Of a stretch of 64,000 nt of DNA, positions 1 through 64,000 are shown one piece after another. The DNA lies in IMG/VR virus record IMGVR_UViG_3300005096_000005, positions 32,001 through 96,000 of that record; one strand, 5' to 3'. The notes under the pieces are model-generated. The model was not told where the DNA came from and made no database searches. It was given only the letters and a program-made list of their open reading frames with translations. The translations under genes and the position numbers were made by a program. This stretch comes from a virus. The stretch's first letter is position 1. The number at the start of each line of letters is the position of its first letter.

Positions 1-642
1 CCAACGACTGCAACAGTTGCAGAGATGAAGGATATTATATCGTCAGCATATCTGGAAGGCTGCAAAGGTCTTACAGTGTATCGCATGGGCTCCAGACCGG
101 AGCAGGTTATCCAGCTTCCGAATGGACAGCTTGCACTCCCAGAGGACCTCTGGGTCAAACCTCTGCGAAGACCGAAGGAAACAATCGGCAAGACAAGGAA
201 GTTCAAAGTCGGACAGTGTGGCGTACTATACGTTACTGTCAACAGAGACCCTAAAACAAGTGAGATTGTAGAGATATTCGCTCAACCATCATCCGAAGAT
301 GGTGGTTGCCAGAGCACGATAAACGCTCTGAACAAGATGACAAGTCTTATGCTCAGATGCAAAGTAAAGCCTGAATATGTTGCCAAGAAGCTTCGTGTCC
401 AGGCATGTCATGCATGCGGTACAGGAACAGGAGCTGATGCAAGGAGTTGCCCTGATGCTATGTATCGTATGCTTATCCAGGAATTGGGTGCAGAAAACGA
501 GGGCTATAGACTGACAGCACAAAGACCGTACTCAGCACCGCCGCCGGAGTGTCCCGCATGTGGTAAAGGAGTTCTTTCCATTCGCAAGGGAGTGACATGC
601 AGGAAGTGCAATGTCTGCGGTTATGAAACATGTGGCGGATAA
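1..642 (+). CDS. nrdJ: Class II (B12-dependent) ribonucleotide reductase, C-terminal part with TSCPD domain and Zn ribbon (5'-truncated by window)
   Basis: Frame is open from base 1 (PTTATVAEM...). It has CKGLTVYRMGSR (RNR C-terminal motif), a RRP..G.T.K...CG.LYVTVN..EIF..GGC...SCPDA TSCPD domain and a terminal CxxC..CxxC. Confidence 0.9.
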   Translation, partial: PTTATVAEMKDIISSAYLEGCKGLTVYRMGSRPEQVIQLPNGQLALPEDLWVKPLRRPKETIGKTRKFKVGQCGVLYVTVNRDPKTSEIVEIFAQPSSEDGGCQSTINALNKMTSLMLRCKVKPEYVAKKLRVQACHACGTGTGADARSCPDAMYRMLIQELGAENEGYRLTAQRPYSAPPPECPACGKGVLSIRKGVTCRKCNVCGYETCGG

Positions 643-668
643 CTATATAGTAATGGAGGTGAGTAAAA

Positions 669-941
669 ATGCCAGCAATCCTTGCAATTATGCCAGCACT
701 GGCTGTGCTCTTATGGATTGGAATCGAGATGCCAAAAAAGTGGCGTCGCAAGTTCTTCAAGTTTCCAGTATTCGTGAGTAGCAGTGCGTTTGCTCTTACT
801 ATAGGTGCAATTGGAAGAGGTGTTCTTGGTCCGATGACCGGGTTCATCGCAGAACTGATCCTGTTTCCGGGACTGTGGTTTATCAGGAAGTGTACTGTCG
901 CAGGAGAAAAAAGGGAGGCCAAGCGTGTTAAACAAAGATGA
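669..941 (+). CDS. Small membrane protein (2-3 hydrophobic segments, basic C-tail)
   Basis: GGAGGT RBS upstream; hydrophobic stretches; KREAKRVKQR tail. Confidence 0.7.
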   Translation: MPAILAIMPALAVLLWIGIEMPKKWRRKFFKFPVFVSSSAFALTIGAIGRGVLGPMTGFIAELILFPGLWFIRKCTVAGEKREAKRVKQR

Positions 942-1416
942 GCAGGTACAGAAGAATGTATGGCCCAAGGACAAAGATGACGTAGGCCCTCCCTGTATGC
1001 AATGCGGTAACGACCACACCGTGTTGTATACTCATCCGGATGGACTACAGGAGTATCTCTGTCCAAAGTGTGAACGTCCCAAAGAGACGATACCACCCAT
1101 ATCTATAGAAACAACCGAAGACGAGGAGGTAACAGCTGATGCCGCTGGGCGAAGGAATGAGCAAGGAAGAATGGGAGGACAAGATGTGCAAGTTCTTCCA
1201 CAGACTGCTGAGGGGATGCCCTCTCCAGGTGGATCCGATGAGAGTGGGAGTCCGAATCAAGTATCTCATGGAGGACACGACGTACGCGGAGTGGGAGACT
1301 CAGGCAGTCAATCAGGAATTCGACAAGCAGATAGAACAGTTCCTGAAGATAGGACTGCCCCCGGAGGACCCGAAGGAACGCCGGAAATGGGAAGCGGACA
1401 GACGGAAGAAGCGTGA
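925..1416 (+). CDS. Zn-ribbon protein with acidic/disordered tail overlapping the next gene
   Basis: GGAGG 6 nt before the GTG; CMQC...CPKC motif. Confidence 0.55.
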   Translation: MLNKDEQVQKNVWPKDKDDVGPPCMQCGNDHTVLYTHPDGLQEYLCPKCERPKETIPPISIETTEDEEVTADAAGRRNEQGRMGGQDVQVLPQTAEGMPSPGGSDESGSPNQVSHGGHDVRGVGDSGSQSGIRQADRTVPEDRTAPGGPEGTPEMGSGQTEEA

Positions 1417-1858
1417 CCGGTGGGAAGCTGCAATGCGGAGCGGTTCCGGCGCGAAGTGTCCAGCTTGCGGAGGTTGGGATACTGTCCGTATCGAGCCAAA
1501 GGACCTGCCCAAGAACAAGCTGACCACATTCCTGTCCACATATAAAGACTATCTGGTCTGTAAGGACTGTGGAACCAGGACGATGTACGACTCAGAAGAG
1601 CTGGAGTTCGTTCATAATACGGAGATCATATTCCTTGCAGATATACTGTCCAGACCGTTCAGCCATAACGGAAAGATCTTCCGGATGCGTCATCCGGATG
1701 TTTACGTCGTGAAGGTCCAGGGTCAGCATGACCAGTGGAAGCAGGAAGAAGTACGACGTATGATCCAAGTGATGTTTACAGAGGAGATTGTTCCATTATG
1801 GACAACAGCGAGCGAACATTCATTCCTGGAGAAACTGAAGGAGCTGAGCACAAGGTAA
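1139..1858 (+). CDS. Hypothetical protein with central Zn ribbon
   Basis: GAGGAGGT RBS; CPAC...CKDC motif. Confidence 0.75.
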   Translation: MPLGEGMSKEEWEDKMCKFFHRLLRGCPLQVDPMRVGVRIKYLMEDTTYAEWETQAVNQEFDKQIEQFLKIGLPPEDPKERRKWEADRRKKRDRWEAAMRSGSGAKCPACGGWDTVRIEPKDLPKNKLTTFLSTYKDYLVCKDCGTRTMYDSEELEFVHNTEIIFLADILSRPFSHNGKIFRMRHPDVYVVKVQGQHDQWKQEEVRRMIQVMFTEEIVPLWTTASEHSFLEKLKELSTR

Positions 1859-2745
1859 TCCCCGCTACCCAGTTCCTGGAAGAGGCAGAACGCATCGACC
1901 GGGACTGGGGGTTTCGAAAGCCTGATAACCTGGAAGTTATCTCTACAGGAATCCCGAGTCTTGATGAACAGCTTAGAATTGGCGGCATCCCTCGTGGGTA
2001 TATTACGGAAATAGTTGGCGGGCCAGCCGCAGGCAAGAGCGTGCTGACATGGCACATCATCACAGAAGCATGTAAGGCAGATGTCGGATGGGATGGTTGT
2101 GCTCTTATCATGGACACAGATAGATCCCTTGCTGTCAAGTACATGGAGGCCATTGGTGTCTCTTTCGATAAGACCACCATTGTTAGAGCCAAAAGTATTA
2201 CGCAGGTTCATGAAGTCCTTAATATAGCAGTATCCAATGGGATCGACCTGGTGATTCTGGACTCTCTGGCGGCATTGCCTGAGGCCAGTAAATTTGCACC
2301 GTGGGACCTGGCCACTATTCTTGACATTACACATCAATCAGAAACAGCTGTTGTCATAACGAACCAATATCGGACATATAATGGAAGACAACGCCCCATG
2401 TATGAAGAATACCTTGAGATCATTGCTCCGATATCCATTGACATTAAGATGAGAGAATCGATCCTGAGGAATGGAGATGTTATCGGACACGAGGCAGATC
2501 TATGCGTCACAAGAAACAGGTTTGCATTCTCTTCGCCACAGATAAAGTGCCGACTAATATATGGTGAGGGAATTGATCTTGTAGATTCATGGATAGACAC
2601 CCAGCTTCACGCGGGAACGATTATACAGCGTGGAGGCGGGTGGTATGAGTGTAATAACAGACAGTTTCATGGCCGCGCAGCCCTGCGTGATGCAATAATA
2701 AGAGCAAGTATGGATAGAGGTGACTCCAATTATACATCTACATAA
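1798..2745 (+). CDS. recA: RecA-like protein, divergent (DNA-binding loops degenerate)
   Basis: ISTGIPSLD..LRIGGIPRGYITEIVG, Walker A GPAAGKS, Walker B VILDSLAAL, TNQ, and C-terminal YGEGID/GGWY. The start is placed at ATG 1798 after GAGGAG. Confidence 0.85.
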   Translation: MDNSERTFIPGETEGAEHKVIPATQFLEEAERIDRDWGFRKPDNLEVISTGIPSLDEQLRIGGIPRGYITEIVGGPAAGKSVLTWHIITEACKADVGWDGCALIMDTDRSLAVKYMEAIGVSFDKTTIVRAKSITQVHEVLNIAVSNGIDLVILDSLAALPEASKFAPWDLATILDITHQSETAVVITNQYRTYNGRQRPMYEEYLEIIAPISIDIKMRESILRNGDVIGHEADLCVTRNRFAFSSPQIKCRLIYGEGIDLVDSWIDTQLHAGTIIQRGGGWYECNNRQFHGRAALRDAIIRASMDRGDSNYTST

Positions 2746-5700
2746 CCACAGCGTTTACTCTGCAAACGATGCTCTCTGTACGCCTGGAGAGCTGGTAAAG
2801 AAAGCAGTAGAGCTCAAGATGCCGGCAGTTGCACTAACTGAGCACGGTACCATGTTCAGTATCCCTGAACTGGTAAATGAATGCAAAAAGGTCAATAAAG
2901 CTGCTCAAGAAGCAGGTAGCCCACCAGTCATCAGACCTATCATTGGTCTGGAAGCATACCTGACAACGTCTCCGATCCTTCGTATAATGGGAAAAGAGAA
3001 GCCAAACGTCAAACAGGATAGTGGCCATATAACGCTCCTCGCTATGAATGAGGAAGGGTACGCCAATCTGGTCCGTCTGGCAACCCTTGGGTTTAAAGAC
3101 AATGTATACAATACCCGTCCCAGAATAGATATATACGACCTTGCACGGCACAGTGAAGGTGTGCTGTGCATGACGGGGTGTATGTACAGCTGGCTGAACA
3201 TCTGGATCACAAGGCACTTCTGGATGCTCAGAGATACTATGGACATGACCCAGCCCGAGTGGCAACTTATCGATCAGTTCAGTCCATTCTACAACATGGA
3301 CGCTGATGTATGGGAAGATCGGTTCGGCAATAAGTATACCGACCAATACCTGCAGACAGTGCTTCGTAACTTCAGAGTCTTGAAAGCAATATTCGGGGAC
3401 AATCTGTACATAGAACTGCAGTATCATGGATTCTTCGCTCAGCGTCTGCAGTCACAGTTCTGGCTTGAGAGTTTCCCGACAGAGAAGTTCGTGGCCACTA
3501 ATGATGTTCACTATATCGAACAGCGAGACTGGGATGCCTGGGACTTCCTTACGAGGATCCGGTGGAGAGGTCTGGATAGAACATATTACAACGAGCCGAT
3601 GGGAAGCAACACCACCGACTCTATTAAAGGGAACGCCTACTTCAAAACCAGAGAAGAGATGGCTGCCGGAGGGTTCGGCAATGAAGCATTAGACATGACA
3701 TACGAGATCATGGACAAATGCCAGTTCGACCTCAAACAGGACAGAAGTCTGTTTCCGTCAGTTGATATGAAAACAAAGGCAGAAATGGACACGGCCGGTG
3801 GCGCTATCGAGTATCTGCGCAGTCTTTGCAAGCAATCTCCAAACTATAAACCGGAGTACGACAAACGAATTGAGTTTGAGCTGGATGTTATCGGAGAGAT
3901 GGGCTATCCAGAATACTTCGTCATTGTCCGTAATCTGGTAAGTTTCGCAGTATCTATTGGCGCCACTCCCGGGCCAGGACGTGGAAGTGTGGGTGGCAGC
4001 ATTGTCGCATATCTGCTTGGAATCCACAATGCCAATCCAATAGAAGCAGGTCTGAAGTTCTTCAGATTCCTGAACAAAGAAAGAATCTCGATGCCAGATA
4101 TTGACCTGGACTTTCCGAAGGAGAAGCGTCAGGCGATCATCCAATATCTTATTGATACATATGGCACAGACCGCGTGTGCAATATTGGGACCGCCAGCAG
4201 AAACCAGGCCAAGGGCTGTATACAGGACTTCGGCCGTATTGCCGGAATCGACAAGCCTCGTATCGATGCGTTCAATGCGACTCTTGATGATGGGATGACA
4301 TTTGCCATTATGAAGGATGAGGGCGACAAAAAGATATCCCAGCTCAAAAGTCTGCTCGAGGAGAGTACAGATCTTCCTGAAAGCTATACTGCAGACGACA
4401 GACTTCGTCTCCTGGAAACAGCAGAAGGATCTATCAGGAGTTACGGAAAGCATGCCAGTGGCATTGTGGTATGCAGTCGACCATTAGATGGAGTCCTTCC
4501 ACTGTTCAGAAACAAGCTTGATGATCCACTTTGCACTCAGTATGACATGAATGCACTGGACGATCTTGGCTTCTGCAAGATTGATGTCCTGGGACTGAAA
4601 CAGATGGATGTCCTGAATGAATGTTTCCAACGGCTTGGTATCGATAGGAACCAGGTCGATATGAATGATCAGGACGCCCTTGATCTTATCAACGAAGCAA
4701 ACACGATCGGACTGTTCCAGCTTGGTACCCCCAGCTTTATCAAGATCATCAAGGCAGGTTTCCGCTGTCACAATATAATGGACATAACTGCTCTGAATGC
4801 TCTCAACCGGCCAGGCCCCAAAGACTACAAGGATGAACGGGGCATGACAATGATAGATCATTATGTCCAGAGGCAAACAGGAAACGAAGATGTAGAGTTC
4901 CTTCATCCAGCACTCAGGCCAATTCTTGGCGACACGTTCGGAGTTATGATATATCAAGAACAGATTATGATGATAGCCCGACAGATTGCCGGTTACAGGA
5001 TCGGAGAAGCGGATGATCTCAGAAAGTTCTGTGGCAAGAAACTTACGGAGAACATGACGCCAGAGCAGAAAGAAGAAGTCACAGCCCCAAAGAGAAACAA
5101 GTTTGTTCAGGGGTGTATGAGTAACGCGATTCCTCAGCAGGTAGCTGAGACCTTATGGAAACAGATCGAAACTTTCGGTAGATATGGGTTCAACAAGAGC
5201 CATAGTTACTTCTATGCAATGCTGGCAATGTGGGGAGCATGGCTCAAGGCTCATTACCCTACAACATTCCTTGGAGCCTGCCTCAAGTACGAGGACAAAG
5301 AAGAGAACCGGATCAAGCTTATCGATGATATCCGGAAACATTCAAGGGGTCTGGAACTTGCCAATCCCCACATCAATATCTCGAGCACTTATGTGGAATG
5401 GGATGAGGACGCCAAGCGGATATACCTCGGCCTGTCTGATGTTAAACAGGTGGCAACAGGAGTCGCGGAAGCTCTCGTGTCTGAACGTATGCTGAACGGT
5501 CCATTCGTCAGCTTACCGGAAATGGTGTCCCGCTTGAATACCTACTGTACTGAACGGGGAGAACACATGCCGGATAAGGGAAGCATGGCCAGACTGGCAC
5601 TGGTAGGCGCGTTCAACGACCTGGTGCCCGGACCTGAAGAAGGTCGCAGTGAGTATGCCTGCAGCCTATTGACAAGTGAACGGCTCCCAGAGAAGTTCCA

Positions 5701-6364
5701 GCTTGATGTATCTAAGCGTTCAACCAGAAAGACAAAGAAGCCGACAGTATACATAGAGAACTTCGTCGATAGACACGAAAGCGCATGGGTCAGGCTTATG
5801 GATCTCGGCATAAACATCAATAGGGAGGGTCTGCTGGCTGCAGTCCGCGCCAACAAGAACAGAAAAGCACAGGCTGATCTGTTCGAGATAGCAAAGACAT
5901 GGGATCCAGTAGCGGTTCTTGACGATCCGGATGGACAGGCTCTCTTCGCATCGACAGAACAACAGCTTTTTGGCTATGATCCTACAAGAAGGTCAGTGGA
6001 GAACTTCGACGTCCCAGCCAAGTGGCGGCAGATCTCTATGCCTATTGAGCAGGCAGTCCTGGAGGTAGTATCAGGATGGAGCAGGAAAGATTGTATAGTG
6101 ACGATTGGGATTGTTGGTCATAAGATTGACATGAGAGAAACCAGCCGCGGCACGCCGATGCTTGAGTTCTATCTCGAGAACTCAGTAGCCGAGACCAGAT
6201 GTGCGTTCTACGGAGACACAGAAAAGCGTGCCAGACTTGCAAAGATCATCGCTCCAGGCGAGATCGTGGCTGTTAAAGGATGGCCGCGCCCAACTTACTT
6301 TGCTATAGAGTCCATTAAGAAAGCGATAAACATATCGCGAAAAGTCAAAGCTATGGAGGCATAA
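2720..6364 (+). CDS. dnaE: DNA polymerase III alpha subunit (C family)
   Basis: PHP motifs HLHNHS, TEHG and TNDVHY; GPGRGS; MPDIDLDF; KHASG; KIDVLGL; YQEQIM; YGFNKSH; C-terminal OB fold. Confidence 0.97.
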   Translation: MTPIIHLHNHSVYSANDALCTPGELVKKAVELKMPAVALTEHGTMFSIPELVNECKKVNKAAQEAGSPPVIRPIIGLEAYLTTSPILRIMGKEKPNVKQDSGHITLLAMNEEGYANLVRLATLGFKDNVYNTRPRIDIYDLARHSEGVLCMTGCMYSWLNIWITRHFWMLRDTMDMTQPEWQLIDQFSPFYNMDADVWEDRFGNKYTDQYLQTVLRNFRVLKAIFGDNLYIELQYHGFFAQRLQSQFWLESFPTEKFVATNDVHYIEQRDWDAWDFLTRIRWRGLDRTYYNEPMGSNTTDSIKGNAYFKTREEMAAGGFGNEALDMTYEIMDKCQFDLKQDRSLFPSVDMKTKAEMDTAGGAIEYLRSLCKQSPNYKPEYDKRIEFELDVIGEMGYPEYFVIVRNLVSFAVSIGATPGPGRGSVGGSIVAYLLGIHNANPIEAGLKFFRFLNKERISMPDIDLDFPKEKRQAIIQYLIDTYGTDRVCNIGTASRNQAKGCIQDFGRIAGIDKPRIDAFNATLDDGMTFAIMKDEGDKKISQLKSLLEESTDLPESYTADDRLRLLETAEGSIRSYGKHASGIVVCSRPLDGVLPLFRNKLDDPLCTQYDMNALDDLGFCKIDVLGLKQMDVLNECFQRLGIDRNQVDMNDQDALDLINEANTIGLFQLGTPSFIKIIKAGFRCHNIMDITALNALNRPGPKDYKDERGMTMIDHYVQRQTGNEDVEFLHPALRPILGDTFGVMIYQEQIMMIARQIAGYRIGEADDLRKFCGKKLTENMTPEQKEEVTAPKRNKFVQGCMSNAIPQQVAETLWKQIETFGRYGFNKSHSYFYAMLAMWGAWLKAHYPTTFLGACLKYEDKEENRIKLIDDIRKHSRGLELANPHINISSTYVEWDEDAKRIYLGLSDVKQVATGVAEALVSERMLNGPFVSLPEMVSRLNTYCTERGEHMPDKGSMARLALVGAFNDLVPGPEEGRSEYACSLLTSERLPEKFQLDVSKRSTRKTKKPTVYIENFVDRHESAWVRLMDLGININREGLLAAVRANKNRKAQADLFEIAKTWDPVAVLDDPDGQALFASTEQQLFGYDPTRRSVENFDVPAKWRQISMPIEQAVLEVVSGWSRKDCIVTIGIVGHKIDMRETSRGTPMLEFYLENSVAETRCAFYGDTEKRARLAKIIAPGEIVAVKGWPRPTYFAIESIKKAINISRKVKAMEA

Positions 6365-6365
6365 T

Positions 6366-6722
6366 ATGATTGATGTCAGATCGATCAACAAAGCACTACA
6401 GGGTACATCAAACCCTGAAGAAGTACTCGCTCTAACCAGGAAGACGATCCTGTTAGTGGGTCGCTCATTCCACCCAACAGACCCCGTTAACCCGATAGAG
6501 CGTGCTGTGTATAACACAGTAGCGAAAGACAGGTTCGACGACCTTATCAAGGAGCTGGAAGCTTGTGAAGCGCTCTGTGAGATCTTCAAGGCCAACCCGG
6601 ACAGGACGTCAATCGAAACTGTCGGCGACGAGTATGAATTCCTTCCCAAAGAAACGATCTCAAAGCTCGTACAGTTGGTAGCTGACACTGTCAAAGGGAT
6701 CCGTGCAGCATATCGGATCTGA
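6366..6722 (+). CDS. Hypothetical helical protein
   Basis: ORF fills the gap directly after dnaE in the operon. Confidence 0.7.
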   Translation: MIDVRSINKALQGTSNPEEVLALTRKTILLVGRSFHPTDPVNPIERAVYNTVAKDRFDDLIKELEACEALCEIFKANPDRTSIETVGDEYEFLPKETISKLVQLVADTVKGIRAAYRI

Positions 6723-6730
6723 GGTGACCT

Positions 6731-7243
6731 ATGGCAAAAACACCACTCGTTTTATGTGAAGGAGCGTCTCCCGCACAGGCCCTAAAGCGTGAAGAGGAAT
6801 GGTACAGAGACATTGTAAAACCTCTTGCGGATCGATGGGAGCCCAAGATGTGCGCCATCAAGGTACCAGAAAAGCCGACACAGGCAGACCGGCAAAGAGC
6901 AGCATTCCAAATGGACCTTGTGTATGGAGACGTTGTTATTGAACTCCGGAAGGCCAAAGCAGTTATAGGCAAACTGGAAGAAGGCATCAAGTACAGAAAG
7001 GCTTATCACAAGAGGAGTGCTCGTGGTAAGACTGCAACGGAAAAGGATGGCGAAGCTATGCTGGAAGTAGCAAAGGAGGAACTTCCAGATGCGTTATTCG
7101 CAGCACAGGCAAAGTACAACTACGTCAGAGGCGTGGAAAACAGACTGTTATGGAAAAGGGACATGCTCAGGCTGGGTGACGAAAGACTTTCATTCGGTCG
7201 TCGGACTCCTTCTCCTGCTACTCCTGACCACTTTCGCAAGTAA
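6731..7243 (+). CDS. Coiled-coil protein, possibly UvsY-like recombination mediator
   Basis: GAGGTG RBS; long helices flanking a KTATEKDGEA turn; lies near recA. The family call is weak. Confidence 0.5.
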   Translation: MAKTPLVLCEGASPAQALKREEEWYRDIVKPLADRWEPKMCAIKVPEKPTQADRQRAAFQMDLVYGDVVIELRKAKAVIGKLEEGIKYRKAYHKRSARGKTATEKDGEAMLEVAKEELPDALFAAQAKYNYVRGVENRLLWKRDMLRLGDERLSFGRRTPSPATPDHFRK

Positions 7244-8831
7244 TTGTGGTGGAGGAGGTAGCTCTAACGCGATTGCCTCGCAAGTACAGCAAGAAGAACA
7301 GACGGCAATCACAGCAGCACCCGCAGGGAGGATAGCACATGACACCGTCGCCGGATACGATTATGCCGAAGGACAGTATATGGTCAAAGCCAAAGAAGCC
7401 GACCTGGCAGGATTGTCCATTATTGGACGAAACACAGTCCTCGGCATGTTTCAAGTTCAAGCCGATAATGCCAGTGTGTTCTCCAACAGAAACGTCGAGT
7501 TCGCAGAGCCGAACATCATACGGCAGCGAGTCACAAATTATAGCGAGCCCTTCGAAGGAACTGAGGCGCGCCTATACATCGATACTCCGGTACTATCCCG
7601 GATTGCTATCATCGATACTGCTGTCAAAAGCACGCCGGACACAGCAGACATCAAGTCGGTTTCGTTCATTGGAATCCCGGATACAGAAGAGCATGGAACA
7701 CATGTCGCCGGAATTATCACAGCAGACTCCAACGACTACGGCATCACGGGGTCGGTTCCAAACGTTCGAGCGATCAATCTTGTGGTATGTAACACATACG
7801 GGTGTCCTATATCCGCGGTCAGCGCGGCAATCACTTATGCCGCTCACAATGGATTCGATGTCGTTAATCTTAGCCTGGGAGGGTGGGGAAGTACTCAGTC
7901 CGAACGAGCTGCTATTGACTACGCTACCGCCCATGGAGTTCTCATCGTGGCTGCAGCAGGGAACGACGGAGCAAACGCTTCAGGGTTCTATCCATGCGCT
8001 TACACCGAAGTCGTCTGTGTTGGTGCCGTTGATTATCTCGGTCAACGAGCTAGTTTCTCTAACTACGGACCTGCCGTTGATCTTTACGCTCCCGGGGTTA
8101 ACATCGTATCTCTTGGAACCGAAACGTCAACAGTCGCAATGTCCGGAACCTCAATGGCAGCCCCATTCGTCACTGCAGCAGCAGCTCTCTGCAGAGATCG
8201 TGAGGAAACACTTGACAATGCCAGGACAAGATTGCTATCATCATACAGCTCAGCCTCGGGGCTCAGGGTCATTGACTTTAGCAAAATCGATGGAATCTCA
8301 GAAGCAGATCCACCGGACACAATAATATCGAGCGCGTATGGTGAATCATCATACGTCTATATCGGAGAGTCAATTGGGATTTGGATTAACTACAGGGCGA
8401 CACCGGATACGGCATCTATCGAGATCCCATGTGGAAGCGTCTCAGTTAGTGTCTGGCCAAACAGATTTATATGGGATACCACAGGATGTACAGCAGGAAT
8501 CGCAAGCCTCACGGCGGTTGCGTCCTCAAGTAGTACAACCCACCGTTACCCATTCACCGTTGAAGTCAGAAACAAGGAAGGCATGCCAGACCCACCGTCC
8601 GAAGTAACATTCACTGTTCATGGAACTGTCGCAAGAGACGGTTTGCTGGCAGCAGGAGTTCACATACAGGTAATCGTAAACAGCTCAGTCCTATATACAG
8701 CTACCAGTTTGTCTGATGGCTCGTTTAGTGTCAGTGTCTCTAACTTTCCAATAGGAACGCCCATCCTGGTTGGCGCTGTAAGTAGTGATGGAGAAGGATA
8801 TACCACGAGTTTTGAGGTTGAAGATGAGTAA
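7089..8831 (+). CDS. S8 (subtilisin) serine protease, probable lipoprotein, with C-terminal Ig-like domains
   Basis: IAIIDT (Asp), HGTHVAG (His), AAAGND (oxyanion Asn) and GTSMAAP (Ser). Signal is GLLLLLLLTTFASN-CGGGGSS. Start is ATG 7089 (AGGAGG RBS) or GTG 7176. Confidence 0.92.
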   Translation: MRYSQHRQSTTTSEAWKTDCYGKGTCSGWVTKDFHSVVGLLLLLLLTTFASNCGGGGSSNAIASQVQQEEQTAITAAPAGRIAHDTVAGYDYAEGQYMVKAKEADLAGLSIIGRNTVLGMFQVQADNASVFSNRNVEFAEPNIIRQRVTNYSEPFEGTEARLYIDTPVLSRIAIIDTAVKSTPDTADIKSVSFIGIPDTEEHGTHVAGIITADSNDYGITGSVPNVRAINLVVCNTYGCPISAVSAAITYAAHNGFDVVNLSLGGWGSTQSERAAIDYATAHGVLIVAAAGNDGANASGFYPCAYTEVVCVGAVDYLGQRASFSNYGPAVDLYAPGVNIVSLGTETSTVAMSGTSMAAPFVTAAAALCRDREETLDNARTRLLSSYSSASGLRVIDFSKIDGISEADPPDTIISSAYGESSYVYIGESIGIWINYRATPDTASIEIPCGSVSVSVWPNRFIWDTTGCTAGIASLTAVASSSSTTHRYPFTVEVRNKEGMPDPPSEVTFTVHGTVARDGLLAAGVHIQVIVNSSVLYTATSLSDGSFSVSVSNFPIGTPILVGAVSSDGEGYTTSFEVEDE

Positions 8832-9288
8832 AAAGGATCTGGGACTTGAGCATCTGGTAGAAAGCGATATAGAAGGCCGATATCAGCCTGGCAGTGGATG
8901 TTTATGGTTCGCAAAAGGAGACGTCAGGAACGACACATTCCTTGTTGAGTGCAAAGCATCAAATAGTGGAGTTATCCGGGTTAAGATTGACTGGATACAT
9001 ACAATCAGAAGATACGCGAAGAGGGAGAACAGGGATTGGGTATTAGCGATCGCGCCAACCCGTACGTATACTGATAGATACTGTGTGGTAGTAGAAGAGA
9101 ATGCTATGGATGACACACAGCCATTACCAGTATCCTGGAGAGATAGCAATACGAAAAGCTTCACGGTAACCAGTCAAACGATGCCGGAATTACATACACC
9201 AGAGAAAGTCCGTGACCTGGTACCAACACTGATTGTCATGGACAGAGAGGACTTTATCGTGTGGAACAATGTACGAACAAAGAGTTAA
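8824..9288 (+). CDS. PD-(D/E)xK nuclease, Hjc-type Holliday junction resolvase-like
   Basis: E...PGSG....KGDV....LVECK pattern; ATG 8824 overlaps the preceding stop region. Confidence 0.75.
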   Translation: MSKKDLGLEHLVESDIEGRYQPGSGCLWFAKGDVRNDTFLVECKASNSGVIRVKIDWIHTIRRYAKRENRDWVLAIAPTRTYTDRYCVVVEENAMDDTQPLPVSWRDSNTKSFTVTSQTMPELHTPEKVRDLVPTLIVMDREDFIVWNNVRTKS

Positions 9289-9620
9289 GCATTAAGGCTC
9301 AGAGAGTTGCTGTAGTCATTGAAAAAGCTATAGCAGAGCTGGAAGTTGTTGATGCGGCATGGAAGGAGTTCCAGAGAAGAACACGCGGACTGGCAGTTAT
9401 GCAGCCGGAGCTACTTGGACAGCCAGTTAATGTGTTGACAAATACAATGGACCGCTTCTATTCGCTCATATCAGGACAGAGTACTCACCCGGAAGTGAAA
9501 GTCCTGAACGTGACAGGAGAATCCTCACCGCAGTCAGCAGCTCAGATCGTAGTGGCGCAGAAGCGAAGGGGCGAGATTATCAGCACGCTTATGGACACAT
9601 ACATAGACAGTATGATATAA
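9261..9620 (+). CDS. Hypothetical protein
   Basis: GAGG RBS with GTG start; fills the operon gap. Confidence 0.65.
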   Translation: MEQCTNKELSIKAQRVAVVIEKAIAELEVVDAAWKEFQRRTRGLAVMQPELLGQPVNVLTNTMDRFYSLISGQSTHPEVKVLNVTGESSPQSAAQIVVAQKRRGEIISTLMDTYIDSMI

Positions 9621-9631
9621 AAGGAGGACAC

Positions 9632-10657
9632 ATGGACCTGAAAAGTATTAAAACAGCACTGGAAGCCCCGTTTCCAGCCGAAGCAGTGCACTGGAAACCT
9701 CAGGCTACAAATTATCAGAAAGGTACCGGACTTGCCGTCGCCTTCGCAGATCCAAGGTGCTATGAAGACAGACTGAACTATGTCTGTCCGAATGACTGGT
9801 CGATGGAGATCAGCCTGACTCACTATGCGTTTCCGATACAGAAACAAAACAAGAAAGGTGAATGGTACTGGACTATAGTGGGAACTGTAATGGCTACGTG
9901 TAGCCTGACCATTTGCGGTGTTACAAGAACCAGTACCGGCGAATCCCCGGCAGACGACCAGAATGCGGCAACATCCGCAGAAGCTCAAGCCTTCAAGAGA
10001 GCCTGCGTCAAATTCGGACTGGGTCGATACTTCTACAACTTCCCAAAAGTGTGGAAACAAATGGAACAGGGATGTAGAGCATTCACACAGCAGTCACTGA
10101 ATGAGCTTGCAGGAATAGCCCAACAGGCAATTCAGACATGGCAACAGGCTCAGAATAATCAGGTTCCCCCACCTCCGCTCCCGGAACCTGCACCAGTAAC
10201 GACAGAACCGCCAGTTCAGCCACCGGCACAACCACCGGCCCAGCCAGCAGCTCCGCCGGTTCAGCAGCAACCAGCTCAACAACCTCCCGTGCAGGCACCA
10301 GTGCAGCCGCCCGCACAGACACCGGCACAGGCGCCACCACAACAGCCACCAGTTACAACAGCAGGACCACACATCCCAGCTCAAGAAGGTCCGTGGCAGC
10401 GACCGGAGCACATGCACTTGACCGAAGAGCAAAAGGGAAACATGAAAGCCTTAAAAGCCCGCATGGGATGTAGCGACAACTCCGAGCTGGACTACTACGT
10501 CAAACAGTGGATGCCGGACGCCGAGCTTAAACTCAAAGAGCTTGGAGCACCACTCGGAACGCCACTGTTTAAGGCAATTATGCGCGATAATGTAGAAGCG
10601 TTCATTGCCTTCATGGACGACTATCTTAACAACCAGAACAGTGGAGGAGACTTCTAA
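9632..10657 (+). CDS. Rad52/Rad22-family single-strand annealing protein with Pro/Gln linker and C-terminal domain
   Basis: LEAPFP..AVHWKP...AFADPR..EDRLN and SAEAQAFKRACVKFGLGRYFY; AAGGAGG RBS. Confidence 0.88.
   Translation: MDLKSIKTALEAPFPAEAVHWKPQATNYQKGTGLAVAFADPRCYEDRLNYVCPNDWSMEISLTHYAFPIQKQNKKGEWYWTIVGTVMATCSLTICGVTRTSTGESPADDQNAATSAEAQAFKRACVKFGLGRYFYNFPKVWKQMEQGCRAFTQQSLNELAGIAQQAIQTWQQAQNNQVPPPPLPEPAPVTTEPPVQPPAQPPAQPAAPPVQQQPAQQPPVQAPVQPPAQTPAQAPPQQPPVTTAGPHIPAQEGPWQRPEHMHLTEEQKGNMKALKARMGCSDNSELDYYVKQWMPDAELKLKELGAPLGTPLFKAIMRDNVEAFIAFMDDYLNNQNSGGDF
10160..10360 (+). repeat. Imperfect 12-bp coding tandem repeats (QPPA/QPPV/QAPV) in the annealase linker
   Basis: cagccaccggca/caaccaccggcc/cagccgcccgca-type units. 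Confidence 0.7.
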
Positions 10658-11001
10658 TGCCAAGCGTACTTGGGATGACAGTCACTACGACCACAGCCTC
10701 CATATATATGAAGGCAAAGGCGAAGTATGGGGAGACTGCTCTCAAGGAGGCAAAGCGAATAGCGGAATCTGACGCAGTTCCTGAGTTTAGGACGACTACA
10801 GACAAAGTAAAGTACATGTGCAGAATCGCTGCGAATGTTAGGGCAGGGTGCGAGGTTATCAAGGAGGATGCGTTTCATTCAATTAGAGAGATGCAGCGTT
10901 CTACGATACCACGCATGCCTGCCTGGCTTCTTGAGCGCCACATGTCGGTAGATGACACTATTAGAAGGATCGAAGGAGCACTGAATGGCACAGAAAGATA
11001 G
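10657..11001 (+). CDS. Hypothetical protein upstream of helicase
   Basis: TAATG coupling to the annealase; GGAGGAG RBS. Confidence 0.7.
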   Translation: MPSVLGMTVTTTTASIYMKAKAKYGETALKEAKRIAESDAVPEFRTTTDKVKYMCRIAANVRAGCEVIKEDAFHSIREMQRSTIPRMPAWLLERHMSVDDTIRRIEGALNGTER

Positions 11002-12367
11002 CGAGTGGGGGTTGCTATGCTGTATAGTTAAAGATCCATCTATAGTTGCAGAGTGCGAGATGGCGGGCCTCGCAGAATGTGACTTCTTCTCCCCACTTTA
11101 CAGATACCTGTATGCTCGCATGTTCAAGCTGTATACAGACGGCTCCAAAACCATTGATGAAGTATCTCTCAGAACAAGCTGTGATGCGGGACTGGATGTT
11201 CTTTTGCGTTCCGAACAGGTAGAGAAGAACCGCCTGTTTACAGCCATGTTTACAAACCATGTATCACCGAGTAATGCGTCTGCATTCATTGATGATATTA
11301 TGGAACTGTCAATGCAGGCAGCCATAAATGAAAAGCTGAACGACTTTAACAGGGACAGAAACAACAACCTTATCATCACATCCGAACAGTTGATCACTGG
11401 AATGGAAGACGTCCTGCAGGGCGCGTACCAGCGTTTGACCTCAGAGCGCCCAACTGTAATTGGTGGTGGTTCCAACCTATTCGAACAGGTTCGATCGAGA
11501 GAACCTGCTCAGCTTACCGGACTGGCAACCCCATGGCCTACCCTGAACCATAAGATATCGGGACTTGGACCCGGTACAATTATGCTATGGGTCAGTCCTA
11601 CCGGTACAGGTAAGACAACATCCATGATCAATCTTATGAACAAGATTGCTATTACAGACAAGATACCAGCATTGTTCATAGGCACAGAGATGAATTACGA
11701 AGAGATAATGCTAAGGTCTCTGGCATGTCGCGCCGGTGTTAAAGAGAGAGACCTGCGCCTGAACCAGAATTGGCAAACAAGTGCTAAAACGGTTGAACAG
11801 GTCAGGAAGGCGTGCTATGATATGGATAGCACCGACACGTACCACTATCTGTGTATGCCGGAGTTCTCACTCTCTAAGATCAGAGGCCACGCGATCCGGA
11901 TGCAGATGAGGTATGGTATCAAGCTCCTCATATTCGACTACGTCAGCGAACCCGAGGACGCCGATACCAAGAGCAGGAAGGAGTGGCAAAACCTATCATC
12001 CTTCGTATGGCGAATGAAGGGCCTTGCTATAAAGCTCAATATCCCAATTGTAATTGTTGGTCAGACACCAATCATCACGGCCAGGGACTACATGACGCTC
12101 GACGATATTGCAATGGCAAAGTATATGAGCTTCCACTGCGACAATATCATCGGTGTCATCAACAAGAACTCAAACACACTGGCTTCGGAGAAAGCGTTGA
12201 ACATACAGAACATCGGTAACCAGAAGATGTACATCCTCAAAGCAAGACATGGTGGCGAGGAAGCTGGAAGCTCCGGCCATCGCTATATCAATATGAATTA
12301 TGAACGTCCTATACTCAGAATAACAGAAGGTTTGTTTCCACCAGATCAAAGGCAGGGCAAGAAATGA
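10985..12367 (+). CDS. dnaB: Replicative DNA helicase, DnaB family
   Basis: N-terminal SE.GLL..I/DFF...Y..LY domain; GLATPW; Walker A SPTGTGKT; GTEM; LIFDY; KARHG. Confidence 0.92.
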   Translation: MAQKDSEWGLLCCIVKDPSIVAECEMAGLAECDFFSPLYRYLYARMFKLYTDGSKTIDEVSLRTSCDAGLDVLLRSEQVEKNRLFTAMFTNHVSPSNASAFIDDIMELSMQAAINEKLNDFNRDRNNNLIITSEQLITGMEDVLQGAYQRLTSERPTVIGGGSNLFEQVRSREPAQLTGLATPWPTLNHKISGLGPGTIMLWVSPTGTGKTTSMINLMNKIAITDKIPALFIGTEMNYEEIMLRSLACRAGVKERDLRLNQNWQTSAKTVEQVRKACYDMDSTDTYHYLCMPEFSLSKIRGHAIRMQMRYGIKLLIFDYVSEPEDADTKSRKEWQNLSSFVWRMKGLAIKLNIPIVIVGQTPIITARDYMTLDDIAMAKYMSFHCDNIIGVINKNSNTLASEKALNIQNIGNQKMYILKARHGGEEAGSSGHRYINMNYERPILRITEGLFPPDQRQGKK

Positions 12368-12374
12368 GGACAAG

Positions 12375-12794
12375 ATGAGATTCACACCAGTGATGGCATT
12401 CGATGAGGTCAACGGAAGATGGAAAACGATAGGCGTATTCGCCGTCAATATCCATGGTATTGCCATCGTCAAGATCAACAAACGGGACCCACTTGTTGTA
12501 TCTACTCCCGCATATAGATCAATTGAAGAGGTCTATAACAAAGAGTTCGAAGAGGGAGAAGTAACATACTACAACAGGCCGCCCGGAGAGAATATGAGCG
12601 AGATTGTACATCTTAGTACGTCTGATGCTCAGTTCCTCGAAAAGTATGGAGAGCAACTAGAACAGCAGCGTAAGTTCCTCAGGCTTGGAGAGATCCGCGC
12701 AATTAAGTCGGAGAATATTACCGAGCACATGGACAGGCTGCTTCAGGAGGTAATACAAGATGGAGCTGGATCCGAGACAGCCACTAGCGGGTGA
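12375..12794 (+). CDS. Hypothetical protein
   Basis: GAGG RBS; lies in the operon. Confidence 0.7.
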   Translation: MRFTPVMAFDEVNGRWKTIGVFAVNIHGIAIVKINKRDPLVVSTPAYRSIEEVYNKEFEEGEVTYYNRPPGENMSEIVHLSTSDAQFLEKYGEQLEQQRKFLRLGEIRAIKSENITEHMDRLLQEVIQDGAGSETATSG

Positions 12795-13416
12795 TATATG
12801 GGACACATCTATTCCGGCAACAGCAGTTCATAGTATCACAGACACAGACCTATTACAAAGAGCTGAAGTTAGAATCAGCAGACATCCAGACTGGAATGGA
12901 TACTTCGTACTCCCATTGTACAAGATGTATCGTATTGAAACACAGGAAGATCGTGAAACGGTCATAAGAATCGAAGGGCCAAACTACCTCACTGAAGAAG
13001 ATACCGGGAACATTATAATTGACCATATAGGCGTCATCGGCGTCCAGTCCCAGGACATGTCGCTCATCCATACGAAGGATGTATTACCACAGCGTCATCT
13101 GTATGGTGCACATCTTTTCGACCCATTCAAAGGATATGCAGTAGTGACTAACAATCCTATGGACGCCATTCTTCTGATGTCCGTAGGAATAGAGAACGTT
13201 CTGGCTGCAATGCAGAAAGAATTATCGCCAGCACAGATATTGTGGTTGTCTAACCATGCCAGGCGTGGTATTATTCTTGTGAATACCGAGGCTCCGGATG
13301 AGATTCTCAAGACAGTACCCCTGTATAGGGAACCGATGCCTCTGGACATAACAAAGAAGGTTCGGCCAAAGCCGGCCGGGTTACAACAAAGAGTCATGGA
13401 GGTGACTAATGGCTGA
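12760..13416 (+). CDS. DnaG primase catalytic-core homolog lacking catalytic acids and Zn-binding domain
   Basis: HLYGAH...AVVTNNPMDAILLMSVGIENVLAAMQKELSPAQ aligns by eye to the DnaG Toprim consensus LYG..VVEGYMDVI.L...GI.NAVA.LGT.L...Q; GGAGGT RBS. Confidence 0.7.
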   Translation: MELDPRQPLAGDIWDTSIPATAVHSITDTDLLQRAEVRISRHPDWNGYFVLPLYKMYRIETQEDRETVIRIEGPNYLTEEDTGNIIIDHIGVIGVQSQDMSLIHTKDVLPQRHLYGAHLFDPFKGYAVVTNNPMDAILLMSVGIENVLAAMQKELSPAQILWLSNHARRGIILVNTEAPDEILKTVPLYREPMPLDITKKVRPKPAGLQQRVMEVTNG

Positions 13417-13945
13417 TGACAAAATGTATCAGGCACTAATGGAAAGGCAGGCCGATCTTGCAATAAACGGCCCCAAAATCGATCAGTGCCCAATCTGCGG
13501 CGGAGCTACAGGTCGACTCCCCTGGCAGACAAAGGAAGGTCTATTCGAACAGATATACGGGTACCATTACTCGTGTGCCAAACAGGCAGATGCGTCCCAG
13601 TATCTGGAGTTCGAAAAAGACTGGAACAAACTGCAGGAGATTGAAGCGAAAAAGAAAGGGAAACTGGCACCGCAGGCAGGTTCAGCAGGGGCAAAGATTC
13701 AACAGGCAGTAAGGCGTCGCCTGGAAGAAGAAGCGGGAAGAGCAGGTCATCCAAACAAGAGGGTCCAGCCTTCGCCGGCACAGAAGGACGCCCCAGCTAC
13801 GCAGCCAACTGCAGAACAACCAGCATCGGAATCCACGCCGGTGTCGGAAACTGAAGAGCAGAGGGCAAACAAAGTGGACGACGAACTCTCAACTCTCAAA
13901 GATGAGAATAAAGAGGACGGCGAAAAAACAAGAGAGAAGGAATAA
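13409..13945 (+). CDS. Hypothetical protein, N-terminal CxxC...HxxC, disordered C-terminus
   Basis: GGAGGTG RBS; CPIC and HYSC motifs. Confidence 0.7.
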   Translation: MADDKMYQALMERQADLAINGPKIDQCPICGGATGRLPWQTKEGLFEQIYGYHYSCAKQADASQYLEFEKDWNKLQEIEAKKKGKLAPQAGSAGAKIQQAVRRRLEEEAGRAGHPNKRVQPSPAQKDAPATQPTAEQPASESTPVSETEEQRANKVDDELSTLKDENKEDGEKTREKE

Positions 13946-13951
13946 CCTGGT

Positions 13952-14857
13952 ATGAACATTCTGGATCTGGTGGATGCAAACCTCGTCGAGCGAGAAGTGA
14001 AACGGCGGGAAGAGAGACTCAAAACCCAGAGGGAAGGGTTCTTCTGGCCATCGGAATGTTCCGTTCTTTACTATCCAGTCCCGGGAGACAATTCCATTGT
14101 AGACCCTATCGGGAGTTGTCGACGGAAAGTCTTCTGGCGCTGGATGAAAGAACCATGGACTAATCCATTGCATCCCGGCTCAATCAGAGTCATGACTATG
14201 GGAAAGGTAATTGAACAGCAGGAGCTGGATTGGTACTTTGAGTTCGGCATGGGTATTGCCAGGAACTTCAAGTTTCAGAATGCTCATCTCCGAATATCTG
14301 GAGAGGGAGACGCTCTTGTTTATGACCCCAATGCCGGTATCGTCGGTGTGGAAATCAAGAGCTTCTATGGCTACTATGCCCAGAAAGAAATCATGGGCAC
14401 AAGAAGCTCTCCCGGTTTCCCACGTCTGGATAACCTGCTACAGGTCATGTACTACCTGTTAGTCACTAAAATCCCACAATGGCGTATTGTCTACATCACC
14501 AGAGAGCACTTTGACCATCGCCAGTTTGCTATCGGACTGGACGAACACGGTTACGCAATTGTTGAGGATCGTGATAAGGACTTCAGTACGGTGTTCAAAG
14601 GTTTCTCAGTTCATGACTCAGTTCGAAGAATGCAGGAACTGTACGAGATGATAGCCAGGAAGCAACTCCCTCCCAGGGAGCTATTTGAAGTCTATCCCGC
14701 GGACGAGATCGAAAAGAGGTTCGCAAATGGACTCATCTCGAAAACCAGATACAACGACTGGAAAAAGTCCAGTGGAGAAAAAACTGTTGGAGACTGGCAA
14801 TGCAATCCCAAGTACTGTAATTGGTACTCGCTCTGCCAGCAGTCGTCGGCGTCGTAA
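13952..14857 (+). CDS. Cas4-like/AddB-like PD-(D/E)xK exonuclease with putative Fe-S ligands
   Basis: GSCRR; ISGEGD; VEIKS; QVMYY; C-terminal C....C......C. Confidence 0.85.
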   Translation: MNILDLVDANLVEREVKRREERLKTQREGFFWPSECSVLYYPVPGDNSIVDPIGSCRRKVFWRWMKEPWTNPLHPGSIRVMTMGKVIEQQELDWYFEFGMGIARNFKFQNAHLRISGEGDALVYDPNAGIVGVEIKSFYGYYAQKEIMGTRSSPGFPRLDNLLQVMYYLLVTKIPQWRIVYITREHFDHRQFAIGLDEHGYAIVEDRDKDFSTVFKGFSVHDSVRRMQELYEMIARKQLPPRELFEVYPADEIEKRFANGLISKTRYNDWKKSSGEKTVGDWQCNPKYCNWYSLCQQSSAS

Positions 14858-15215
14858 GAAGGCTCAGTATCAGCCGGTTACTACAGTAGAAGAGATTCTG
14901 AAACAGTTAATGAGTTTCAGAAACGGTGTACAGGATCTCGTTCATACAATGCTGTTTACGGGGCTTGATCCAAACAGTAACGCAAAGACAATGAAGACTC
15001 ACGTACGTGCTGCTGCGCGGCAGGAGAGCACGTTTCGAAAGCAGGTGTTTGCACTCTATAATAATGAGGTCGACCAGATTATGAGGTCGCTCAGAGCCTT
15101 CAGCGCAGTAGCTCCTTGCGAAAAGTGCAATTGCACTGGTAAACTGGGACAACTCGATGGTCCTCCAAAGCGTTGTCCAGTATGTAAAGGAACTGGTTGG
15201 GAACCATTGGTCTAA
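14787..15215 (+). CDS. Hypothetical protein with C-terminal DnaJ-type Zn finger (start uncertain)
   Basis: CEKCNCTG and CPVCKGTG (CxxCxGxG-like). A TTG start after GGAG is assumed; the frame is open from 14685. Confidence 0.6.
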   Translation: METGNAIPSTVIGTRSASSRRRRKKAQYQPVTTVEEILKQLMSFRNGVQDLVHTMLFTGLDPNSNAKTMKTHVRAAARQESTFRKQVFALYNNEVDQIMRSLRAFSAVAPCEKCNCTGKLGQLDGPPKRCPVCKGTGWEPLV

Positions 15216-16015
15216 TGGCCAGGACAGTTATCTTCAAACCATACCATGTGTTTGCATTTAACAGGTGCCCAATCCTGGCGTACATGAATGTCGATCTGAC
15301 ACCACCATACGCCAGATGTCTGAGAACAGCGTTACTGGACATTGCCAGAGGATACGCTAAAGATCCAGACTCTCCTCCATCTATGATGTACTATCTGAAT
15401 GAGTTCGATAAAGAGTGGAGAGTTGCAGATGGTGCACTGAAGACCTATGAACCAAGCAGGAAGGAGAAGCTCGCCAGCGGTGCTATGAGGCGTCTGGCTA
15501 CATGGTATGGCGACCTGGCTGTATGCAGAGACCAGCCACTGAAGATCCCGAAACTTGTGGGTGTAAACTCCATAAAGTTTCTTGGAACGTTCTACGAGCG
15601 CTCCGGAGAGTCATATCACCTGTACATAGATATCCCCCTGGATGTAATTCTTCATGACGACACGCTATTGAGCATGGGGGTCTATGGCGTTGGAGGTAGT
15701 CGCATCAATCCGTACATGACTCCATTGGCCATGCCACACGCATGGGCCACGCTCGTCTGGCACGCAGAGCACAGGTTACGAGACATGAGCCGGATTAAGC
15801 GGGTTATCAATATGTCTATTAAAGCGATTGATGGCCTGGAAAACTCTCTCAGGTATTATCTCAGAGGAATCCATAATGTACTGTCTGGTCCAATAATTGC
15901 CGGCCGATTCGCAACTACATGCAAACGATGCAATCGCTGCAATGGTAACTACTTCATAGAAACAGAAGGTGAAAATGGTTATGGAAAAGAGAAAGAGACC
16001 CAGGGTAATAATTGA
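15215..16015 (+). CDS. Probable catalytically degenerate Cas4/AddB-like protein
   Basis: TAATG coupling. N-terminal F.RCP and C-terminal CKRCNRC frame a core IPLDV...MGVYG that lacks (D/E)xK. Confidence 0.55.
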   Translation: MARTVIFKPYHVFAFNRCPILAYMNVDLTPPYARCLRTALLDIARGYAKDPDSPPSMMYYLNEFDKEWRVADGALKTYEPSRKEKLASGAMRRLATWYGDLAVCRDQPLKIPKLVGVNSIKFLGTFYERSGESYHLYIDIPLDVILHDDTLLSMGVYGVGGSRINPYMTPLAMPHAWATLVWHAEHRLRDMSRIKRVINMSIKAIDGLENSLRYYLRGIHNVLSGPIIAGRFATTCKRCNRCNGNYFIETEGENGYGKEKETQGNN

Positions 16016-16361
16016 TGGACAGGTAATCCGGTCTGAGTTCCAGGATATAGATTCCAGCGATGACAATATGGAAGTCGTTGAGATAGGAATGGAAGACCTG
16101 ATTACAGATGATGGGTCTGATGGGCAGGACCTGGTCGATATGACAACTGGAAAGACTGTCATTAAAGAGCGTGGTGGGAAACTAATTGTAAACGAAAGCC
16201 TCGGCATTATTGGGGGTGTAAAGAACGCCCCTGGTAGAAAGGCAATCTACCGGCTTGGAGAGGAAGAGGATGGCAAAACAAGGATCAGGAAAACCAAAGT
16301 CAAAAGCGGCAAAGAAAAGAGCAAGAAAAGCAGCAGAGCTGAAGGTAAAAAAGAGAAGTAA
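15975..16361 (+). CDS. Hypothetical protein (acidic N-half, basic C-tail)
   Basis: AGGTG RBS; fills the gap between two genes. Confidence 0.6.
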   Translation: MVMEKRKRPRVIIDGQVIRSEFQDIDSSDDNMEVVEIGMEDLITDDGSDGQDLVDMTTGKTVIKERGGKLIVNESLGIIGGVKNAPGRKAIYRLGEEEDGKTRIRKTKVKSGKEKSKKSSRAEGKKEK

Positions 16362-16908
16362 GAATCCATTCCTCATACTTGCGTTTGACACCGCATCACA
16401 TAATACTGGGTTTGCAGCTCGGATGAGTCATGACATCCTGATCCCCGGCCTTGAAACGTCCATTACATATGCAAACCTGCAGACCGAAAGCACTCACCTG
16501 GAGGTCAGATGCGGAAATATATATACAGAAGCCAAAGGTATATTCAACTACTTCCAACAGTGGAAGAATGACCACAACTACCAGGTTGTTGTAGTCATGG
16601 AACAGCCATTCAATAAGCGCTTTGTCGCTGTTTATGCAGCCTTACGGTGCGTACAGATAGCCGTTGCGTGTGCAGCCCACCAATATGAGTTCCCTATAAG
16701 ATACGTCACTCCAAATCAGTCACGAGCGGCATTGGATCTGCCGGCAGGAGCGGATAAAGCAGATATCCGTATGAAGATTCTAAAGAGATACAGTTCAACA
16801 GACTCGTCACTGGAATCTGCTGATGACAATATAACAGACGCAATAGCAATAGCTGATGCATTTGCTGCAGGATACTGTACTAATAAATCTATAAGGAGGA
16901 TTCGCTAA
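16270..16908 (+). CDS. ruvC: RuvC-like Holliday junction resolvase
   Basis: ILAFDTASHNTGFA; VVMEQP; VTPNQSR...ADKADI; DNITDAIAIA. Confidence 0.85.
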   Translation: MAKQGSGKPKSKAAKKRARKAAELKVKKRSKNPFLILAFDTASHNTGFAARMSHDILIPGLETSITYANLQTESTHLEVRCGNIYTEAKGIFNYFQQWKNDHNYQVVVVMEQPFNKRFVAVYAALRCVQIAVACAAHQYEFPIRYVTPNQSRAALDLPAGADKADIRMKILKRYSSTDSSLESADDNITDAIAIADAFAAGYCTNKSIRRIR

Positions 16909-17387
16909 TGGTACTACTATGTCCAATACTATGTGACAAGAACAACGGACAGAGAATGACTATTCTCATCAAGAGAGATAAGCCCGACTGGCAGAGAGGA
17001 AAGATGAACCTTCCAGGAGGACGGATTCGGGAAGACGAGGCTCCGTGGGTTGCTGCAAGCCGTGAGTTTCTGGAACACACTGGTATTGCAGTAGATCCCG
17101 GGGAACTCACCTACGTAGGAGCCATCACGAATACACTTTCTCTACGTCCTGAGTCCCTTGACAGGCCCGTATTCGTCTATACCGTTCGTCTGTCCGAAGA
17201 CGTTATCGACCAGCTTGCAGATGAGAAAGTAATGAAGACATGGTGTGGCGAGATTGTAGATGCCCTATGTCATCCGGACTTGATTCCCGATCTCACGTTC
17301 ATTATCCCAAGATGCATGGAGAGACTTGCCGGCTGGAACGAACGCTGCTCTCACACAATAGCAGGCAGCATGCAAGCTAAAAAGTAA
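16908..17387 (+). CDS. Nudix hydrolase
   Basis: KRDKPDWQRGKMNLPGG and Nudix box GRIREDEAPWVAASREFLEHTGI; TAATG coupling. Confidence 0.85.
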   Translation: MVLLCPILCDKNNGQRMTILIKRDKPDWQRGKMNLPGGRIREDEAPWVAASREFLEHTGIAVDPGELTYVGAITNTLSLRPESLDRPVFVYTVRLSEDVIDQLADEKVMKTWCGEIVDALCHPDLIPDLTFIIPRCMERLAGWNERCSHTIAGSMQAKK

Positions 17388-17397
17388 AGGAGACATC

Positions 17398-18627
17398 ATG
17401 ACAGAATTGTTTGAACTTCCACGTCTGTATGGTGAGGGAAGTAAAGGGACTACAAAGGAATGGGAGATAAGTGTGGTACCTGTTATGAGCCCTGACGGCG
17501 ACTACGGAGAGATCCACACCGAGTATGGCTCAACTGGAGCCAGAATGCAGACAACCGTCAAGGTTATCAAAGAAGGTAAGAACATCGGGAAGGCCAACGA
17601 AACAACCCCGTTCGAACAGGCTTGTAAGGAAGCCCAGTCAGCCTGGACCAAGAAAAAGAAGAAGGGGTACAGAGAGTCCATTGAAGATCTGCGGAACATG
17701 GTAACCGCGGCCGACATGACTTCTAAAGGCGCATCAGGCATTGAGAGTGGTAAGGCAATCCTTCCAATGCTGGCACATCCATTCAACAAGAGAAAGCACA
17801 ATATTGTATGGCCAGCATTCGCTCAAGCAAAGATCGATGGCCACCGGGCGTATGGTACAGACGGAGCCTTACTAAGCAGGGGCGGCGATCCGGTACCGAG
17901 TCTGCCGAACCTACCACACATTCAACGTGACCTGGACCGTCTTGCCAAGCTCCTGCCCGATGGAACATGGTATGATGGTGAGCTGTATACCAATGATCTC
18001 CCATTCGAGGAATTGGGCGGACACATACGCAGAGCGAAACTGAAGCAAGAGGCAATGGAATATCTGCCCCTTATTAAGTTTTACGTATTCGACTTATTCA
18101 ATCCAAAAGACCTCTCCTGGACATTTGAGGATAGGTTCAATCTTCTGGCCGCACAATGGGACTCATGGAAGCTCAAAAACATTATTCTTGTACCGATTAA
18201 CCTGGTGCATAATGAAGAAGAGTTACGTGCTTTCCATGACATGTGTGTACAAGCTGGCTATGAAGGGGCCGTCATCCGCAATGCTTTGGGGACCTATGCA
18301 ATAGGTCATCATTCTGCCGATACTCAGAAGTTCAAAGAGTTCCAGGACGATGAGTTCCCAATCATCGACTTCAAGGAGGGAACCGGCAAAGACGCCGGCA
18401 CAGTTATCTGGGTATGTAACACTAAGGTAAAAGGCTCTGCCGGTGGCGTGGAAGTTGTGCCCCACTTTGATGTTCGCCCTGTGGGATCTCATGAATACCG
18501 GGCAAGACTGTTTCAGGACGGTGAGAGCTTCATAGGTAAGAACCTTACAGTTCGTTACCAGAACCTGACAGAATACGGTATTCCACGCTTCCCGGTCGGT
18601 CGCGCGATCAGAGAAAAAGGAGAATGA
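17398..18627 (+). CDS. lig: ATP-dependent DNA ligase with N-terminal WGR-like domain
   Basis: PMLAH; KIDGHR; YDGELY; FYVFD; YEGAVIR; KFKEF; PRFPV. Confidence 0.93.
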   Translation: MTELFELPRLYGEGSKGTTKEWEISVVPVMSPDGDYGEIHTEYGSTGARMQTTVKVIKEGKNIGKANETTPFEQACKEAQSAWTKKKKKGYRESIEDLRNMVTAADMTSKGASGIESGKAILPMLAHPFNKRKHNIVWPAFAQAKIDGHRAYGTDGALLSRGGDPVPSLPNLPHIQRDLDRLAKLLPDGTWYDGELYTNDLPFEELGGHIRRAKLKQEAMEYLPLIKFYVFDLFNPKDLSWTFEDRFNLLAAQWDSWKLKNIILVPINLVHNEEELRAFHDMCVQAGYEGAVIRNALGTYAIGHHSADTQKFKEFQDDEFPIIDFKEGTGKDAGTVIWVCNTKVKGSAGGVEVVPHFDVRPVGSHEYRARLFQDGESFIGKNLTVRYQNLTEYGIPRFPVGRAIREKGE

Positions 18628-19163
18628 CCATGAAGAATGAGCTTCCCATGGGGACTTTCACACACAACAAAGGCATCCATCTATATATGTATATAGTGTC
18701 GGATAGTGAGCCCTGTGGCGTTTTCGCAATCAGATTGAGTGAAACGGTTCCAATGAGTAAAGTACTCAAGTCATTGGATACTCCTTTTGTCTCACTCTAT
18801 AAGCTCTCCCATCTAACACATGAAGGACTGGAGAAGATGCTCAACATTGTATCGACACAGTATCATAGCGAGATGCTCAGAGCTGGCACTTACGGACATA
18901 AAACCCCCAAAGGACTTGTTCCAAAAACGGGTGTTTGTATTGGAGTAAGATACTCTGATTCCACAACAGGAACGACCGGAAGCGGGCGAATGATCCAGGT
19001 CCAGGGAGTTGACAAGGTCGACAATGTTAGGTTGAAGATCCGCGACGCCATTGATGACCTTTGCGACAGCATTGTAGAAGATGCAACAGACTGGAACTAT
19101 AGACTCGCCAGAGAGAACAAAATAACCAAGCCCTCAAAGCGAGCAAAGAAGACTACTGAATAG
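18624..19163 (+). CDS. Hypothetical protein
   Basis: ATGA coupling to the ligase; AGGAG RBS. Confidence 0.7.
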   Translation: MTMKNELPMGTFTHNKGIHLYMYIVSDSEPCGVFAIRLSETVPMSKVLKSLDTPFVSLYKLSHLTHEGLEKMLNIVSTQYHSEMLRAGTYGHKTPKGLVPKTGVCIGVRYSDSTTGTTGSGRMIQVQGVDKVDNVRLKIRDAIDDLCDSIVEDATDWNYRLARENKITKPSKRAKKTTE

Positions 19164-19177
19164 AAAGGAGGATAGAC

Positions 19178-19465
19178 ATGAACAGATGTCAGATATGTGT
19201 GCCCCAGGAAGTAATTCTGACAGCCCTCAAAAACATCGGCTATAGCCTTGCGGGTGATACGTGTGTATGCGGTGCCGAATTCAGTTCTAAAGACAATTCA
19301 ATCTGGCTTGAGTTGGAAGGAGAGATGAAGCGAGAAGTGGCCATAGAGTTCCCGACAATACAACAACTCAGAGAAACGGACAGTCACCTTCAAGAGCTGA
19401 AGAACCCAATACCGACAATCAGAATCATTCCTCTGGACGAAGACGGCCACCCGACCGACCCATAA
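19178..19465 (+). CDS. Hypothetical small Cys-containing protein
   Basis: AAGGAGG RBS; CQIC...CVC. Confidence 0.7.
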   Translation: MNRCQICVPQEVILTALKNIGYSLAGDTCVCGAEFSSKDNSIWLELEGEMKREVAIEFPTIQQLRETDSHLQELKNPIPTIRIIPLDEDGHPTDP

Positions 19466-19772
19466 GTCCTTTCAATACATCTCCACCTTCTGGAGCCACA
19501 GCTTTATCTCTCTCTGCCGTAACACTATGATTGACACTGGGTGGTACCACGACCGCATTCGTAAGCGCGGGCTTGGTCCACTCTGGTGTCTTCTTTTGTG
19601 GAGATAAGGTGTTCGCCCGGCTCACATTTCCTACCTCTGCATTCTGTGCTACGACCTGTGAGAGCAGACGTACATCCGGTGTTTTCCTCATACAATACCC
19701 CAGTTTAATTACACCATAAGCAATCACACACAGTGCCCCTGTACTTATAATTGAACAGAGGTCCTGTATCAC
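19425..19772 (-). CDS. Small single-pass membrane protein downstream of actin-like gene
   Basis: GGAGG RBS; GTGA overlap with the actin stop; N-terminal hydrophobic helix followed by a polar tail. Confidence 0.7.
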   Translation of the reverse strand: MIQDLCSIISTGALCVIAYGVIKLGYCMRKTPDVRLLSQVVAQNAEVGNVSRANTLSPQKKTPEWTKPALTNAVVVPPSVNHSVTAERDKAVAPEGGDVLKGLMGRSGGRLRPEE

Positions 19773-20926
19773 GGCTTGCCTCCTGCCGGATGGAACCCGG
19801 AAGGTATTGGAGGGAGCTCTGTCTGTTGAGGCTCTTGTTGTGGAGCCTCTTTTTGTGGCTCATCGCCACTCCCAGCCTTGTCGGCACTGGGTTCGGTCAC
19901 CTGTTCCGGCTGTTTTGCCGGAGACGAGGTTTCATCTTCATCAGAAGATGCCTCTGCATGCAGTAGAGCACCCTTTGCGACCGCATACAATGGATCCTGT
20001 ACATGAAACACATCTCCGATAGGTATAGGGAATCCTACAGCCTTAAAACGCTCCTCAAAACGCTTCACAAACCCCGGAACCATAGATGTGCCCCCAGCTA
20101 TAGCGATCTGCAGAGGCTCCTTAACCCGTGGTGGACGCTCGAGTGTATCAAACGCTGCCTTGATATTCTTGGCTGTGGCATCAATCAAGCTGTTATAAGC
20201 CGACTCAATCTGCCACAGTCCGTCACGTCCAATATTGTTGTTATCCAGAGAGAACTCATTCTCCTTCATATCTGTTATCTCTGCCCTGGAAAACCCGGAG
20301 GCATCTGCAGCAACCTGGTCTACCCAATCTCCAGACTGTTGCATACTAAAGGAGAACAGCTCATCTGCCAGGAATGAGAAGCTGACATTGACCATACCTC
20401 CGCCAAAGCTGATACCTATCCCTGTGAATCTGGACTTAGCAAGGGCAGAGAGTACGACACAATAGCCTTCGTGTACGGTATCCACAGTCCAGCCGAGCTC
20501 GCGCAGGATCTGTAGGAGCACGTCTTTGTGGTGGTCGATAAGGTACTCACAGTCGATAGTGGGAGCCGGTATACTGAGTGTGCAATTACCTCTACCCTTA
20601 CTGGCAACAGACTCCACGATAGCGCGCAACATAGGGTACGCATCCCGCTCCTTCTTATTAAGAATGCCTCTACTCAAAGGCCTCCGCACATCCATGGAGG
20701 TCGGATTGCTATTCGCGTACTCCAGGGCGGAATCACCAACCAGGGCAATTTGGCCATCTTCCCATGGAATCCAATCTATATTGGGATCCTGAGTAAGCAT
20801 CTGCCTGTTAAACTTTGTTCCTTTAATGAGCACAAAACAGTTTCGTTTGCGTGTAATCTCAACATCACGTTGAGCACGCCTGGCGCCTACCACGAACATT
20901 GTGCCACAGTCCATTCCAAGATTCAC
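19769..20926 (-). CDS. Actin-fold ATPase, volactin-like
   Basis: Phosphate-1 GMDCGT; connect-1 HEG; phosphate-2 GISFGGG; adenosine IAGGTS; connect-2 AVAKGA; GGAGG RBS. Confidence 0.88.
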   Translation of the reverse strand: MNLGMDCGTMFVVGARRAQRDVEITRKRNCFVLIKGTKFNRQMLTQDPNIDWIPWEDGQIALVGDSALEYANSNPTSMDVRRPLSRGILNKKERDAYPMLRAIVESVASKGRGNCTLSIPAPTIDCEYLIDHHKDVLLQILRELGWTVDTVHEGYCVVLSALAKSRFTGIGISFGGGMVNVSFSFLADELFSFSMQQSGDWVDQVAADASGFSRAEITDMKENEFSLDNNNIGRDGLWQIESAYNSLIDATAKNIKAAFDTLERPPRVKEPLQIAIAGGTSMVPGFVKRFEERFKAVGFPIPIGDVFHVQDPLYAVAKGALLHAEASSDEDETSSPAKQPEQVTEPSADKAGSGDEPQKEAPQQEPQQTELPPIPSGFHPAGGKP

Positions 20927-21195
20927 TGGGCACCTCCCTGCTGCCCCACGGCCTGTATCATACGTCGCGTTATCTCTGCCTGCGTCCGCTTGGCAGCAAA
21001 CACAGAACCGAGCTTAAGTTTTTGCATAGACATTGCAAACTCAAGCAGGGAATGCACGTCTTCTAATGGGACACCATCCTCGGTTTGGGTAATCCCACTA
21101 AAAGTAAAGCCACCATTCGGATGCCTCTGATAATTGATAGTAATAGTGTGATCCACCGGCTTTGGTACTTCCTTCTTTGTTGCTCTTTTTGCCAT
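20923..21195 (-). CDS. Small protein coupled to actin-like gene
   Basis: AAGGAGG RBS; GTGA overlap with the actin start. Confidence 0.75.
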   Translation of the reverse strand: MAKRATKKEVPKPVDHTITINYQRHPNGGFTFSGITQTEDGVPLEDVHSLLEFAMSMQKLKLGSVFAAKRTQAEITRRMIQAVGQQGGAQ

Positions 21196-21210
21196 AACTG
21201 CCTCCTTAAC

Positions 21211-23295
21211 TTATTCGACGACGATCTTCTTAAAAGACGGGGTAGCGCTATTGTCGAAACGTTTGATCGTTCCCGTCATATCGTCAGTCCTCACCCCAAA
21301 AACAACCTCAATACGCCCGTCTCCTTTATCCACCACATCCGCAAATCGCGGTTCAGTAGCAGGATCTGGATTAAACAGAGCGTACTTATTATTGACCCAG
21401 GACGAGGTCTTGTCTCTTATCTCTTCCATCACAGCAGCCGTTGCAGGATCGAACTCAATCTGAAAACTGCCGGTAGGCTTATACTCTCTGTGATATACTC
21501 CTATATGCATGGCTCCCATCATAACATTGCGACCAGTGGCTATCTCGGGCGTATAGTCAGCCACAAACACCAGACGCAAGAAGTTTAACTCTGTCCTCTT
21601 TACGTGGAGCTCAAGCATCCCCGCATTCCAAAAGATGTTCGGTCCTACCCCCAGAATAGTGTCAGGGTCGCCACCGGTAGTACTCAGGTTGTAAGGACCA
21701 AACTTTGGACTATACGGAACAGGTGTGTCGGGGCTATATGTACCGCCCACCCCGGCATCCATGCGAAACTGTCTGCCCATACCGTCAAGGCCGAATGGTT
21801 CTCCGGTGGAATACCGGACGTCTACAAGATGCATCCGGAACAGCGGAAGTGGATGTATCTGTATTGTGTTCATAAACATGTTTGAGTTAATATCCTGCGG
21901 TAGTTCGATATCATACAGGACCAGTACATGCGACGTTTGCACATCATTATCAAACGGTCTAAGCACAGGCCCATTAAGGTCAGTAACGGGAACAAGGTAC
22001 CATGCTGGCGTTGTTGGGTCTCCGTCCATAGCAAAGAGTGGATCAGTCTGTTCAAACACAGTTTGGATGTCCGCCGACGAGAGCTCCGGACTCACAACAG
22101 AGGCATCCTGCCTGGCAAGTACAGCGTCCTCAAGAATCTTCGAAAGATTGAATGGATTACCAGACCTGAACGGATCATAGTATCTATACTCATTACCATT
22201 GGTATCCTGAAGCGTCTCACCATGAATCCGGAATATCCTGGTGCTCACCTTTAAAGAGTCTGGCACCAACACTTTATCCGTCCCTCTCATCAATGCCTTG
22301 TCTCTCTCAGACTTGTATGGCAAAGTAATCTGTCCGTATGTGGGGTCGTGATGACAATTAGCTGAGTTTGTGAGCAAGCGATACATCGCATTATGTGTGA
22401 CCGGCCCCAGCCTTCCGGATGTAGCAGTCCAAACCCCGCTTGAGGTATGAAAGTCCACGATTACTTGCTCGGAAGGAGAATTAAGTGATACGTTTCCGCC
22501 CTGAGGGACAACAGTCATGTATCCGAGAAACTGCTCAGATCCATTATGCAATACAAGATTGTAACCTGTAGCAATAATATTCTTGGAGCGGTCAAAGAAG
22601 TAGAGAAAGACCGGGGTAGCACTGTCGTTTCCGGTTGCTACTTGCTGGTAAGATTCAACCCTACCAAGATAAAGATCGTTTTGTAATGACACACGAATCA
22701 GGGTCTCATTAGTTGCATGATCTTCATGAAACAAGAAACGATCCTCCGCCTGCTCATAATGGAAGGTTGTCAGATTGGTGGGAAGGGTACCAGCATCAGT
22801 CATGACAACCCAACCATTCGCAACATCCCAGTATTCAACCTGGAAAGGCGCCGCCTTGAATAGTGGTGTGACTGCAAGGTCTGCATAATCTATCCCTCCC
22901 ACATTCACAGTGCTGCCCAGATTTGCAAGAGCGTGCAAAAGACTGAACCTGCATTCATCTATGCCTTCAATTGTCTGGTAATCAGGCGGAAGTTGTATGA
23001 TTGCGAATGATGAACCGGATTGAGCATGTGACGTAACGGTATCAACCGGCGCAGTAAATGGATTTGTAACCCCGGAAAACGAGAGGGATTCGACCATTCC
23101 CTGAAGACTGTCCAGTTGTCCCCCAATCGTATCTTCTATCTGTTTGCTCTTTACCAGTAGTCCCGCATTGAAAGAGTACAATTCTGCCAGGTCTCTGGCC
23201 ACGTTCTCAATAAACTTATTAAGGTCTCCAGACGCAGCAATACCACGATACCTGGTCTTTATTCCTTTTGTTGTAATGTTTACCTGGTTATTCAT
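21211..23295 (-). CDS. Putative virion (tail/baseplate) protein, coiled-coil paralog family
   Basis: N-terminal RG...S.DLN.F.E...DL..LY plus coiled coil; beta-rich and acidic. Confidence 0.7.
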   Translation of the reverse strand: MNNQVNITTKGIKTRYRGIAASGDLNKFIENVARDLAELYSFNAGLLVKSKQIEDTIGGQLDSLQGMVESLSFSGVTNPFTAPVDTVTSHAQSGSSFAIIQLPPDYQTIEGIDECRFSLLHALANLGSTVNVGGIDYADLAVTPLFKAAPFQVEYWDVANGWVVMTDAGTLPTNLTTFHYEQAEDRFLFHEDHATNETLIRVSLQNDLYLGRVESYQQVATGNDSATPVFLYFFDRSKNIIATGYNLVLHNGSEQFLGYMTVVPQGGNVSLNSPSEQVIVDFHTSSGVWTATSGRLGPVTHNAMYRLLTNSANCHHDPTYGQITLPYKSERDKALMRGTDKVLVPDSLKVSTRIFRIHGETLQDTNGNEYRYYDPFRSGNPFNLSKILEDAVLARQDASVVSPELSSADIQTVFEQTDPLFAMDGDPTTPAWYLVPVTDLNGPVLRPFDNDVQTSHVLVLYDIELPQDINSNMFMNTIQIHPLPLFRMHLVDVRYSTGEPFGLDGMGRQFRMDAGVGGTYSPDTPVPYSPKFGPYNLSTTGGDPDTILGVGPNIFWNAGMLELHVKRTELNFLRLVFVADYTPEIATGRNVMMGAMHIGVYHREYKPTGSFQIEFDPATAAVMEEIRDKTSSWVNNKYALFNPDPATEPRFADVVDKGDGRIEVVFGVRTDDMTGTIKRFDNSATPSFKKIVVE

Positions 23296-24311
23296 ACAAT
23301 CCCCCTCTGTATCCGGAGATGCTCAACGGTACTGTAAAGCTTTCTTAACTTCTCATTCATTCCCTCTGTGGTATCTTGAATGTTTTGCATAGCCTGATTA
23401 GAACCTCTCGCAAGCACTTCATCGATATCGTGAGTTATCTCCCCTGACATAGCAAGTTGTTTCCAACTCTCTCTGGGTCCACGGAACCTGTGGTTCCTAC
23501 GCTTCAACTGAATGTCGTCATTGGGATAATACCGGCTGGACGGTGGGTAGACAACAACGGAATCTTCTACAATAACGCTACAATTGCCTATTAAATCCAC
23601 CACGTATCCATATATGGTGACATCATTCCCTATATTGGTAAAGTACTCTGTTGCACCAAGCTTCCACAAAACAGGAACATACCCGCTCATTGTATTGTCG
23701 ATTCTGGCAATAGTGGAATGGTCAAAGTTCTCTCTCAGCCACCAATCCACCTGTGGTTGTGCAATGTATTCCATCCAGACGTCGGGCGGAATACTCTTGA
23801 GATCCGGTCCCGGTGCAGTAAACCGTACGAAGTCTATATCATCGAAAGTCATGTACCACTCTTTAGAATTGTACCATCTTTCCAGCCCGCTCCATGCAGT
23901 ATGTGGAAGTGGACGATCGTTATACTCAGGACTACCGGGTATGGCTACGTGCTGGTCACGTAAAGCCTCCAGCGCTTCCTTATCCGTAGAAAGAAAAGCG
24001 TACATCAATGGAGGAATCACATCCGGATTGATACCATCCGGCTCAGCGGTCAAAGTTACTGTTAGATCACGACTCTCAGCCTTGCCGGAACCATTATTGA
24101 TAATAAGCTGCGGCACCCACATACATTGCTCAATAACATTGATAACAATCGCATCATCTATAGTTATCAAATTCTCTGACAGATCAGTCAGAGCAACTGT
24201 AACGGTTACGTCAGAGCCGGCAGATGATAAAGTCAAATCAATGGAACGTGTCCGCTGATTCAGGACATACATGATAGGTATAAGGTTGCCATCAATTACC
24301 TGATAAAGCAT
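23292..24311 (-). CDS. Putative virion protein with C-terminal RFRGPRES motif and coiled coil
   Basis: Structural operon context; start/stop coupling on both sides. Confidence 0.7.
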   Translation of the reverse strand: MLYQVIDGNLIPIMYVLNQRTRSIDLTLSSAGSDVTVTVALTDLSENLITIDDAIVINVIEQCMWVPQLIINNGSGKAESRDLTVTLTAEPDGINPDVIPPLMYAFLSTDKEALEALRDQHVAIPGSPEYNDRPLPHTAWSGLERWYNSKEWYMTFDDIDFVRFTAPGPDLKSIPPDVWMEYIAQPQVDWWLRENFDHSTIARIDNTMSGYVPVLWKLGATEYFTNIGNDVTIYGYVVDLIGNCSVIVEDSVVVYPPSSRYYPNDDIQLKRRNHRFRGPRESWKQLAMSGEITHDIDEVLARGSNQAMQNIQDTTEGMNEKLRKLYSTVEHLRIQRGIV

Positions 24312-26572
24312 TAAACACTTACTCCCATCTGGAATAATTCCCGATCATAGAAAACAAACGTAAGCTCGTCGTTCTCAACGTTGCCACCTGCGGCAATGAT
24401 ATCATTATAATGCATAAGATAAGTTCCAGCATCCATTGCAGCAACAAAAGTGGCCGACGGCATACCAATAACCACAACCTTATACCTGTGATTGTGTTCT
24501 GGTGTTCCTGTATAATACATCAACCAAACGTCATTGCCCAGAGACGAGGGCACAAAACCGCTCGAGCCGGGAACGCCGATATCAATATACATCTCAGCCC
24601 TGTCCAGTACAGAAGGAGAAGTGTTCTTATGTGGGTACACAACGGCAATAGGCCCAACCTCTACTGGAGTATCTCCATCTACCCCCAGATCATATATCTG
24701 TATGAGCGGAATGTACCTGCACCCAGCTCCTTCCACCAGCGAACGACATAGGGTTAAACGAGTCTCCATGGCCGTAAAACTGCCCATATCACGACCAAAA
24801 ACAGGATCACGTAAAGATACCTCGGTGGCCACGTTTCCATTCTCTCCGCCCCATGGTGTAAAGTAAGACTCTACCCACATACTATACATATCACGCCCCG
24901 GCGTAGAGTCCCAGCACCTGGCCCTGATATAAAGAAGCTGCTGAGGCAGTTCGCCAATAGCGGGCACAGTAAGGGTCGCGACCTGCAAGTTGGCATACCC
25001 ACCAACCCCTCCATCCCAATAACCGGGGGCCACTCTCTGGTTGTACGATCTAATGATGTTTGTAAACCCCGCATCCGTGGCTATCTCTACGTGATAGAAC
25101 AGTGATGTGACTGGCGCAGACACTTGCTCGGAAACTACCTTGATGATCGGCGTTCCGTCCTCTGTTGTTGCATTACGCGCTGGACGAAGCAGAACAGGTG
25201 GATCGGGTGGTGCGGTAATAGCAAACGGACCAAAGAACTCGTACGGAGAGTACAGATTGTACAGAGTATTGGGATCCATGAACGCAACCTGGTCACCATC
25301 CCAGGCAGCTACACGAGCAAGTACGTTTGAATGCTGCCCGGACGGAGTATTCCATGTCTGTGTTGTACTGTCCGGACTGCCTGTCACGTCCATAGGAATC
25401 CACTGTGCATACTCGACTTCCATTACAGCCCCCATATCCGGGGACTCGATGACCCGAATTGTATCCCAGGCTTCGAGATACTCATATTCTACACCGTTCG
25501 TCCATAACACAGAGTCAACACGCACGTTGATGATACGCCAGCCAGGCGGTACTCGTATATATTCATCGGACGGCTGTTTAGAGAAGGTGTATAAACTCTG
25601 CCATCCTGACGTCGGTGTATCATAATCTATTAGATACCACCAATGATACTCTACGTTGTTTCCTTCAGGGTCAGTTGCAGGCTCACATTCAATAGGAACA
25701 GCTTCATCTGCAGGGACATCCCCATCTGGAAGTACCAGGCCGGGCACTACATCAAATCTGGACCTGCGATTGGCTTCGCCGACATCAGCCATTAGAGTAT
25801 CAAAGTACGCTCCGGGTTGTAGAAGGGCTTTGTAATAGTACCTGTCAGCTGTCGCAATATCATCGTCAGTAACAGCCCTTAAATCTCGCAGGTTTGTTTG
25901 GAACGACATACGGTCCCCCACGTTACCTCCGTGGTGGCTGAGGTCTGCAACATTATGAAACAAGATATAAAGGTTGTCTTCAAGATACATTGAGCTATTG
26001 TGGATCTCAACATCCGTAACCCATGTCTGCCCTCCGTCGTTTGACCACTTGAACCTGGACATATCAGTCGTGTCGTCTGTACCACTATACGTTAACTCAA
26101 TAATATAATGTCTGTAATCAGTCTGTTCGGGAATCCTGATAGCCCAATTAGAAGAACCCCAGAAGTCTTCATATCCATCAAAGGGCCATAAAGTAGGACC
26201 AAACTTAAGATCGCCAGTGATATTGTAGTCCTCATAAGTGGCATCAAATACGGCGGTAGGATCTCCGAGATTAGGGTCAAACAGATGATTGGTAGACCTG
26301 TGTAGTTCCAGCTCCTTCGCATACAATCCATCAAACGGCATATCTACATACGCCTTATGAATAGGAAACCCGCCAATCTCATATACCTGATGGACACGAC
26401 CTCCTGGCGGAGACACAAACGCCACAGTTCCAAGAAGAGAACTCGTTCCCCGTGGCGATGTCGGCATCTCAGTCTCGAATTGCACATGAGCAAAGATGTC
26501 AGTTTCACTTTGGGTATCAACCTGCTGATTGATAGTCTGAAACTGAATTGTCGCGACGAATTCTGCTATCAT
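24311..26572 (-). CDS. Putative virion protein with FN3/Ig-like domains
   Basis: PPDPPVLLRP...YHVEIATDAGFTNII...YIRARCWD; F.WSNDGG.TW module. Confidence 0.72.
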   Translation of the reverse strand: MIAEFVATIQFQTINQQVDTQSETDIFAHVQFETEMPTSPRGTSSLLGTVAFVSPPGGRVHQVYEIGGFPIHKAYVDMPFDGLYAKELELHRSTNHLFDPNLGDPTAVFDATYEDYNITGDLKFGPTLWPFDGYEDFWGSSNWAIRIPEQTDYRHYIIELTYSGTDDTTDMSRFKWSNDGGQTWVTDVEIHNSSMYLEDNLYILFHNVADLSHHGGNVGDRMSFQTNLRDLRAVTDDDIATADRYYYKALLQPGAYFDTLMADVGEANRRSRFDVVPGLVLPDGDVPADEAVPIECEPATDPEGNNVEYHWWYLIDYDTPTSGWQSLYTFSKQPSDEYIRVPPGWRIINVRVDSVLWTNGVEYEYLEAWDTIRVIESPDMGAVMEVEYAQWIPMDVTGSPDSTTQTWNTPSGQHSNVLARVAAWDGDQVAFMDPNTLYNLYSPYEFFGPFAITAPPDPPVLLRPARNATTEDGTPIIKVVSEQVSAPVTSLFYHVEIATDAGFTNIIRSYNQRVAPGYWDGGVGGYANLQVATLTVPAIGELPQQLLYIRARCWDSTPGRDMYSMWVESYFTPWGGENGNVATEVSLRDPVFGRDMGSFTAMETRLTLCRSLVEGAGCRYIPLIQIYDLGVDGDTPVEVGPIAVVYPHKNTSPSVLDRAEMYIDIGVPGSSGFVPSSLGNDVWLMYYTGTPEHNHRYKVVVIGMPSATFVAAMDAGTYLMHYNDIIAAGGNVENDELTFVFYDRELFQMGVSV

Positions 26573-28689
26573 TCAATTACCACCTTAAACTTCCATCTTG
26601 TACGATACATCTTAGTGAGGTTTGGACTGCCATCAAGTGTCGTCCTGACATAGAAAAAGATATCCTGTCCTGGGCCGGGCCTCTGTCCTACGGTCGCACC
26701 TATTAGTTCCACCCCATTAGGATCACTTGCGTCCTGTTGTTTCCATCTCAAAGCACCACCATCAATACTTCCGGCCATTGTTCCATACCAGTTTGTCAGA
26801 GCCGCATCACCAGGAGTACCCTGGTCGGGGACATTTGTGTTACTGTCCACATCAGGACAAAAGATAATTGTATCAATATCAGGATGATCGCGATCCATAA
26901 TGAGAGCTTTACATGATGTGATGGTTCCATCGCTCGTGTTTCTTACATGGATACGCATTACATCCCCAGCAGTACCCATTGGGGTCATACCGACAGGAAT
27001 GACCTCTCCAGACCGCGGCATACCTACCGAGAAGTGCCACTTATCACCAGCAACACCTCCAGTTGCAGAGGAAAACGCTATTGACACGCCATCACTTAAA
27101 ACAATGGGTGCAGTAGAAACACTCACAGGACCATTCCAGGTAGCTTCGTCATCGTTTGACCACTGGAATGTGTTCGGGGTAGTTGCTCCGTCGACAATCT
27201 CGATCGTAAAGTTCTTCTGTTCATTGTTTGGATAGGCCGCATCGAACTCACTGTCATCAATGGTGAACGTGAGAGTCCCAGAATTCCCGTTGATCTTTCC
27301 AATTGCCGGATACTCTGTTGCAGGACGCGCTGTAGCAAGCGACGCCTGGCCAGGCTGCATCTCTACTTTGACTTTGTGGATGACAATATCAGAAGATCCT
27401 GCGTTTGTTATTCTGATACTCTTAAAAGCGGGGTAATCGTCTGCATTTAAGAAGAGCGCTTTCTTGATGCTTGGATAAACAATTCGGCGAGCTCTGTTTG
27501 TCCATCCTGTGTATGTGATTCCATAATCATGATGGTCCGGAACATCATCAACACTGTTATAACGTGTTAACGGCCAATCCAGATACCAGAGAGACCCATT
27601 CGTTTGTAGAATGGTAGGATACATAGCGCCGCTAAACGGATGATCCCCCACTACAATAGGAGTGCTCCACTGGCCAATCCCCTCACCGAATGCTGTCTGA
27701 AACTCTACCTGCAAATGGTTAGCAGACCGTGTGGCGTCATCATTTTGTGAACGACAGGCATCGTCGGTGACGATATCCACATACAACACCGGCCGATCAG
27801 TAGAGTCTCCTGTCAAGTCCACGACAATGTACTCACCAGACGGAAGAGTAACTTGTTCAGGATCTGATTCATTGTCTTTTGTAAGATTGGCAAGAACATC
27901 AGTCCCATTCCCAAGGACGACTCCACCAGAAGCTGTAGCACCGTTTGCCGCCTTTGCAAGGTCATTCTCGTCATAATCGAATACACCGAATTCCCCAAGG
28001 AGTATGCTCCCATTAAGATCTCCAGCAGTCCCGATTATATGTTCTTCAGTCACATACAAGCTTCTGAGGTAATACGGGAGATCTGCCCACATTGCATGGT
28101 TATCATGAGCCGGTAGATGGAACATAACTGTTCCTGTAGTTCCGTCCGGGTGGAATACGGCACCGAATATCCCGTGCTCATCACAGACATGTACAGCCTC
28201 ACACGTTTGCGCAATATAAGGAGACGGGTCGAATATCCTTAAAGGGAAAAGCCTGCTGGAGCCAGTGGTATCGATCATACTGTTGTAATTGGCCTGCCCA
28301 ACAGCCTCACCAGCTCTCGTGTATGCAGAAAATCCAATGTTACTCCAGTTCACTTCGCCAATAGCCGGAAGATTTGCCTGCGGTATCATATACAACCCAC
28401 TTACCCATCTGGATGTCCCCTTGGAGTACTGGACCACTGTAAACGGGAGTTTGAGAGGGAACGGAGTGAGTGGTGCGGTCGGCAGGTAATTAGTATACCC
28501 GCCATAGACTACCAGCCCGTCCTTTCCGATGTAGAAACCATTGCTGCCAAACTTTAAGTCGATCGGCCCTGCATGTATTCCCTCTGCAGGAGGACTGTCG
28601 TCCTTATTGAAAGCGTTCTGAAGTGTGGTATCGGCAAAGAACGGTCTCTCTCTAAAGTTTGCAAATGCTCGTTTCCATCCTATTGGCAT
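26569..28689 (-). CDS. Putative virion/receptor-binding protein (beta-sandwich domains)
   Basis: Beta-rich; FQWSNDDEATW module shared with the neighbouring gene. Confidence 0.7.
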   Translation of the reverse strand: MPIGWKRAFANFRERPFFADTTLQNAFNKDDSPPAEGIHAGPIDLKFGSNGFYIGKDGLVVYGGYTNYLPTAPLTPFPLKLPFTVVQYSKGTSRWVSGLYMIPQANLPAIGEVNWSNIGFSAYTRAGEAVGQANYNSMIDTTGSSRLFPLRIFDPSPYIAQTCEAVHVCDEHGIFGAVFHPDGTTGTVMFHLPAHDNHAMWADLPYYLRSLYVTEEHIIGTAGDLNGSILLGEFGVFDYDENDLAKAANGATASGGVVLGNGTDVLANLTKDNESDPEQVTLPSGEYIVVDLTGDSTDRPVLYVDIVTDDACRSQNDDATRSANHLQVEFQTAFGEGIGQWSTPIVVGDHPFSGAMYPTILQTNGSLWYLDWPLTRYNSVDDVPDHHDYGITYTGWTNRARRIVYPSIKKALFLNADDYPAFKSIRITNAGSSDIVIHKVKVEMQPGQASLATARPATEYPAIGKINGNSGTLTFTIDDSEFDAAYPNNEQKNFTIEIVDGATTPNTFQWSNDDEATWNGPVSVSTAPIVLSDGVSIAFSSATGGVAGDKWHFSVGMPRSGEVIPVGMTPMGTAGDVMRIHVRNTSDGTITSCKALIMDRDHPDIDTIIFCPDVDSNTNVPDQGTPGDAALTNWYGTMAGSIDGGALRWKQQDASDPNGVELIGATVGQRPGPGQDIFFYVRTTLDGSPNLTKMYRTRWKFKVVIE

Positions 28690-28690
28690 G

Positions 28691-29950
28691 TTAATCTCCC
28701 TCCACTGTTACATCGACGTCAATGTCGTCAATAATTCCTCTCGTATATACTCTTCCTGTATGTTGATCCACTTTCATATTCTCTGTGCTGGACGTTACAG
28801 TTGCGACGATCCTGAGCTCACGTATATGTTTCACAATCGTTAATGGTATTGTGGATATATTGCCCCCAGTATCTGTTACAGCAATTATGACTGAATTGTC
28901 ACCTTCAGACAACTGAGCCAACATAGTATCATCAGCGAGAAGCATGATATCCACCGCTCCCGTGTCTATTCCTTTGCCATGAACAGGATCAATAATAGTA
29001 TGCCAGGTTGGGCCTTCTGTGACAACAGTGGTGGGAACGCTCGGGAGCGGATCGTATGCTATCTGTGGATCAAATATCAGACAGCTCATGTTCCATGGTC
29101 CAAGATTCGCTCTCCACCTGACGCCTGGTTGAGTCACGTCTGCCTCATTCGCGATATCTCCTACAACAATACTGTATATGGAAACTGTTAGAGATATCTT
29201 GAACAGTTTACGGTGATCAGATACATATCCACAAAACAGTTCGTTGCCTGTTACTGCGAACTTTGGACGGCGCGGAAGTGAGTTCGGGTCTTCGGCAGAA
29301 ACCTTTGGGGTGGTATCGGCAAGCTGGAACAGCTCGGCGGTTGTTGTATTCGGATCGTAATTTAGTGGTGGTGCATACCGTGAAAGGGCCGGCAAAGCCT
29401 GTGCGGAGTTTACCCTGCGCCACACAATTATATCATAGTCAGTCCCATTATCTACCCGCAGAACAAAGTACTTGATCTCCTTTGTAGCGGACGATACAAA
29501 CGGAGGAATCGTCAATCGCACAATGTCGAGTGGGGCAGTGTTTTCTACTACCAGGTTCAATACATCCCGCCCCGCCTCTGAAGAGTAATCATGAATGACC
29601 TGGGGTGTAAACCTTCGGGTGCTATCGCCAGTAACGGCAGTCCACGGCCATGCGGTATCCAGGGTAATACCACTGCCGTAGTGCGCCTCATCTCCGTAGA
29701 AACCCTCTCCAAGTAAATAAGTCGCTCCACCCAATTCGAAGACGCCAGGGGATGTTTCAACTCCACTCTCAAAAGGAGCTTCATCATCAGTTGGTTCAAA
29801 CTGAAGTGCGAATATCTTGAAGGAAGCAGAAGCCAGTCCAACACCAAAAAGGCGAAGAGTCATTCCAGAGAAGACTTCCAGCAACCTATCACTATACGTG
29901 TCCGTCATCTCCAGAGCGGAGAAGTATATGTTTATATTGGTCGAAGCCAT
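28691..29950 (-). CDS. Putative virion protein with C-terminal Ig-like strand pair
   Basis: LSEGDNSVIIAVTDTGGNIST; structural operon context. Confidence 0.7.
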   Translation of the reverse strand: MASTNINIYFSALEMTDTYSDRLLEVFSGMTLRLFGVGLASASFKIFALQFEPTDDEAPFESGVETSPGVFELGGATYLLGEGFYGDEAHYGSGITLDTAWPWTAVTGDSTRRFTPQVIHDYSSEAGRDVLNLVVENTAPLDIVRLTIPPFVSSATKEIKYFVLRVDNGTDYDIIVWRRVNSAQALPALSRYAPPLNYDPNTTTAELFQLADTTPKVSAEDPNSLPRRPKFAVTGNELFCGYVSDHRKLFKISLTVSIYSIVVGDIANEADVTQPGVRWRANLGPWNMSCLIFDPQIAYDPLPSVPTTVVTEGPTWHTIIDPVHGKGIDTGAVDIMLLADDTMLAQLSEGDNSVIIAVTDTGGNISTIPLTIVKHIRELRIVATVTSSTENMKVDQHTGRVYTRGIIDDIDVDVTVEGD

Positions 29951-32223
29951 TACAGTGTAAACCTCAAAGTAAAGCTATTGATGGACGGGAGCTCCGAACC
30001 ATGCTTCAATCTGGCCCATAACCGTACATCCTTTACAAGCCTTTCAACCTTATCATACTCTATCCGGCACTTTGTTGTCATCGGGGTAGTGGACTCAGGC
30101 CGGCGCGGATCTTCGGGCGCAGCCACGGGTATCCGCGTGAGAGGAAAACGCATATACGGATGATTCAAAAACACATTGGCAGTACGTGACCCGGTGCTGT
30201 ACTCAGTAGAACGGATGGATGCCCTGTCATAATCTGGAGCAATCTTATTAGACAGTTTGCTGTGTGGTACAATAATTCTGTATAACTTGACATCTGCTTC
30301 TGTCTCCGCCCCAGCCATAAAGAAATCGCCATCCTGCCTCTGAAGATATGTAAAATCTCTCCAGTTCGTACCATCATACACAGACAGGGCAAGATTACAC
30401 TTCAGATACTTCATCTGGTCATATACACTCTCTGAAAATGTTGGCGACTTTACTCCCGTATCTACATACATCACTATGTAATTGATTCCAGACCTTGGAA
30501 TGATAGATCCGGAATATTCCCATGCATTCAATGTACTATTGTACGCCCTGCTAAGTTTGACTTTGACAGTATCTATTCCCTTTACCTGCCCGGCTACAGC
30601 TTCAAGAGAATGTACCTCAAAGATAATGTTTGGATAATCATCTCGGCCTATGACGTCAACCTCATTAACAGTCATAAGAATACGTATGTCGTACGTTTCC
30701 TGTGTGTAGGTTTGAGGATCACGATATAACACAGTACTGAACTTGAATCGGTGAAACATCTCGAGACGCATCACATCGACATCTACAGACAAAGGCATCT
30801 GATCCAATTCGAGGAACGCTGTATGTGCAATATCCAGGTCAACAGCGTATGGTCCTGTGATATACCGACCATGCACAAGTGACACATCGTGATAGTCCAC
30901 CCTCCAAAGGTTGACTCCGGTTGTGAGCAGAAGAGAGCCGTCCATAACATCGGTATCTGTAATATCTTCACTAAGAGAGCTGATATTGTCAGATTCCATA
31001 TCAACCTCATACGCATCTATGTGGGTAAGCGATCCAAGCACAACCGGATCCCCCTGACCGGCGCTATCCAGAGGTGTTATAGGGAGCCAGCCAGACTCTT
31101 CTATAATCGAATCACTACCGGTTTGTTCGTATCGAATGTCAGCATACCAGTCGATGTCGCCTTCGCTTTCTGTTTCAATGGATAACCTGCCAACCTTGTT
31201 TGTAGACTCCAGAGGTATCCACTCTGTATACAGATCAGACTCTGTTTTGGTTCGATCAAGGTACATCGAAATGTTCACAACAATGAGGTAGAACTGAAAC
31301 AGTTCATTCGTCCTGGTAGCGTCCCATGTCTTGAGAAGAAAGCGAGCCTTCCTTACTTTCCTGGCACTGAACCTCCACTCGGTTGTCTCTCTTGTCGTGT
31401 TTAACCCGTGAAAGAACTCTTCGTTCTCATCGTTTACAGTTGTAAGCCCTATCTGAAAATTGTTCTTGCTCCTCGCGTCAATCTGAATCCGAGACAGATC
31501 TACTTCTGCCGGCAACGTAATATCGACAGCCCATTCGATAGGTCCATCAGAATCTTTAGTTACAATAGCTCCCCAGTAGTCGTTTACGAGATCGTTCAGC
31601 ATAGCTGACTCATTGCTACTGCCCTCCATCGCTTTAAACTCGACTTCTGATACGCCTTTGCCTTCAAACGTCTCCTGAACGGTCACCTGAATGTCCACAT
31701 CGGAAGCATCTCCAAAGTAAATCTTACTTCCTTCGCCTTCCGAACCCAAACGTACAACCCGAAAGCGAGTATCTACTTCTGCTGTAGTATTGACTGTGTC
31801 TATTCTGCTGAGGTCTGCAAAATCTTCTTTGATGTTTTCCAACATACCGGTTGTACGGTCATGGACCAGAAGTATGCTGTCAATGTCTCTGCGTATCGTA
31901 TGGACTTGACGGACAAGGCCATCGAGCTGGACGTGGTTGTACTGGAAGTTACGTATCACCTCCACTGCGCCCTTTCGAGCCTGCTCAAATAGAAGGTCCA
32001 GGTCGAACTTGGCTTCATTCCATGTACGATTAAACCTGTCCGCGTTGGACTGGAGATTCTTGTCCACAGGGCGCGGAACCATTGTGGGCGTACCCAGGCG
32101 ATTACGGATAGACCCAATATGACCCTGCAATTCAGAAGGTGACGGTACCCGCCCATCTTTAACCATGCGTTTCTGAATGAACGTGTTCAACCGCGCACGA
32201 AGTTGATCCATTATAATGCTCAT
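29950..32223 (-). CDS. Putative virion protein, coiled-coil paralog family
   Basis: PT...FN....E...DLDLLF, coiled coil, EDF.D, and terminal VRL.ARL...P.I.SF.L. Confidence 0.72.
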   Translation of the reverse strand: MSIIMDQLRARLNTFIQKRMVKDGRVPSPSELQGHIGSIRNRLGTPTMVPRPVDKNLQSNADRFNRTWNEAKFDLDLLFEQARKGAVEVIRNFQYNHVQLDGLVRQVHTIRRDIDSILLVHDRTTGMLENIKEDFADLSRIDTVNTTAEVDTRFRVVRLGSEGEGSKIYFGDASDVDIQVTVQETFEGKGVSEVEFKAMEGSSNESAMLNDLVNDYWGAIVTKDSDGPIEWAVDITLPAEVDLSRIQIDARSKNNFQIGLTTVNDENEEFFHGLNTTRETTEWRFSARKVRKARFLLKTWDATRTNELFQFYLIVVNISMYLDRTKTESDLYTEWIPLESTNKVGRLSIETESEGDIDWYADIRYEQTGSDSIIEESGWLPITPLDSAGQGDPVVLGSLTHIDAYEVDMESDNISSLSEDITDTDVMDGSLLLTTGVNLWRVDYHDVSLVHGRYITGPYAVDLDIAHTAFLELDQMPLSVDVDVMRLEMFHRFKFSTVLYRDPQTYTQETYDIRILMTVNEVDVIGRDDYPNIIFEVHSLEAVAGQVKGIDTVKVKLSRAYNSTLNAWEYSGSIIPRSGINYIVMYVDTGVKSPTFSESVYDQMKYLKCNLALSVYDGTNWRDFTYLQRQDGDFFMAGAETEADVKLYRIIVPHSKLSNKIAPDYDRASIRSTEYSTGSRTANVFLNHPYMRFPLTRIPVAAPEDPRRPESTTPMTTKCRIEYDKVERLVKDVRLWARLKHGSELPSINSFTLRFTL

Positions 32224-35204
32224 GACTTTGTTGTAATCCCCAGTTTATATGACAGAACCCTGGGAGAATATTGGTCCATACTCTCCGGCCTGCTCAGTTC
32301 TATCTTCACTCTTACCTTTTGTGTTTCAATAATGTTACCACTGGCATCCTGACGCACTACTTCTTTGAACGCCGGATTGTTGATGGACACGGATGGGTTT
32401 ACCTCAATGTATCTCGGCAGTCCGTTTGTTCCTGACCCGTGCATTGGCTCCAGCTCATGCCAATCCTCGCCTTCCGAGAACTGTATATAATACTTTATGT
32501 ATGAGTGATAGAATACCGATGGGATATCCTCTTCGCTCAAGATACTGACCCTGCTAATGTCTGCGCCTATATCATACCACTCAGAGATAATGTAACCAGA
32601 AGACGCATACCTGTTGGCATGAATTCCAACCTCTTTAAGGGCAATCCAGAATCTGTAAGCCGGAAACCCTTCCAGTCCATAGTATATCTTTTCGGACCCC
32701 TCAACCGCATCCACCCCGGTAAGTCGTTCCTCGCACTTAGCGAACAACGATAGCAGACCTCCAATGATACTGTTGATAATGGACGTTACAACCTTACCAG
32801 CCAAACTGAATACACTACTGGAGATAGCCGCGCCAAGTTTCTCACGAAGGAAGGAGCGTGGTTTGTGACCCACATCATAAGCTGCCGCGTCCTGCTGAGC
32901 AAAGTCTCTGGTTGCCTGGTCTTGCAGGTATGCAACAGCAACGTCCCTGGTAATGAGGTACCAATCTTCTTCTTGTTTATGTGCAGAATAACCCAGGCCC
33001 TGTGCCACATAGCCACGACTCTGCAAGTCTTTAAGCGTTATCTTAACATTATATTCATAATCTGCCCGCTGAGCTACCGTGCGGCCATCCATTCCAACAT
33101 AATACCCATTCCAGCCACCGTCGCCATGAACAGCCATCTGGACGAACTGCTCATTGATGGCTGTAGGCTCACCGCCACCACGAACTCTAGCCATAGGAAT
33201 ACGCACAGCCTGTGTCTGCGAGTCCGACTTCTGGAAAAACTCTTCACCTACCCCGGAAGCTCGCTGGATGTCCTGATAAGCCTCAATACTATTGCTTACA
33301 ATAGGAGGTGTTCCACCAAACGCTCCGGACTCGTCAAGGATTCCGCCACCGATTCCAAGATCGCTGCCAAAACTACCCACCTGCTGATCTACAATATTCT
33401 CAAAAGCATTGCTGACAGAACCCACCCCTGAACCGTACCCCTGAGCAGCAGCAAGGTCGGCCATATCCCCTCCGAGGTTTCCGGCCCCCGCGTAGGCGCC
33501 AACAATGGCGCTACCAACCCACTCAGGAACAGCCAACCCGCGACGTTCTGCAAGATCCTCTCCTGTAGCCACTCCCTGACCTCTGTATGGAAGGATGTCT
33601 CCGATATATACATTCCCTGCCGAATACCGGTCACCAAGCCATACTCGATATTCGTCATGCTTAACCCTCCAAAACGAGAAGCCGCCAGACTTCTTCTCAA
33701 GTCGCATCCATAATTGGACCTGCCTTTCAACGTACGGATGTGCCACCTGGCATTTGTAGGGCGTGTCACTTACAAAGTACAGCGTAATGGCGCGGACCCG
33801 CTGTTGTGGGAACGATATAGTCTGCGATCCATATATCTCAACAGGAACTTCTACCCCCAGATCAGAGGCCCACAAAGTAATTGGGACAGCATCCTCTCCT
33901 ACGACCGGGAGCGTACTAAATCCAATATCTGCCAGAGTAAAGTGGTCGGCCCCAAGATACTCCGCAGATACATCCTGCAGGATTGCCGGGTTTAGATATA
34001 GTTCAGAGATATTGACCGGTTCCGTGAACTGGAACTCGATATTAACCTCCATTACAGTGCCGCCATCTGGCTTCCAGTCCTTATCTACAAATCGCACCTT
34101 GTATGCTGTGTTGTTGTTATCGAGATTGTACTTCCAATCATGTCCCTGTGTATAAGAGAACACATTATCTGCATATACTTGCATGTTAGGATTACTACCA
34201 TGGTTCGGTAACACTGGACTAAACGAAGCTGACGGGTCGGTTGTAATACTCATGGGATGACGTGTGCCTATATTGGGGTCCTGGGCCGCCTCTCTAATCT
34301 TGGCGAGAGCGTCACCAAGAAGCGCAGCACCCCACCGATCGCTACCGCCACTGTCATACGGCGGCTTGTCGGGCTCAGCCTCAACGTATACATGATTAGG
34401 AACTACCATCATCTCATACTCGAACTGTGTGTCTGGGTTGCCGTCGGCCATAAAGCCGGGGTACTTGTTCTCTCCGCGTACATCAGCAGCCAGACGAACT
34501 GTACTACGCTCTATCGTTGGCACTGCATCAAACTGAGAGTCTTGAATGTCAGTAGTAGGACGCACGTCACCGGCGCGTATCGTGTCGGGAATAAACAGGT
34601 CTGCCTGCTTGGGCTCCACTCCCTGAAGCAGGTTGCCGGGGTAGGAGTTGTCACTGCCTCCATGAACCCGGATAAGAGCCTGTGGAGCATAGTTAATCTT
34701 CTGAAGAACCGGCAGACCTATCTGTCCGCCTGAGGTATCAAGATCGATATTCTTTTCGTTGATGAGAGAGTCATCCTCAAAGCTGTCTCCCATATAGAGA
34801 TCCTCAGAAATCTCTTCCGTATATATCTGGAAGTCTTCAAGTAACTTCTCAGCGCCATCGATAAGGACCTGGATCCCATCCGTCTCTGCAGTCGCCAAAT
34901 CAAAGATGCTTCGGGCACCTTCCATGAGAACGCGCAGCTCTCCGTACAGGACATCAAGGTCATCTTTCGTTTCCCTCATCATGGCGTTCAAGTCGTCCGC
35001 CCAGGGTGGCGTATCTTCCATCGCCTCTCTTACTTGCAGAGTAGGCTTACCAAACTGTGTGAAGAATTCCTGAAAGCGAGTGTAGATATCCACAATAGCA
35101 TCGTTTGTGTATGTGGAATCTTTGACGATATATTCCATATCGCGGAAGAACTGTTCCAGCCTTTTGGCTATCATCTCACTGTTGTACTTTACTTGCAGGC
35201 TCAA
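32220..35204 (-). CDS. Putative virion protein, coiled-coil paralog family, with hydrophobic insertion
   Basis: PT...LN....E...DLDVLY; DSFED; ADGNPDT; terminal VRVKIEL...SPRV. Confidence 0.72.
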   Translation of the reverse strand: MSLQVKYNSEMIAKRLEQFFRDMEYIVKDSTYTNDAIVDIYTRFQEFFTQFGKPTLQVREAMEDTPPWADDLNAMMRETKDDLDVLYGELRVLMEGARSIFDLATAETDGIQVLIDGAEKLLEDFQIYTEEISEDLYMGDSFEDDSLINEKNIDLDTSGGQIGLPVLQKINYAPQALIRVHGGSDNSYPGNLLQGVEPKQADLFIPDTIRAGDVRPTTDIQDSQFDAVPTIERSTVRLAADVRGENKYPGFMADGNPDTQFEYEMMVVPNHVYVEAEPDKPPYDSGGSDRWGAALLGDALAKIREAAQDPNIGTRHPMSITTDPSASFSPVLPNHGSNPNMQVYADNVFSYTQGHDWKYNLDNNNTAYKVRFVDKDWKPDGGTVMEVNIEFQFTEPVNISELYLNPAILQDVSAEYLGADHFTLADIGFSTLPVVGEDAVPITLWASDLGVEVPVEIYGSQTISFPQQRVRAITLYFVSDTPYKCQVAHPYVERQVQLWMRLEKKSGGFSFWRVKHDEYRVWLGDRYSAGNVYIGDILPYRGQGVATGEDLAERRGLAVPEWVGSAIVGAYAGAGNLGGDMADLAAAQGYGSGVGSVSNAFENIVDQQVGSFGSDLGIGGGILDESGAFGGTPPIVSNSIEAYQDIQRASGVGEEFFQKSDSQTQAVRIPMARVRGGGEPTAINEQFVQMAVHGDGGWNGYYVGMDGRTVAQRADYEYNVKITLKDLQSRGYVAQGLGYSAHKQEEDWYLITRDVAVAYLQDQATRDFAQQDAAAYDVGHKPRSFLREKLGAAISSSVFSLAGKVVTSIINSIIGGLLSLFAKCEERLTGVDAVEGSEKIYYGLEGFPAYRFWIALKEVGIHANRYASSGYIISEWYDIGADISRVSILSEEDIPSVFYHSYIKYYIQFSEGEDWHELEPMHGSGTNGLPRYIEVNPSVSINNPAFKEVVRQDASGNIIETQKVRVKIELSRPESMDQYSPRVLSYKLGITTKS

Positions 35205-38200
35205 ACCTCTTTGACCTCTATCCTAAAGTTGTCTATTATAGGCGATACGTCCAGGTCTCCTTCGAGCTGGAACTTCATTCTTACATCTGGTGCGTATGTT
35301 GCATACGAGATGTTTGCGACCCACTCCGTTGGTAACTGTCTTGCAAACTCTATCCTGTTACGTGTAACATCGTGATAATACTCGATTACAGGATAATAGT
35401 TCGGGCTTTCCGGGTCAAGGTCCCACCGTCTCATTGTCGGTCTACGATTCAGCTTCTTGTAATTCGTCACGTTACGTGTTATGACACCCAGATTTGGATA
35501 GACTGGCTGCTTATCTACAAAATGATCCAACCGAACAGCAAGGTATCCAACATAAGGATAAGTGTTTCCCTCTGCCGAAGTCCACCCTGCAATACCATTG
35601 ATGATTCCGGCTTCGAACTTGATATTGATCTTGGGTGGCGCTTCTCCAGTCTGGAAATCTCGTTCTTCTGTTACAATGGGGTAGAGAATATCGCACTGGT
35701 CTCCGTTGAAAACCTTGGTTTCAGCAAAGGCTTTGACGTTTTGTTCGGTTGGAGTGTCCTCCGCGAACACAGTCATAGCGAACCCTTCCTGGTCAACCCA
35801 GTGTTTGATTCCAAGGATGATAACTCCGGACTTGGGAAAGTCTGGAAGCTGGTACTTTGTGCCGGCATACATAATTGAGTATCCATCTTCCGAATTATAC
35901 AATTCGGTCCTGGGGTCCCACTTTACTATCCTATGGACAAAATCACTGTCGGACACATAGTACGACAATTCCCACAAAGGTAAATCGCGCCTGTTGCCAG
36001 ACGACGTTTCAATGGGTACCAACCACTGACCGGTAACATTCCCTCGAATAGCCTCACCGAGCACTGTGCCACTAACCGTAGACTTCATCAGTTTTGGTGT
36101 GGATATATTAAGTGTGAATTCGTTATCTTCAATAAAGTACGGCTCCCCATAAGGGTCTGGGAGATATGTGTTTGCTCCATCAATTATAGTTACTGTGATG
36201 GGTCTGTAATATATCCTGACGTCGGGGTATGCTAAAACATCTACCACAAATTGGAAGGTGCTTGTTTCATCACTGGTCATGCCTCCCGCTTCCAGGTTAG
36301 TGCCACCACGAATTACCATTGGGAAATTCTGTTCCGGAAGATTGGATATGACACGTAAAGTTTCATTCACCTCATCCGATGGACGACTCGAAGGGCCTCC
36401 CGCGCCGTTGCCAAAGGGCCAGATAGCAGCCTGCGGCTGATACCCCACCACAGCCTCTCCTTCGTTAGGTTCATAGGCTCTGTTTGATCCTATCGTACCT
36501 TTGGCATGGTTGAACTGAACTATAGAGCCCACATCCCTTACTTTAACTTCGTCTATCTTAATCCAACGTACGTCCGACGCATTGACGTCAGAATATGGAA
36601 TCATCTCCCCCATCCGGAAAGTGCGCAACCCGCTACCATCAGAGAGAAACTTCTTGATGGCCGCTATACCGGCACCTTCATAGCCTGCTATTGACTTGAT
36701 ACTGTCGATGCTGATCTGTGATACCTGCACGGGAGAGGTAAGAACGTCCGTCCAGCCATTAGAGGTGTCGACCCCGAAGTCTACCGCTGTATTGACGGTT
36801 AGGGTAACCTCCCAGTCTTGTAAGTCAGACATGATTCGCCAATAGGCTGCAGAGCCTGTTTTTTGCTGGACCAGTAATTGTCCTTTGATATGAACTTCCT
36901 GGCCGGGAGTTAGCATACCACTGGGCGGAACGCCGGAGCGTATCATCATACGGTCTGTACGCGCACATGGGTGTACGTACGCAACCTTGTTGAGGGCAAT
37001 CGTGCGGCCGATCCCTCCAGCATGCTGTTCATTCTCATTCTGCAGATCGGAATTGTCAGGCCAGAAAACTTCAAGGAACTGTCCGTTATCAACAGACCTC
37101 CATTGCGGCGCAGTATTGTTATGGTCATAGGAAAGAAAAGCCCGCACAGAAGTTCCAGGAGGTTCATCGCTATCCCATTGAGCAGTAAAGCCGGCCGCTC
37201 TTCCAGACACACTGAAAGGTTTTGTAATGAATGTGCCGTCTGGATTGTAGTACACGTCGTCCAGGTCGACATCGTACAGACCATACACATACTCAAAAAC
37301 CTGCATCTCCACCTTTTCGGACCCAATGCGCTCCAACTCTTCCAGAGTAATCTGTTCATCCGCGGCGAGCCCGCTATCCGCTTCAGCCAGAGTCTTCACT
37401 CTCAGCCCCTTATCAGCAAGGACCAGACCCATCGCGTTAAGAATTGTATCTATTGGTTTATCTTTCTGGCTTGAATACTGTCCCTCCAACATCTTCGTAC
37501 GTAACCGCTGCGCATACTCTACAAGGAGATACCACCCGGTCAGTTCATCTACCTTGCGCTGGCTGAGGGCTTTATTCCTGCCTTCCTGTCCAGTAACCCC
37601 GGCATCAGCTGTGATCTGGAAACTGTCCTTAACTGATAGGAGATCGGTTGTAAATCGATACTCTTCACGAGACAGCCTGTCTCTCAACTCAATATTAAAT
37701 AGTTGAGATCGCGGCACCTGGTAGATGTTCCTTACATAATTCCTCTGATTAAATACCATGTATACACGTTTGATGTCGTGACGATCAAAATGGATAACCG
37801 TATTGGGTTTCATCTTCTGTGGATCAAGGATAATAAAGTTAGCTTCACCCCTGCTTATTGCCAGCTCCTCGCTGTCGTATGGAATCGTATAAAGAGCAAC
37901 CAGGTCCATGGCTCCGTGCATAAAAGGCTTAAGAGATAACCGATTGGCACTTGCTTTATGCTGCAACATAATGTGTGTTTTGCTGGCAGCGCCATCTCTA
38001 ACTGGGTAGATGGTTTCCAGGGGCTCGTCAACAGTTGTGACTTCAAAAAACACCGTCGTGAATTCGTCTTGGAGAGCCGTTTTAAGATCGGCCAGGGTCA
38101 CATGTCGCTGTCCATACTGATCCTCCCTCACGTTCTGTGAAAGTACATTCAGGAATGTTTGGGCAGTCACGGGGTTCTTCTCCCCTGCGGCCTGGGCATT

Positions 38201-39145
38201 AAATCCAATACCCTGGTCTATCTGAGTGAGTAGATTCCCGGCCAGGTGATCGAAGTTCCGAGTAAGAACAGCGCTGTATATCCAATCTCGGGCTGGTGTC
38301 CCATCTCCCTTAATGGGCCACATGTGGACTCCACTCACGACAGGACACAGACCCTGGATCAACCACTCTTCACCGGTTGTGCCATCACCTACAGTAATGC
38401 GAACCTCTCGTATCTCTATGCTCCACCACGTCGGTTTGATAGTTATAGGTTCATCGGACACTATAACCTCTGCCCAAAAAGTGTCCCTATTCTTATCGAT
38501 AGCCATGGACGTATCGTGGCTGGTGTCATCTGCTGCGACGTCTCCCTGCCGCGCTCCGAGCTTCTCATCAAGCTCAAACCTTGCAACCCTGTTCTTTTTG
38601 ATTGCGCTCCGAATCCTGGATAGCTCCCCTACTTTTGGCAGAATCAATGTTTCGCTATCCTTGTCCACCACAGCGTCTGTGGCCGGGGCGTTCTCATAGA
38701 ACAGCCGCCTCATCTCCTTATTACCGGCATCTACAAAGTCTTCATAAAAGATGTCTGTAGTGCCGTTACCGAGGTTGATAAGGTGCCGATACTTAATTAG
38801 CTTCCTGCGAAGCCGAGTAACACCATCCCTGAGATACTGCACAGCCCTCTTGTAAAGAGATTCCGTCTTATTGCTGAACTGCTCAACGGCCTGAATCTCC
38901 GCATACGCAGCCGCAAGGTCTGTATAAAGCTGTCCCTGGAAAGTGTTGTATGTGTGCGGATTGGAACGCCCATGCTGTTCAACAACCCTGGTAGTTGGCT
39001 CGTACGAGCTCAATGGAACCTGAGCTGCAGCATCTACTTGCTTTGTCCGGTTCAGAATTATCTTCTGCACAACCGGAATAAGGGATTGGTATTTGGTTAA
39101 GAACTCTGTCATGCTATATTGTCCTGATGCCTTCCTTTTGTCCAC
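35201..39145 (-). CDS. Large putative virion protein, coiled-coil paralog family
   Basis: YN....Q...DL..AY; EDFVD; AIDKNRDTFW; terminal VRMKFQL...SPII. Confidence 0.72.
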   Translation of the reverse strand: MDKRKASGQYSMTEFLTKYQSLIPVVQKIILNRTKQVDAAAQVPLSSYEPTTRVVEQHGRSNPHTYNTFQGQLYTDLAAAYAEIQAVEQFSNKTESLYKRAVQYLRDGVTRLRRKLIKYRHLINLGNGTTDIFYEDFVDAGNKEMRRLFYENAPATDAVVDKDSETLILPKVGELSRIRSAIKKNRVARFELDEKLGARQGDVAADDTSHDTSMAIDKNRDTFWAEVIVSDEPITIKPTWWSIEIREVRITVGDGTTGEEWLIQGLCPVVSGVHMWPIKGDGTPARDWIYSAVLTRNFDHLAGNLLTQIDQGIGFNAQAAGEKNPVTAQTFLNVLSQNVREDQYGQRHVTLADLKTALQDEFTTVFFEVTTVDEPLETIYPVRDGAASKTHIMLQHKASANRLSLKPFMHGAMDLVALYTIPYDSEELAISRGEANFIILDPQKMKPNTVIHFDRHDIKRVYMVFNQRNYVRNIYQVPRSQLFNIELRDRLSREEYRFTTDLLSVKDSFQITADAGVTGQEGRNKALSQRKVDELTGWYLLVEYAQRLRTKMLEGQYSSQKDKPIDTILNAMGLVLADKGLRVKTLAEADSGLAADEQITLEELERIGSEKVEMQVFEYVYGLYDVDLDDVYYNPDGTFITKPFSVSGRAAGFTAQWDSDEPPGTSVRAFLSYDHNNTAPQWRSVDNGQFLEVFWPDNSDLQNENEQHAGGIGRTIALNKVAYVHPCARTDRMMIRSGVPPSGMLTPGQEVHIKGQLLVQQKTGSAAYWRIMSDLQDWEVTLTVNTAVDFGVDTSNGWTDVLTSPVQVSQISIDSIKSIAGYEGAGIAAIKKFLSDGSGLRTFRMGEMIPYSDVNASDVRWIKIDEVKVRDVGSIVQFNHAKGTIGSNRAYEPNEGEAVVGYQPQAAIWPFGNGAGGPSSRPSDEVNETLRVISNLPEQNFPMVIRGGTNLEAGGMTSDETSTFQFVVDVLAYPDVRIYYRPITVTIIDGANTYLPDPYGEPYFIEDNEFTLNISTPKLMKSTVSGTVLGEAIRGNVTGQWLVPIETSSGNRRDLPLWELSYYVSDSDFVHRIVKWDPRTELYNSEDGYSIMYAGTKYQLPDFPKSGVIILGIKHWVDQEGFAMTVFAEDTPTEQNVKAFAETKVFNGDQCDILYPIVTEERDFQTGEAPPKINIKFEAGIINGIAGWTSAEGNTYPYVGYLAVRLDHFVDKQPVYPNLGVITRNVTNYKKLNRRPTMRRWDLDPESPNYYPVIEYYHDVTRNRIEFARQLPTEWVANISYATYAPDVRMKFQLEGDLDVSPIIDNFRIEVKEV

Positions 39146-41028
39146 GCCTGGATATCAACAAGATTCCCACCCCAGTGATTTGTGTGAGCATCCTGGTCTA
39201 TGTTTTGGAAACTGCTTGTCCTGACAATAACCGCCAGCTTATTACACTTCATCTTGGATACATCATCACGGAGGCCACTGCCAACGGTAAAGACATTGGT
39301 AGGTGTCTCCCAGTGCCACCACCCACCACCGACACCTCCTCCGAGGGTAATGTCCGTATCGAGCAACTCACGCCATCTATATTCTCCCTCAGCGTCGTTA
39401 TCGGGATCGTGTGTGTAGGCCGCAATCCGAAATGTTGTGTAGGTATTGCCGGCAGCGATCGGATAGTTCCATAGAAACACAAACTTCCCATCTACAGGAA
39501 GATCGAGACCGTGAGTAATGTCAAGAAGTCGCCACCCCGCCAGATCGTGTCCAGACGCTACTTCTTCATTGTTATCTTCAAACGGATTCGTAGCACCCCC
39601 TACTGAAAACCAGTCAATCACATCACCGCCCGGAGCTGCCCTGACGCCATAACATGAAACCGCAGTTGAATCCTCCCCATCGTTTCCTTTAGTGGTTTCC
39701 ACTGGAGTTGTGTATGCGGTTTGTAAGTCTACTCCCTCAATTGTTATGGCGCTCATAAGGTCTTGCTGGTAGGCAGATAATGAAGCCCAGTTTGGCGGCC
39801 CATAGTACTTTGCGTCAGAGAACAAAAGTGTATCTATCGGTCCCATAAAAAACACTATCTTATCTATACGAGTATTCAGCATGGCAATCTGATCATATAT
39901 ATCCCGGAGCCATCCATACAGATATGAGAACCTGGCAGTAATGCCTGTCCACAATCCATTCAATATTCTGGCGAGGTTGATCCGATTACTTACTACACCA
40001 CGCTGTGCGTTTGCAATGCCACTACCCAGGTTGTCGATATGGCCACTCCTTGCAGGCTTGGACAGTTCAACATTAAAGTATGCATCTATCGACTGCGGAT
40101 CCCATGGTGCAAAACTTTGGATGTCTTTTATGTTAACCGGGTCAACCTGTGTAACCCCATCTTTTTTGACTATGGGAAACGACTTGTCGGCAACCCACCC
40201 GGTTGTGTCAGCTTTGTCCATATCTGCCGGTTCGGCACCAGTCGTAAAACTACGCCACGTCTGCACAGAACTGGAGGGATCCCATTCTATCGGTCTCTCA
40301 CTTATATCAGGTTCAGTTTCCGGCACCGGGTTTTCGTAATCACCAATCAAACCCTCTCCGTCAGGAGTCTGTTCCTGTGCCGGTTCTTCAACAATATGCC
40401 AGCAATTAGATCCCGTAAACGGAAGTGCACCCGCACTCCCGGGTTCCTGTTCATCAGTAGTAAAGAATATCTGAACATGCGCATTCTTAATCTCACCGGG
40501 AACAAACTTGACAACCCCAATAGGGACATCGGTCACAACGACCTCTATGACCTCGGTGGCCGGAGAGTGAGGGTTCTCGTCCCTGCCGTCTTCCTGGATA
40601 TTCAGTACAGTCTGAGCAAAATCAGGAACAGGATTGTTGTTCTCATCCAGTTTGCCATCCTGGCTTACAAACATATCTATCTTGACTTTGGTTTGAATAT
40701 CGTCCCCTGTACGTGCCGGGTCCGGCGCATTGGTGAGCCAGTCCATATAATCAATATACACAAAGAGACGGATATCTACGGTTTGTACCCACGACTTTGA
40801 AGAGATCAGACTAACCGTCCAGTGTTCCGGGGAGGCGGACGGAAACAAGAAGCCGTTATCTTGATCTTCCGTATAGTTAGCAGATACCAGATTCGGATTC
40901 CCGTCTTGAATGTACGAACGTACTCCATTATCCGAAAGCACTTTGACAGGAGCGGCCCCGTATCCGGGTATCGTAAGACTGTCATCAAGAACTCTATCTC
41001 CAAATGCGAATATTAAGTTATCAGCCAT
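39109..41028 (-). CDS. Putative virion protein with central coiled coil
   Basis: GAGGTG RBS; acidic and beta-rich with an LRDIYDQIAMLNTRIDKI helix. Confidence 0.7.
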   Translation of the reverse strand: MADNLIFAFGDRVLDDSLTIPGYGAAPVKVLSDNGVRSYIQDGNPNLVSANYTEDQDNGFLFPSASPEHWTVSLISSKSWVQTVDIRLFVYIDYMDWLTNAPDPARTGDDIQTKVKIDMFVSQDGKLDENNNPVPDFAQTVLNIQEDGRDENPHSPATEVIEVVVTDVPIGVVKFVPGEIKNAHVQIFFTTDEQEPGSAGALPFTGSNCWHIVEEPAQEQTPDGEGLIGDYENPVPETEPDISERPIEWDPSSSVQTWRSFTTGAEPADMDKADTTGWVADKSFPIVKKDGVTQVDPVNIKDIQSFAPWDPQSIDAYFNVELSKPARSGHIDNLGSGIANAQRGVVSNRINLARILNGLWTGITARFSYLYGWLRDIYDQIAMLNTRIDKIVFFMGPIDTLLFSDAKYYGPPNWASLSAYQQDLMSAITIEGVDLQTAYTTPVETTKGNDGEDSTAVSCYGVRAAPGGDVIDWFSVGGATNPFEDNNEEVASGHDLAGWRLLDITHGLDLPVDGKFVFLWNYPIAAGNTYTTFRIAAYTHDPDNDAEGEYRWRELLDTDITLGGGVGGGWWHWETPTNVFTVGSGLRDDVSKMKCNKLAVIVRTSSFQNIDQDAHTNHWGGNLVDIQAWTKGRHQDNIA

Positions 41029-41036
41029 GTGTCACC

Positions 41037-43418
41037 TCACACATATTGTATCAGGATTAGAGACCCTTTGGCTATATGTTTACTGGCCTTGAACTTGAAC
41101 ATCTCCTCAATCTGATCCTCGGCCAGCCCAGCCTCAAGATATCTGCGCCGTACAGTTTTGGGGACCTCAATCACCACAACCATATTCCCTGTATAAGGTT
41201 TCCCGTCATAGTGTCCGATATCCCAGAAGTGGCGCTCTCCACCTTCCGGCTCTCTATTCTCCTTCAGTCCTCCACCGCGACTCCGCGTATCAAGAACTAC
41301 ATTCTGTCCATATATCGTGTTGGGAACTACATCAACTCTGCCTAAAGGAACAACCTCGCCGGCAGAACTCTCGTAGTTACCAAAGAAAGCCTTTGTCTGG
41401 AAGAATATCTTCTCAGTTTCTGTATACACTTCGATCTGTGTCTTGTTTCCGTTATGCTCAACTTCCAATATGTATGGAAGCATACTGATGAACACAGGCG
41501 TGGTAAAGAGATTGTACCCGGGGATTGCCATAGATTTGCACACAAGTAGAACACGCTGCTCCTGCATAACACGATCTGGCTCTGCTCCCGCGTCCCACCA
41601 TACAGCAAGATCAAAAACACCACGCTCAAAATCGGTGTCGCCCAAATCCCAGTACAGTGGAATTATCCGTTCGTTATTGCTCAGATCATACAGTTCCACA
41701 GTTCCGGGCGCTATATACTGCAAGCCGGACTCCCACAACTTGGTGTTTCTATTGTATGTCAACTCCTTACGAATATTACCGGCAAAGGAATGGCCTACCG
41801 ACGGGTTCAAATCACACTTAAAGAACTCCTCGTCTTCTCTGTATCCATCAAACGTCACAAAGTCGTTCCTGTAAAAGTAATATGCTCTCACAGATGATGA
41901 CGGGAGAAACCACTTTTTATTCTCCTGTGCTCCAATCACAATGTTGTTATCAAACACAATTCTGTTCTTATCTACAGTAATAATCCTCATGAACTTGGCG
42001 GGAGATGAGCTGATATTACCGACGTTCGTCCCATCAACCGCCGCTGCCTGGTTTGTGTATTGTTTCAAGAACTCTATGGCTTTGCTCTTGTCGGAGAGGT
42101 TTGAAACAATCCAGAATTGTTCCCGAATCTCATCTTCCTTTGTGAAGGTTTCTCGAATAAGAATTACGATGGGCATACTCATTTGCACAGAGTTGTGCGA
42201 AGTAACAATAACGTCCTCATCAATAAAGGCACTCTCTCCACTGGCCAGCGACCATGCCTGGGAGTATGCGTGTCCCTGTCTTACCTCTGCGAACTCTCGT
42301 GTGGAGTAATGGAATCGCACTGTCAGATCGTTGTCGATCTCTGGCATATATCCATAGGTCAGACTAAACTGTGTCAGCGCCTTCTCTCGAATAGCAATCT
42401 GCATCCGCTGGCTTATAGCACGGCCATTCGGATCTGTCATTGTCGCTCCGTCAGTCTCCCAGCTGAACCCACCCTTCTTGATTCGTACAAACCAGGGAAG
42501 GTGATTGTTCGCCGTAGAGGGTACGTCCACAAACACACGAGCGATATCGTCAACCAGGACCTTTATGTACTCGCCAACATTATTGAATTGAATCACGGGA
42601 TAGGCCCCGGCAGTTTTTGTCCACGATCGTGCTGTCTGGTGCACCGGATCCTCGGGGATTACGGACAAAGGAACCGCATACTCACTGTAACCCTGTTCAT
42701 GATGAACCATTGTAGTGATATTGCGACCTCGAGCCTCGGCCTTGTCATAACGCAGGAGAACTAAATTGTCTTTTGGGATGTCTTCAAAGTACACCAAAAC
42801 CTTCCATACATTCAACAGGTCGGGAATTGGTACACCCTCCATGTCCGCCCTGCGTACGTATATAGCGTATTGATAAGGGAACTCACCTCCATCTGGAAGC
42901 GTAACTGCAATACGCTTTCCGCGGTACCGCATCCACTGAGCCACTCCATATCTGGGAAACGGAGAAGCGTGTTCCCATAACAATTCAGAATCTAATCCAA
43001 TAGATTCCACATGAAACCATGCCGTATACGCCCTATAGCGGGCTAAAACTGCGGTAGAGTCTCCATCCCACTCAACAACACTGTCATCAACAAAGACCCT
43101 GTCGGTCATGCTGATGTTGCCGCTAAACGAGATATCCTCGGCGGCATCCCGCCCATAAATCGTGTATCCATTGATAGTAATATTGTCTGTGTCCGGGTAA
43201 GTTCCCTGTCTTATAGTCGCTTCGGGACTGGTTAAATTATCGGGAATGAGATTGCTGAGTTGAGCAACCTGCAAATTCTCCTGGATGTTGAGAGCTATGG
43301 ACTGAACGAAAGCAAGATTGACGGCGTCGGTCGGAACACGTGGTCCCAGTCTGAACGTAGAGGTTTGCCGCCGGGTCCGCTTCTTTGCCGGTAATGTATT
43401 AAGCATTACTCTACCCAT
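41037..43418 (-). CDS. Putative virion/baseplate protein
   Basis: Long ORF in the structural operon with C-terminal DTRSRGGGL...FWDIG.YDG.PY. Start is likely 43418 or 43406 (TAATG). Confidence 0.7.
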   Translation of the reverse strand: MGRVMLNTLPAKKRTRRQTSTFRLGPRVPTDAVNLAFVQSIALNIQENLQVAQLSNLIPDNLTSPEATIRQGTYPDTDNITINGYTIYGRDAAEDISFSGNISMTDRVFVDDSVVEWDGDSTAVLARYRAYTAWFHVESIGLDSELLWEHASPFPRYGVAQWMRYRGKRIAVTLPDGGEFPYQYAIYVRRADMEGVPIPDLLNVWKVLVYFEDIPKDNLVLLRYDKAEARGRNITTMVHHEQGYSEYAVPLSVIPEDPVHQTARSWTKTAGAYPVIQFNNVGEYIKVLVDDIARVFVDVPSTANNHLPWFVRIKKGGFSWETDGATMTDPNGRAISQRMQIAIREKALTQFSLTYGYMPEIDNDLTVRFHYSTREFAEVRQGHAYSQAWSLASGESAFIDEDVIVTSHNSVQMSMPIVILIRETFTKEDEIREQFWIVSNLSDKSKAIEFLKQYTNQAAAVDGTNVGNISSSPAKFMRIITVDKNRIVFDNNIVIGAQENKKWFLPSSSVRAYYFYRNDFVTFDGYREDEEFFKCDLNPSVGHSFAGNIRKELTYNRNTKLWESGLQYIAPGTVELYDLSNNERIIPLYWDLGDTDFERGVFDLAVWWDAGAEPDRVMQEQRVLLVCKSMAIPGYNLFTTPVFISMLPYILEVEHNGNKTQIEVYTETEKIFFQTKAFFGNYESSAGEVVPLGRVDVVPNTIYGQNVVLDTRSRGGGLKENREPEGGERHFWDIGHYDGKPYTGNMVVVIEVPKTVRRRYLEAGLAEDQIEEMFKFKASKHIAKGSLILIQYV

Positions 43419-46400
43419 ATCTCCGCCCCTCCGTAAACAGCAGGGGCAGTCTCGGTTTTGTTCCACTCACCAAGTGGCATATATTCTACTACAAACTGAA
43501 GGGGTCTGGTAGAGTCGATAATATAACCACCTTCGATCTGTTGTGGGACCGTTAACGTCCCGCATACCTTCCCCATAAAGTTCGAGATATTCCCATGAGC
43601 GAAAATCGCTGAATGAGGAATATCGTGGTTTTCTTCCGAGGGCTGATCCGGTAACTTGACCAACCCTTCAAGCCGAACGTGCACAGCCCTATTCGGTACC
43701 GGGGCGCCATACTTATCCCTAAGTATAGCATACCAATACAGGATATGTTCAGTCCCTACCACATTACTCCTGGTGCCAACAATAGTAGAAGGCTCCACTC
43801 CCACTTCGATACTGGCAATCTCCCTATCGGTGTCATCGATATATACGAACCCGGTATTCTCCACCGCGAGAGCCGGATTGAAAGAGATGGTATCTATGAT
43901 ATTCTTTCCTGGGTCTACCTGTTCAGGCGGAGCAAGATGGAAGTATGGATCGATACCCTTCTCATAAAACACCCTGTAGGTTCCCTCTTCAGCAAAAGCG
44001 AGAGAAGTTACCAGATATAACCCACTATCGGGGCTGGCGACTTCTGACTGCAACCGGTTGATAGTGAAAGGCGAGAATGATCTTTTGACCATGTATCGGA
44101 TAGTAATCTGTTGGATGTCCTCCGGAGTCTCGAGATAAACCGTGTTGCGGTCCAGTCCTCGCGAACCAATTCTCATACTGTCCTGCACTCCCCAGTCATT
44201 GATACTGACGAGGTCCATATCCGAAAGTGTTGGAGCTCCATTAACAAGAGAGACCATATCCAGGTAGTCGGAGAAGTCGAACAGCCACTTGTAATAGAAG
44301 TCGAACCTGTCTACTTCCGATTCATTCAGAAAGATAGTCTGGTTTGGATCCACGCGATACAACGGTCCACGGAGCGCCTGGCCCTGTACAACCTTGGTCT
44401 GATCATGATACGTATCAATCCTGACCAACTCGATACCGTCAATGATAATGGATTCAATTACCACATTCGAATACTGGAGTGGGTACAGATGATACTTGTT
44501 ACGCTCAAACGTCTCCACCCGTGAGATCCCCGCAGGATCTTCCGTGTCGTTCGTCCTGAATACGGGCAAGAGAGTTGGCGCCTGCTCTGCGTCTATCCGT
44601 AGGGCTCTCAGTCCAAATTGACCATCATAGAAGTCTCTGACGATGACATCGTCATTGTAAACTGTAACGTATACATACTCCTCGTCCGGAGCGGCGTCTG
44701 CGGAGGTGGGGTATGCGTTCACAGTAATCACGTCGCCGTAAGAATCAATCTGAAGCAGGTGCCAGCCAGTGAAACCGGAACTGCTCTCCATCTCGGCGGC
44801 GACAATGAAGAAGTCCTTGTACATTGTGATGCCACCGAGCCTGATAATAGCGTCAGATGTGGCTCCCTGGTTCAGACTAATCTGAATTGTAGAAACGTGC
44901 TGCCCCATCATATTAACAACAAGAATCTGTTTGTCACCATCGAAAGTGAGTCCGTCAGGATTGTTGTTGTTTGTGATGAATATAGTGTCTCCATCCGCAT
45001 ATATACCCGAAATCTTTTGGTCTCTTACGATCCCTGTTAAATTGATGGAAGGGTCCTCTTCGGGCTTCCACGCCTTGTCTACCCCTGCGCTGGCCGTCTG
45101 GATTCCAATACTGTATTGATATACCTTATGGGTATAGTCTCCACCGTCTTCTTTAGATATCGCGCAATATAGGGTGTCTCCAGATACGGCAATGGCGTCC
45201 AAATTGTACTCGGCCCCAAGTAGGGTCGGATCGAAAGATACCAAAAAACTTGGACTGTCCACAGAGAAGTCTTCTCCATAATAGTCCCGTGCCAGAAACA
45301 GCTGCCTGTCGTCCTGCTCGTCAGGCAGAGTTTGCAGCAGATCCTCCATAGCATCATCGAGCGGCAACGCCCACGAAGAGATCGGGCACCTGTACACTCC
45401 CCATTTGTCCTCTGATCCTTGCTCCATGATAAGGTACATATTCTTATCAGACACGACAGCGCCACGTCCCGGCCGCACAGAATCAGGTACAGCCGCCAAC
45501 ACGGAAGACACCGTCGTAAGGCTCGGAGTGTTCATTAGCTGCCCTCTGCCTCTGGTGTATCCAACTGGAAACCCCATGGTTGCAGTACCTTCGTCCATCG
45601 CATGTCCTGCCATCACAATAATAGGAGCCGACTGCTGCGGCACGAACTGAAGCTCGGTAACAAAGTGACGCAGATCCAGGTCGGTGTCTACCGCTCCATA
45701 TCGACTGCCGGCGAATGTAGACCTTCCCATTCCGGACGAGCCTCCAAGCGTCTGTTCTTTCTGTTCATCACCAAATAGATAGAACTCCTGCTGGCCGATG
45801 TAATAATACCCGGACGAGAAACGGGGATACCATAACATCTCCATATTGAGATTCATGTTGGCTGCGATTGTCCAGTCGCCGGATACTGGATCCTGTATAA
45901 GGTATGTGTCAACGTAGGGGGAATTGTCTGCAACTTCCCACCTCAAATTAGTAACGCCTTCTTTAGCAATTGCCGGGTCATCGCTGGCGACTCCTGGCCA
46001 TACGCTCTCGACATCGAACAGAGGTGGCGCTCCCCCGGCTCCTCCCTTCAGAAGGTACTTCCCGTTCACTTCTATCACGACAGCATTGGTCGGGTCTGTC
46101 ATATCCGGGTTAATCCCGGTCCATCCGGTATAAGTTAGAGGGTTCTGTGTCCTGTCGGTAATCTTCGCCGCATTAAGGTCCCTGAGCTGAAAGTCGGACT
46201 TGTAAGTAATGTCCCTTTTTACCACCTGGTCCAAAACCGAAAACAGCGATTGACTCCTCCACGGCCTCGACAGTGTCATGTCCTTGCTGTACGCCGACGC
46301 TGCTCGAAGAATCAGGTGCCTATCATAGTCAAAAGAGGTTGTATTATCATCGGGACCGAACCATTGCAACCAGAAACCGGACTCTGTATTTGTGTGATAA

Positions 46401-48475
46401 TCCTCGTACATCTGGTCGCCTTCCTGGCGGGTATGCACATGGTCCGGAGTTGCGGGAGACGTCGGAACAATAACATTCATACCCATGGCTGTCATGTCAA
46501 CACCGTCAATAGCAATGGCTCCTTCTGTCGAGTGCAAAACAAGCTGAATGTTTTGGCCTGGCCCTACAAATCTCCGATCAATGGTATCTATTTGGGCTTC
46601 AGCAGGAAGGTCCTTTTCTGCCCTCATACTGATATTAACTTTTGGTCCCTCATGCCAGTTCTCAGGAGCGAGAGGGTCTGATACAATAGGGAAGTTCCAC
46701 GGAAACGCAACAAAATATGGCTCGGTTAATGGAGCTGTGGACTCCGTAGTTGCAACCACGTGCAATTCTGTAGACGTTAATGCGCTGACAACTTCCACAC
46801 CTCCGTCAGATGTGGGAACCTCGGCAGTTGCAATAATGTTCCTGTTGTCCCTGGTTGAATACTCAAATCCGGCCGCCATCATGGCGCTCGCATCATAATC
46901 AGGCGAGGGGTTGGTAACACTGGAATCGTACAGAGAGCCTGCATACTCGGCAACAGCCTCAATAAACATCAGGTCCGGATCATTGGGTGTAATCCTGGCC
47001 TCCGCATTTGTAACCGTCATCTCCACGGACTTGACCCATAAGGTATCCTCTGGGGTAGGGCCGTCATAATAACCTGCAGTATCATAGCGGCGCTCATTCT
47101 CTTCCCAGTCGTATATCATGGCGATACGTGCCGGATCCACCAGGAACTCTATCTCGACCTCTTTAACGCCAACAAACCTCGACTTGGGAATCGTCCAGGT
47201 CGTAGTTCCTCCGCCATTGGGGTCAAAATCCTCCATCCACGTCTCAACAGGATCTCCGGAAGCGTCTCTTGTAGTGAAAGTGACATCCCATGCAGCATAA
47301 GACTCTTCTTCCGGGGAGTGTTCTACGGTTAATATCACATCCCCGTCCTCAATCACTTCAGCTGGCAGATTCTCATAATTCACTCTGAACTTAACAGTAA
47401 AGACATTCGGCGATTGGTTGAGCGGATCCATGTCGTCGATAAGCGTATAGAGGCCGCCTTCAGCATTAACCGCCCATTGAGCGCCGGAGGCAGACATCCC
47501 ATCCACAGACAGGTTCAGGATTCTCTCCCTGTTTGGATCGTCATAAGTATACCAGTCTTCTTGCGGTACAGAATAATCCTGATGCCAGTCCGTATCGTGG
47601 TAGGCGATAATGTTTGAGAATACGAGAGGTGGAGTTCCGCCCGCTACCATCCCAAAGGTCATCTTACTCTTACGGCTGTGGTCGTATGTGTCTGCGTGAG
47701 GCACCTGAAGGTAATCGATAAGAGCCTGCCGGAATACTTCGCTGATAAGTACGTACTTCTTTCGTAAGACTTCCGGGATTGGATAGTAGTTATCGTCTCC
47801 TACATTACTCCACGCCAGACAATAACGTGGGTTTGGGTGTATGTTCAGGTCGGGCGTGAGATCACTGAATTCATCTACGTAATGAAGAACGTAACTGTTC
47901 ACATCATCCGGATCAAATGGAGGGATCAGATCGACGGTCCAGAATTCAAGGTCGTTTAGAATGGCAGGACGCACCCATCGGCGCACTATGCCTCCCTGAT
48001 ATTCAGGGTACTTGGCTGCTCCGTACTTTTGGAAAGCAGCATAAAGGCGCTCTCGCAAGTACGCTGTGTCCCACACAACCACAGGGGGCGCTTTAGGGTT
48101 GGCGTAATATTCAGTATCTGGATACGGATCGAGTGCGTCATCTGCGGGTCGAGGGAATAGTGCGCGCCGTCCCCATGACAGAAAATTGATGTACGGCCTC
48201 CACCGACAGTAGCCAGGGTTTGTCATGTTGCCTGTAAACCGTATCTGCCACTTTGTGTTTACAGGTACATGTACATTCTCTTCTACTATCTGTTCCCCTG
48301 CAAGGAAAACCGTATAATCGAACACAGTTTCATCTGCAAGAGCTTCTGGAGCATGTACCATACAGTCGGCGCCATCGCCAACTCCACTATAAGCGCGAGC
48401 CTCCTTGTCGGCCGTAAGTGCGAGCTTCCAATCCGTTCCGCCAGGAACGAAGTTATCCTGAGTCGTTGCCATCAT
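43406..48475 (-). CDS. Very large (1689 aa) acidic virion protein, possible beta-propeller and Ig-like regions
   Basis: Long ORF; blade-like repeats (DAIAVSGDTLY, SGIYADGDTIF, GGITMYKDFFI); terminal LRDKYGAPVPN.V Ig-like motif. Confidence 0.72.
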   Translation of the reverse strand: MMATTQDNFVPGGTDWKLALTADKEARAYSGVGDGADCMVHAPEALADETVFDYTVFLAGEQIVEENVHVPVNTKWQIRFTGNMTNPGYCRWRPYINFLSWGRRALFPRPADDALDPYPDTEYYANPKAPPVVVWDTAYLRERLYAAFQKYGAAKYPEYQGGIVRRWVRPAILNDLEFWTVDLIPPFDPDDVNSYVLHYVDEFSDLTPDLNIHPNPRYCLAWSNVGDDNYYPIPEVLRKKYVLISEVFRQALIDYLQVPHADTYDHSRKSKMTFGMVAGGTPPLVFSNIIAYHDTDWHQDYSVPQEDWYTYDDPNRERILNLSVDGMSASGAQWAVNAEGGLYTLIDDMDPLNQSPNVFTVKFRVNYENLPAEVIEDGDVILTVEHSPEEESYAAWDVTFTTRDASGDPVETWMEDFDPNGGGTTTWTIPKSRFVGVKEVEIEFLVDPARIAMIYDWEENERRYDTAGYYDGPTPEDTLWVKSVEMTVTNAEARITPNDPDLMFIEAVAEYAGSLYDSSVTNPSPDYDASAMMAAGFEYSTRDNRNIIATAEVPTSDGGVEVVSALTSTELHVVATTESTAPLTEPYFVAFPWNFPIVSDPLAPENWHEGPKVNISMRAEKDLPAEAQIDTIDRRFVGPGQNIQLVLHSTEGAIAIDGVDMTAMGMNVIVPTSPATPDHVHTRQEGDQMYEDYHTNTESGFWLQWFGPDDNTTSFDYDRHLILRAASAYSKDMTLSRPWRSQSLFSVLDQVVKRDITYKSDFQLRDLNAAKITDRTQNPLTYTGWTGINPDMTDPTNAVVIEVNGKYLLKGGAGGAPPLFDVESVWPGVASDDPAIAKEGVTNLRWEVADNSPYVDTYLIQDPVSGDWTIAANMNLNMEMLWYPRFSSGYYYIGQQEFYLFGDEQKEQTLGGSSGMGRSTFAGSRYGAVDTDLDLRHFVTELQFVPQQSAPIIVMAGHAMDEGTATMGFPVGYTRGRGQLMNTPSLTTVSSVLAAVPDSVRPGRGAVVSDKNMYLIMEQGSEDKWGVYRCPISSWALPLDDAMEDLLQTLPDEQDDRQLFLARDYYGEDFSVDSPSFLVSFDPTLLGAEYNLDAIAVSGDTLYCAISKEDGGDYTHKVYQYSIGIQTASAGVDKAWKPEEDPSINLTGIVRDQKISGIYADGDTIFITNNNNPDGLTFDGDKQILVVNMMGQHVSTIQISLNQGATSDAIIRLGGITMYKDFFIVAAEMESSSGFTGWHLLQIDSYGDVITVNAYPTSADAAPDEEYVYVTVYNDDVIVRDFYDGQFGLRALRIDAEQAPTLLPVFRTNDTEDPAGISRVETFERNKYHLYPLQYSNVVIESIIIDGIELVRIDTYHDQTKVVQGQALRGPLYRVDPNQTIFLNESEVDRFDFYYKWLFDFSDYLDMVSLVNGAPTLSDMDLVSINDWGVQDSMRIGSRGLDRNTVYLETPEDIQQITIRYMVKRSFSPFTINRLQSEVASPDSGLYLVTSLAFAEEGTYRVFYEKGIDPYFHLAPPEQVDPGKNIIDTISFNPALAVENTGFVYIDDTDREIASIEVGVEPSTIVGTRSNVVGTEHILYWYAILRDKYGAPVPNRAVHVRLEGLVKLPDQPSEENHDIPHSAIFAHGNISNFMGKVCGTLTVPQQIEGGYIIDSTRPLQFVVEYMPLGEWNKTETAPAVYGGAEIWVE

Positions 48476-50328
48476 GTCCTCTTACGATCGGGCTGGAACT
48501 CTGTGTCCCATAGGTGCGGCACGAACGTGAGTGTCCGCTCCATTCCCGGAGTATTGAGTTTCAATATAGTATTGGGGTCTTCGAATACAGCTTCCTCCCA
48601 CCAGAATCCCTGACCCCACCTCCACTGATTCCACATTACTTTTGTAGTGTCGTTGATGATCTCCGCCATCCGTTCGTGTCCGATCCGGTTCATTCCCTGC
48701 TGTGTGATATCGTTGAAAGCTTCATGCCGCCTCTGCCACGTAGCGTATGCATCAGGACGCAGAGCTCGGTATTGAATGGCCTCCGGACTAATGCCCAGGT
48801 AATGTGCCTTACGTTCTTCTGAATAGTCGGCAGGACCATCGAAACCTTCAAAGTGGACCATCCGGTAGTCCGTCTCGTTAATTGCAAACACACGGCTCAT
48901 CATAGTCTGTAACAGGTATTCGTGAGCCTGAGGGATACCGGCCCTGTGAAAAGTCCCGCTCCGTACGTGAACGTACTGCGGAGGTTTCTGTTCCGGCATC
49001 AGGCTACTTACTCTCATACGATATTCAAGGATCACGTAAGCATTATTGTCGTATGCTCTGTGGTGGTCCGCGTAATAAATATCTTTGATCTCACTGTCAG
49101 TCAACCCGGGGTACTTTGATCGAAGACTGTCCATTGGCAGGCGCCCGTCTGGAGAATCCACGTAATCAACTTCGATTGTTAGAGCGTTGGAATCAAACAC
49201 AAACTGGTCGTTGTTCTTTCCATTAGCTTTGACACAACGATACGCCACAGTATATGTGTCGTCATCGTCAAATCCAACTGACGCAAAACCATATACGTGA
49301 TCCGGTACGGGTGTAAGCACGATGTGTCCCGGCCCTGTCAGCCTCAACACAAGATAATAAACCAGGGTGCTGTGTCGAGTTGTCGGCACTTCAGACGTAG
49401 CGAGAACAGACGGTACAGTGATGATTCCATCTTCGATAATGTTGTCCCACTTTGCCACCTGGAGAATTCTCGGAGCTTCAGTTCGCGGTTCAGCAACACG
49501 GGCCGGATCTCCAAATACATCTACCCCATCGTTATCGTACAAAATCGGAAGCCTGAATTCGCCGGGATTGGTTAGAAGCCCAAACTCCCGGCGTACACCA
49601 TTCTTGATCCCGGGACCTGTAGCGTTACTCGGATGGATGAAGATGTCATTCAGACGCCGGGCGTAAAACATATCGTGTTCACCAGGCAGCCTCTCGACAC
49701 CCATGTCGAATCCCCACTCGTCGATCTGGTCCCAGATGTTTGACAACTTAAATGAATTGCTGGATACAGTTCTTGTGTATGGGTCATTGTGGTTGGCGTC
49801 GGCTGCAAAATGGATGGTGATGCTGTCGTACTTCTTTTCGAACAACAAGTACTTGTCAGTACGGCCCAGCTCCTGGTCCGTCATGTCCAGCAAAACGCAC
49901 CAATCCTGCGGCGTGGTAAATCTGACCGCCTGTTTATAACTGGCAAAGAAGTGCGGGTTAGGGAAGTAGTTGAATTGCTCGCTATATCCGTCCTGGGTAA
50001 ACACGACCTTCTCAATTACGGTAGAAGTTACGGGAACAAACCATAAGGGTTTAAACAACTCCGGCGGGAAGTGCGTAAAGCTGGAGGTTCCATGAACAAT
50101 CTCATAAATGGTAGACTCTGCACTGAACGGATTGGAGAGGGCACGCCATAGGAGGAGGTTTTGCCGAAAGTCTTCCAGAGGGCGGCCCACTACATTCATG
50201 AGCCTTTTCCCAAACGACTTCGGGTCATAAAACACCCTGGTCCATGTCGGCCAATTAGACGACATTGACTCCCCAATGTCTGTCGGGATAGTCGGTATAA
50301 TGAATGCGTGTGCTGTTATCGCTTTCAT
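48472..50328 (-). CDS. Baseplate wedge-like protein (gpI/gp7-like)
   Basis: DEWGFDMGVERLPGEHD.FYARRL.D....P.NAT..GI motif; W-rich C-terminus; near baseplate J. Confidence 0.6.
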   Translation of the reverse strand: MKAITAHAFIIPTIPTDIGESMSSNWPTWTRVFYDPKSFGKRLMNVVGRPLEDFRQNLLLWRALSNPFSAESTIYEIVHGTSSFTHFPPELFKPLWFVPVTSTVIEKVVFTQDGYSEQFNYFPNPHFFASYKQAVRFTTPQDWCVLLDMTDQELGRTDKYLLFEKKYDSITIHFAADANHNDPYTRTVSSNSFKLSNIWDQIDEWGFDMGVERLPGEHDMFYARRLNDIFIHPSNATGPGIKNGVRREFGLLTNPGEFRLPILYDNDGVDVFGDPARVAEPRTEAPRILQVAKWDNIIEDGIITVPSVLATSEVPTTRHSTLVYYLVLRLTGPGHIVLTPVPDHVYGFASVGFDDDDTYTVAYRCVKANGKNNDQFVFDSNALTIEVDYVDSPDGRLPMDSLRSKYPGLTDSEIKDIYYADHHRAYDNNAYVILEYRMRVSSLMPEQKPPQYVHVRSGTFHRAGIPQAHEYLLQTMMSRVFAINETDYRMVHFEGFDGPADYSEERKAHYLGISPEAIQYRALRPDAYATWQRRHEAFNDITQQGMNRIGHERMAEIINDTTKVMWNQWRWGQGFWWEEAVFEDPNTILKLNTPGMERTLTFVPHLWDTEFQPDRKRT

Positions 50329-50732
50329 ATTCCCCTAACCTCAATGCTTCCACGGACGTCTACATTACTGGAGTCCTTGATAGTGTAGTATATCGTGTAC
50401 ATCCTTGCCGCTTCAATAGATGGCACTGACAGAACCACTGACCTGTCTGACACTGCTGAAACAGACCCCGGAATGATTGCATGTCCCGCGTCATCCACAA
50501 GTTGCCAGTTTTTCCTTTTGGTTGCCGACAGTTTGTTGACAGGAGAGTCGAATGTTACCTGCACAACCTTGTCGTACTCACGAATAGGCATCTCGTCGCC
50601 TGCCGTTTTAACACTGGCAGCGAGCCTGCCTTCAAAGAATGCAAACCCTTTCGCACTTACCGACACCGTGCTGGCAAGTCCGGGATCTCCGGGATACTCT
50701 CTAAAAGGAGGAAAGTAAACAGTATTAGACAA
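50325..50732 (-). CDS. Small Ig-like (Big_5/SbsA-type) domain virion protein
   Basis: VQVTFDSPVN..SA....NW...V.L......YTI...IKD..N pattern. Confidence 0.6.
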   Translation of the reverse strand: MSNTVYFPPFREYPGDPGLASTVSVSAKGFAFFEGRLAASVKTAGDEMPIREYDKVVQVTFDSPVNKLSATKRKNWQLVDDAGHAIIPGSVSAVSDRSVVLSVPSIEAARMYTIYYTIKDSSNVDVRGSIEVRGI

Positions 50733-51027
50733 TCTCTACGGTTCCTCTCTGTATAATATGATCGATCCGCGTCTTCACTCCCACGACACCGTCTTGTTCA
50801 AAATCGAGCCTTCCGCCAATGTCCAGACGACCGTCGAACATTTGTTCGTATGGAGCTTCGTTACTGACAATCCCCACTTTGCCTGGAAACACAAACCAGC
50901 CTACGCTCTTGACAGCCATTCTGCCATCGAAGAACTTAACCCGGGGCGTGGGAGCTTTGACTCCGATCTTTCCGGGCCATATCAAGGCACTACGGATAGT
51001 CACAGTTCCGTCAAAGAAAACCTGCAT
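50725..51027 (-). CDS. Small repeat protein (F[DP]G[RK]h repeats)
   Basis: AAGGAG RBS; FDGTV, WPGKI, FDGRM, FPGKV, FDGRL, QDGVV, QRGTV. Confidence 0.65.
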   Translation of the reverse strand: MQVFFDGTVTIRSALIWPGKIGVKAPTPRVKFFDGRMAVKSVGWFVFPGKVGIVSNEAPYEQMFDGRLDIGGRLDFEQDGVVGVKTRIDHIIQRGTVEIV

Positions 51028-51036
51028 ATCTACTCC

Positions 51037-52080
51037 TTATAGTGCGTCAAAGGTAACTTTAAGTTTCCACGTGTAGTTAGGACCCGGAGACATGTTCGCG
51101 GGAATGTCGAACTTGAGAACGATCTCCGCATATCCTCTGCCGGGATAAGCAAACTCGTCAGGGATCTCCGCGACCACATCGTTATTGAGTCCTGCAGACA
51201 CTTCGTCCGGTATAGTCGTTGTGACTCCTCCGATGTCCATACGGCTGGAGCTACCTCCAACGATCTCGAAATCCACTTCGGGAGCCAGATATGTCCAGCT
51301 TCCCCACACGCGGCAATCCTGTGCGGGCGGGTCATTGAGCTGGAGCACAGCCGTGGGTTGACTGGCATCTACCGTAAACTGCCCCGGTGCAATCTCGACA
51401 GTGTAGCGATAATCCAAAAAGATATCGATCACGCCGCCCGGATCGCCAGTGGGAGGAGTCTTTCCTGCGTTTGGTCCACCAGGACTCGAATCCAGGGTAA
51501 TAACCGGATTAGCACCACTGTAATCTACGACAGCGTTCTCTGTGCTGTACGTCTCAGTGCCGCCTGCATGTGTAACCTGGAATGTTGGTGGTAGATAACT
51601 GAGAGGTTGGCTGGAAGACGGTCCAGCTTCATTCACAGTAATCTGCCAGGTGTCGTCGGTCCATGTGCTGTTTGGATTGGAACCTGTTGGCACCTCCTTT
51701 TTCGGAACCATGCTCGGGTCTACGTAAGTGTTGTCTCCGCCCGCCGGCATTGGAAAGTTCTGGTTTGCGCCATTCCCTGTGCCGAGCTCCACTTCTTTCG
51801 CAACTTCGCATAGTGTCAAACACCGGCCTCTTAAAGCAGGCTGGAAGTCCGGAGACACTCCCTGTACCAGCGGAGAAGCTTCAGAACCGTCCGCAGCCAC
51901 AAGAGTAAGGAGACAATTCATCGCGGCCGATACGCCACCTCCGCCCCCTTTGTTGTTGTAAATGCGGATAGTCTTTTCGATGCTCTGGCCACCGCGTTCA
52001 ACGGTATTGAAGTCAAGCACCGGCATTGGGGTCGGTGTTCCGCCGACCATCTCATACAGTGATAATACTGGCTGTGGCAT
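51037..52080 (-). CDS. Putative baseplate-associated virion protein
   Basis: GGAGG RBS; Pro/Gly/Thr- and beta-rich; directly follows J. Confidence 0.7.
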   Translation of the reverse strand: MPQPVLSLYEMVGGTPTPMPVLDFNTVERGGQSIEKTIRIYNNKGGGGGVSAAMNCLLTLVAADGSEASPLVQGVSPDFQPALRGRCLTLCEVAKEVELGTGNGANQNFPMPAGGDNTYVDPSMVPKKEVPTGSNPNSTWTDDTWQITVNEAGPSSSQPLSYLPPTFQVTHAGGTETYSTENAVVDYSGANPVITLDSSPGGPNAGKTPPTGDPGGVIDIFLDYRYTVEIAPGQFTVDASQPTAVLQLNDPPAQDCRVWGSWTYLAPEVDFEIVGGSSSRMDIGGVTTTIPDEVSAGLNNDVVAEIPDEFAYPGRGYAEIVLKFDIPANMSPGPNYTWKLKVTFDAL

Positions 52081-52091
52081 TGTTTTCCTCC

Positions 52092-52895
52092 TTATGTAAT
52101 CACTTGTATTGGCTCAGCAACGTTGGGGTCTGGAACAATCTTTTCATCCCACGCCGCTGGAATATCTCTCGGTAAAACCGGCTGTTGGTCCAGGTATATC
52201 TCCTTGAACTCAACCCCCGACGCACCCGCTCCAACTGCCGCGGCGCGCACCCTGTCAATAGCCATTGTCTGCGCTCTCCTTAGAGATTCGAGATAACCCC
52301 TGACGGCTTCTGCTATCACCTCGGGAACGAGATTGACTCCACGAACCAACAGAACCATACGTACTCCTCGCATCTCAACAGACATAGTTGGAGCCATTAC
52401 CCCTTTGGCCACTACCCCCGCAAGAATCGTATCTATATCATTGAGCAGTTCTGCGTCAACCTGAGTATTGGCTATCGGGTCGATGAACGTAGCGAAGGAA
52501 CCACTGCCGTATACGAAGTCGGCGTAGGCTACGTCCTGGACTCGTGGATGTGTCTTTAATCTGGAATCAATAGCTATGTCATTACACGCCTGTCTGTTGA
52601 TCTGCGCTATCTGTATCCTGTTTCTCAGGGACTCGTCAGTTTCTGCAAGCACCCTGGTCAGAGCAAGCGAATTGGCTCGAAGATCAAGAAACGGCCCGGT
52701 GGCTGTCGTTGAGTTGGAATTCTTGATGCCGTCATACGTAGAGCCATGAAGCTCTGCCATGATGTTCGCAAACTCGTCAAACATCGCCTTGGCCTTGCCG
52801 CCTTCATATATATTCCCAATGCCCAGGGCTGCCTGGAACGCTTTCATCTCCACACGCAGCGCCTCAGCGCTCTTTGGGAGGAACGGTATTGGCAT
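52092..52895 (-). CDS. Baseplate J-like wedge protein (compact)
   Basis: ATGPFLDLRA..L.LTR; ETDESLRNRI; GSGSF..F.D. Confidence 0.8.
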   Translation of the reverse strand: MPIPFLPKSAEALRVEMKAFQAALGIGNIYEGGKAKAMFDEFANIMAELHGSTYDGIKNSNSTTATGPFLDLRANSLALTRVLAETDESLRNRIQIAQINRQACNDIAIDSRLKTHPRVQDVAYADFVYGSGSFATFIDPIANTQVDAELLNDIDTILAGVVAKGVMAPTMSVEMRGVRMVLLVRGVNLVPEVIAEAVRGYLESLRRAQTMAIDRVRAAAVGAGASGVEFKEIYLDQQPVLPRDIPAAWDEKIVPDPNVAEPIQVIT

Positions 52896-53518
52896 TACGC
52901 CACCTCCTTCAACATCAGGTACGGCCCTTCAACAAACGAGAACGGAATTATCTCTCGAATTACCATACGAACTCCCGTCAGCACCTCTACGGCGAACAGG
53001 AGTGTCTTCTCGTCTGCTATAAAGTACTTGACCAGTAGGTGGGGACTCTGGACCAGCCCGTCTCGAGTAAGAGCGTCGATAATCTTTTGGCGGAGTGCCT
53101 CTGCCGTTACCATCGTCATGCTGTCTCCTACCTGCTCTTCGAGGTTTGCACCTACATTGGGGTACGTTCCCCAGTCCTGATTCGTTGTCTTACAGATATC
53201 TCTCACAGACTGCTTCAATGATTCAAACCTGTCTTCCGGCATATAACCCCATGTCTCAATCAACTTCTCTAATTCACCATCTGCCAGAGACGGGTACATC
53301 TTCTTTAAGGTTTCCATATAGAATTGTTTCAATGTAGCAACGTCGCTGTTTGGGTGGGAACCGGCAAGTTGCATATCATCGCGCCGACGGTTCCTTGCAA
53401 ACTTGGATGCCAGCATAATGTCCCAGCCTACATCCTCGCCATTGTCGAGAGGGTCCGTGTCCATGACAAAGTCCCCGTCATACGTGAAGGCGAAGTCTTC
53501 GTGATTGTAGTATCCCAT
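52895..53518 (-). CDS. gp25/gpW-like baseplate wedge / sheath initiator
   Basis: DF.FT.DGD and T...DW..YPNVGANLEE.VG...I..ALT; adjacent to J. Confidence 0.72.
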   Translation of the reverse strand: MGYYNHEDFAFTYDGDFVMDTDPLDNGEDVGWDIMLASKFARNRRRDDMQLAGSHPNSDVATLKQFYMETLKKMYPSLADGELEKLIETWGYMPEDRFESLKQSVRDICKTTNQDWGTYPNVGANLEEQVGDSMTMVTAEALRQKIIDALTRDGLVQSPHLLVKYFIADEKTLLFAVEVLTGVRMVIREIIPFSFVEGPYLMLKEVA

Positions 53519-54162
53519 TATGTTTTCCTCACAATAGCTTTGCCATCAATTGTCACAAGCCCCTTCACGGCAGTGTCCTTAACAAACTCGCCTATCTTCT
53601 TGTCGTCAACTATCAGGTGTTCACTGCCGATAGTGGCTTCATCCTCAAATTGAACCCTGGCCATAAACCTGGTAAGGGCCTCGAACACAGACTCCCCTTT
53701 TACTAACAAAGTGTCAGCGAGCCTGGTGGCCTGTTCAACGGTCAGTCTGCCGTGGAGAAGCGAGTCGAAGTCTACTTCGAGGTCTCCCATAATGTGCTCG
53801 TCACCCTCCTGGTGGATGCCGAGACGCCCTCGCCTCATACCGACTACCGATCTGACATAACGACCGTCGCCAACAATCATCCGGTCGTCACACCATGTCA
53901 CCGACCCACAGGCTCCATAGGTGCTCTCTCGAGGAAACCTCTCCACAATGTCGTCATGCCGCGTACTCCTAACGCCCCAGTGTGTGCGATAGGTCCCTAA
54001 TTCGTGCATAAACTTCTGGCATGTCTCAAAGACAGTTCCGAAAGACACTTCGTCCTGACTCTTGTAAGCTGCCGCCAGAGAGTTCTGTCGTACCGGATTC
54101 TTGTATGAATCGGCAGGTCTTCCGTCTCTAAGGTCGGGTATAACTGGTATTCGCTTATTCAT
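53518..54162 (-). CDS. Putative baseplate spike (beta-helical repeats)
   Basis: 6-residue periodic stretch GDEHIM-GDLEVD-FDSLLH-GRLTVE; position upstream of gp25/J. Confidence 0.5.
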   Translation of the reverse strand: MNKRIPVIPDLRDGRPADSYKNPVRQNSLAAAYKSQDEVSFGTVFETCQKFMHELGTYRTHWGVRSTRHDDIVERFPRESTYGACGSVTWCDDRMIVGDGRYVRSVVGMRRGRLGIHQEGDEHIMGDLEVDFDSLLHGRLTVEQATRLADTLLVKGESVFEALTRFMARVQFEDEATIGSEHLIVDDKKIGEFVKDTAVKGLVTIDGKAIVRKT

Positions 54163-54695
54163 TACTCTCCACTCTGTGATCCCGACATGTCGACCACATC
54201 AGCTTCTCCGTCCAAGAACGTATCGACAATATACTTACCACCTTCGTCTTTACTGAGAGCCACCTTCGCCCCTCTGATGCCGAGACTGTCCTTGACACGC
54301 CCAATCCCCTGGGCCGTCTCCTCGTCTATAATATGAATGGCCGACCCGAGCTTAACAGACGCTCCCAGAAACCACGCTTTCAACTTCTTCATAGTCGGGA
54401 TCTTGTCTTTAGCTATCTCTGCCTCAACCACCCGGGATGTCCCGGTTAATTGAACAATGAGTAGCAGATCCCTTCCAAGAATGGGTTTCTGCGTCGTATT
54501 CCATTCCATCAGACTCTTATTGATTTGAAGGTCGCGATACCCCTCCCTGTCAAGTATCCTTCCGGTGTTCGGGTCCTTAAATTGTGCAGGCTCCCATTCA
54601 CCGTCTTCTATCCTAACGGCTGCACACACGATCCCTGTCGCGCCAATCTGATCACGATCCGGAGGCGTTGCTGTGTTTTGCTCTTGCGCCATCAT
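54162..54695 (-). CDS. Hypothetical protein in baseplate cluster
   Basis: Coupled to both neighbours (ATGA and TAATG). Confidence 0.65.
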   Translation of the reverse strand: MMAQEQNTATPPDRDQIGATGIVCAAVRIEDGEWEPAQFKDPNTGRILDREGYRDLQINKSLMEWNTTQKPILGRDLLLIVQLTGTSRVVEAEIAKDKIPTMKKLKAWFLGASVKLGSAIHIIDEETAQGIGRVKDSLGIRGAKVALSKDEGGKYIVDTFLDGEADVVDMSGSQSGE

Positions 54696-55954
54696 TCGAT
54701 CCCTGCCGTATATTCTCTTACATACTTTCTGTATTCCGCTCTCACCTGTGGATTGGAACCTCCTGCAGTAATGGTGTACTTATCCGGATTCAAGAAATGG
54801 TAGAACGGGTCTACCGATTGTCCCTGAGGATTCCTGCATCCAATATGCAGATGAATACCGCTACTGTGGCCTGTGTTGCCAGCAACACCAAGCTGGGTGC
54901 CTGCTGCAATATATTGTCCTTCCGAAACCATCGGAGTGGCATGCATGTGGCCATAAAACGTGCGATAACCATTGGGGTGCTGAATCTCAACCGTGTTTCC
55001 ATAACCACTATAGGCACTTCCGCGCTCCGCATATCTGGCAAACGTAACTGTGCCTTCAGCCCCGGCATAAACCGCTGTGCTGAATGGAAGATCGTTTCCG
55101 TCGTGCAACTTTCCATTCCGAATTCCGTACGGTGAGTTGACAGTGTACCCTCCAACAAAACCGATAAACAGATCACCCTTCGTCTCAGGTCTCAGCGTAT
55201 AATCGCCACGGAGTCGCCTGGGAGCAGAAGTACGTGGTACAGGCTGTGTTCTCCCTCTACTTCTAATATCTCCCGCCTGAAACGCGCTGGCCCGCTTAGG
55301 CGTCCCATCCAGAGCTGCCTGCCTGGCCGGATATATCTCGCGCCGGACATCCTGCACGGACGCCCTATGGATATCAGCAGGAGTTCTAACGTATGTAGTG
55401 TCCGCCACCATATCCTCCCAAGCCCTCTCGGGCATGGCCTGTCCGAACAGTCCATCGTCATAGGTGTTAATCTCGCGAAGGGTAAGTGTCTGAGGCATCC
55501 CGTTGCTTGTATTATAATTACCATCCCCCGCAGAGCGGTTATCAATAACGTCAGTCTTAACGTCTGCGTTTGCACCATGCGGAGGAGGTACACTGGCGGA
55601 AAGACCTCCGAGGGTTGGGCCACTACCGAGACTGGGGGCTGATGTGAGCTGTTCGATAGACGGCGTTCCATGAATTGCGTTTCCAAGATATCCACGGATA
55701 CCTACAGGATTCGTGTTTTCGTCAAAGGCTACAGCAGCTTGAAGCCTGATCTGAGCAGGGTTTGCAAAACGCCAGGAGCCGGTCTTCCGCACCTCTCCGT
55801 GGGTTGGAAGATTCTGTTTGAGACGCTCAATCAACATGTTTACAGCCATACTTCCGGGACGTGGCGTGTGCCTCACTCCACCCTTAGACAGGACCCGAGC
55901 TTCCTCTGCCGAGCCCACAATTCGACTGTTGTAAACTCCAGTATTCGCAGCCAT
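54692..55954 (-). CDS. M23-family metallopeptidase (peptidoglycan hydrolase) with long low-complexity N-region
   Basis: HDGND (HxxxD); YGN.V.I.H...Y.T.YGHM; GNTGHSSGIHLH (HxH); VDP. Confidence 0.9.
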   Translation of the reverse strand: MAANTGVYNSRIVGSAEEARVLSKGGVRHTPRPGSMAVNMLIERLKQNLPTHGEVRKTGSWRFANPAQIRLQAAVAFDENTNPVGIRGYLGNAIHGTPSIEQLTSAPSLGSGPTLGGLSASVPPPHGANADVKTDVIDNRSAGDGNYNTSNGMPQTLTLREINTYDDGLFGQAMPERAWEDMVADTTYVRTPADIHRASVQDVRREIYPARQAALDGTPKRASAFQAGDIRSRGRTQPVPRTSAPRRLRGDYTLRPETKGDLFIGFVGGYTVNSPYGIRNGKLHDGNDLPFSTAVYAGAEGTVTFARYAERGSAYSGYGNTVEIQHPNGYRTFYGHMHATPMVSEGQYIAAGTQLGVAGNTGHSSGIHLHIGCRNPQGQSVDPFYHFLNPDKYTITAGGSNPQVRAEYRKYVREYTAGIE

Positions 55955-55965
55955 AGTATGTTTCC

Positions 55966-55993
55966 ATTATACTCGTATGATATAAGGTAGCAA
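55966..55993 (-). promoter_or_regulatory. Candidate sigma70-type promoter for the M23 gene
   Basis: Minus strand reads TTGCTA-N16-TATAAT in a 40-bp AT-rich gap, the largest intergenic gap in the window; the ATG lies 11 nt after the -10. Confidence 0.45.
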
Positions 55994-55994
55994 G

Positions 55995-56594
55995 TCAATT
56001 CTCCAAAGAATCGTTCCAAACTACAGCATCAAGAGCCTTCATCGTCCACTTGGCCAGTCGTGTCATATTGTTCGGGGACTCGTTTACAAGCATAAGACTC
56101 GCTACTTTAAACCACTCACTTCTGTCCTTTACATCCGACCACGTCGCTCTACCGGTAATGGCCTGATTGCGAGAGTGGCCGGTGGCGTTCCTATTATCAT
56201 ACAGCCACTTGGCCCATGCCACACCAACATCCACGCACAGCTTCTCGTCAGCAACAGCCTCGGCCCACGTCAAGTTTATAGGAATATTCGGATCGATCGC
56301 CCACGATCGCTGCAAGATACTGGCCCACTCGCTTTCATAAAAACGGAACAAACCCCTGGCCTGGTTCGCCAATCCGTTGCTGGCCGACAGTTTCATGGCC
56401 GACACGGTAATAGCAAAAGCCTGGCAGAACTGTTCCAGAGTTGCTCCCTGCTCTGTAATATCAAACTCAGGAAGCTCAAGTATCCTTGCTTTAATAGAGA
56501 GTCCGGCATGCGTACTTCCCACCTGCCTGACCCACACCTGGATATCCTCCGGTTTACCGGCGAGGACCTGTGCCATTGTTTTTATAGTAGACAT
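55995..56594 (-). CDS. Lytic transglycosylase (SLT)-like protein, catalytic Glu absent
   Basis: Start is set at the TAATG junction 56594 with a GGAGGTG RBS. AITVSA...ASN...ARGLFRF...W...D....VGVAW resembles SLT A..ES....A.N..A.GLFQF. Confidence 0.6.
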   Translation of the reverse strand: MSTIKTMAQVLAGKPEDIQVWVRQVGSTHAGLSIKARILELPEFDITEQGATLEQFCQAFAITVSAMKLSASNGLANQARGLFRFYESEWASILQRSWAIDPNIPINLTWAEAVADEKLCVDVGVAWAKWLYDNRNATGHSRNQAITGRATWSDVKDRSEWFKVASLMLVNESPNNMTRLAKWTMKALDAVVWNDSLEN

Positions 56595-59500
56595 TACGGG
56601 TTCACCTCCTGTAAACCAAGTGACTGCTTTAGCGTTGTCCACGGGAAAGCGGCGCCACAATCGAACTTGCCCTGCCGAACCTGGTGATGAGTGAATATTC
56701 CGCTCCAGTTCCATGGAATACCTGTCTTCCCATAATTCGTCCATACCTCATCGGGGAATTGAGCCTGCATGTTGTGTCTTGCCATAATCCCTCTACATAA
56801 AGCGATAATTGCAGCAACCTGGACTGATGGGTAGTCCTGAAAGGCTTTCGGATTCTCTGTAATTGTTCCCTGTGGCGTAACAAACGAGAAAGCCCTGGGC
56901 CATACCGGACCAGAAGCCTCCTGCCACTGGTCTGCAGTTGCAACTTCACCCGGCGGCACTTCACGCTTACTACAAGTATACCACTTGCCATTCGGTAATT
57001 GAATTAGAGGTCCATAATTGACAATCTCAATACCAATAGTGTGCTGGTCAAATATGTGACCCCCAAATGAGCCTCTCCCCGTATGATATGACCACTTCGA
57101 TTCGTCGGCCAGTTTGTATATCGAACCATCCCTTGTAATCATATAATGTGTTCCATAGCCTCGACTGTTCCAATCCGGAATATCTGCGTCGGGCGACGTC
57201 TCTCCTCCAGCAGTGAAGTGTAAACAGATATTGTACTTGGTTGTCGGCCCGGCATGGAAAAACGTCGGGGTCTTCGTGGGTTTCAAAACTGCAAGAGACG
57301 CTGGGTCTACCATATCGACCTTCATCTGATCTATTGCAGCCTGTCCCGTTGGGTTGGCCTCTTTGTAACTACTGTTATCCCTCTCTACCGGAGGGGTTGT
57401 CAGAGCGTCAACTTTATCCATATGGTCTGTACTGTAGTATGTTTCCGAGAACGGTGAAAAGATCTTGTCGATCAGCTTATCGTAGAACCCGAGAGAGTCT
57501 CCGACAATACACCCCTGATGGCCCTCCATTCCCGCAGAGAACTCTATCCCATGAACGGTTAAGCAGTTGATAGTCACAGCCTGTCTGTTTTGCATCCAAT
57601 TGTTTATGTGTTGGACGATGGTCTGGGTCAATAAAAGTATACCACCGGCCTTGATTCCTGCCAGCATGCTTCCGGCAAAACGGCGTGCCGCGATTATGCT
57701 GGCCGGGGTTAAGTTATCTATTACAGTAGACACATACTTACCCAGTTTACTTTCCATCAGCATCGCCCAACCACTCTCTGCTTTGTCAAAGAGCGACTGA
57801 CGCAACATCATATACTTTCGTATGGTTTCAAACCCTGTCTTGTCTACCCTCAAGTACATATTGATAGCAGCCAACCTGTCGGCGTCGCTGGCGACGATTG
57901 CGTTAAGTTGATCAGAAAACTCTCCGACCCTCGTGGCTATCCTGCTGCGACACGCCGGAATGTCATCTATATGCCTCCACACATCGTGCTTTGTAACTCC
58001 CACAGCGGGATTCTTCAACAGCTCGGGATTCCCCTTAAAGAATTTATCAACTTCAGCACGTAATGCACCACCGTTAAACCATTCATCCATCACTGTCATC
58101 TTCGCGCGGTATGCAGCCTCTTTGAATGCAATGTTACTCTGTGCGGCCGCCATCTCGCTAACATTGCGATCCAATATCTCTGTCAGCTGTCGGAATTTGC
58201 TATCACCGAGCCGTGCCTTCAAATTGACCGCCGCATTAAAGTTACCGGACTCCAATACCCTCGCAATATCCTCAATGTCGTCTGCGAAGTCCACTCGCAA
58301 CGCTTCGACATCCATTATAAACTCAGTTTGTGCCGCTGTAACTGCCGGGTCGATAGAGCTACGGAACTGAAGCTTTGACCAATCATACGCCATATTGATA
58401 TCGTCAATGGACTGCATGATCTTACGGCCAATGTTTCTCCTTGTGATTAGAGGGCCTACTTCTCCTTCCTTCACTTCCGGTTCCGGCAGGTTGGCCCATC
58501 TTCCAGCGAGGTTTTTAATACGAGTGCCCCATTGGTCGAAGTCCGTAACAAGACGCACTCCCGGAACCTCTCCAATGAATCCCTGACCCACAAGCATGGC
58601 AAACACATGCCATTCGTCGTTACGCTGATCGTCCATAAATTCTACGAGAGACAGGTTGAACTGTCTGCGCAAATTCTTTACCTCAGCAACAAAGTTCTGC
58701 TCTTCTATTCGTTGCGCATACTCATGCTTTGCAAACTCCGCACCCCAGGCCCACAGATCGATCATCCTTTTGTCCACGGTCGCCACTGCACAGTCGGGCT
58801 CTGTAATGGTCAGATACCCATCCTGTGTAGAGATTATGTCTACAGTACTTCTCACATAAGCAATTCCAAACATGTCCCTGGTAGCGTCAGCTATATACTG
58901 CATGTCGTACGGTTTAATTGAAGGGTTACCTATCAATACACACTGACCCTGGTACATCTGTTTCATGAAGTCGCGCAATCTCGATCGCGCAATCGATGAA
59001 GTGTATCCTGCTGTACCAAACAGATAAGACGTTATCGATTTGAAGACTGGGAATCTGGAAACCGCTTTCGTAACCATCCCGCTGTTCACTGTGATCTTCT
59101 TTATGTGTTCTGGATGGATGTCTGTATCGGCTTTGGCGGTCTGATCAACATGCCTGCCGTCTGGGTTCTTGTATGAGTAAAGCGTTCGCGCCGTAACGAC
59201 GTTGTACAACTTCTTGCTGGAGGCTCTTATACCGTTGTTTACAAAGTCGGTCCTGTCAGTAAGAACGTGGAACTGCATGTATGGTTTGTATACCATTCCC
59301 TGCCGTTCCCATGGGGCCAGATAGTTGAGGAGCATGTCCGGGCCAATCCCTGCATCCAGAGCTTCTGACAGAGGATCTTTGCGCACATCTCTTTTGATAC
59401 GCCCTCTCGAATCCTTTTCGAAGAACTCTTTGGGGACGACAGCCTCTCCACTGGCACTGTATGTAATGTCCCTTCCCGCCCCGGTTACGAGCTGACCAAG

Positions 59501-62500
59501 CCCTCCTATTGCAACTTTCAAGCCCCCATGAACAGCTGCGGCAATGCCAAGCACTTTAGTCCCGAATGCAATATCAATAATTCCACCGCCCACTTCCCAT
59601 GCGCCACTTGTAACGAGATTTGAGTACTGTTGTTTGGCGGCTTGCACTTGCCAGGCGTGGAAGTCTGCGATACGACCCACTGTCTGAACGTGGCCCGGAG
59701 GGAATAGTCTGCCGAGGACTCGTTCGCTCTCAGGGTAGAAGTACTCACATACATAATTCCAGTATGGTTTACCAAAGAAGAACGTAGAACGCAACTCGAA
59801 AGGCTCTGCCGTTCTTATAAAGTCCGGAGCCACATCTGCGAACATCTGCGACAGAGACCAAAAAGTATGTCCGGCCGCAGCAGGCTGGAAGTTCAGGTTG
59901 GCGTCCATATCCCCGAACAGAGGAAGGTTTGAAAGATAACTTAGCCAATCTTCATTCCCGATATAACCCATATCGTTTGGAGCGTACATATTCATCTCAA
60001 GCTCTGTCACACCTAACCGGTCAGGCCCTCTGGCCACACTTCTTGGAACGGCGCCCCCAATTCCACCAACAAGAGCCCCTAACCACCAGAAAGGTCCTTC
60101 TGTAGCCACCGAAACGGCTGTCGCCCCTACCGCAGCCCCGGCACTTACCCACGTGCTGTCCCAGAAACCAGCGTCCTTATACGACTGAGACCCAAAGTGA
60201 TAGATACCGTAGGGATTGTTTTCGTACGCAGTTCCCTTCCAGACAACATTCCAGAATTCAGCCCACCGGCTTGGCGGATTACCTAACTCTCCCTTTGCCG
60301 CCATCATTCCTACCAGAAAATCACGGGCTTCAGCCCCTCTGTCAAGTGAGGCCGGCTCCTGGTATGGCTTCCATCCCATTACATTCGTTAGCTCACGCCC
60401 ATCACCTTCGGCGATCACTGTGATAGTATCTCCAAGATTACATTCCGTAACCGTTCCGGTAAAACGGTTTTTGAGAGCAGCTACATTACCGCTGTAGCCA
60501 ATGCGAATGGACATCCTAACGCCTTCTCTCAGGTACAATCCCGCATACCTGCTCATAATCCGCGTCTGAATAACCTGGGCCAGCTCTTCGTCTGTCAACT
60601 TGCGAAAAGCATGGTTAAAGCTCTTTGCGGAATCTACAGCGAAGTCATGGACCCAGTCCCACATGTAGTCGAGGCCGGTAAGCATCCAGTCTCCAAAGCC
60701 CTCTTCCTTCGCCCCTAACCGACCGGGGTCGGCGAGATTCATCTTAAGGACCTGTTCCACTTTGTCTGAAACCGGCTTCTGACTCAAACTTCTGGTGATA
60801 TTGGATAATTCGAGCACGCACGTATCGGCTGCATATTGTCTGTGTCTTCTTATAGCACAGCTTTCTATAGCATTGTAGGCGAACACGTCCGTCCAGAACT
60901 TCATCCCATACACCCGCGGCTGCTCGTTGATAAACAACAGCTTCATTGTTGGAAAGGCTCGAATCAACCGATCTCTGCCGGAGTAATATATCTCGTCCAA
61001 AAGAATGCCCGGATTGCTTTCGTTGACACCACTCATAGGAGCACCCATGTACACTTTGTCTATAGGTTTACCTGCGTACTTGGGTCCGCGCATAATGGCA
61101 TTGATAAGTGTTTCCTGGGCAAACTTATTCGTATGAGTATCGCCTGTCAGATTCATCTCACGAGACACAACCGCCATAAGAGGGATTTGTAGCTCGGCGG
61201 TGCTCAATGCACTCTTGAGGGTTCGTTCATTCAGATCGTGGAGATTAAACTGCGCATTGTGAACCTGTCTGTCGAGGTTAAGTTTCTTATCCTCCCACTC
61301 CCTTAATCTATCCTGTTGACGCTCCAGCATCAGCCTGATAGAACGAATAGCGTTTTGGGGTACCCCCTTCAGCTCTTCAAATATCTTATATTCATCAGTA
61401 CTCGAATCACGTACAGCATCCCACATGTATTGGGCGTCTGCGTATTCATCAAACAAAATTCCAAAGGTACGGTCCCACGCCTCGTCGATAGTTGACGATC
61501 CCGCTGCTTCTACTACGAAAGCTCCAGCCACTCCGAGCAACTGTCCCGGAGCTTCGGCGAGGACATCCCACAATGTTCCTCCCAAGCCCTTCCCCGATAT
61601 CTTCTTGAGTCTATTGTGCAGCTCAACTCCAATCCATATCGCCGCAGGCGCCGCTCCAGCCAACACCCCACTGTAAAGACTGGCACCAGCCAGAGCAATA
61701 CTCGCCCATTTGGCCGTATCCGATATCGCATCAACCCACCCCTCATTAGTTACAAGATCGGTCGCAATCTCGATCAAGGCCTCTCTAAGGGCATTGATGG
61801 AGCGTATGATCTGAGCCCCTTCGTTCCCCTCATCCAGGAACCAGGTCACGGCTATCTGTTTATCTAATCCGCGAGCTCTCTCTTCCAGAGACGCTTTGTA
61901 GTTTTCCGGACTACGCATCCCTGTCAGGTCTCCGATATATATATTGTCGCCAAACTTATCCACCAACCATGTTCCTGCCGTTGGATCGCCGGACTGCTCG
62001 GCCAGGATGTTCACAACTGTAGAAAGATAAGCATTGCGTGGTACCACATAAAAGTCAGGGTCGACGTATAACCCTCCATTGTCGTTTAGTACGCTCATGA
62101 TCGCTTTCAGGAATGGCACCTTCTCGGCACCGTCCTGGTTCACGCTGTGAAGTAGGTTCTCCAACGCCGCAATAGAAGCGCGAGGTTCGGTGAAGTCAAT
62201 ACCCCCTGTGATGGATTCCAATACAATGTCAGTCGCATCCTCTGGCGAGAAACTATGAGCCAGAACGCCCCGGTTGTTCGTGAAGAAATTGACGAGTCCC
62301 GCACGAATGCGTCCCAGATTCTTGCGCATTAAAAAGTAGATAACCTCAACATATCTGGGAAGAAACAGATCCGGATAAGCCTCGATCTCTGCCAACCCCT
62401 CCTTCATCTCTTTAAGCCCTTTGTTTTGCTCCGCTACCTGGATGTCGGGAGGGGTCAGCCCGGGAATATAATTGTCACTGTCAATCTTCGGGTCGGGGCG

Positions 62501-64000
62501 TTGTATAAGCAGCCCGAGGACCTCCTGAGACGTTGGGTTCAACGTGTCTATTCTCCACCAGGATCGTTTGGGCTGGTATAAGTCGTTAACCTGTCCGGAG
62601 ATGCTCTCCCACACTTTAACGCTGCCCTCAAGCCATTCTTTAGCGTGATCGAAACCAAGTGAAGTACTCAGATCAACATTTGTGGCACTATGCCTGGCAA
62701 TGTTGGCCATCGCTCCATACTCCGACCTATTCTTAAGGAATGACATTACAGGAGAAACTTTGTACGCTACGCGATTGATATCATGCTCTAACTTGCGAAG
62801 TTCTGCCCGTTCAAGCCTCCCACTGTTGAACTGAATACGAACCTTTTCCAGTCTCTTGAGCAGTTCCTTGCATTCTTCTGCATTTGTGGTGGCGGTGGTT
62901 TTATTGTCCCCCTTCAAAATTGGGGCGAGAGTATCGTAGAAAGACTTAATAGGCTGGAGAGCTTCCTTGATATTCTGGCCTCGATCGTAATCCGTTAGTT
63001 CGAGACTAACAACCCATTCCCCCGGGTACCCGGGCAAGCTTGCCGAACCCACGTGCAGAGGGATCGCGTACTTCATACCCATCATGTTTAGCAAACTGTT
63101 GTCAATCTCAAAGTATCCGGTAGGAACCTCCCCTGTCATCTGCTCAGAAGACATCTTGAGCATACTCTGGAGGTTGGATACCGCATTGTCCCTGGCCCCT
63201 ATCATCACACGTGCGCTTGCATCTCCGCCACCCATAAATTGATAGGTATGCTCGGCACTGCCTTCTACAGTGATTGGAGCAAACTTGTTGACATACCGAT
63301 ACGAGACATGGGTCGTAGTGAATACGTCAGACGGACCAAAACACGCCCACTTTTTGCTAATAAGATCAGGAACCTCCACTGTTGCCTTCTTGTAGAGGTC
63401 GGCAATACCCAGTTCCAGCATTGTGGTGATAGAGTGAATATCGACCGCCCCTCGCCCCATCACGGCTTCCATATAATCATACATTCGAGTATTCCGCATA
63501 GAACTGATAGCATTCACGAAAGCCCTGAGTTGCGCCTCGGCCGCGGCGTCGGTACCACCTCCGGCCATTCCTTCCATCTCCTGTTCCGTCAATATACCGG
63601 CACCCACCCCAACCAGAACCTTGGACAGCTCTCTGTTTTTATAACCGTCCCGGTAATCGCTGAGGAGTAGTGCGAATATCTCATACAGGGCTTTCTTTGC
63701 ATCTGTGTTAACAGAAAGGTCGGGCTCCTTCTCCATCGCATTGCCAAACGCCTCAAGATACTTCTGCAATCCCCTTTTAATGTCACCAGCCTTGTTGTCT
63801 CCTACTGCAAGAACCTGTTGCGCCATCTGATATGTGGACATTATAAGTTCAATGTACTTGGCAGAACGCTTGGCGGCTCCTAACTTGTCAGGATCGATCC
63901 CGTACATATTAAAGTATGGCGAGAACTCGTAGATGCCCTTCTGGTAAGTAGGCATTCTTTCGGCTTTGTATGTGTCCATTATGGGATACGTATCTGTGCC
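56594..64000 (-). CDS. Giant (>2468 aa, 5'-truncated) tail/baseplate hub-like protein with C-terminal N-acetylmuramoyl-L-alanine amidase (Amidase_2)
   Basis: Frame is open to the window end (GTDTYPIM...). Hub-like IRIGY...FTGTVTE...VIAEGDGREL; amidase ICLHFTA, THYMI.RDG.IY, YHTG, IGIEIVN, FTHH...KFDCG. Confidence 0.82.
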   Translation of the reverse strand, partial: GTDTYPIMDTYKAERMPTYQKGIYEFSPYFNMYGIDPDKLGAAKRSAKYIELIMSTYQMAQQVLAVGDNKAGDIKRGLQKYLEAFGNAMEKEPDLSVNTDAKKALYEIFALLLSDYRDGYKNRELSKVLVGVGAGILTEQEMEGMAGGGTDAAAEAQLRAFVNAISSMRNTRMYDYMEAVMGRGAVDIHSITTMLELGIADLYKKATVEVPDLISKKWACFGPSDVFTTTHVSYRYVNKFAPITVEGSAEHTYQFMGGGDASARVMIGARDNAVSNLQSMLKMSSEQMTGEVPTGYFEIDNSLLNMMGMKYAIPLHVGSASLPGYPGEWVVSLELTDYDRGQNIKEALQPIKSFYDTLAPILKGDNKTTATTNAEECKELLKRLEKVRIQFNSGRLERAELRKLEHDINRVAYKVSPVMSFLKNRSEYGAMANIARHSATNVDLSTSLGFDHAKEWLEGSVKVWESISGQVNDLYQPKRSWWRIDTLNPTSQEVLGLLIQRPDPKIDSDNYIPGLTPPDIQVAEQNKGLKEMKEGLAEIEAYPDLFLPRYVEVIYFLMRKNLGRIRAGLVNFFTNNRGVLAHSFSPEDATDIVLESITGGIDFTEPRASIAALENLLHSVNQDGAEKVPFLKAIMSVLNDNGGLYVDPDFYVVPRNAYLSTVVNILAEQSGDPTAGTWLVDKFGDNIYIGDLTGMRSPENYKASLEERARGLDKQIAVTWFLDEGNEGAQIIRSINALREALIEIATDLVTNEGWVDAISDTAKWASIALAGASLYSGVLAGAAPAAIWIGVELHNRLKKISGKGLGGTLWDVLAEAPGQLLGVAGAFVVEAAGSSTIDEAWDRTFGILFDEYADAQYMWDAVRDSSTDEYKIFEELKGVPQNAIRSIRLMLERQQDRLREWEDKKLNLDRQVHNAQFNLHDLNERTLKSALSTAELQIPLMAVVSREMNLTGDTHTNKFAQETLINAIMRGPKYAGKPIDKVYMGAPMSGVNESNPGILLDEIYYSGRDRLIRAFPTMKLLFINEQPRVYGMKFWTDVFAYNAIESCAIRRHRQYAADTCVLELSNITRSLSQKPVSDKVEQVLKMNLADPGRLGAKEEGFGDWMLTGLDYMWDWVHDFAVDSAKSFNHAFRKLTDEELAQVIQTRIMSRYAGLYLREGVRMSIRIGYSGNVAALKNRFTGTVTECNLGDTITVIAEGDGRELTNVMGWKPYQEPASLDRGAEARDFLVGMMAAKGELGNPPSRWAEFWNVVWKGTAYENNPYGIYHFGSQSYKDAGFWDSTWVSAGAAVGATAVSVATEGPFWWLGALVGGIGGAVPRSVARGPDRLGVTELEMNMYAPNDMGYIGNEDWLSYLSNLPLFGDMDANLNFQPAAAGHTFWSLSQMFADVAPDFIRTAEPFELRSTFFFGKPYWNYVCEYFYPESERVLGRLFPPGHVQTVGRIADFHAWQVQAAKQQYSNLVTSGAWEVGGGIIDIAFGTKVLGIAAAVHGGLKVAIGGLGQLVTGAGRDITYSASGEAVVPKEFFEKDSRGRIKRDVRKDPLSEALDAGIGPDMLLNYLAPWERQGMVYKPYMQFHVLTDRTDFVNNGIRASSKKLYNVVTARTLYSYKNPDGRHVDQTAKADTDIHPEHIKKITVNSGMVTKAVSRFPVFKSITSYLFGTAGYTSSIARSRLRDFMKQMYQGQCVLIGNPSIKPYDMQYIADATRDMFGIAYVRSTVDIISTQDGYLTITEPDCAVATVDKRMIDLWAWGAEFAKHEYAQRIEEQNFVAEVKNLRRQFNLSLVEFMDDQRNDEWHVFAMLVGQGFIGEVPGVRLVTDFDQWGTRIKNLAGRWANLPEPEVKEGEVGPLITRRNIGRKIMQSIDDINMAYDWSKLQFRSSIDPAVTAAQTEFIMDVEALRVDFADDIEDIARVLESGNFNAAVNLKARLGDSKFRQLTEILDRNVSEMAAAQSNIAFKEAAYRAKMTVMDEWFNGGALRAEVDKFFKGNPELLKNPAVGVTKHDVWRHIDDIPACRSRIATRVGEFSDQLNAIVASDADRLAAINMYLRVDKTGFETIRKYMMLRQSLFDKAESGWAMLMESKLGKYVSTVIDNLTPASIIAARRFAGSMLAGIKAGGILLLTQTIVQHINNWMQNRQAVTINCLTVHGIEFSAGMEGHQGCIVGDSLGFYDKLIDKIFSPFSETYYSTDHMDKVDALTTPPVERDNSSYKEANPTGQAAIDQMKVDMVDPASLAVLKPTKTPTFFHAGPTTKYNICLHFTAGGETSPDADIPDWNSRGYGTHYMITRDGSIYKLADESKWSYHTGRGSFGGHIFDQHTIGIEIVNYGPLIQLPNGKWYTCSKREVPPGEVATADQWQEASGPVWPRAFSFVTPQGTITENPKAFQDYPSVQVAAIIALCRGIMARHNMQAQFPDEVWTNYGKTGIPWNWSGIFTHHQVRQGKFDCGAAFPWTTLKQSLGLQEVNP

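Follow-up and report, generated by a model that had tools for sequence, protein, structure and literature searches.

A volactin-family actin is encoded on a large phage contig together with a small membrane protein, and these two translationally coupled genes constitute a conserved unit. The stretch analysed here, referred to as the window, comprises 64,000 nucleotides and corresponds to bases 32001-96000 of a 170,138-bp IMG/VR viral contig with an estimated completeness of 78%. We propose that the actin polymerises and that its bitopic partner tethers the filaments to the membrane, so that the pair probably works as a two-gene module, likely late in infection.

The actin and its family

The 385-aa protein (19769..20926, minus strand, GTG start) is a genuine volactin-family actin, as established with Pfam, AF2 and Foldseek, and comprises a core from residue 1 to about 330 and a tail at residues 326-385. 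Pfam Volactin (PF25216) matched it with 230.9 bits (cut-off 35; E=3.5e-68), aligning residues 1-324 to profile positions 1-321 of 321 and thus over the full length of the profile, a result that was repeated in a genome-wide search. MreB_Mbl (PF06723) reached 15.3 bits, under its cut-off of 27, in keeping with the original prediction of a volactin rather than an MreB or ParM. The sequence search of the PDB gave MreB as the best match at E=0.07, with nothing better, and the PHROGs search with the 385-aa protein and its two neighbours of 90 and 115 aa returned no match.

All motifs that had been quoted for the five elements of the actin fold, along with the signature strings, are found in the translation (GISFGGG, RNCF, VGDSALEYAN, RRPLSRGIL, GDWVD and PLYAVAKGAL). 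Across an alignment of 80 sequences, D6, G8, E153, S173, G175, G177, G278 and G279 never vary, and T9 and T280 are almost constant; the unvarying positions are those of phosphate-1, the catalytic Glu, phosphate-2 and the adenosine site. The Ser in phosphate-2 (G-x-S-F-G-G-G), which the original prediction had contrasted with the Asp of MreB and ParM, is shared by the entire volactin family and is therefore not peculiar to the phage protein.

The AF2 model shows a four-subdomain fold like that of actin and MreB (mean pLDDT 89.6, pTM 0.83); to our knowledge, the volactin family has no solved structure. Foldseek searches against solved structures placed MreB, MamK, BeeR and eukaryotic actin on top, with E-values down to 1e-15. 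MreB came nearest among the solved folds, with a TM-score by target of 0.66-0.71 (PDB 2wus among the matches). In a library of viral structures the nearest models are mostly Hsp70 homologues, which could indicate that the protein only looks like actin and is in fact an ASKHA ATPase, such as a chaperone or kinase, that does not polymerise. We consider this extremely improbable, because that library holds no close relative of the protein, the best solved structures are the cytoskeletal ones named above, and the volactin match is full-length. The founding member of the family, VolA of Haloferax volcanii (HVO_2015), forms dynamic filaments in vivo whose tips contact the membrane (PMC10869688), and the phage actin would be expected to polymerise as well.

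The family is far broader than its founding member. An exhaustive search for relatives of the actin yielded 859 representative clusters, and one or another relative is encoded by 547 or more viral contigs in IMG/VR, the longest of them 461 kb in size. Matches were also obtained in 329 genomes of bacterial species, dominated by Planctomycetota and including Omnitrophota, Nitrospirota, CPR and Elusimicrobiota. Uncultured bacteria, and not haloarchaea, provide the nearest relatives in cells, at approximately 35-39% identity. The signatures had been taken to point to the haloarchaeal volactin; this has to be revised, as volactins are spread widely among bacteria and phages. Among deposited phage records, tblastn found only two carriers, both metagenomic huge phages with around 30% identity, and a megablast comparison of the region with 50,697 phage records gave no match.

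Phylogenetic analysis grouped the window actin with four proteins of 61-69% identity in a long-stemmed clade (SH-aLRT 100), lying apart from both the main viral clade and the cellular clades. No grouping with ordinary ParM or MreB was seen; the protein falls among volactins instead. The members of its clade come from groundwater metagenomes, and the window actin thus belongs to a rare and deeply separate groundwater clade.

Two conserved genes at the end of a virion operon

GTGA overlaps at 20926-20923 and 19772-19769 chain together three ORFs on the minus strand, which encode proteins of 90, 385 and 115 aa. Each start is preceded at 6-8 nt by a Shine-Dalgarno site (AAGGAGG at 21207-21201, GGGAGG at 20938-20933 and AGGAGG at 19784-19779), so that the coupling and the GGAGG-type ribosome-binding sites described in the original prediction are visible in the sequence, at both junctions. 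Directly upstream and in the same operon lies the gene of a 694-aa virion structural protein (21211..23295, minus strand; phrog_19670 'virion structural protein', E=2.3e-9). Its stop codon stands 15 nt ahead of the start of the 90-aa gene, and a scan for promoters and terminators between these two genes detected signals at chance level.

The 90-, 385- and 115-aa ORFs are the final genes of a minus-strand block of large virion proteins, with matches to PHROG 'virion structural protein' families and an M23 peptidase. A plus-strand replication block, which contains Pol III alpha, a subtilase, Rad52, DnaB, a Nudix protein and an ATP ligase, converges on it. The cassette had been placed at the end of the late operon. 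Its location at the 3′ end of the virion-structural operon stands, and the late timing follows from gene position: being transcribed with the virion genes, the module probably acts late in infection. The description of the virus as a 'jumbo' phage is an extrapolation, given a contig of 170 kb at an estimated completeness of 78%. No tRNAs were found within the 64-kb window. A search for tubulin (PF00091) gave no match in the 170-kb contig, which at about 78% completeness does not prove its absence.

The three ORFs had been regarded as a three-gene cassette, a view the 90-aa gene does not support. This gene (20923..21195, minus strand; ATG start preceded by AAGGAGG) encodes a soluble, lineage-restricted protein. 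Its sole homologue is an 84-aa gene at the same position in one related phage (L002; 33% identity over 40 aa, E=2e-7), whose 33-kb contig has the same layout of structural gene, 84-aa gene, actin and 101-aa gene, followed by convergent replication genes. It is missing from three other clade members (L089, L090 and the contig of P0004), and in L090 the actin directly follows the C-terminus of the structural gene. Pfam and PHROG contain no family for the 90-aa protein, and the Atlas search stayed below 0.9 throughout. As the gene is missing from most clade members, the conserved unit consists of two genes, the actin and the membrane protein downstream of it.

The 115-aa partner (19425..19772, minus strand; GTG start) is a single-pass membrane protein, translationally coupled to the actin via GTGA. 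A coupled downstream ORF of 98-107 aa occurs in all four relatives in which the downstream gene can be read, which answers the call for a survey of gene neighbourhoods for a conserved transmembrane partner. The N-terminal transmembrane helix, at residues 4-27 or thereabouts (19692..19763, minus strand), scores 1.83 on the Kyte-Doolittle scale (19-residue window) and is followed by R29, K30 and R35. Modelled on its own with AF2, the partner forms one helix over residues 2-29 and, beyond a body of low confidence, a second, short one over VLKGL (99-103), in agreement with the proposed architecture of an N-terminal transmembrane helix, a disordered body and a C-terminal amphipathic segment. By the positive-inside rule, the basic residues after the helix suggest that the C-terminus resides in the cytoplasm.

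Besides the transmembrane helix, which 4/4 sequenced clade partners keep, the alignment of the four available partner sequences shows a W-x-x-P motif, a segment resembling a strand and a helix at the C-terminus, with W65, P68, P77, H82, A86, G96, D98, L100 and G105 invariant. The partner has no family match in Pfam or PHROG. Searches by tblastn with the 115-aa and 90-aa proteins gave matches solely in the clade's own loci, and a deep search with the partner alignment retrieved just the four known members.

Predicted docking of the partner on the actin

Complex prediction was carried out with residues 1-335 of the actin and residues 56-115 of the partner, the partner alignment behind it containing 4 sequences. 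The pair scored 0.78 (runs 0.78, 0.79 and 0.77), against 0.01 for the best of 3 controls. That score was attained by 58 of 80 solved complexes and by 2 of 110 mismatched pairs, counts that are only rough because our own alignments were used. The runs share at least 60% of contacts, and the partner pLDDT is modest (54-61).

To the predicted interface the partner contributes residues 86-91, which pair up with strand 22-27 of the actin, and L100, which is pocketed by actin residues 159, 167, 187 and 322. The interface coincides with two clade-conserved segments of the partner and outlines a putative actin-binding module at residues 76-104 (19461..19547, minus strand), made of the strand segment and the short amphipathic helix. 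Conservation of the contact surface on the actin is not raised (0.41, against a core average of 0.48). The complex prediction that had been suggested for the actin and its 115-aa neighbour thus supports binding of the actin by the C-terminal strand-plus-helix module of the partner.

These elements can be assembled into a model. The N-terminal helix would fix the partner in the inner membrane of the host, with the disordered linker reaching into the cytoplasm, where the C-terminal module may dock at two places on the actin, the rim of the subdomain-IA sheet and the cleft that adjoins the C-terminal helix of the actin. Filaments would thereby be held at the membrane, probably by an end. Trafficking of capsids or DNA, positioning of assembly sites and remodelling of the host, as put forward in the original prediction, are candidate roles for such filaments. 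Only 4 residues of the actin precede its phosphate-1 strand, so that it lacks any N-terminal extension, which makes a membrane adaptor plausible. The contacts between filament tips and membrane imaged in Haloferax agree with tip tethering by such an adaptor.

The same cleft invites a different function, in which the partner does not anchor the actin but regulates it: by capping, nucleating or sequestering actin at the membrane through a surface used for subunit contacts, it would set the time and place of filament formation. Judged by the general topology of the actin fold, the cleft beside the C-terminal helix would correspond to the ParR site on ParM and to the dock of the next subunit, and the predicted pocket (159, 167, 187 and 322) adjoins that helix. 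We judge a purely regulatory role unlikely: the simplest reading of a transmembrane helix that is kept in all four clade partners, and in most phage partners as well, is membrane localisation. End binding of the ParR type, moreover, caps and tethers alike, and regulation of this kind overlaps with anchoring instead of excluding it.

An actin paired with an adaptor that carries a terminal binding peptide also recalls ParM/ParR of plasmid R1 and the phage-borne AlpC/AlpA of prophage CGP3 (PMC4446434, PMC5539076); in the window module, too, the small adaptor is predicted to insert the end of its chain into an actin cleft. This raises the question of whether the module segregates a plasmid-like or pseudolysogenic phage genome in the manner of ParMRC or AlpACS, which we find very unlikely. 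Those systems employ other actin families, and their adaptors bind DNA and centromere repeats, whereas the window adaptor is a membrane protein in which Pfam detected no DNA-binding domain, only the transmembrane helix and disordered body being present. A search for centromere-like iterated repeats at 18600-21700 turned up nothing beyond short matches in two or three copies, as expected by chance, and the genes sit in a virion operon.

The tail of the actin may provide a further contact in the membrane-tethered module. Residues 326-385 (19772..19951, minus strand) form a Pro-rich acidic extension that occurs only in the five window-clade proteins and is disordered in the AF2 model (pLDDT 37-67). 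Its composition corresponds to what the original prediction described: 60 aa with 11 Pro and 12 Asp/Glu against 4 Lys, for a net charge of -8. The otherwise variable tails of the clade (P0001-P0005) all close with a conserved motif, LPxIPxGFxP, at residues 371-380 of the window protein (19787..19816, minus strand), which has a single occurrence in the 170-kb contig. We consider the tail with this motif a candidate second docking site, for cargo or a host factor. In FtsZ, a disordered linker ends in a terminal peptide that docks onto membrane tethers, an arrangement to which the linker and conserved peptide of the actin tail bear a loose likeness.

Such a tail could equally serve to act on the host cytoskeleton, with the module co-assembling with or poisoning a host volactin, or the tail recruiting host proteins of division or shape, and cell size, shape or division being altered to the advantage of the phage. 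Volactins are indeed common in bacteria from the same habitat (Planctomycetota, Omnitrophota, Nitrospirota and CPR), and the disordered linker with its conserved terminal peptide would suit this purpose. We nevertheless give this possibility a low probability: no cellular homologue exceeds an identity of about 39%, the phage supplies its own partner, and the resemblance to the FtsZ peptide is a loose one.

Configurations of the module and known systems

Membrane partners of volactins are not confined to the window clade. In 63 of 74 IMG/VR loci, a protein of approximately 100 aa is encoded just upstream of the actin. Its N-terminal transmembrane helix is followed by a disordered linker that leads to a strand-like segment and, at the C-terminus, to an amphipathic helix of basic character; this common phage partner family has no match in Pfam. 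The upstream neighbours in cellular genomes are of other sizes and have no transmembrane helix, yet they possess a closely similar terminal peptide, which was seen in neighbours from Planctomycetota and from bacteria with gvp clusters. With an HMM of the phage tails, the extreme C-termini of the Planctomycetota neighbours ranked at the top among 3,288 ORFs.

The HMM of the common partner tail did not recover the tails of the window clade, and the link through a shared peptide consequently consists of likeness by eye and a small number of bridging sequences. Partners with N-terminal transmembrane helices accompany the two nearest outgroup actins, and the partner of the nearest one ends in DALKSLKRG, comparable to DVLRDLRRG and DALRRHRRG in the clade. 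A whole-module HMM of the clade gave one good match, an ORF in another actin locus (L022), as well as a few true partners, while the reciprocal helix-only HMM produced noise. The HMM of the common partner family found nothing significant in the whole contig, and hhalign of the two partner families returned a probability of 4.7%, with no homology. We treat homology between the window partner and the other partners of the family as probable.

The window locus represents a distinct variant of the phage module of volactin and transmembrane partner. The common module (L009-L088), with its ~100-aa partner upstream of a 334-aa actin, has the same actin family and the same partner architecture, but its actins are 31-36% identical to the window actin and fall in a separate clade. 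The gene order is inverted in the window clade, where the partner lies downstream and homology of the partners was not detected. The actin tail and the position at the end of a virion operon are found in the window clade only.

Haloferax VolA and the phage actin belong to the same full-length Pfam family. HVO_2016, encoded next to VolA, is a membrane protein (PMC12126565); the phage partner is predicted to bind its actin but has no detectable relation to other partner families. The phage actin differs in its deeply separate clade and its extra Pro-rich tail. The Haloferax neighbour is described as a CdpA-like protein with 4 TM helices, in contrast to the single-pass partner of ~100 aa encoded downstream of the phage actin.

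Cytoskeletal systems outside the volactin family provide further comparisons. RodZ binds MreB via a folded N-terminal helix-turn-helix domain, and MreB lies flat on the membrane. MreB/RodZ (PDB 2wus) thus resembles the window module in that a bitopic protein binds a bacterial actin by its cytoplasmic part, although RodZ uses a folded N-terminal domain and the window partner a C-terminal peptide module. PhuZ/TubZ of nucleus-forming jumbo phages is likewise a phage cytoskeletal polymer, but with a tubulin fold and not that of actin. Apart from the PhuZ tubulin, the only phage cytoskeleton of which we are aware is a prophage actin that works with a DNA adaptor. In the searchable literature we found no publication on a phage volactin with a membrane adaptor, the terms 'volactin' and 'phage' co-occurring only incidentally.

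These findings extend an actin family with a membrane adaptor to hundreds of uncultured large phages. The use of an adaptor with a short actin-binding terminal peptide appears to be common to these phages and to Planctomycetota, bacteria with gas-vesicle clusters and haloarchaea. A more far-reaching proposal, which we advance as a rather unlikely one, is that the window clade has a second and independently organised phage actin cytoskeleton, with one filament end held by the adaptor and the tail docking cargo or a host protein of division or shape, and that, being expressed with the virion genes, it organises where particles are assembled or released. On that reading, a volactin-type actin with a shared-peptide adaptor would be a portable unit that phages, bacteria and archaea have put to use on membranes, on gas vesicles and on further cargo. 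How filaments of the volactin type attach to membranes was left open by the work on Haloferax, and the window module offers a testable case. The window clade constitutes a second configuration of the module, in which the gene order is reversed, the actin has gained a putative docking tail and the genes lie in the virion operon, which argues that the pairing of actin and membrane protein is functional rather than an accident of synteny.

Tail motif and convergent reading frame at the actin cassette

The Pro-rich acidic tail of the viral actin closes with the motif LPxIPxGFxP (window 19787-19816, minus strand). This ending is conserved in all five actins of the clade formed by the window protein and its four closest relatives, the rest of the tail being variable, and we found no second occurrence elsewhere in the window's contig. 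The last ORF of the replication block, 95 aa long and containing Cys (window 19178-19465, plus strand), runs convergently into the 3′ end of the gene for the membrane partner, the two overlapping by 41 nt. A Pfam search with this ORF returned no match, and no such ORF was called at the corresponding place in the related contig.

Homologues in gas-vesicle clusters and other genomic settings

The closest bacterial homologues of the window actin are housed in gas-vesicle (gvp) clusters of Omnitrophota, Nitrospirota, Elusimicrobiota, Saganbacteria and CPR (L008:8001-9089; loci L094, L096, L098, L103, L104, L108 and L119). These actins are flanked by GvpF/L on one side and, on the other, by a 150-200-aa protein ending in the basic amphipathic peptide shared among actin-neighbour proteins. 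This arrangement suggests that these volactin-family proteins may position gas vesicles, a role for which our literature search found no publication.

The family is also encoded in dozens of Planctomycetota genomes (chromosomal loci L110-L171), where the upstream gene specifies a protein of 200-600 aa without a TM helix, whose C-terminal end is almost invariantly IAANLARLKKLKGGG. The genes around the nearest outgroup actin, P0134 (L175:1-11011), belong to replication and recombination (Pol III beta, RecU, RecA, UDG, methylases) rather than to the virion; the TM partner of this actin is encoded upstream and carries an acidic, not basic, C-terminal helix.

Family architectures and tandem paralogues

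Many volactin-family members are either tandem actin duplications of ~700 aa, with two matched stretches each, or proteins extended at the N-terminus by 100-350 aa (P0121, P0130, P0146, P0168 and others show one or the other architecture). A genome with an acidic proteome encodes two tandem volactin paralogues of 381 and 517 aa (L172:4001-6770), preceded by a 334-aa protein with the same kind of basic helix at its C-terminus.
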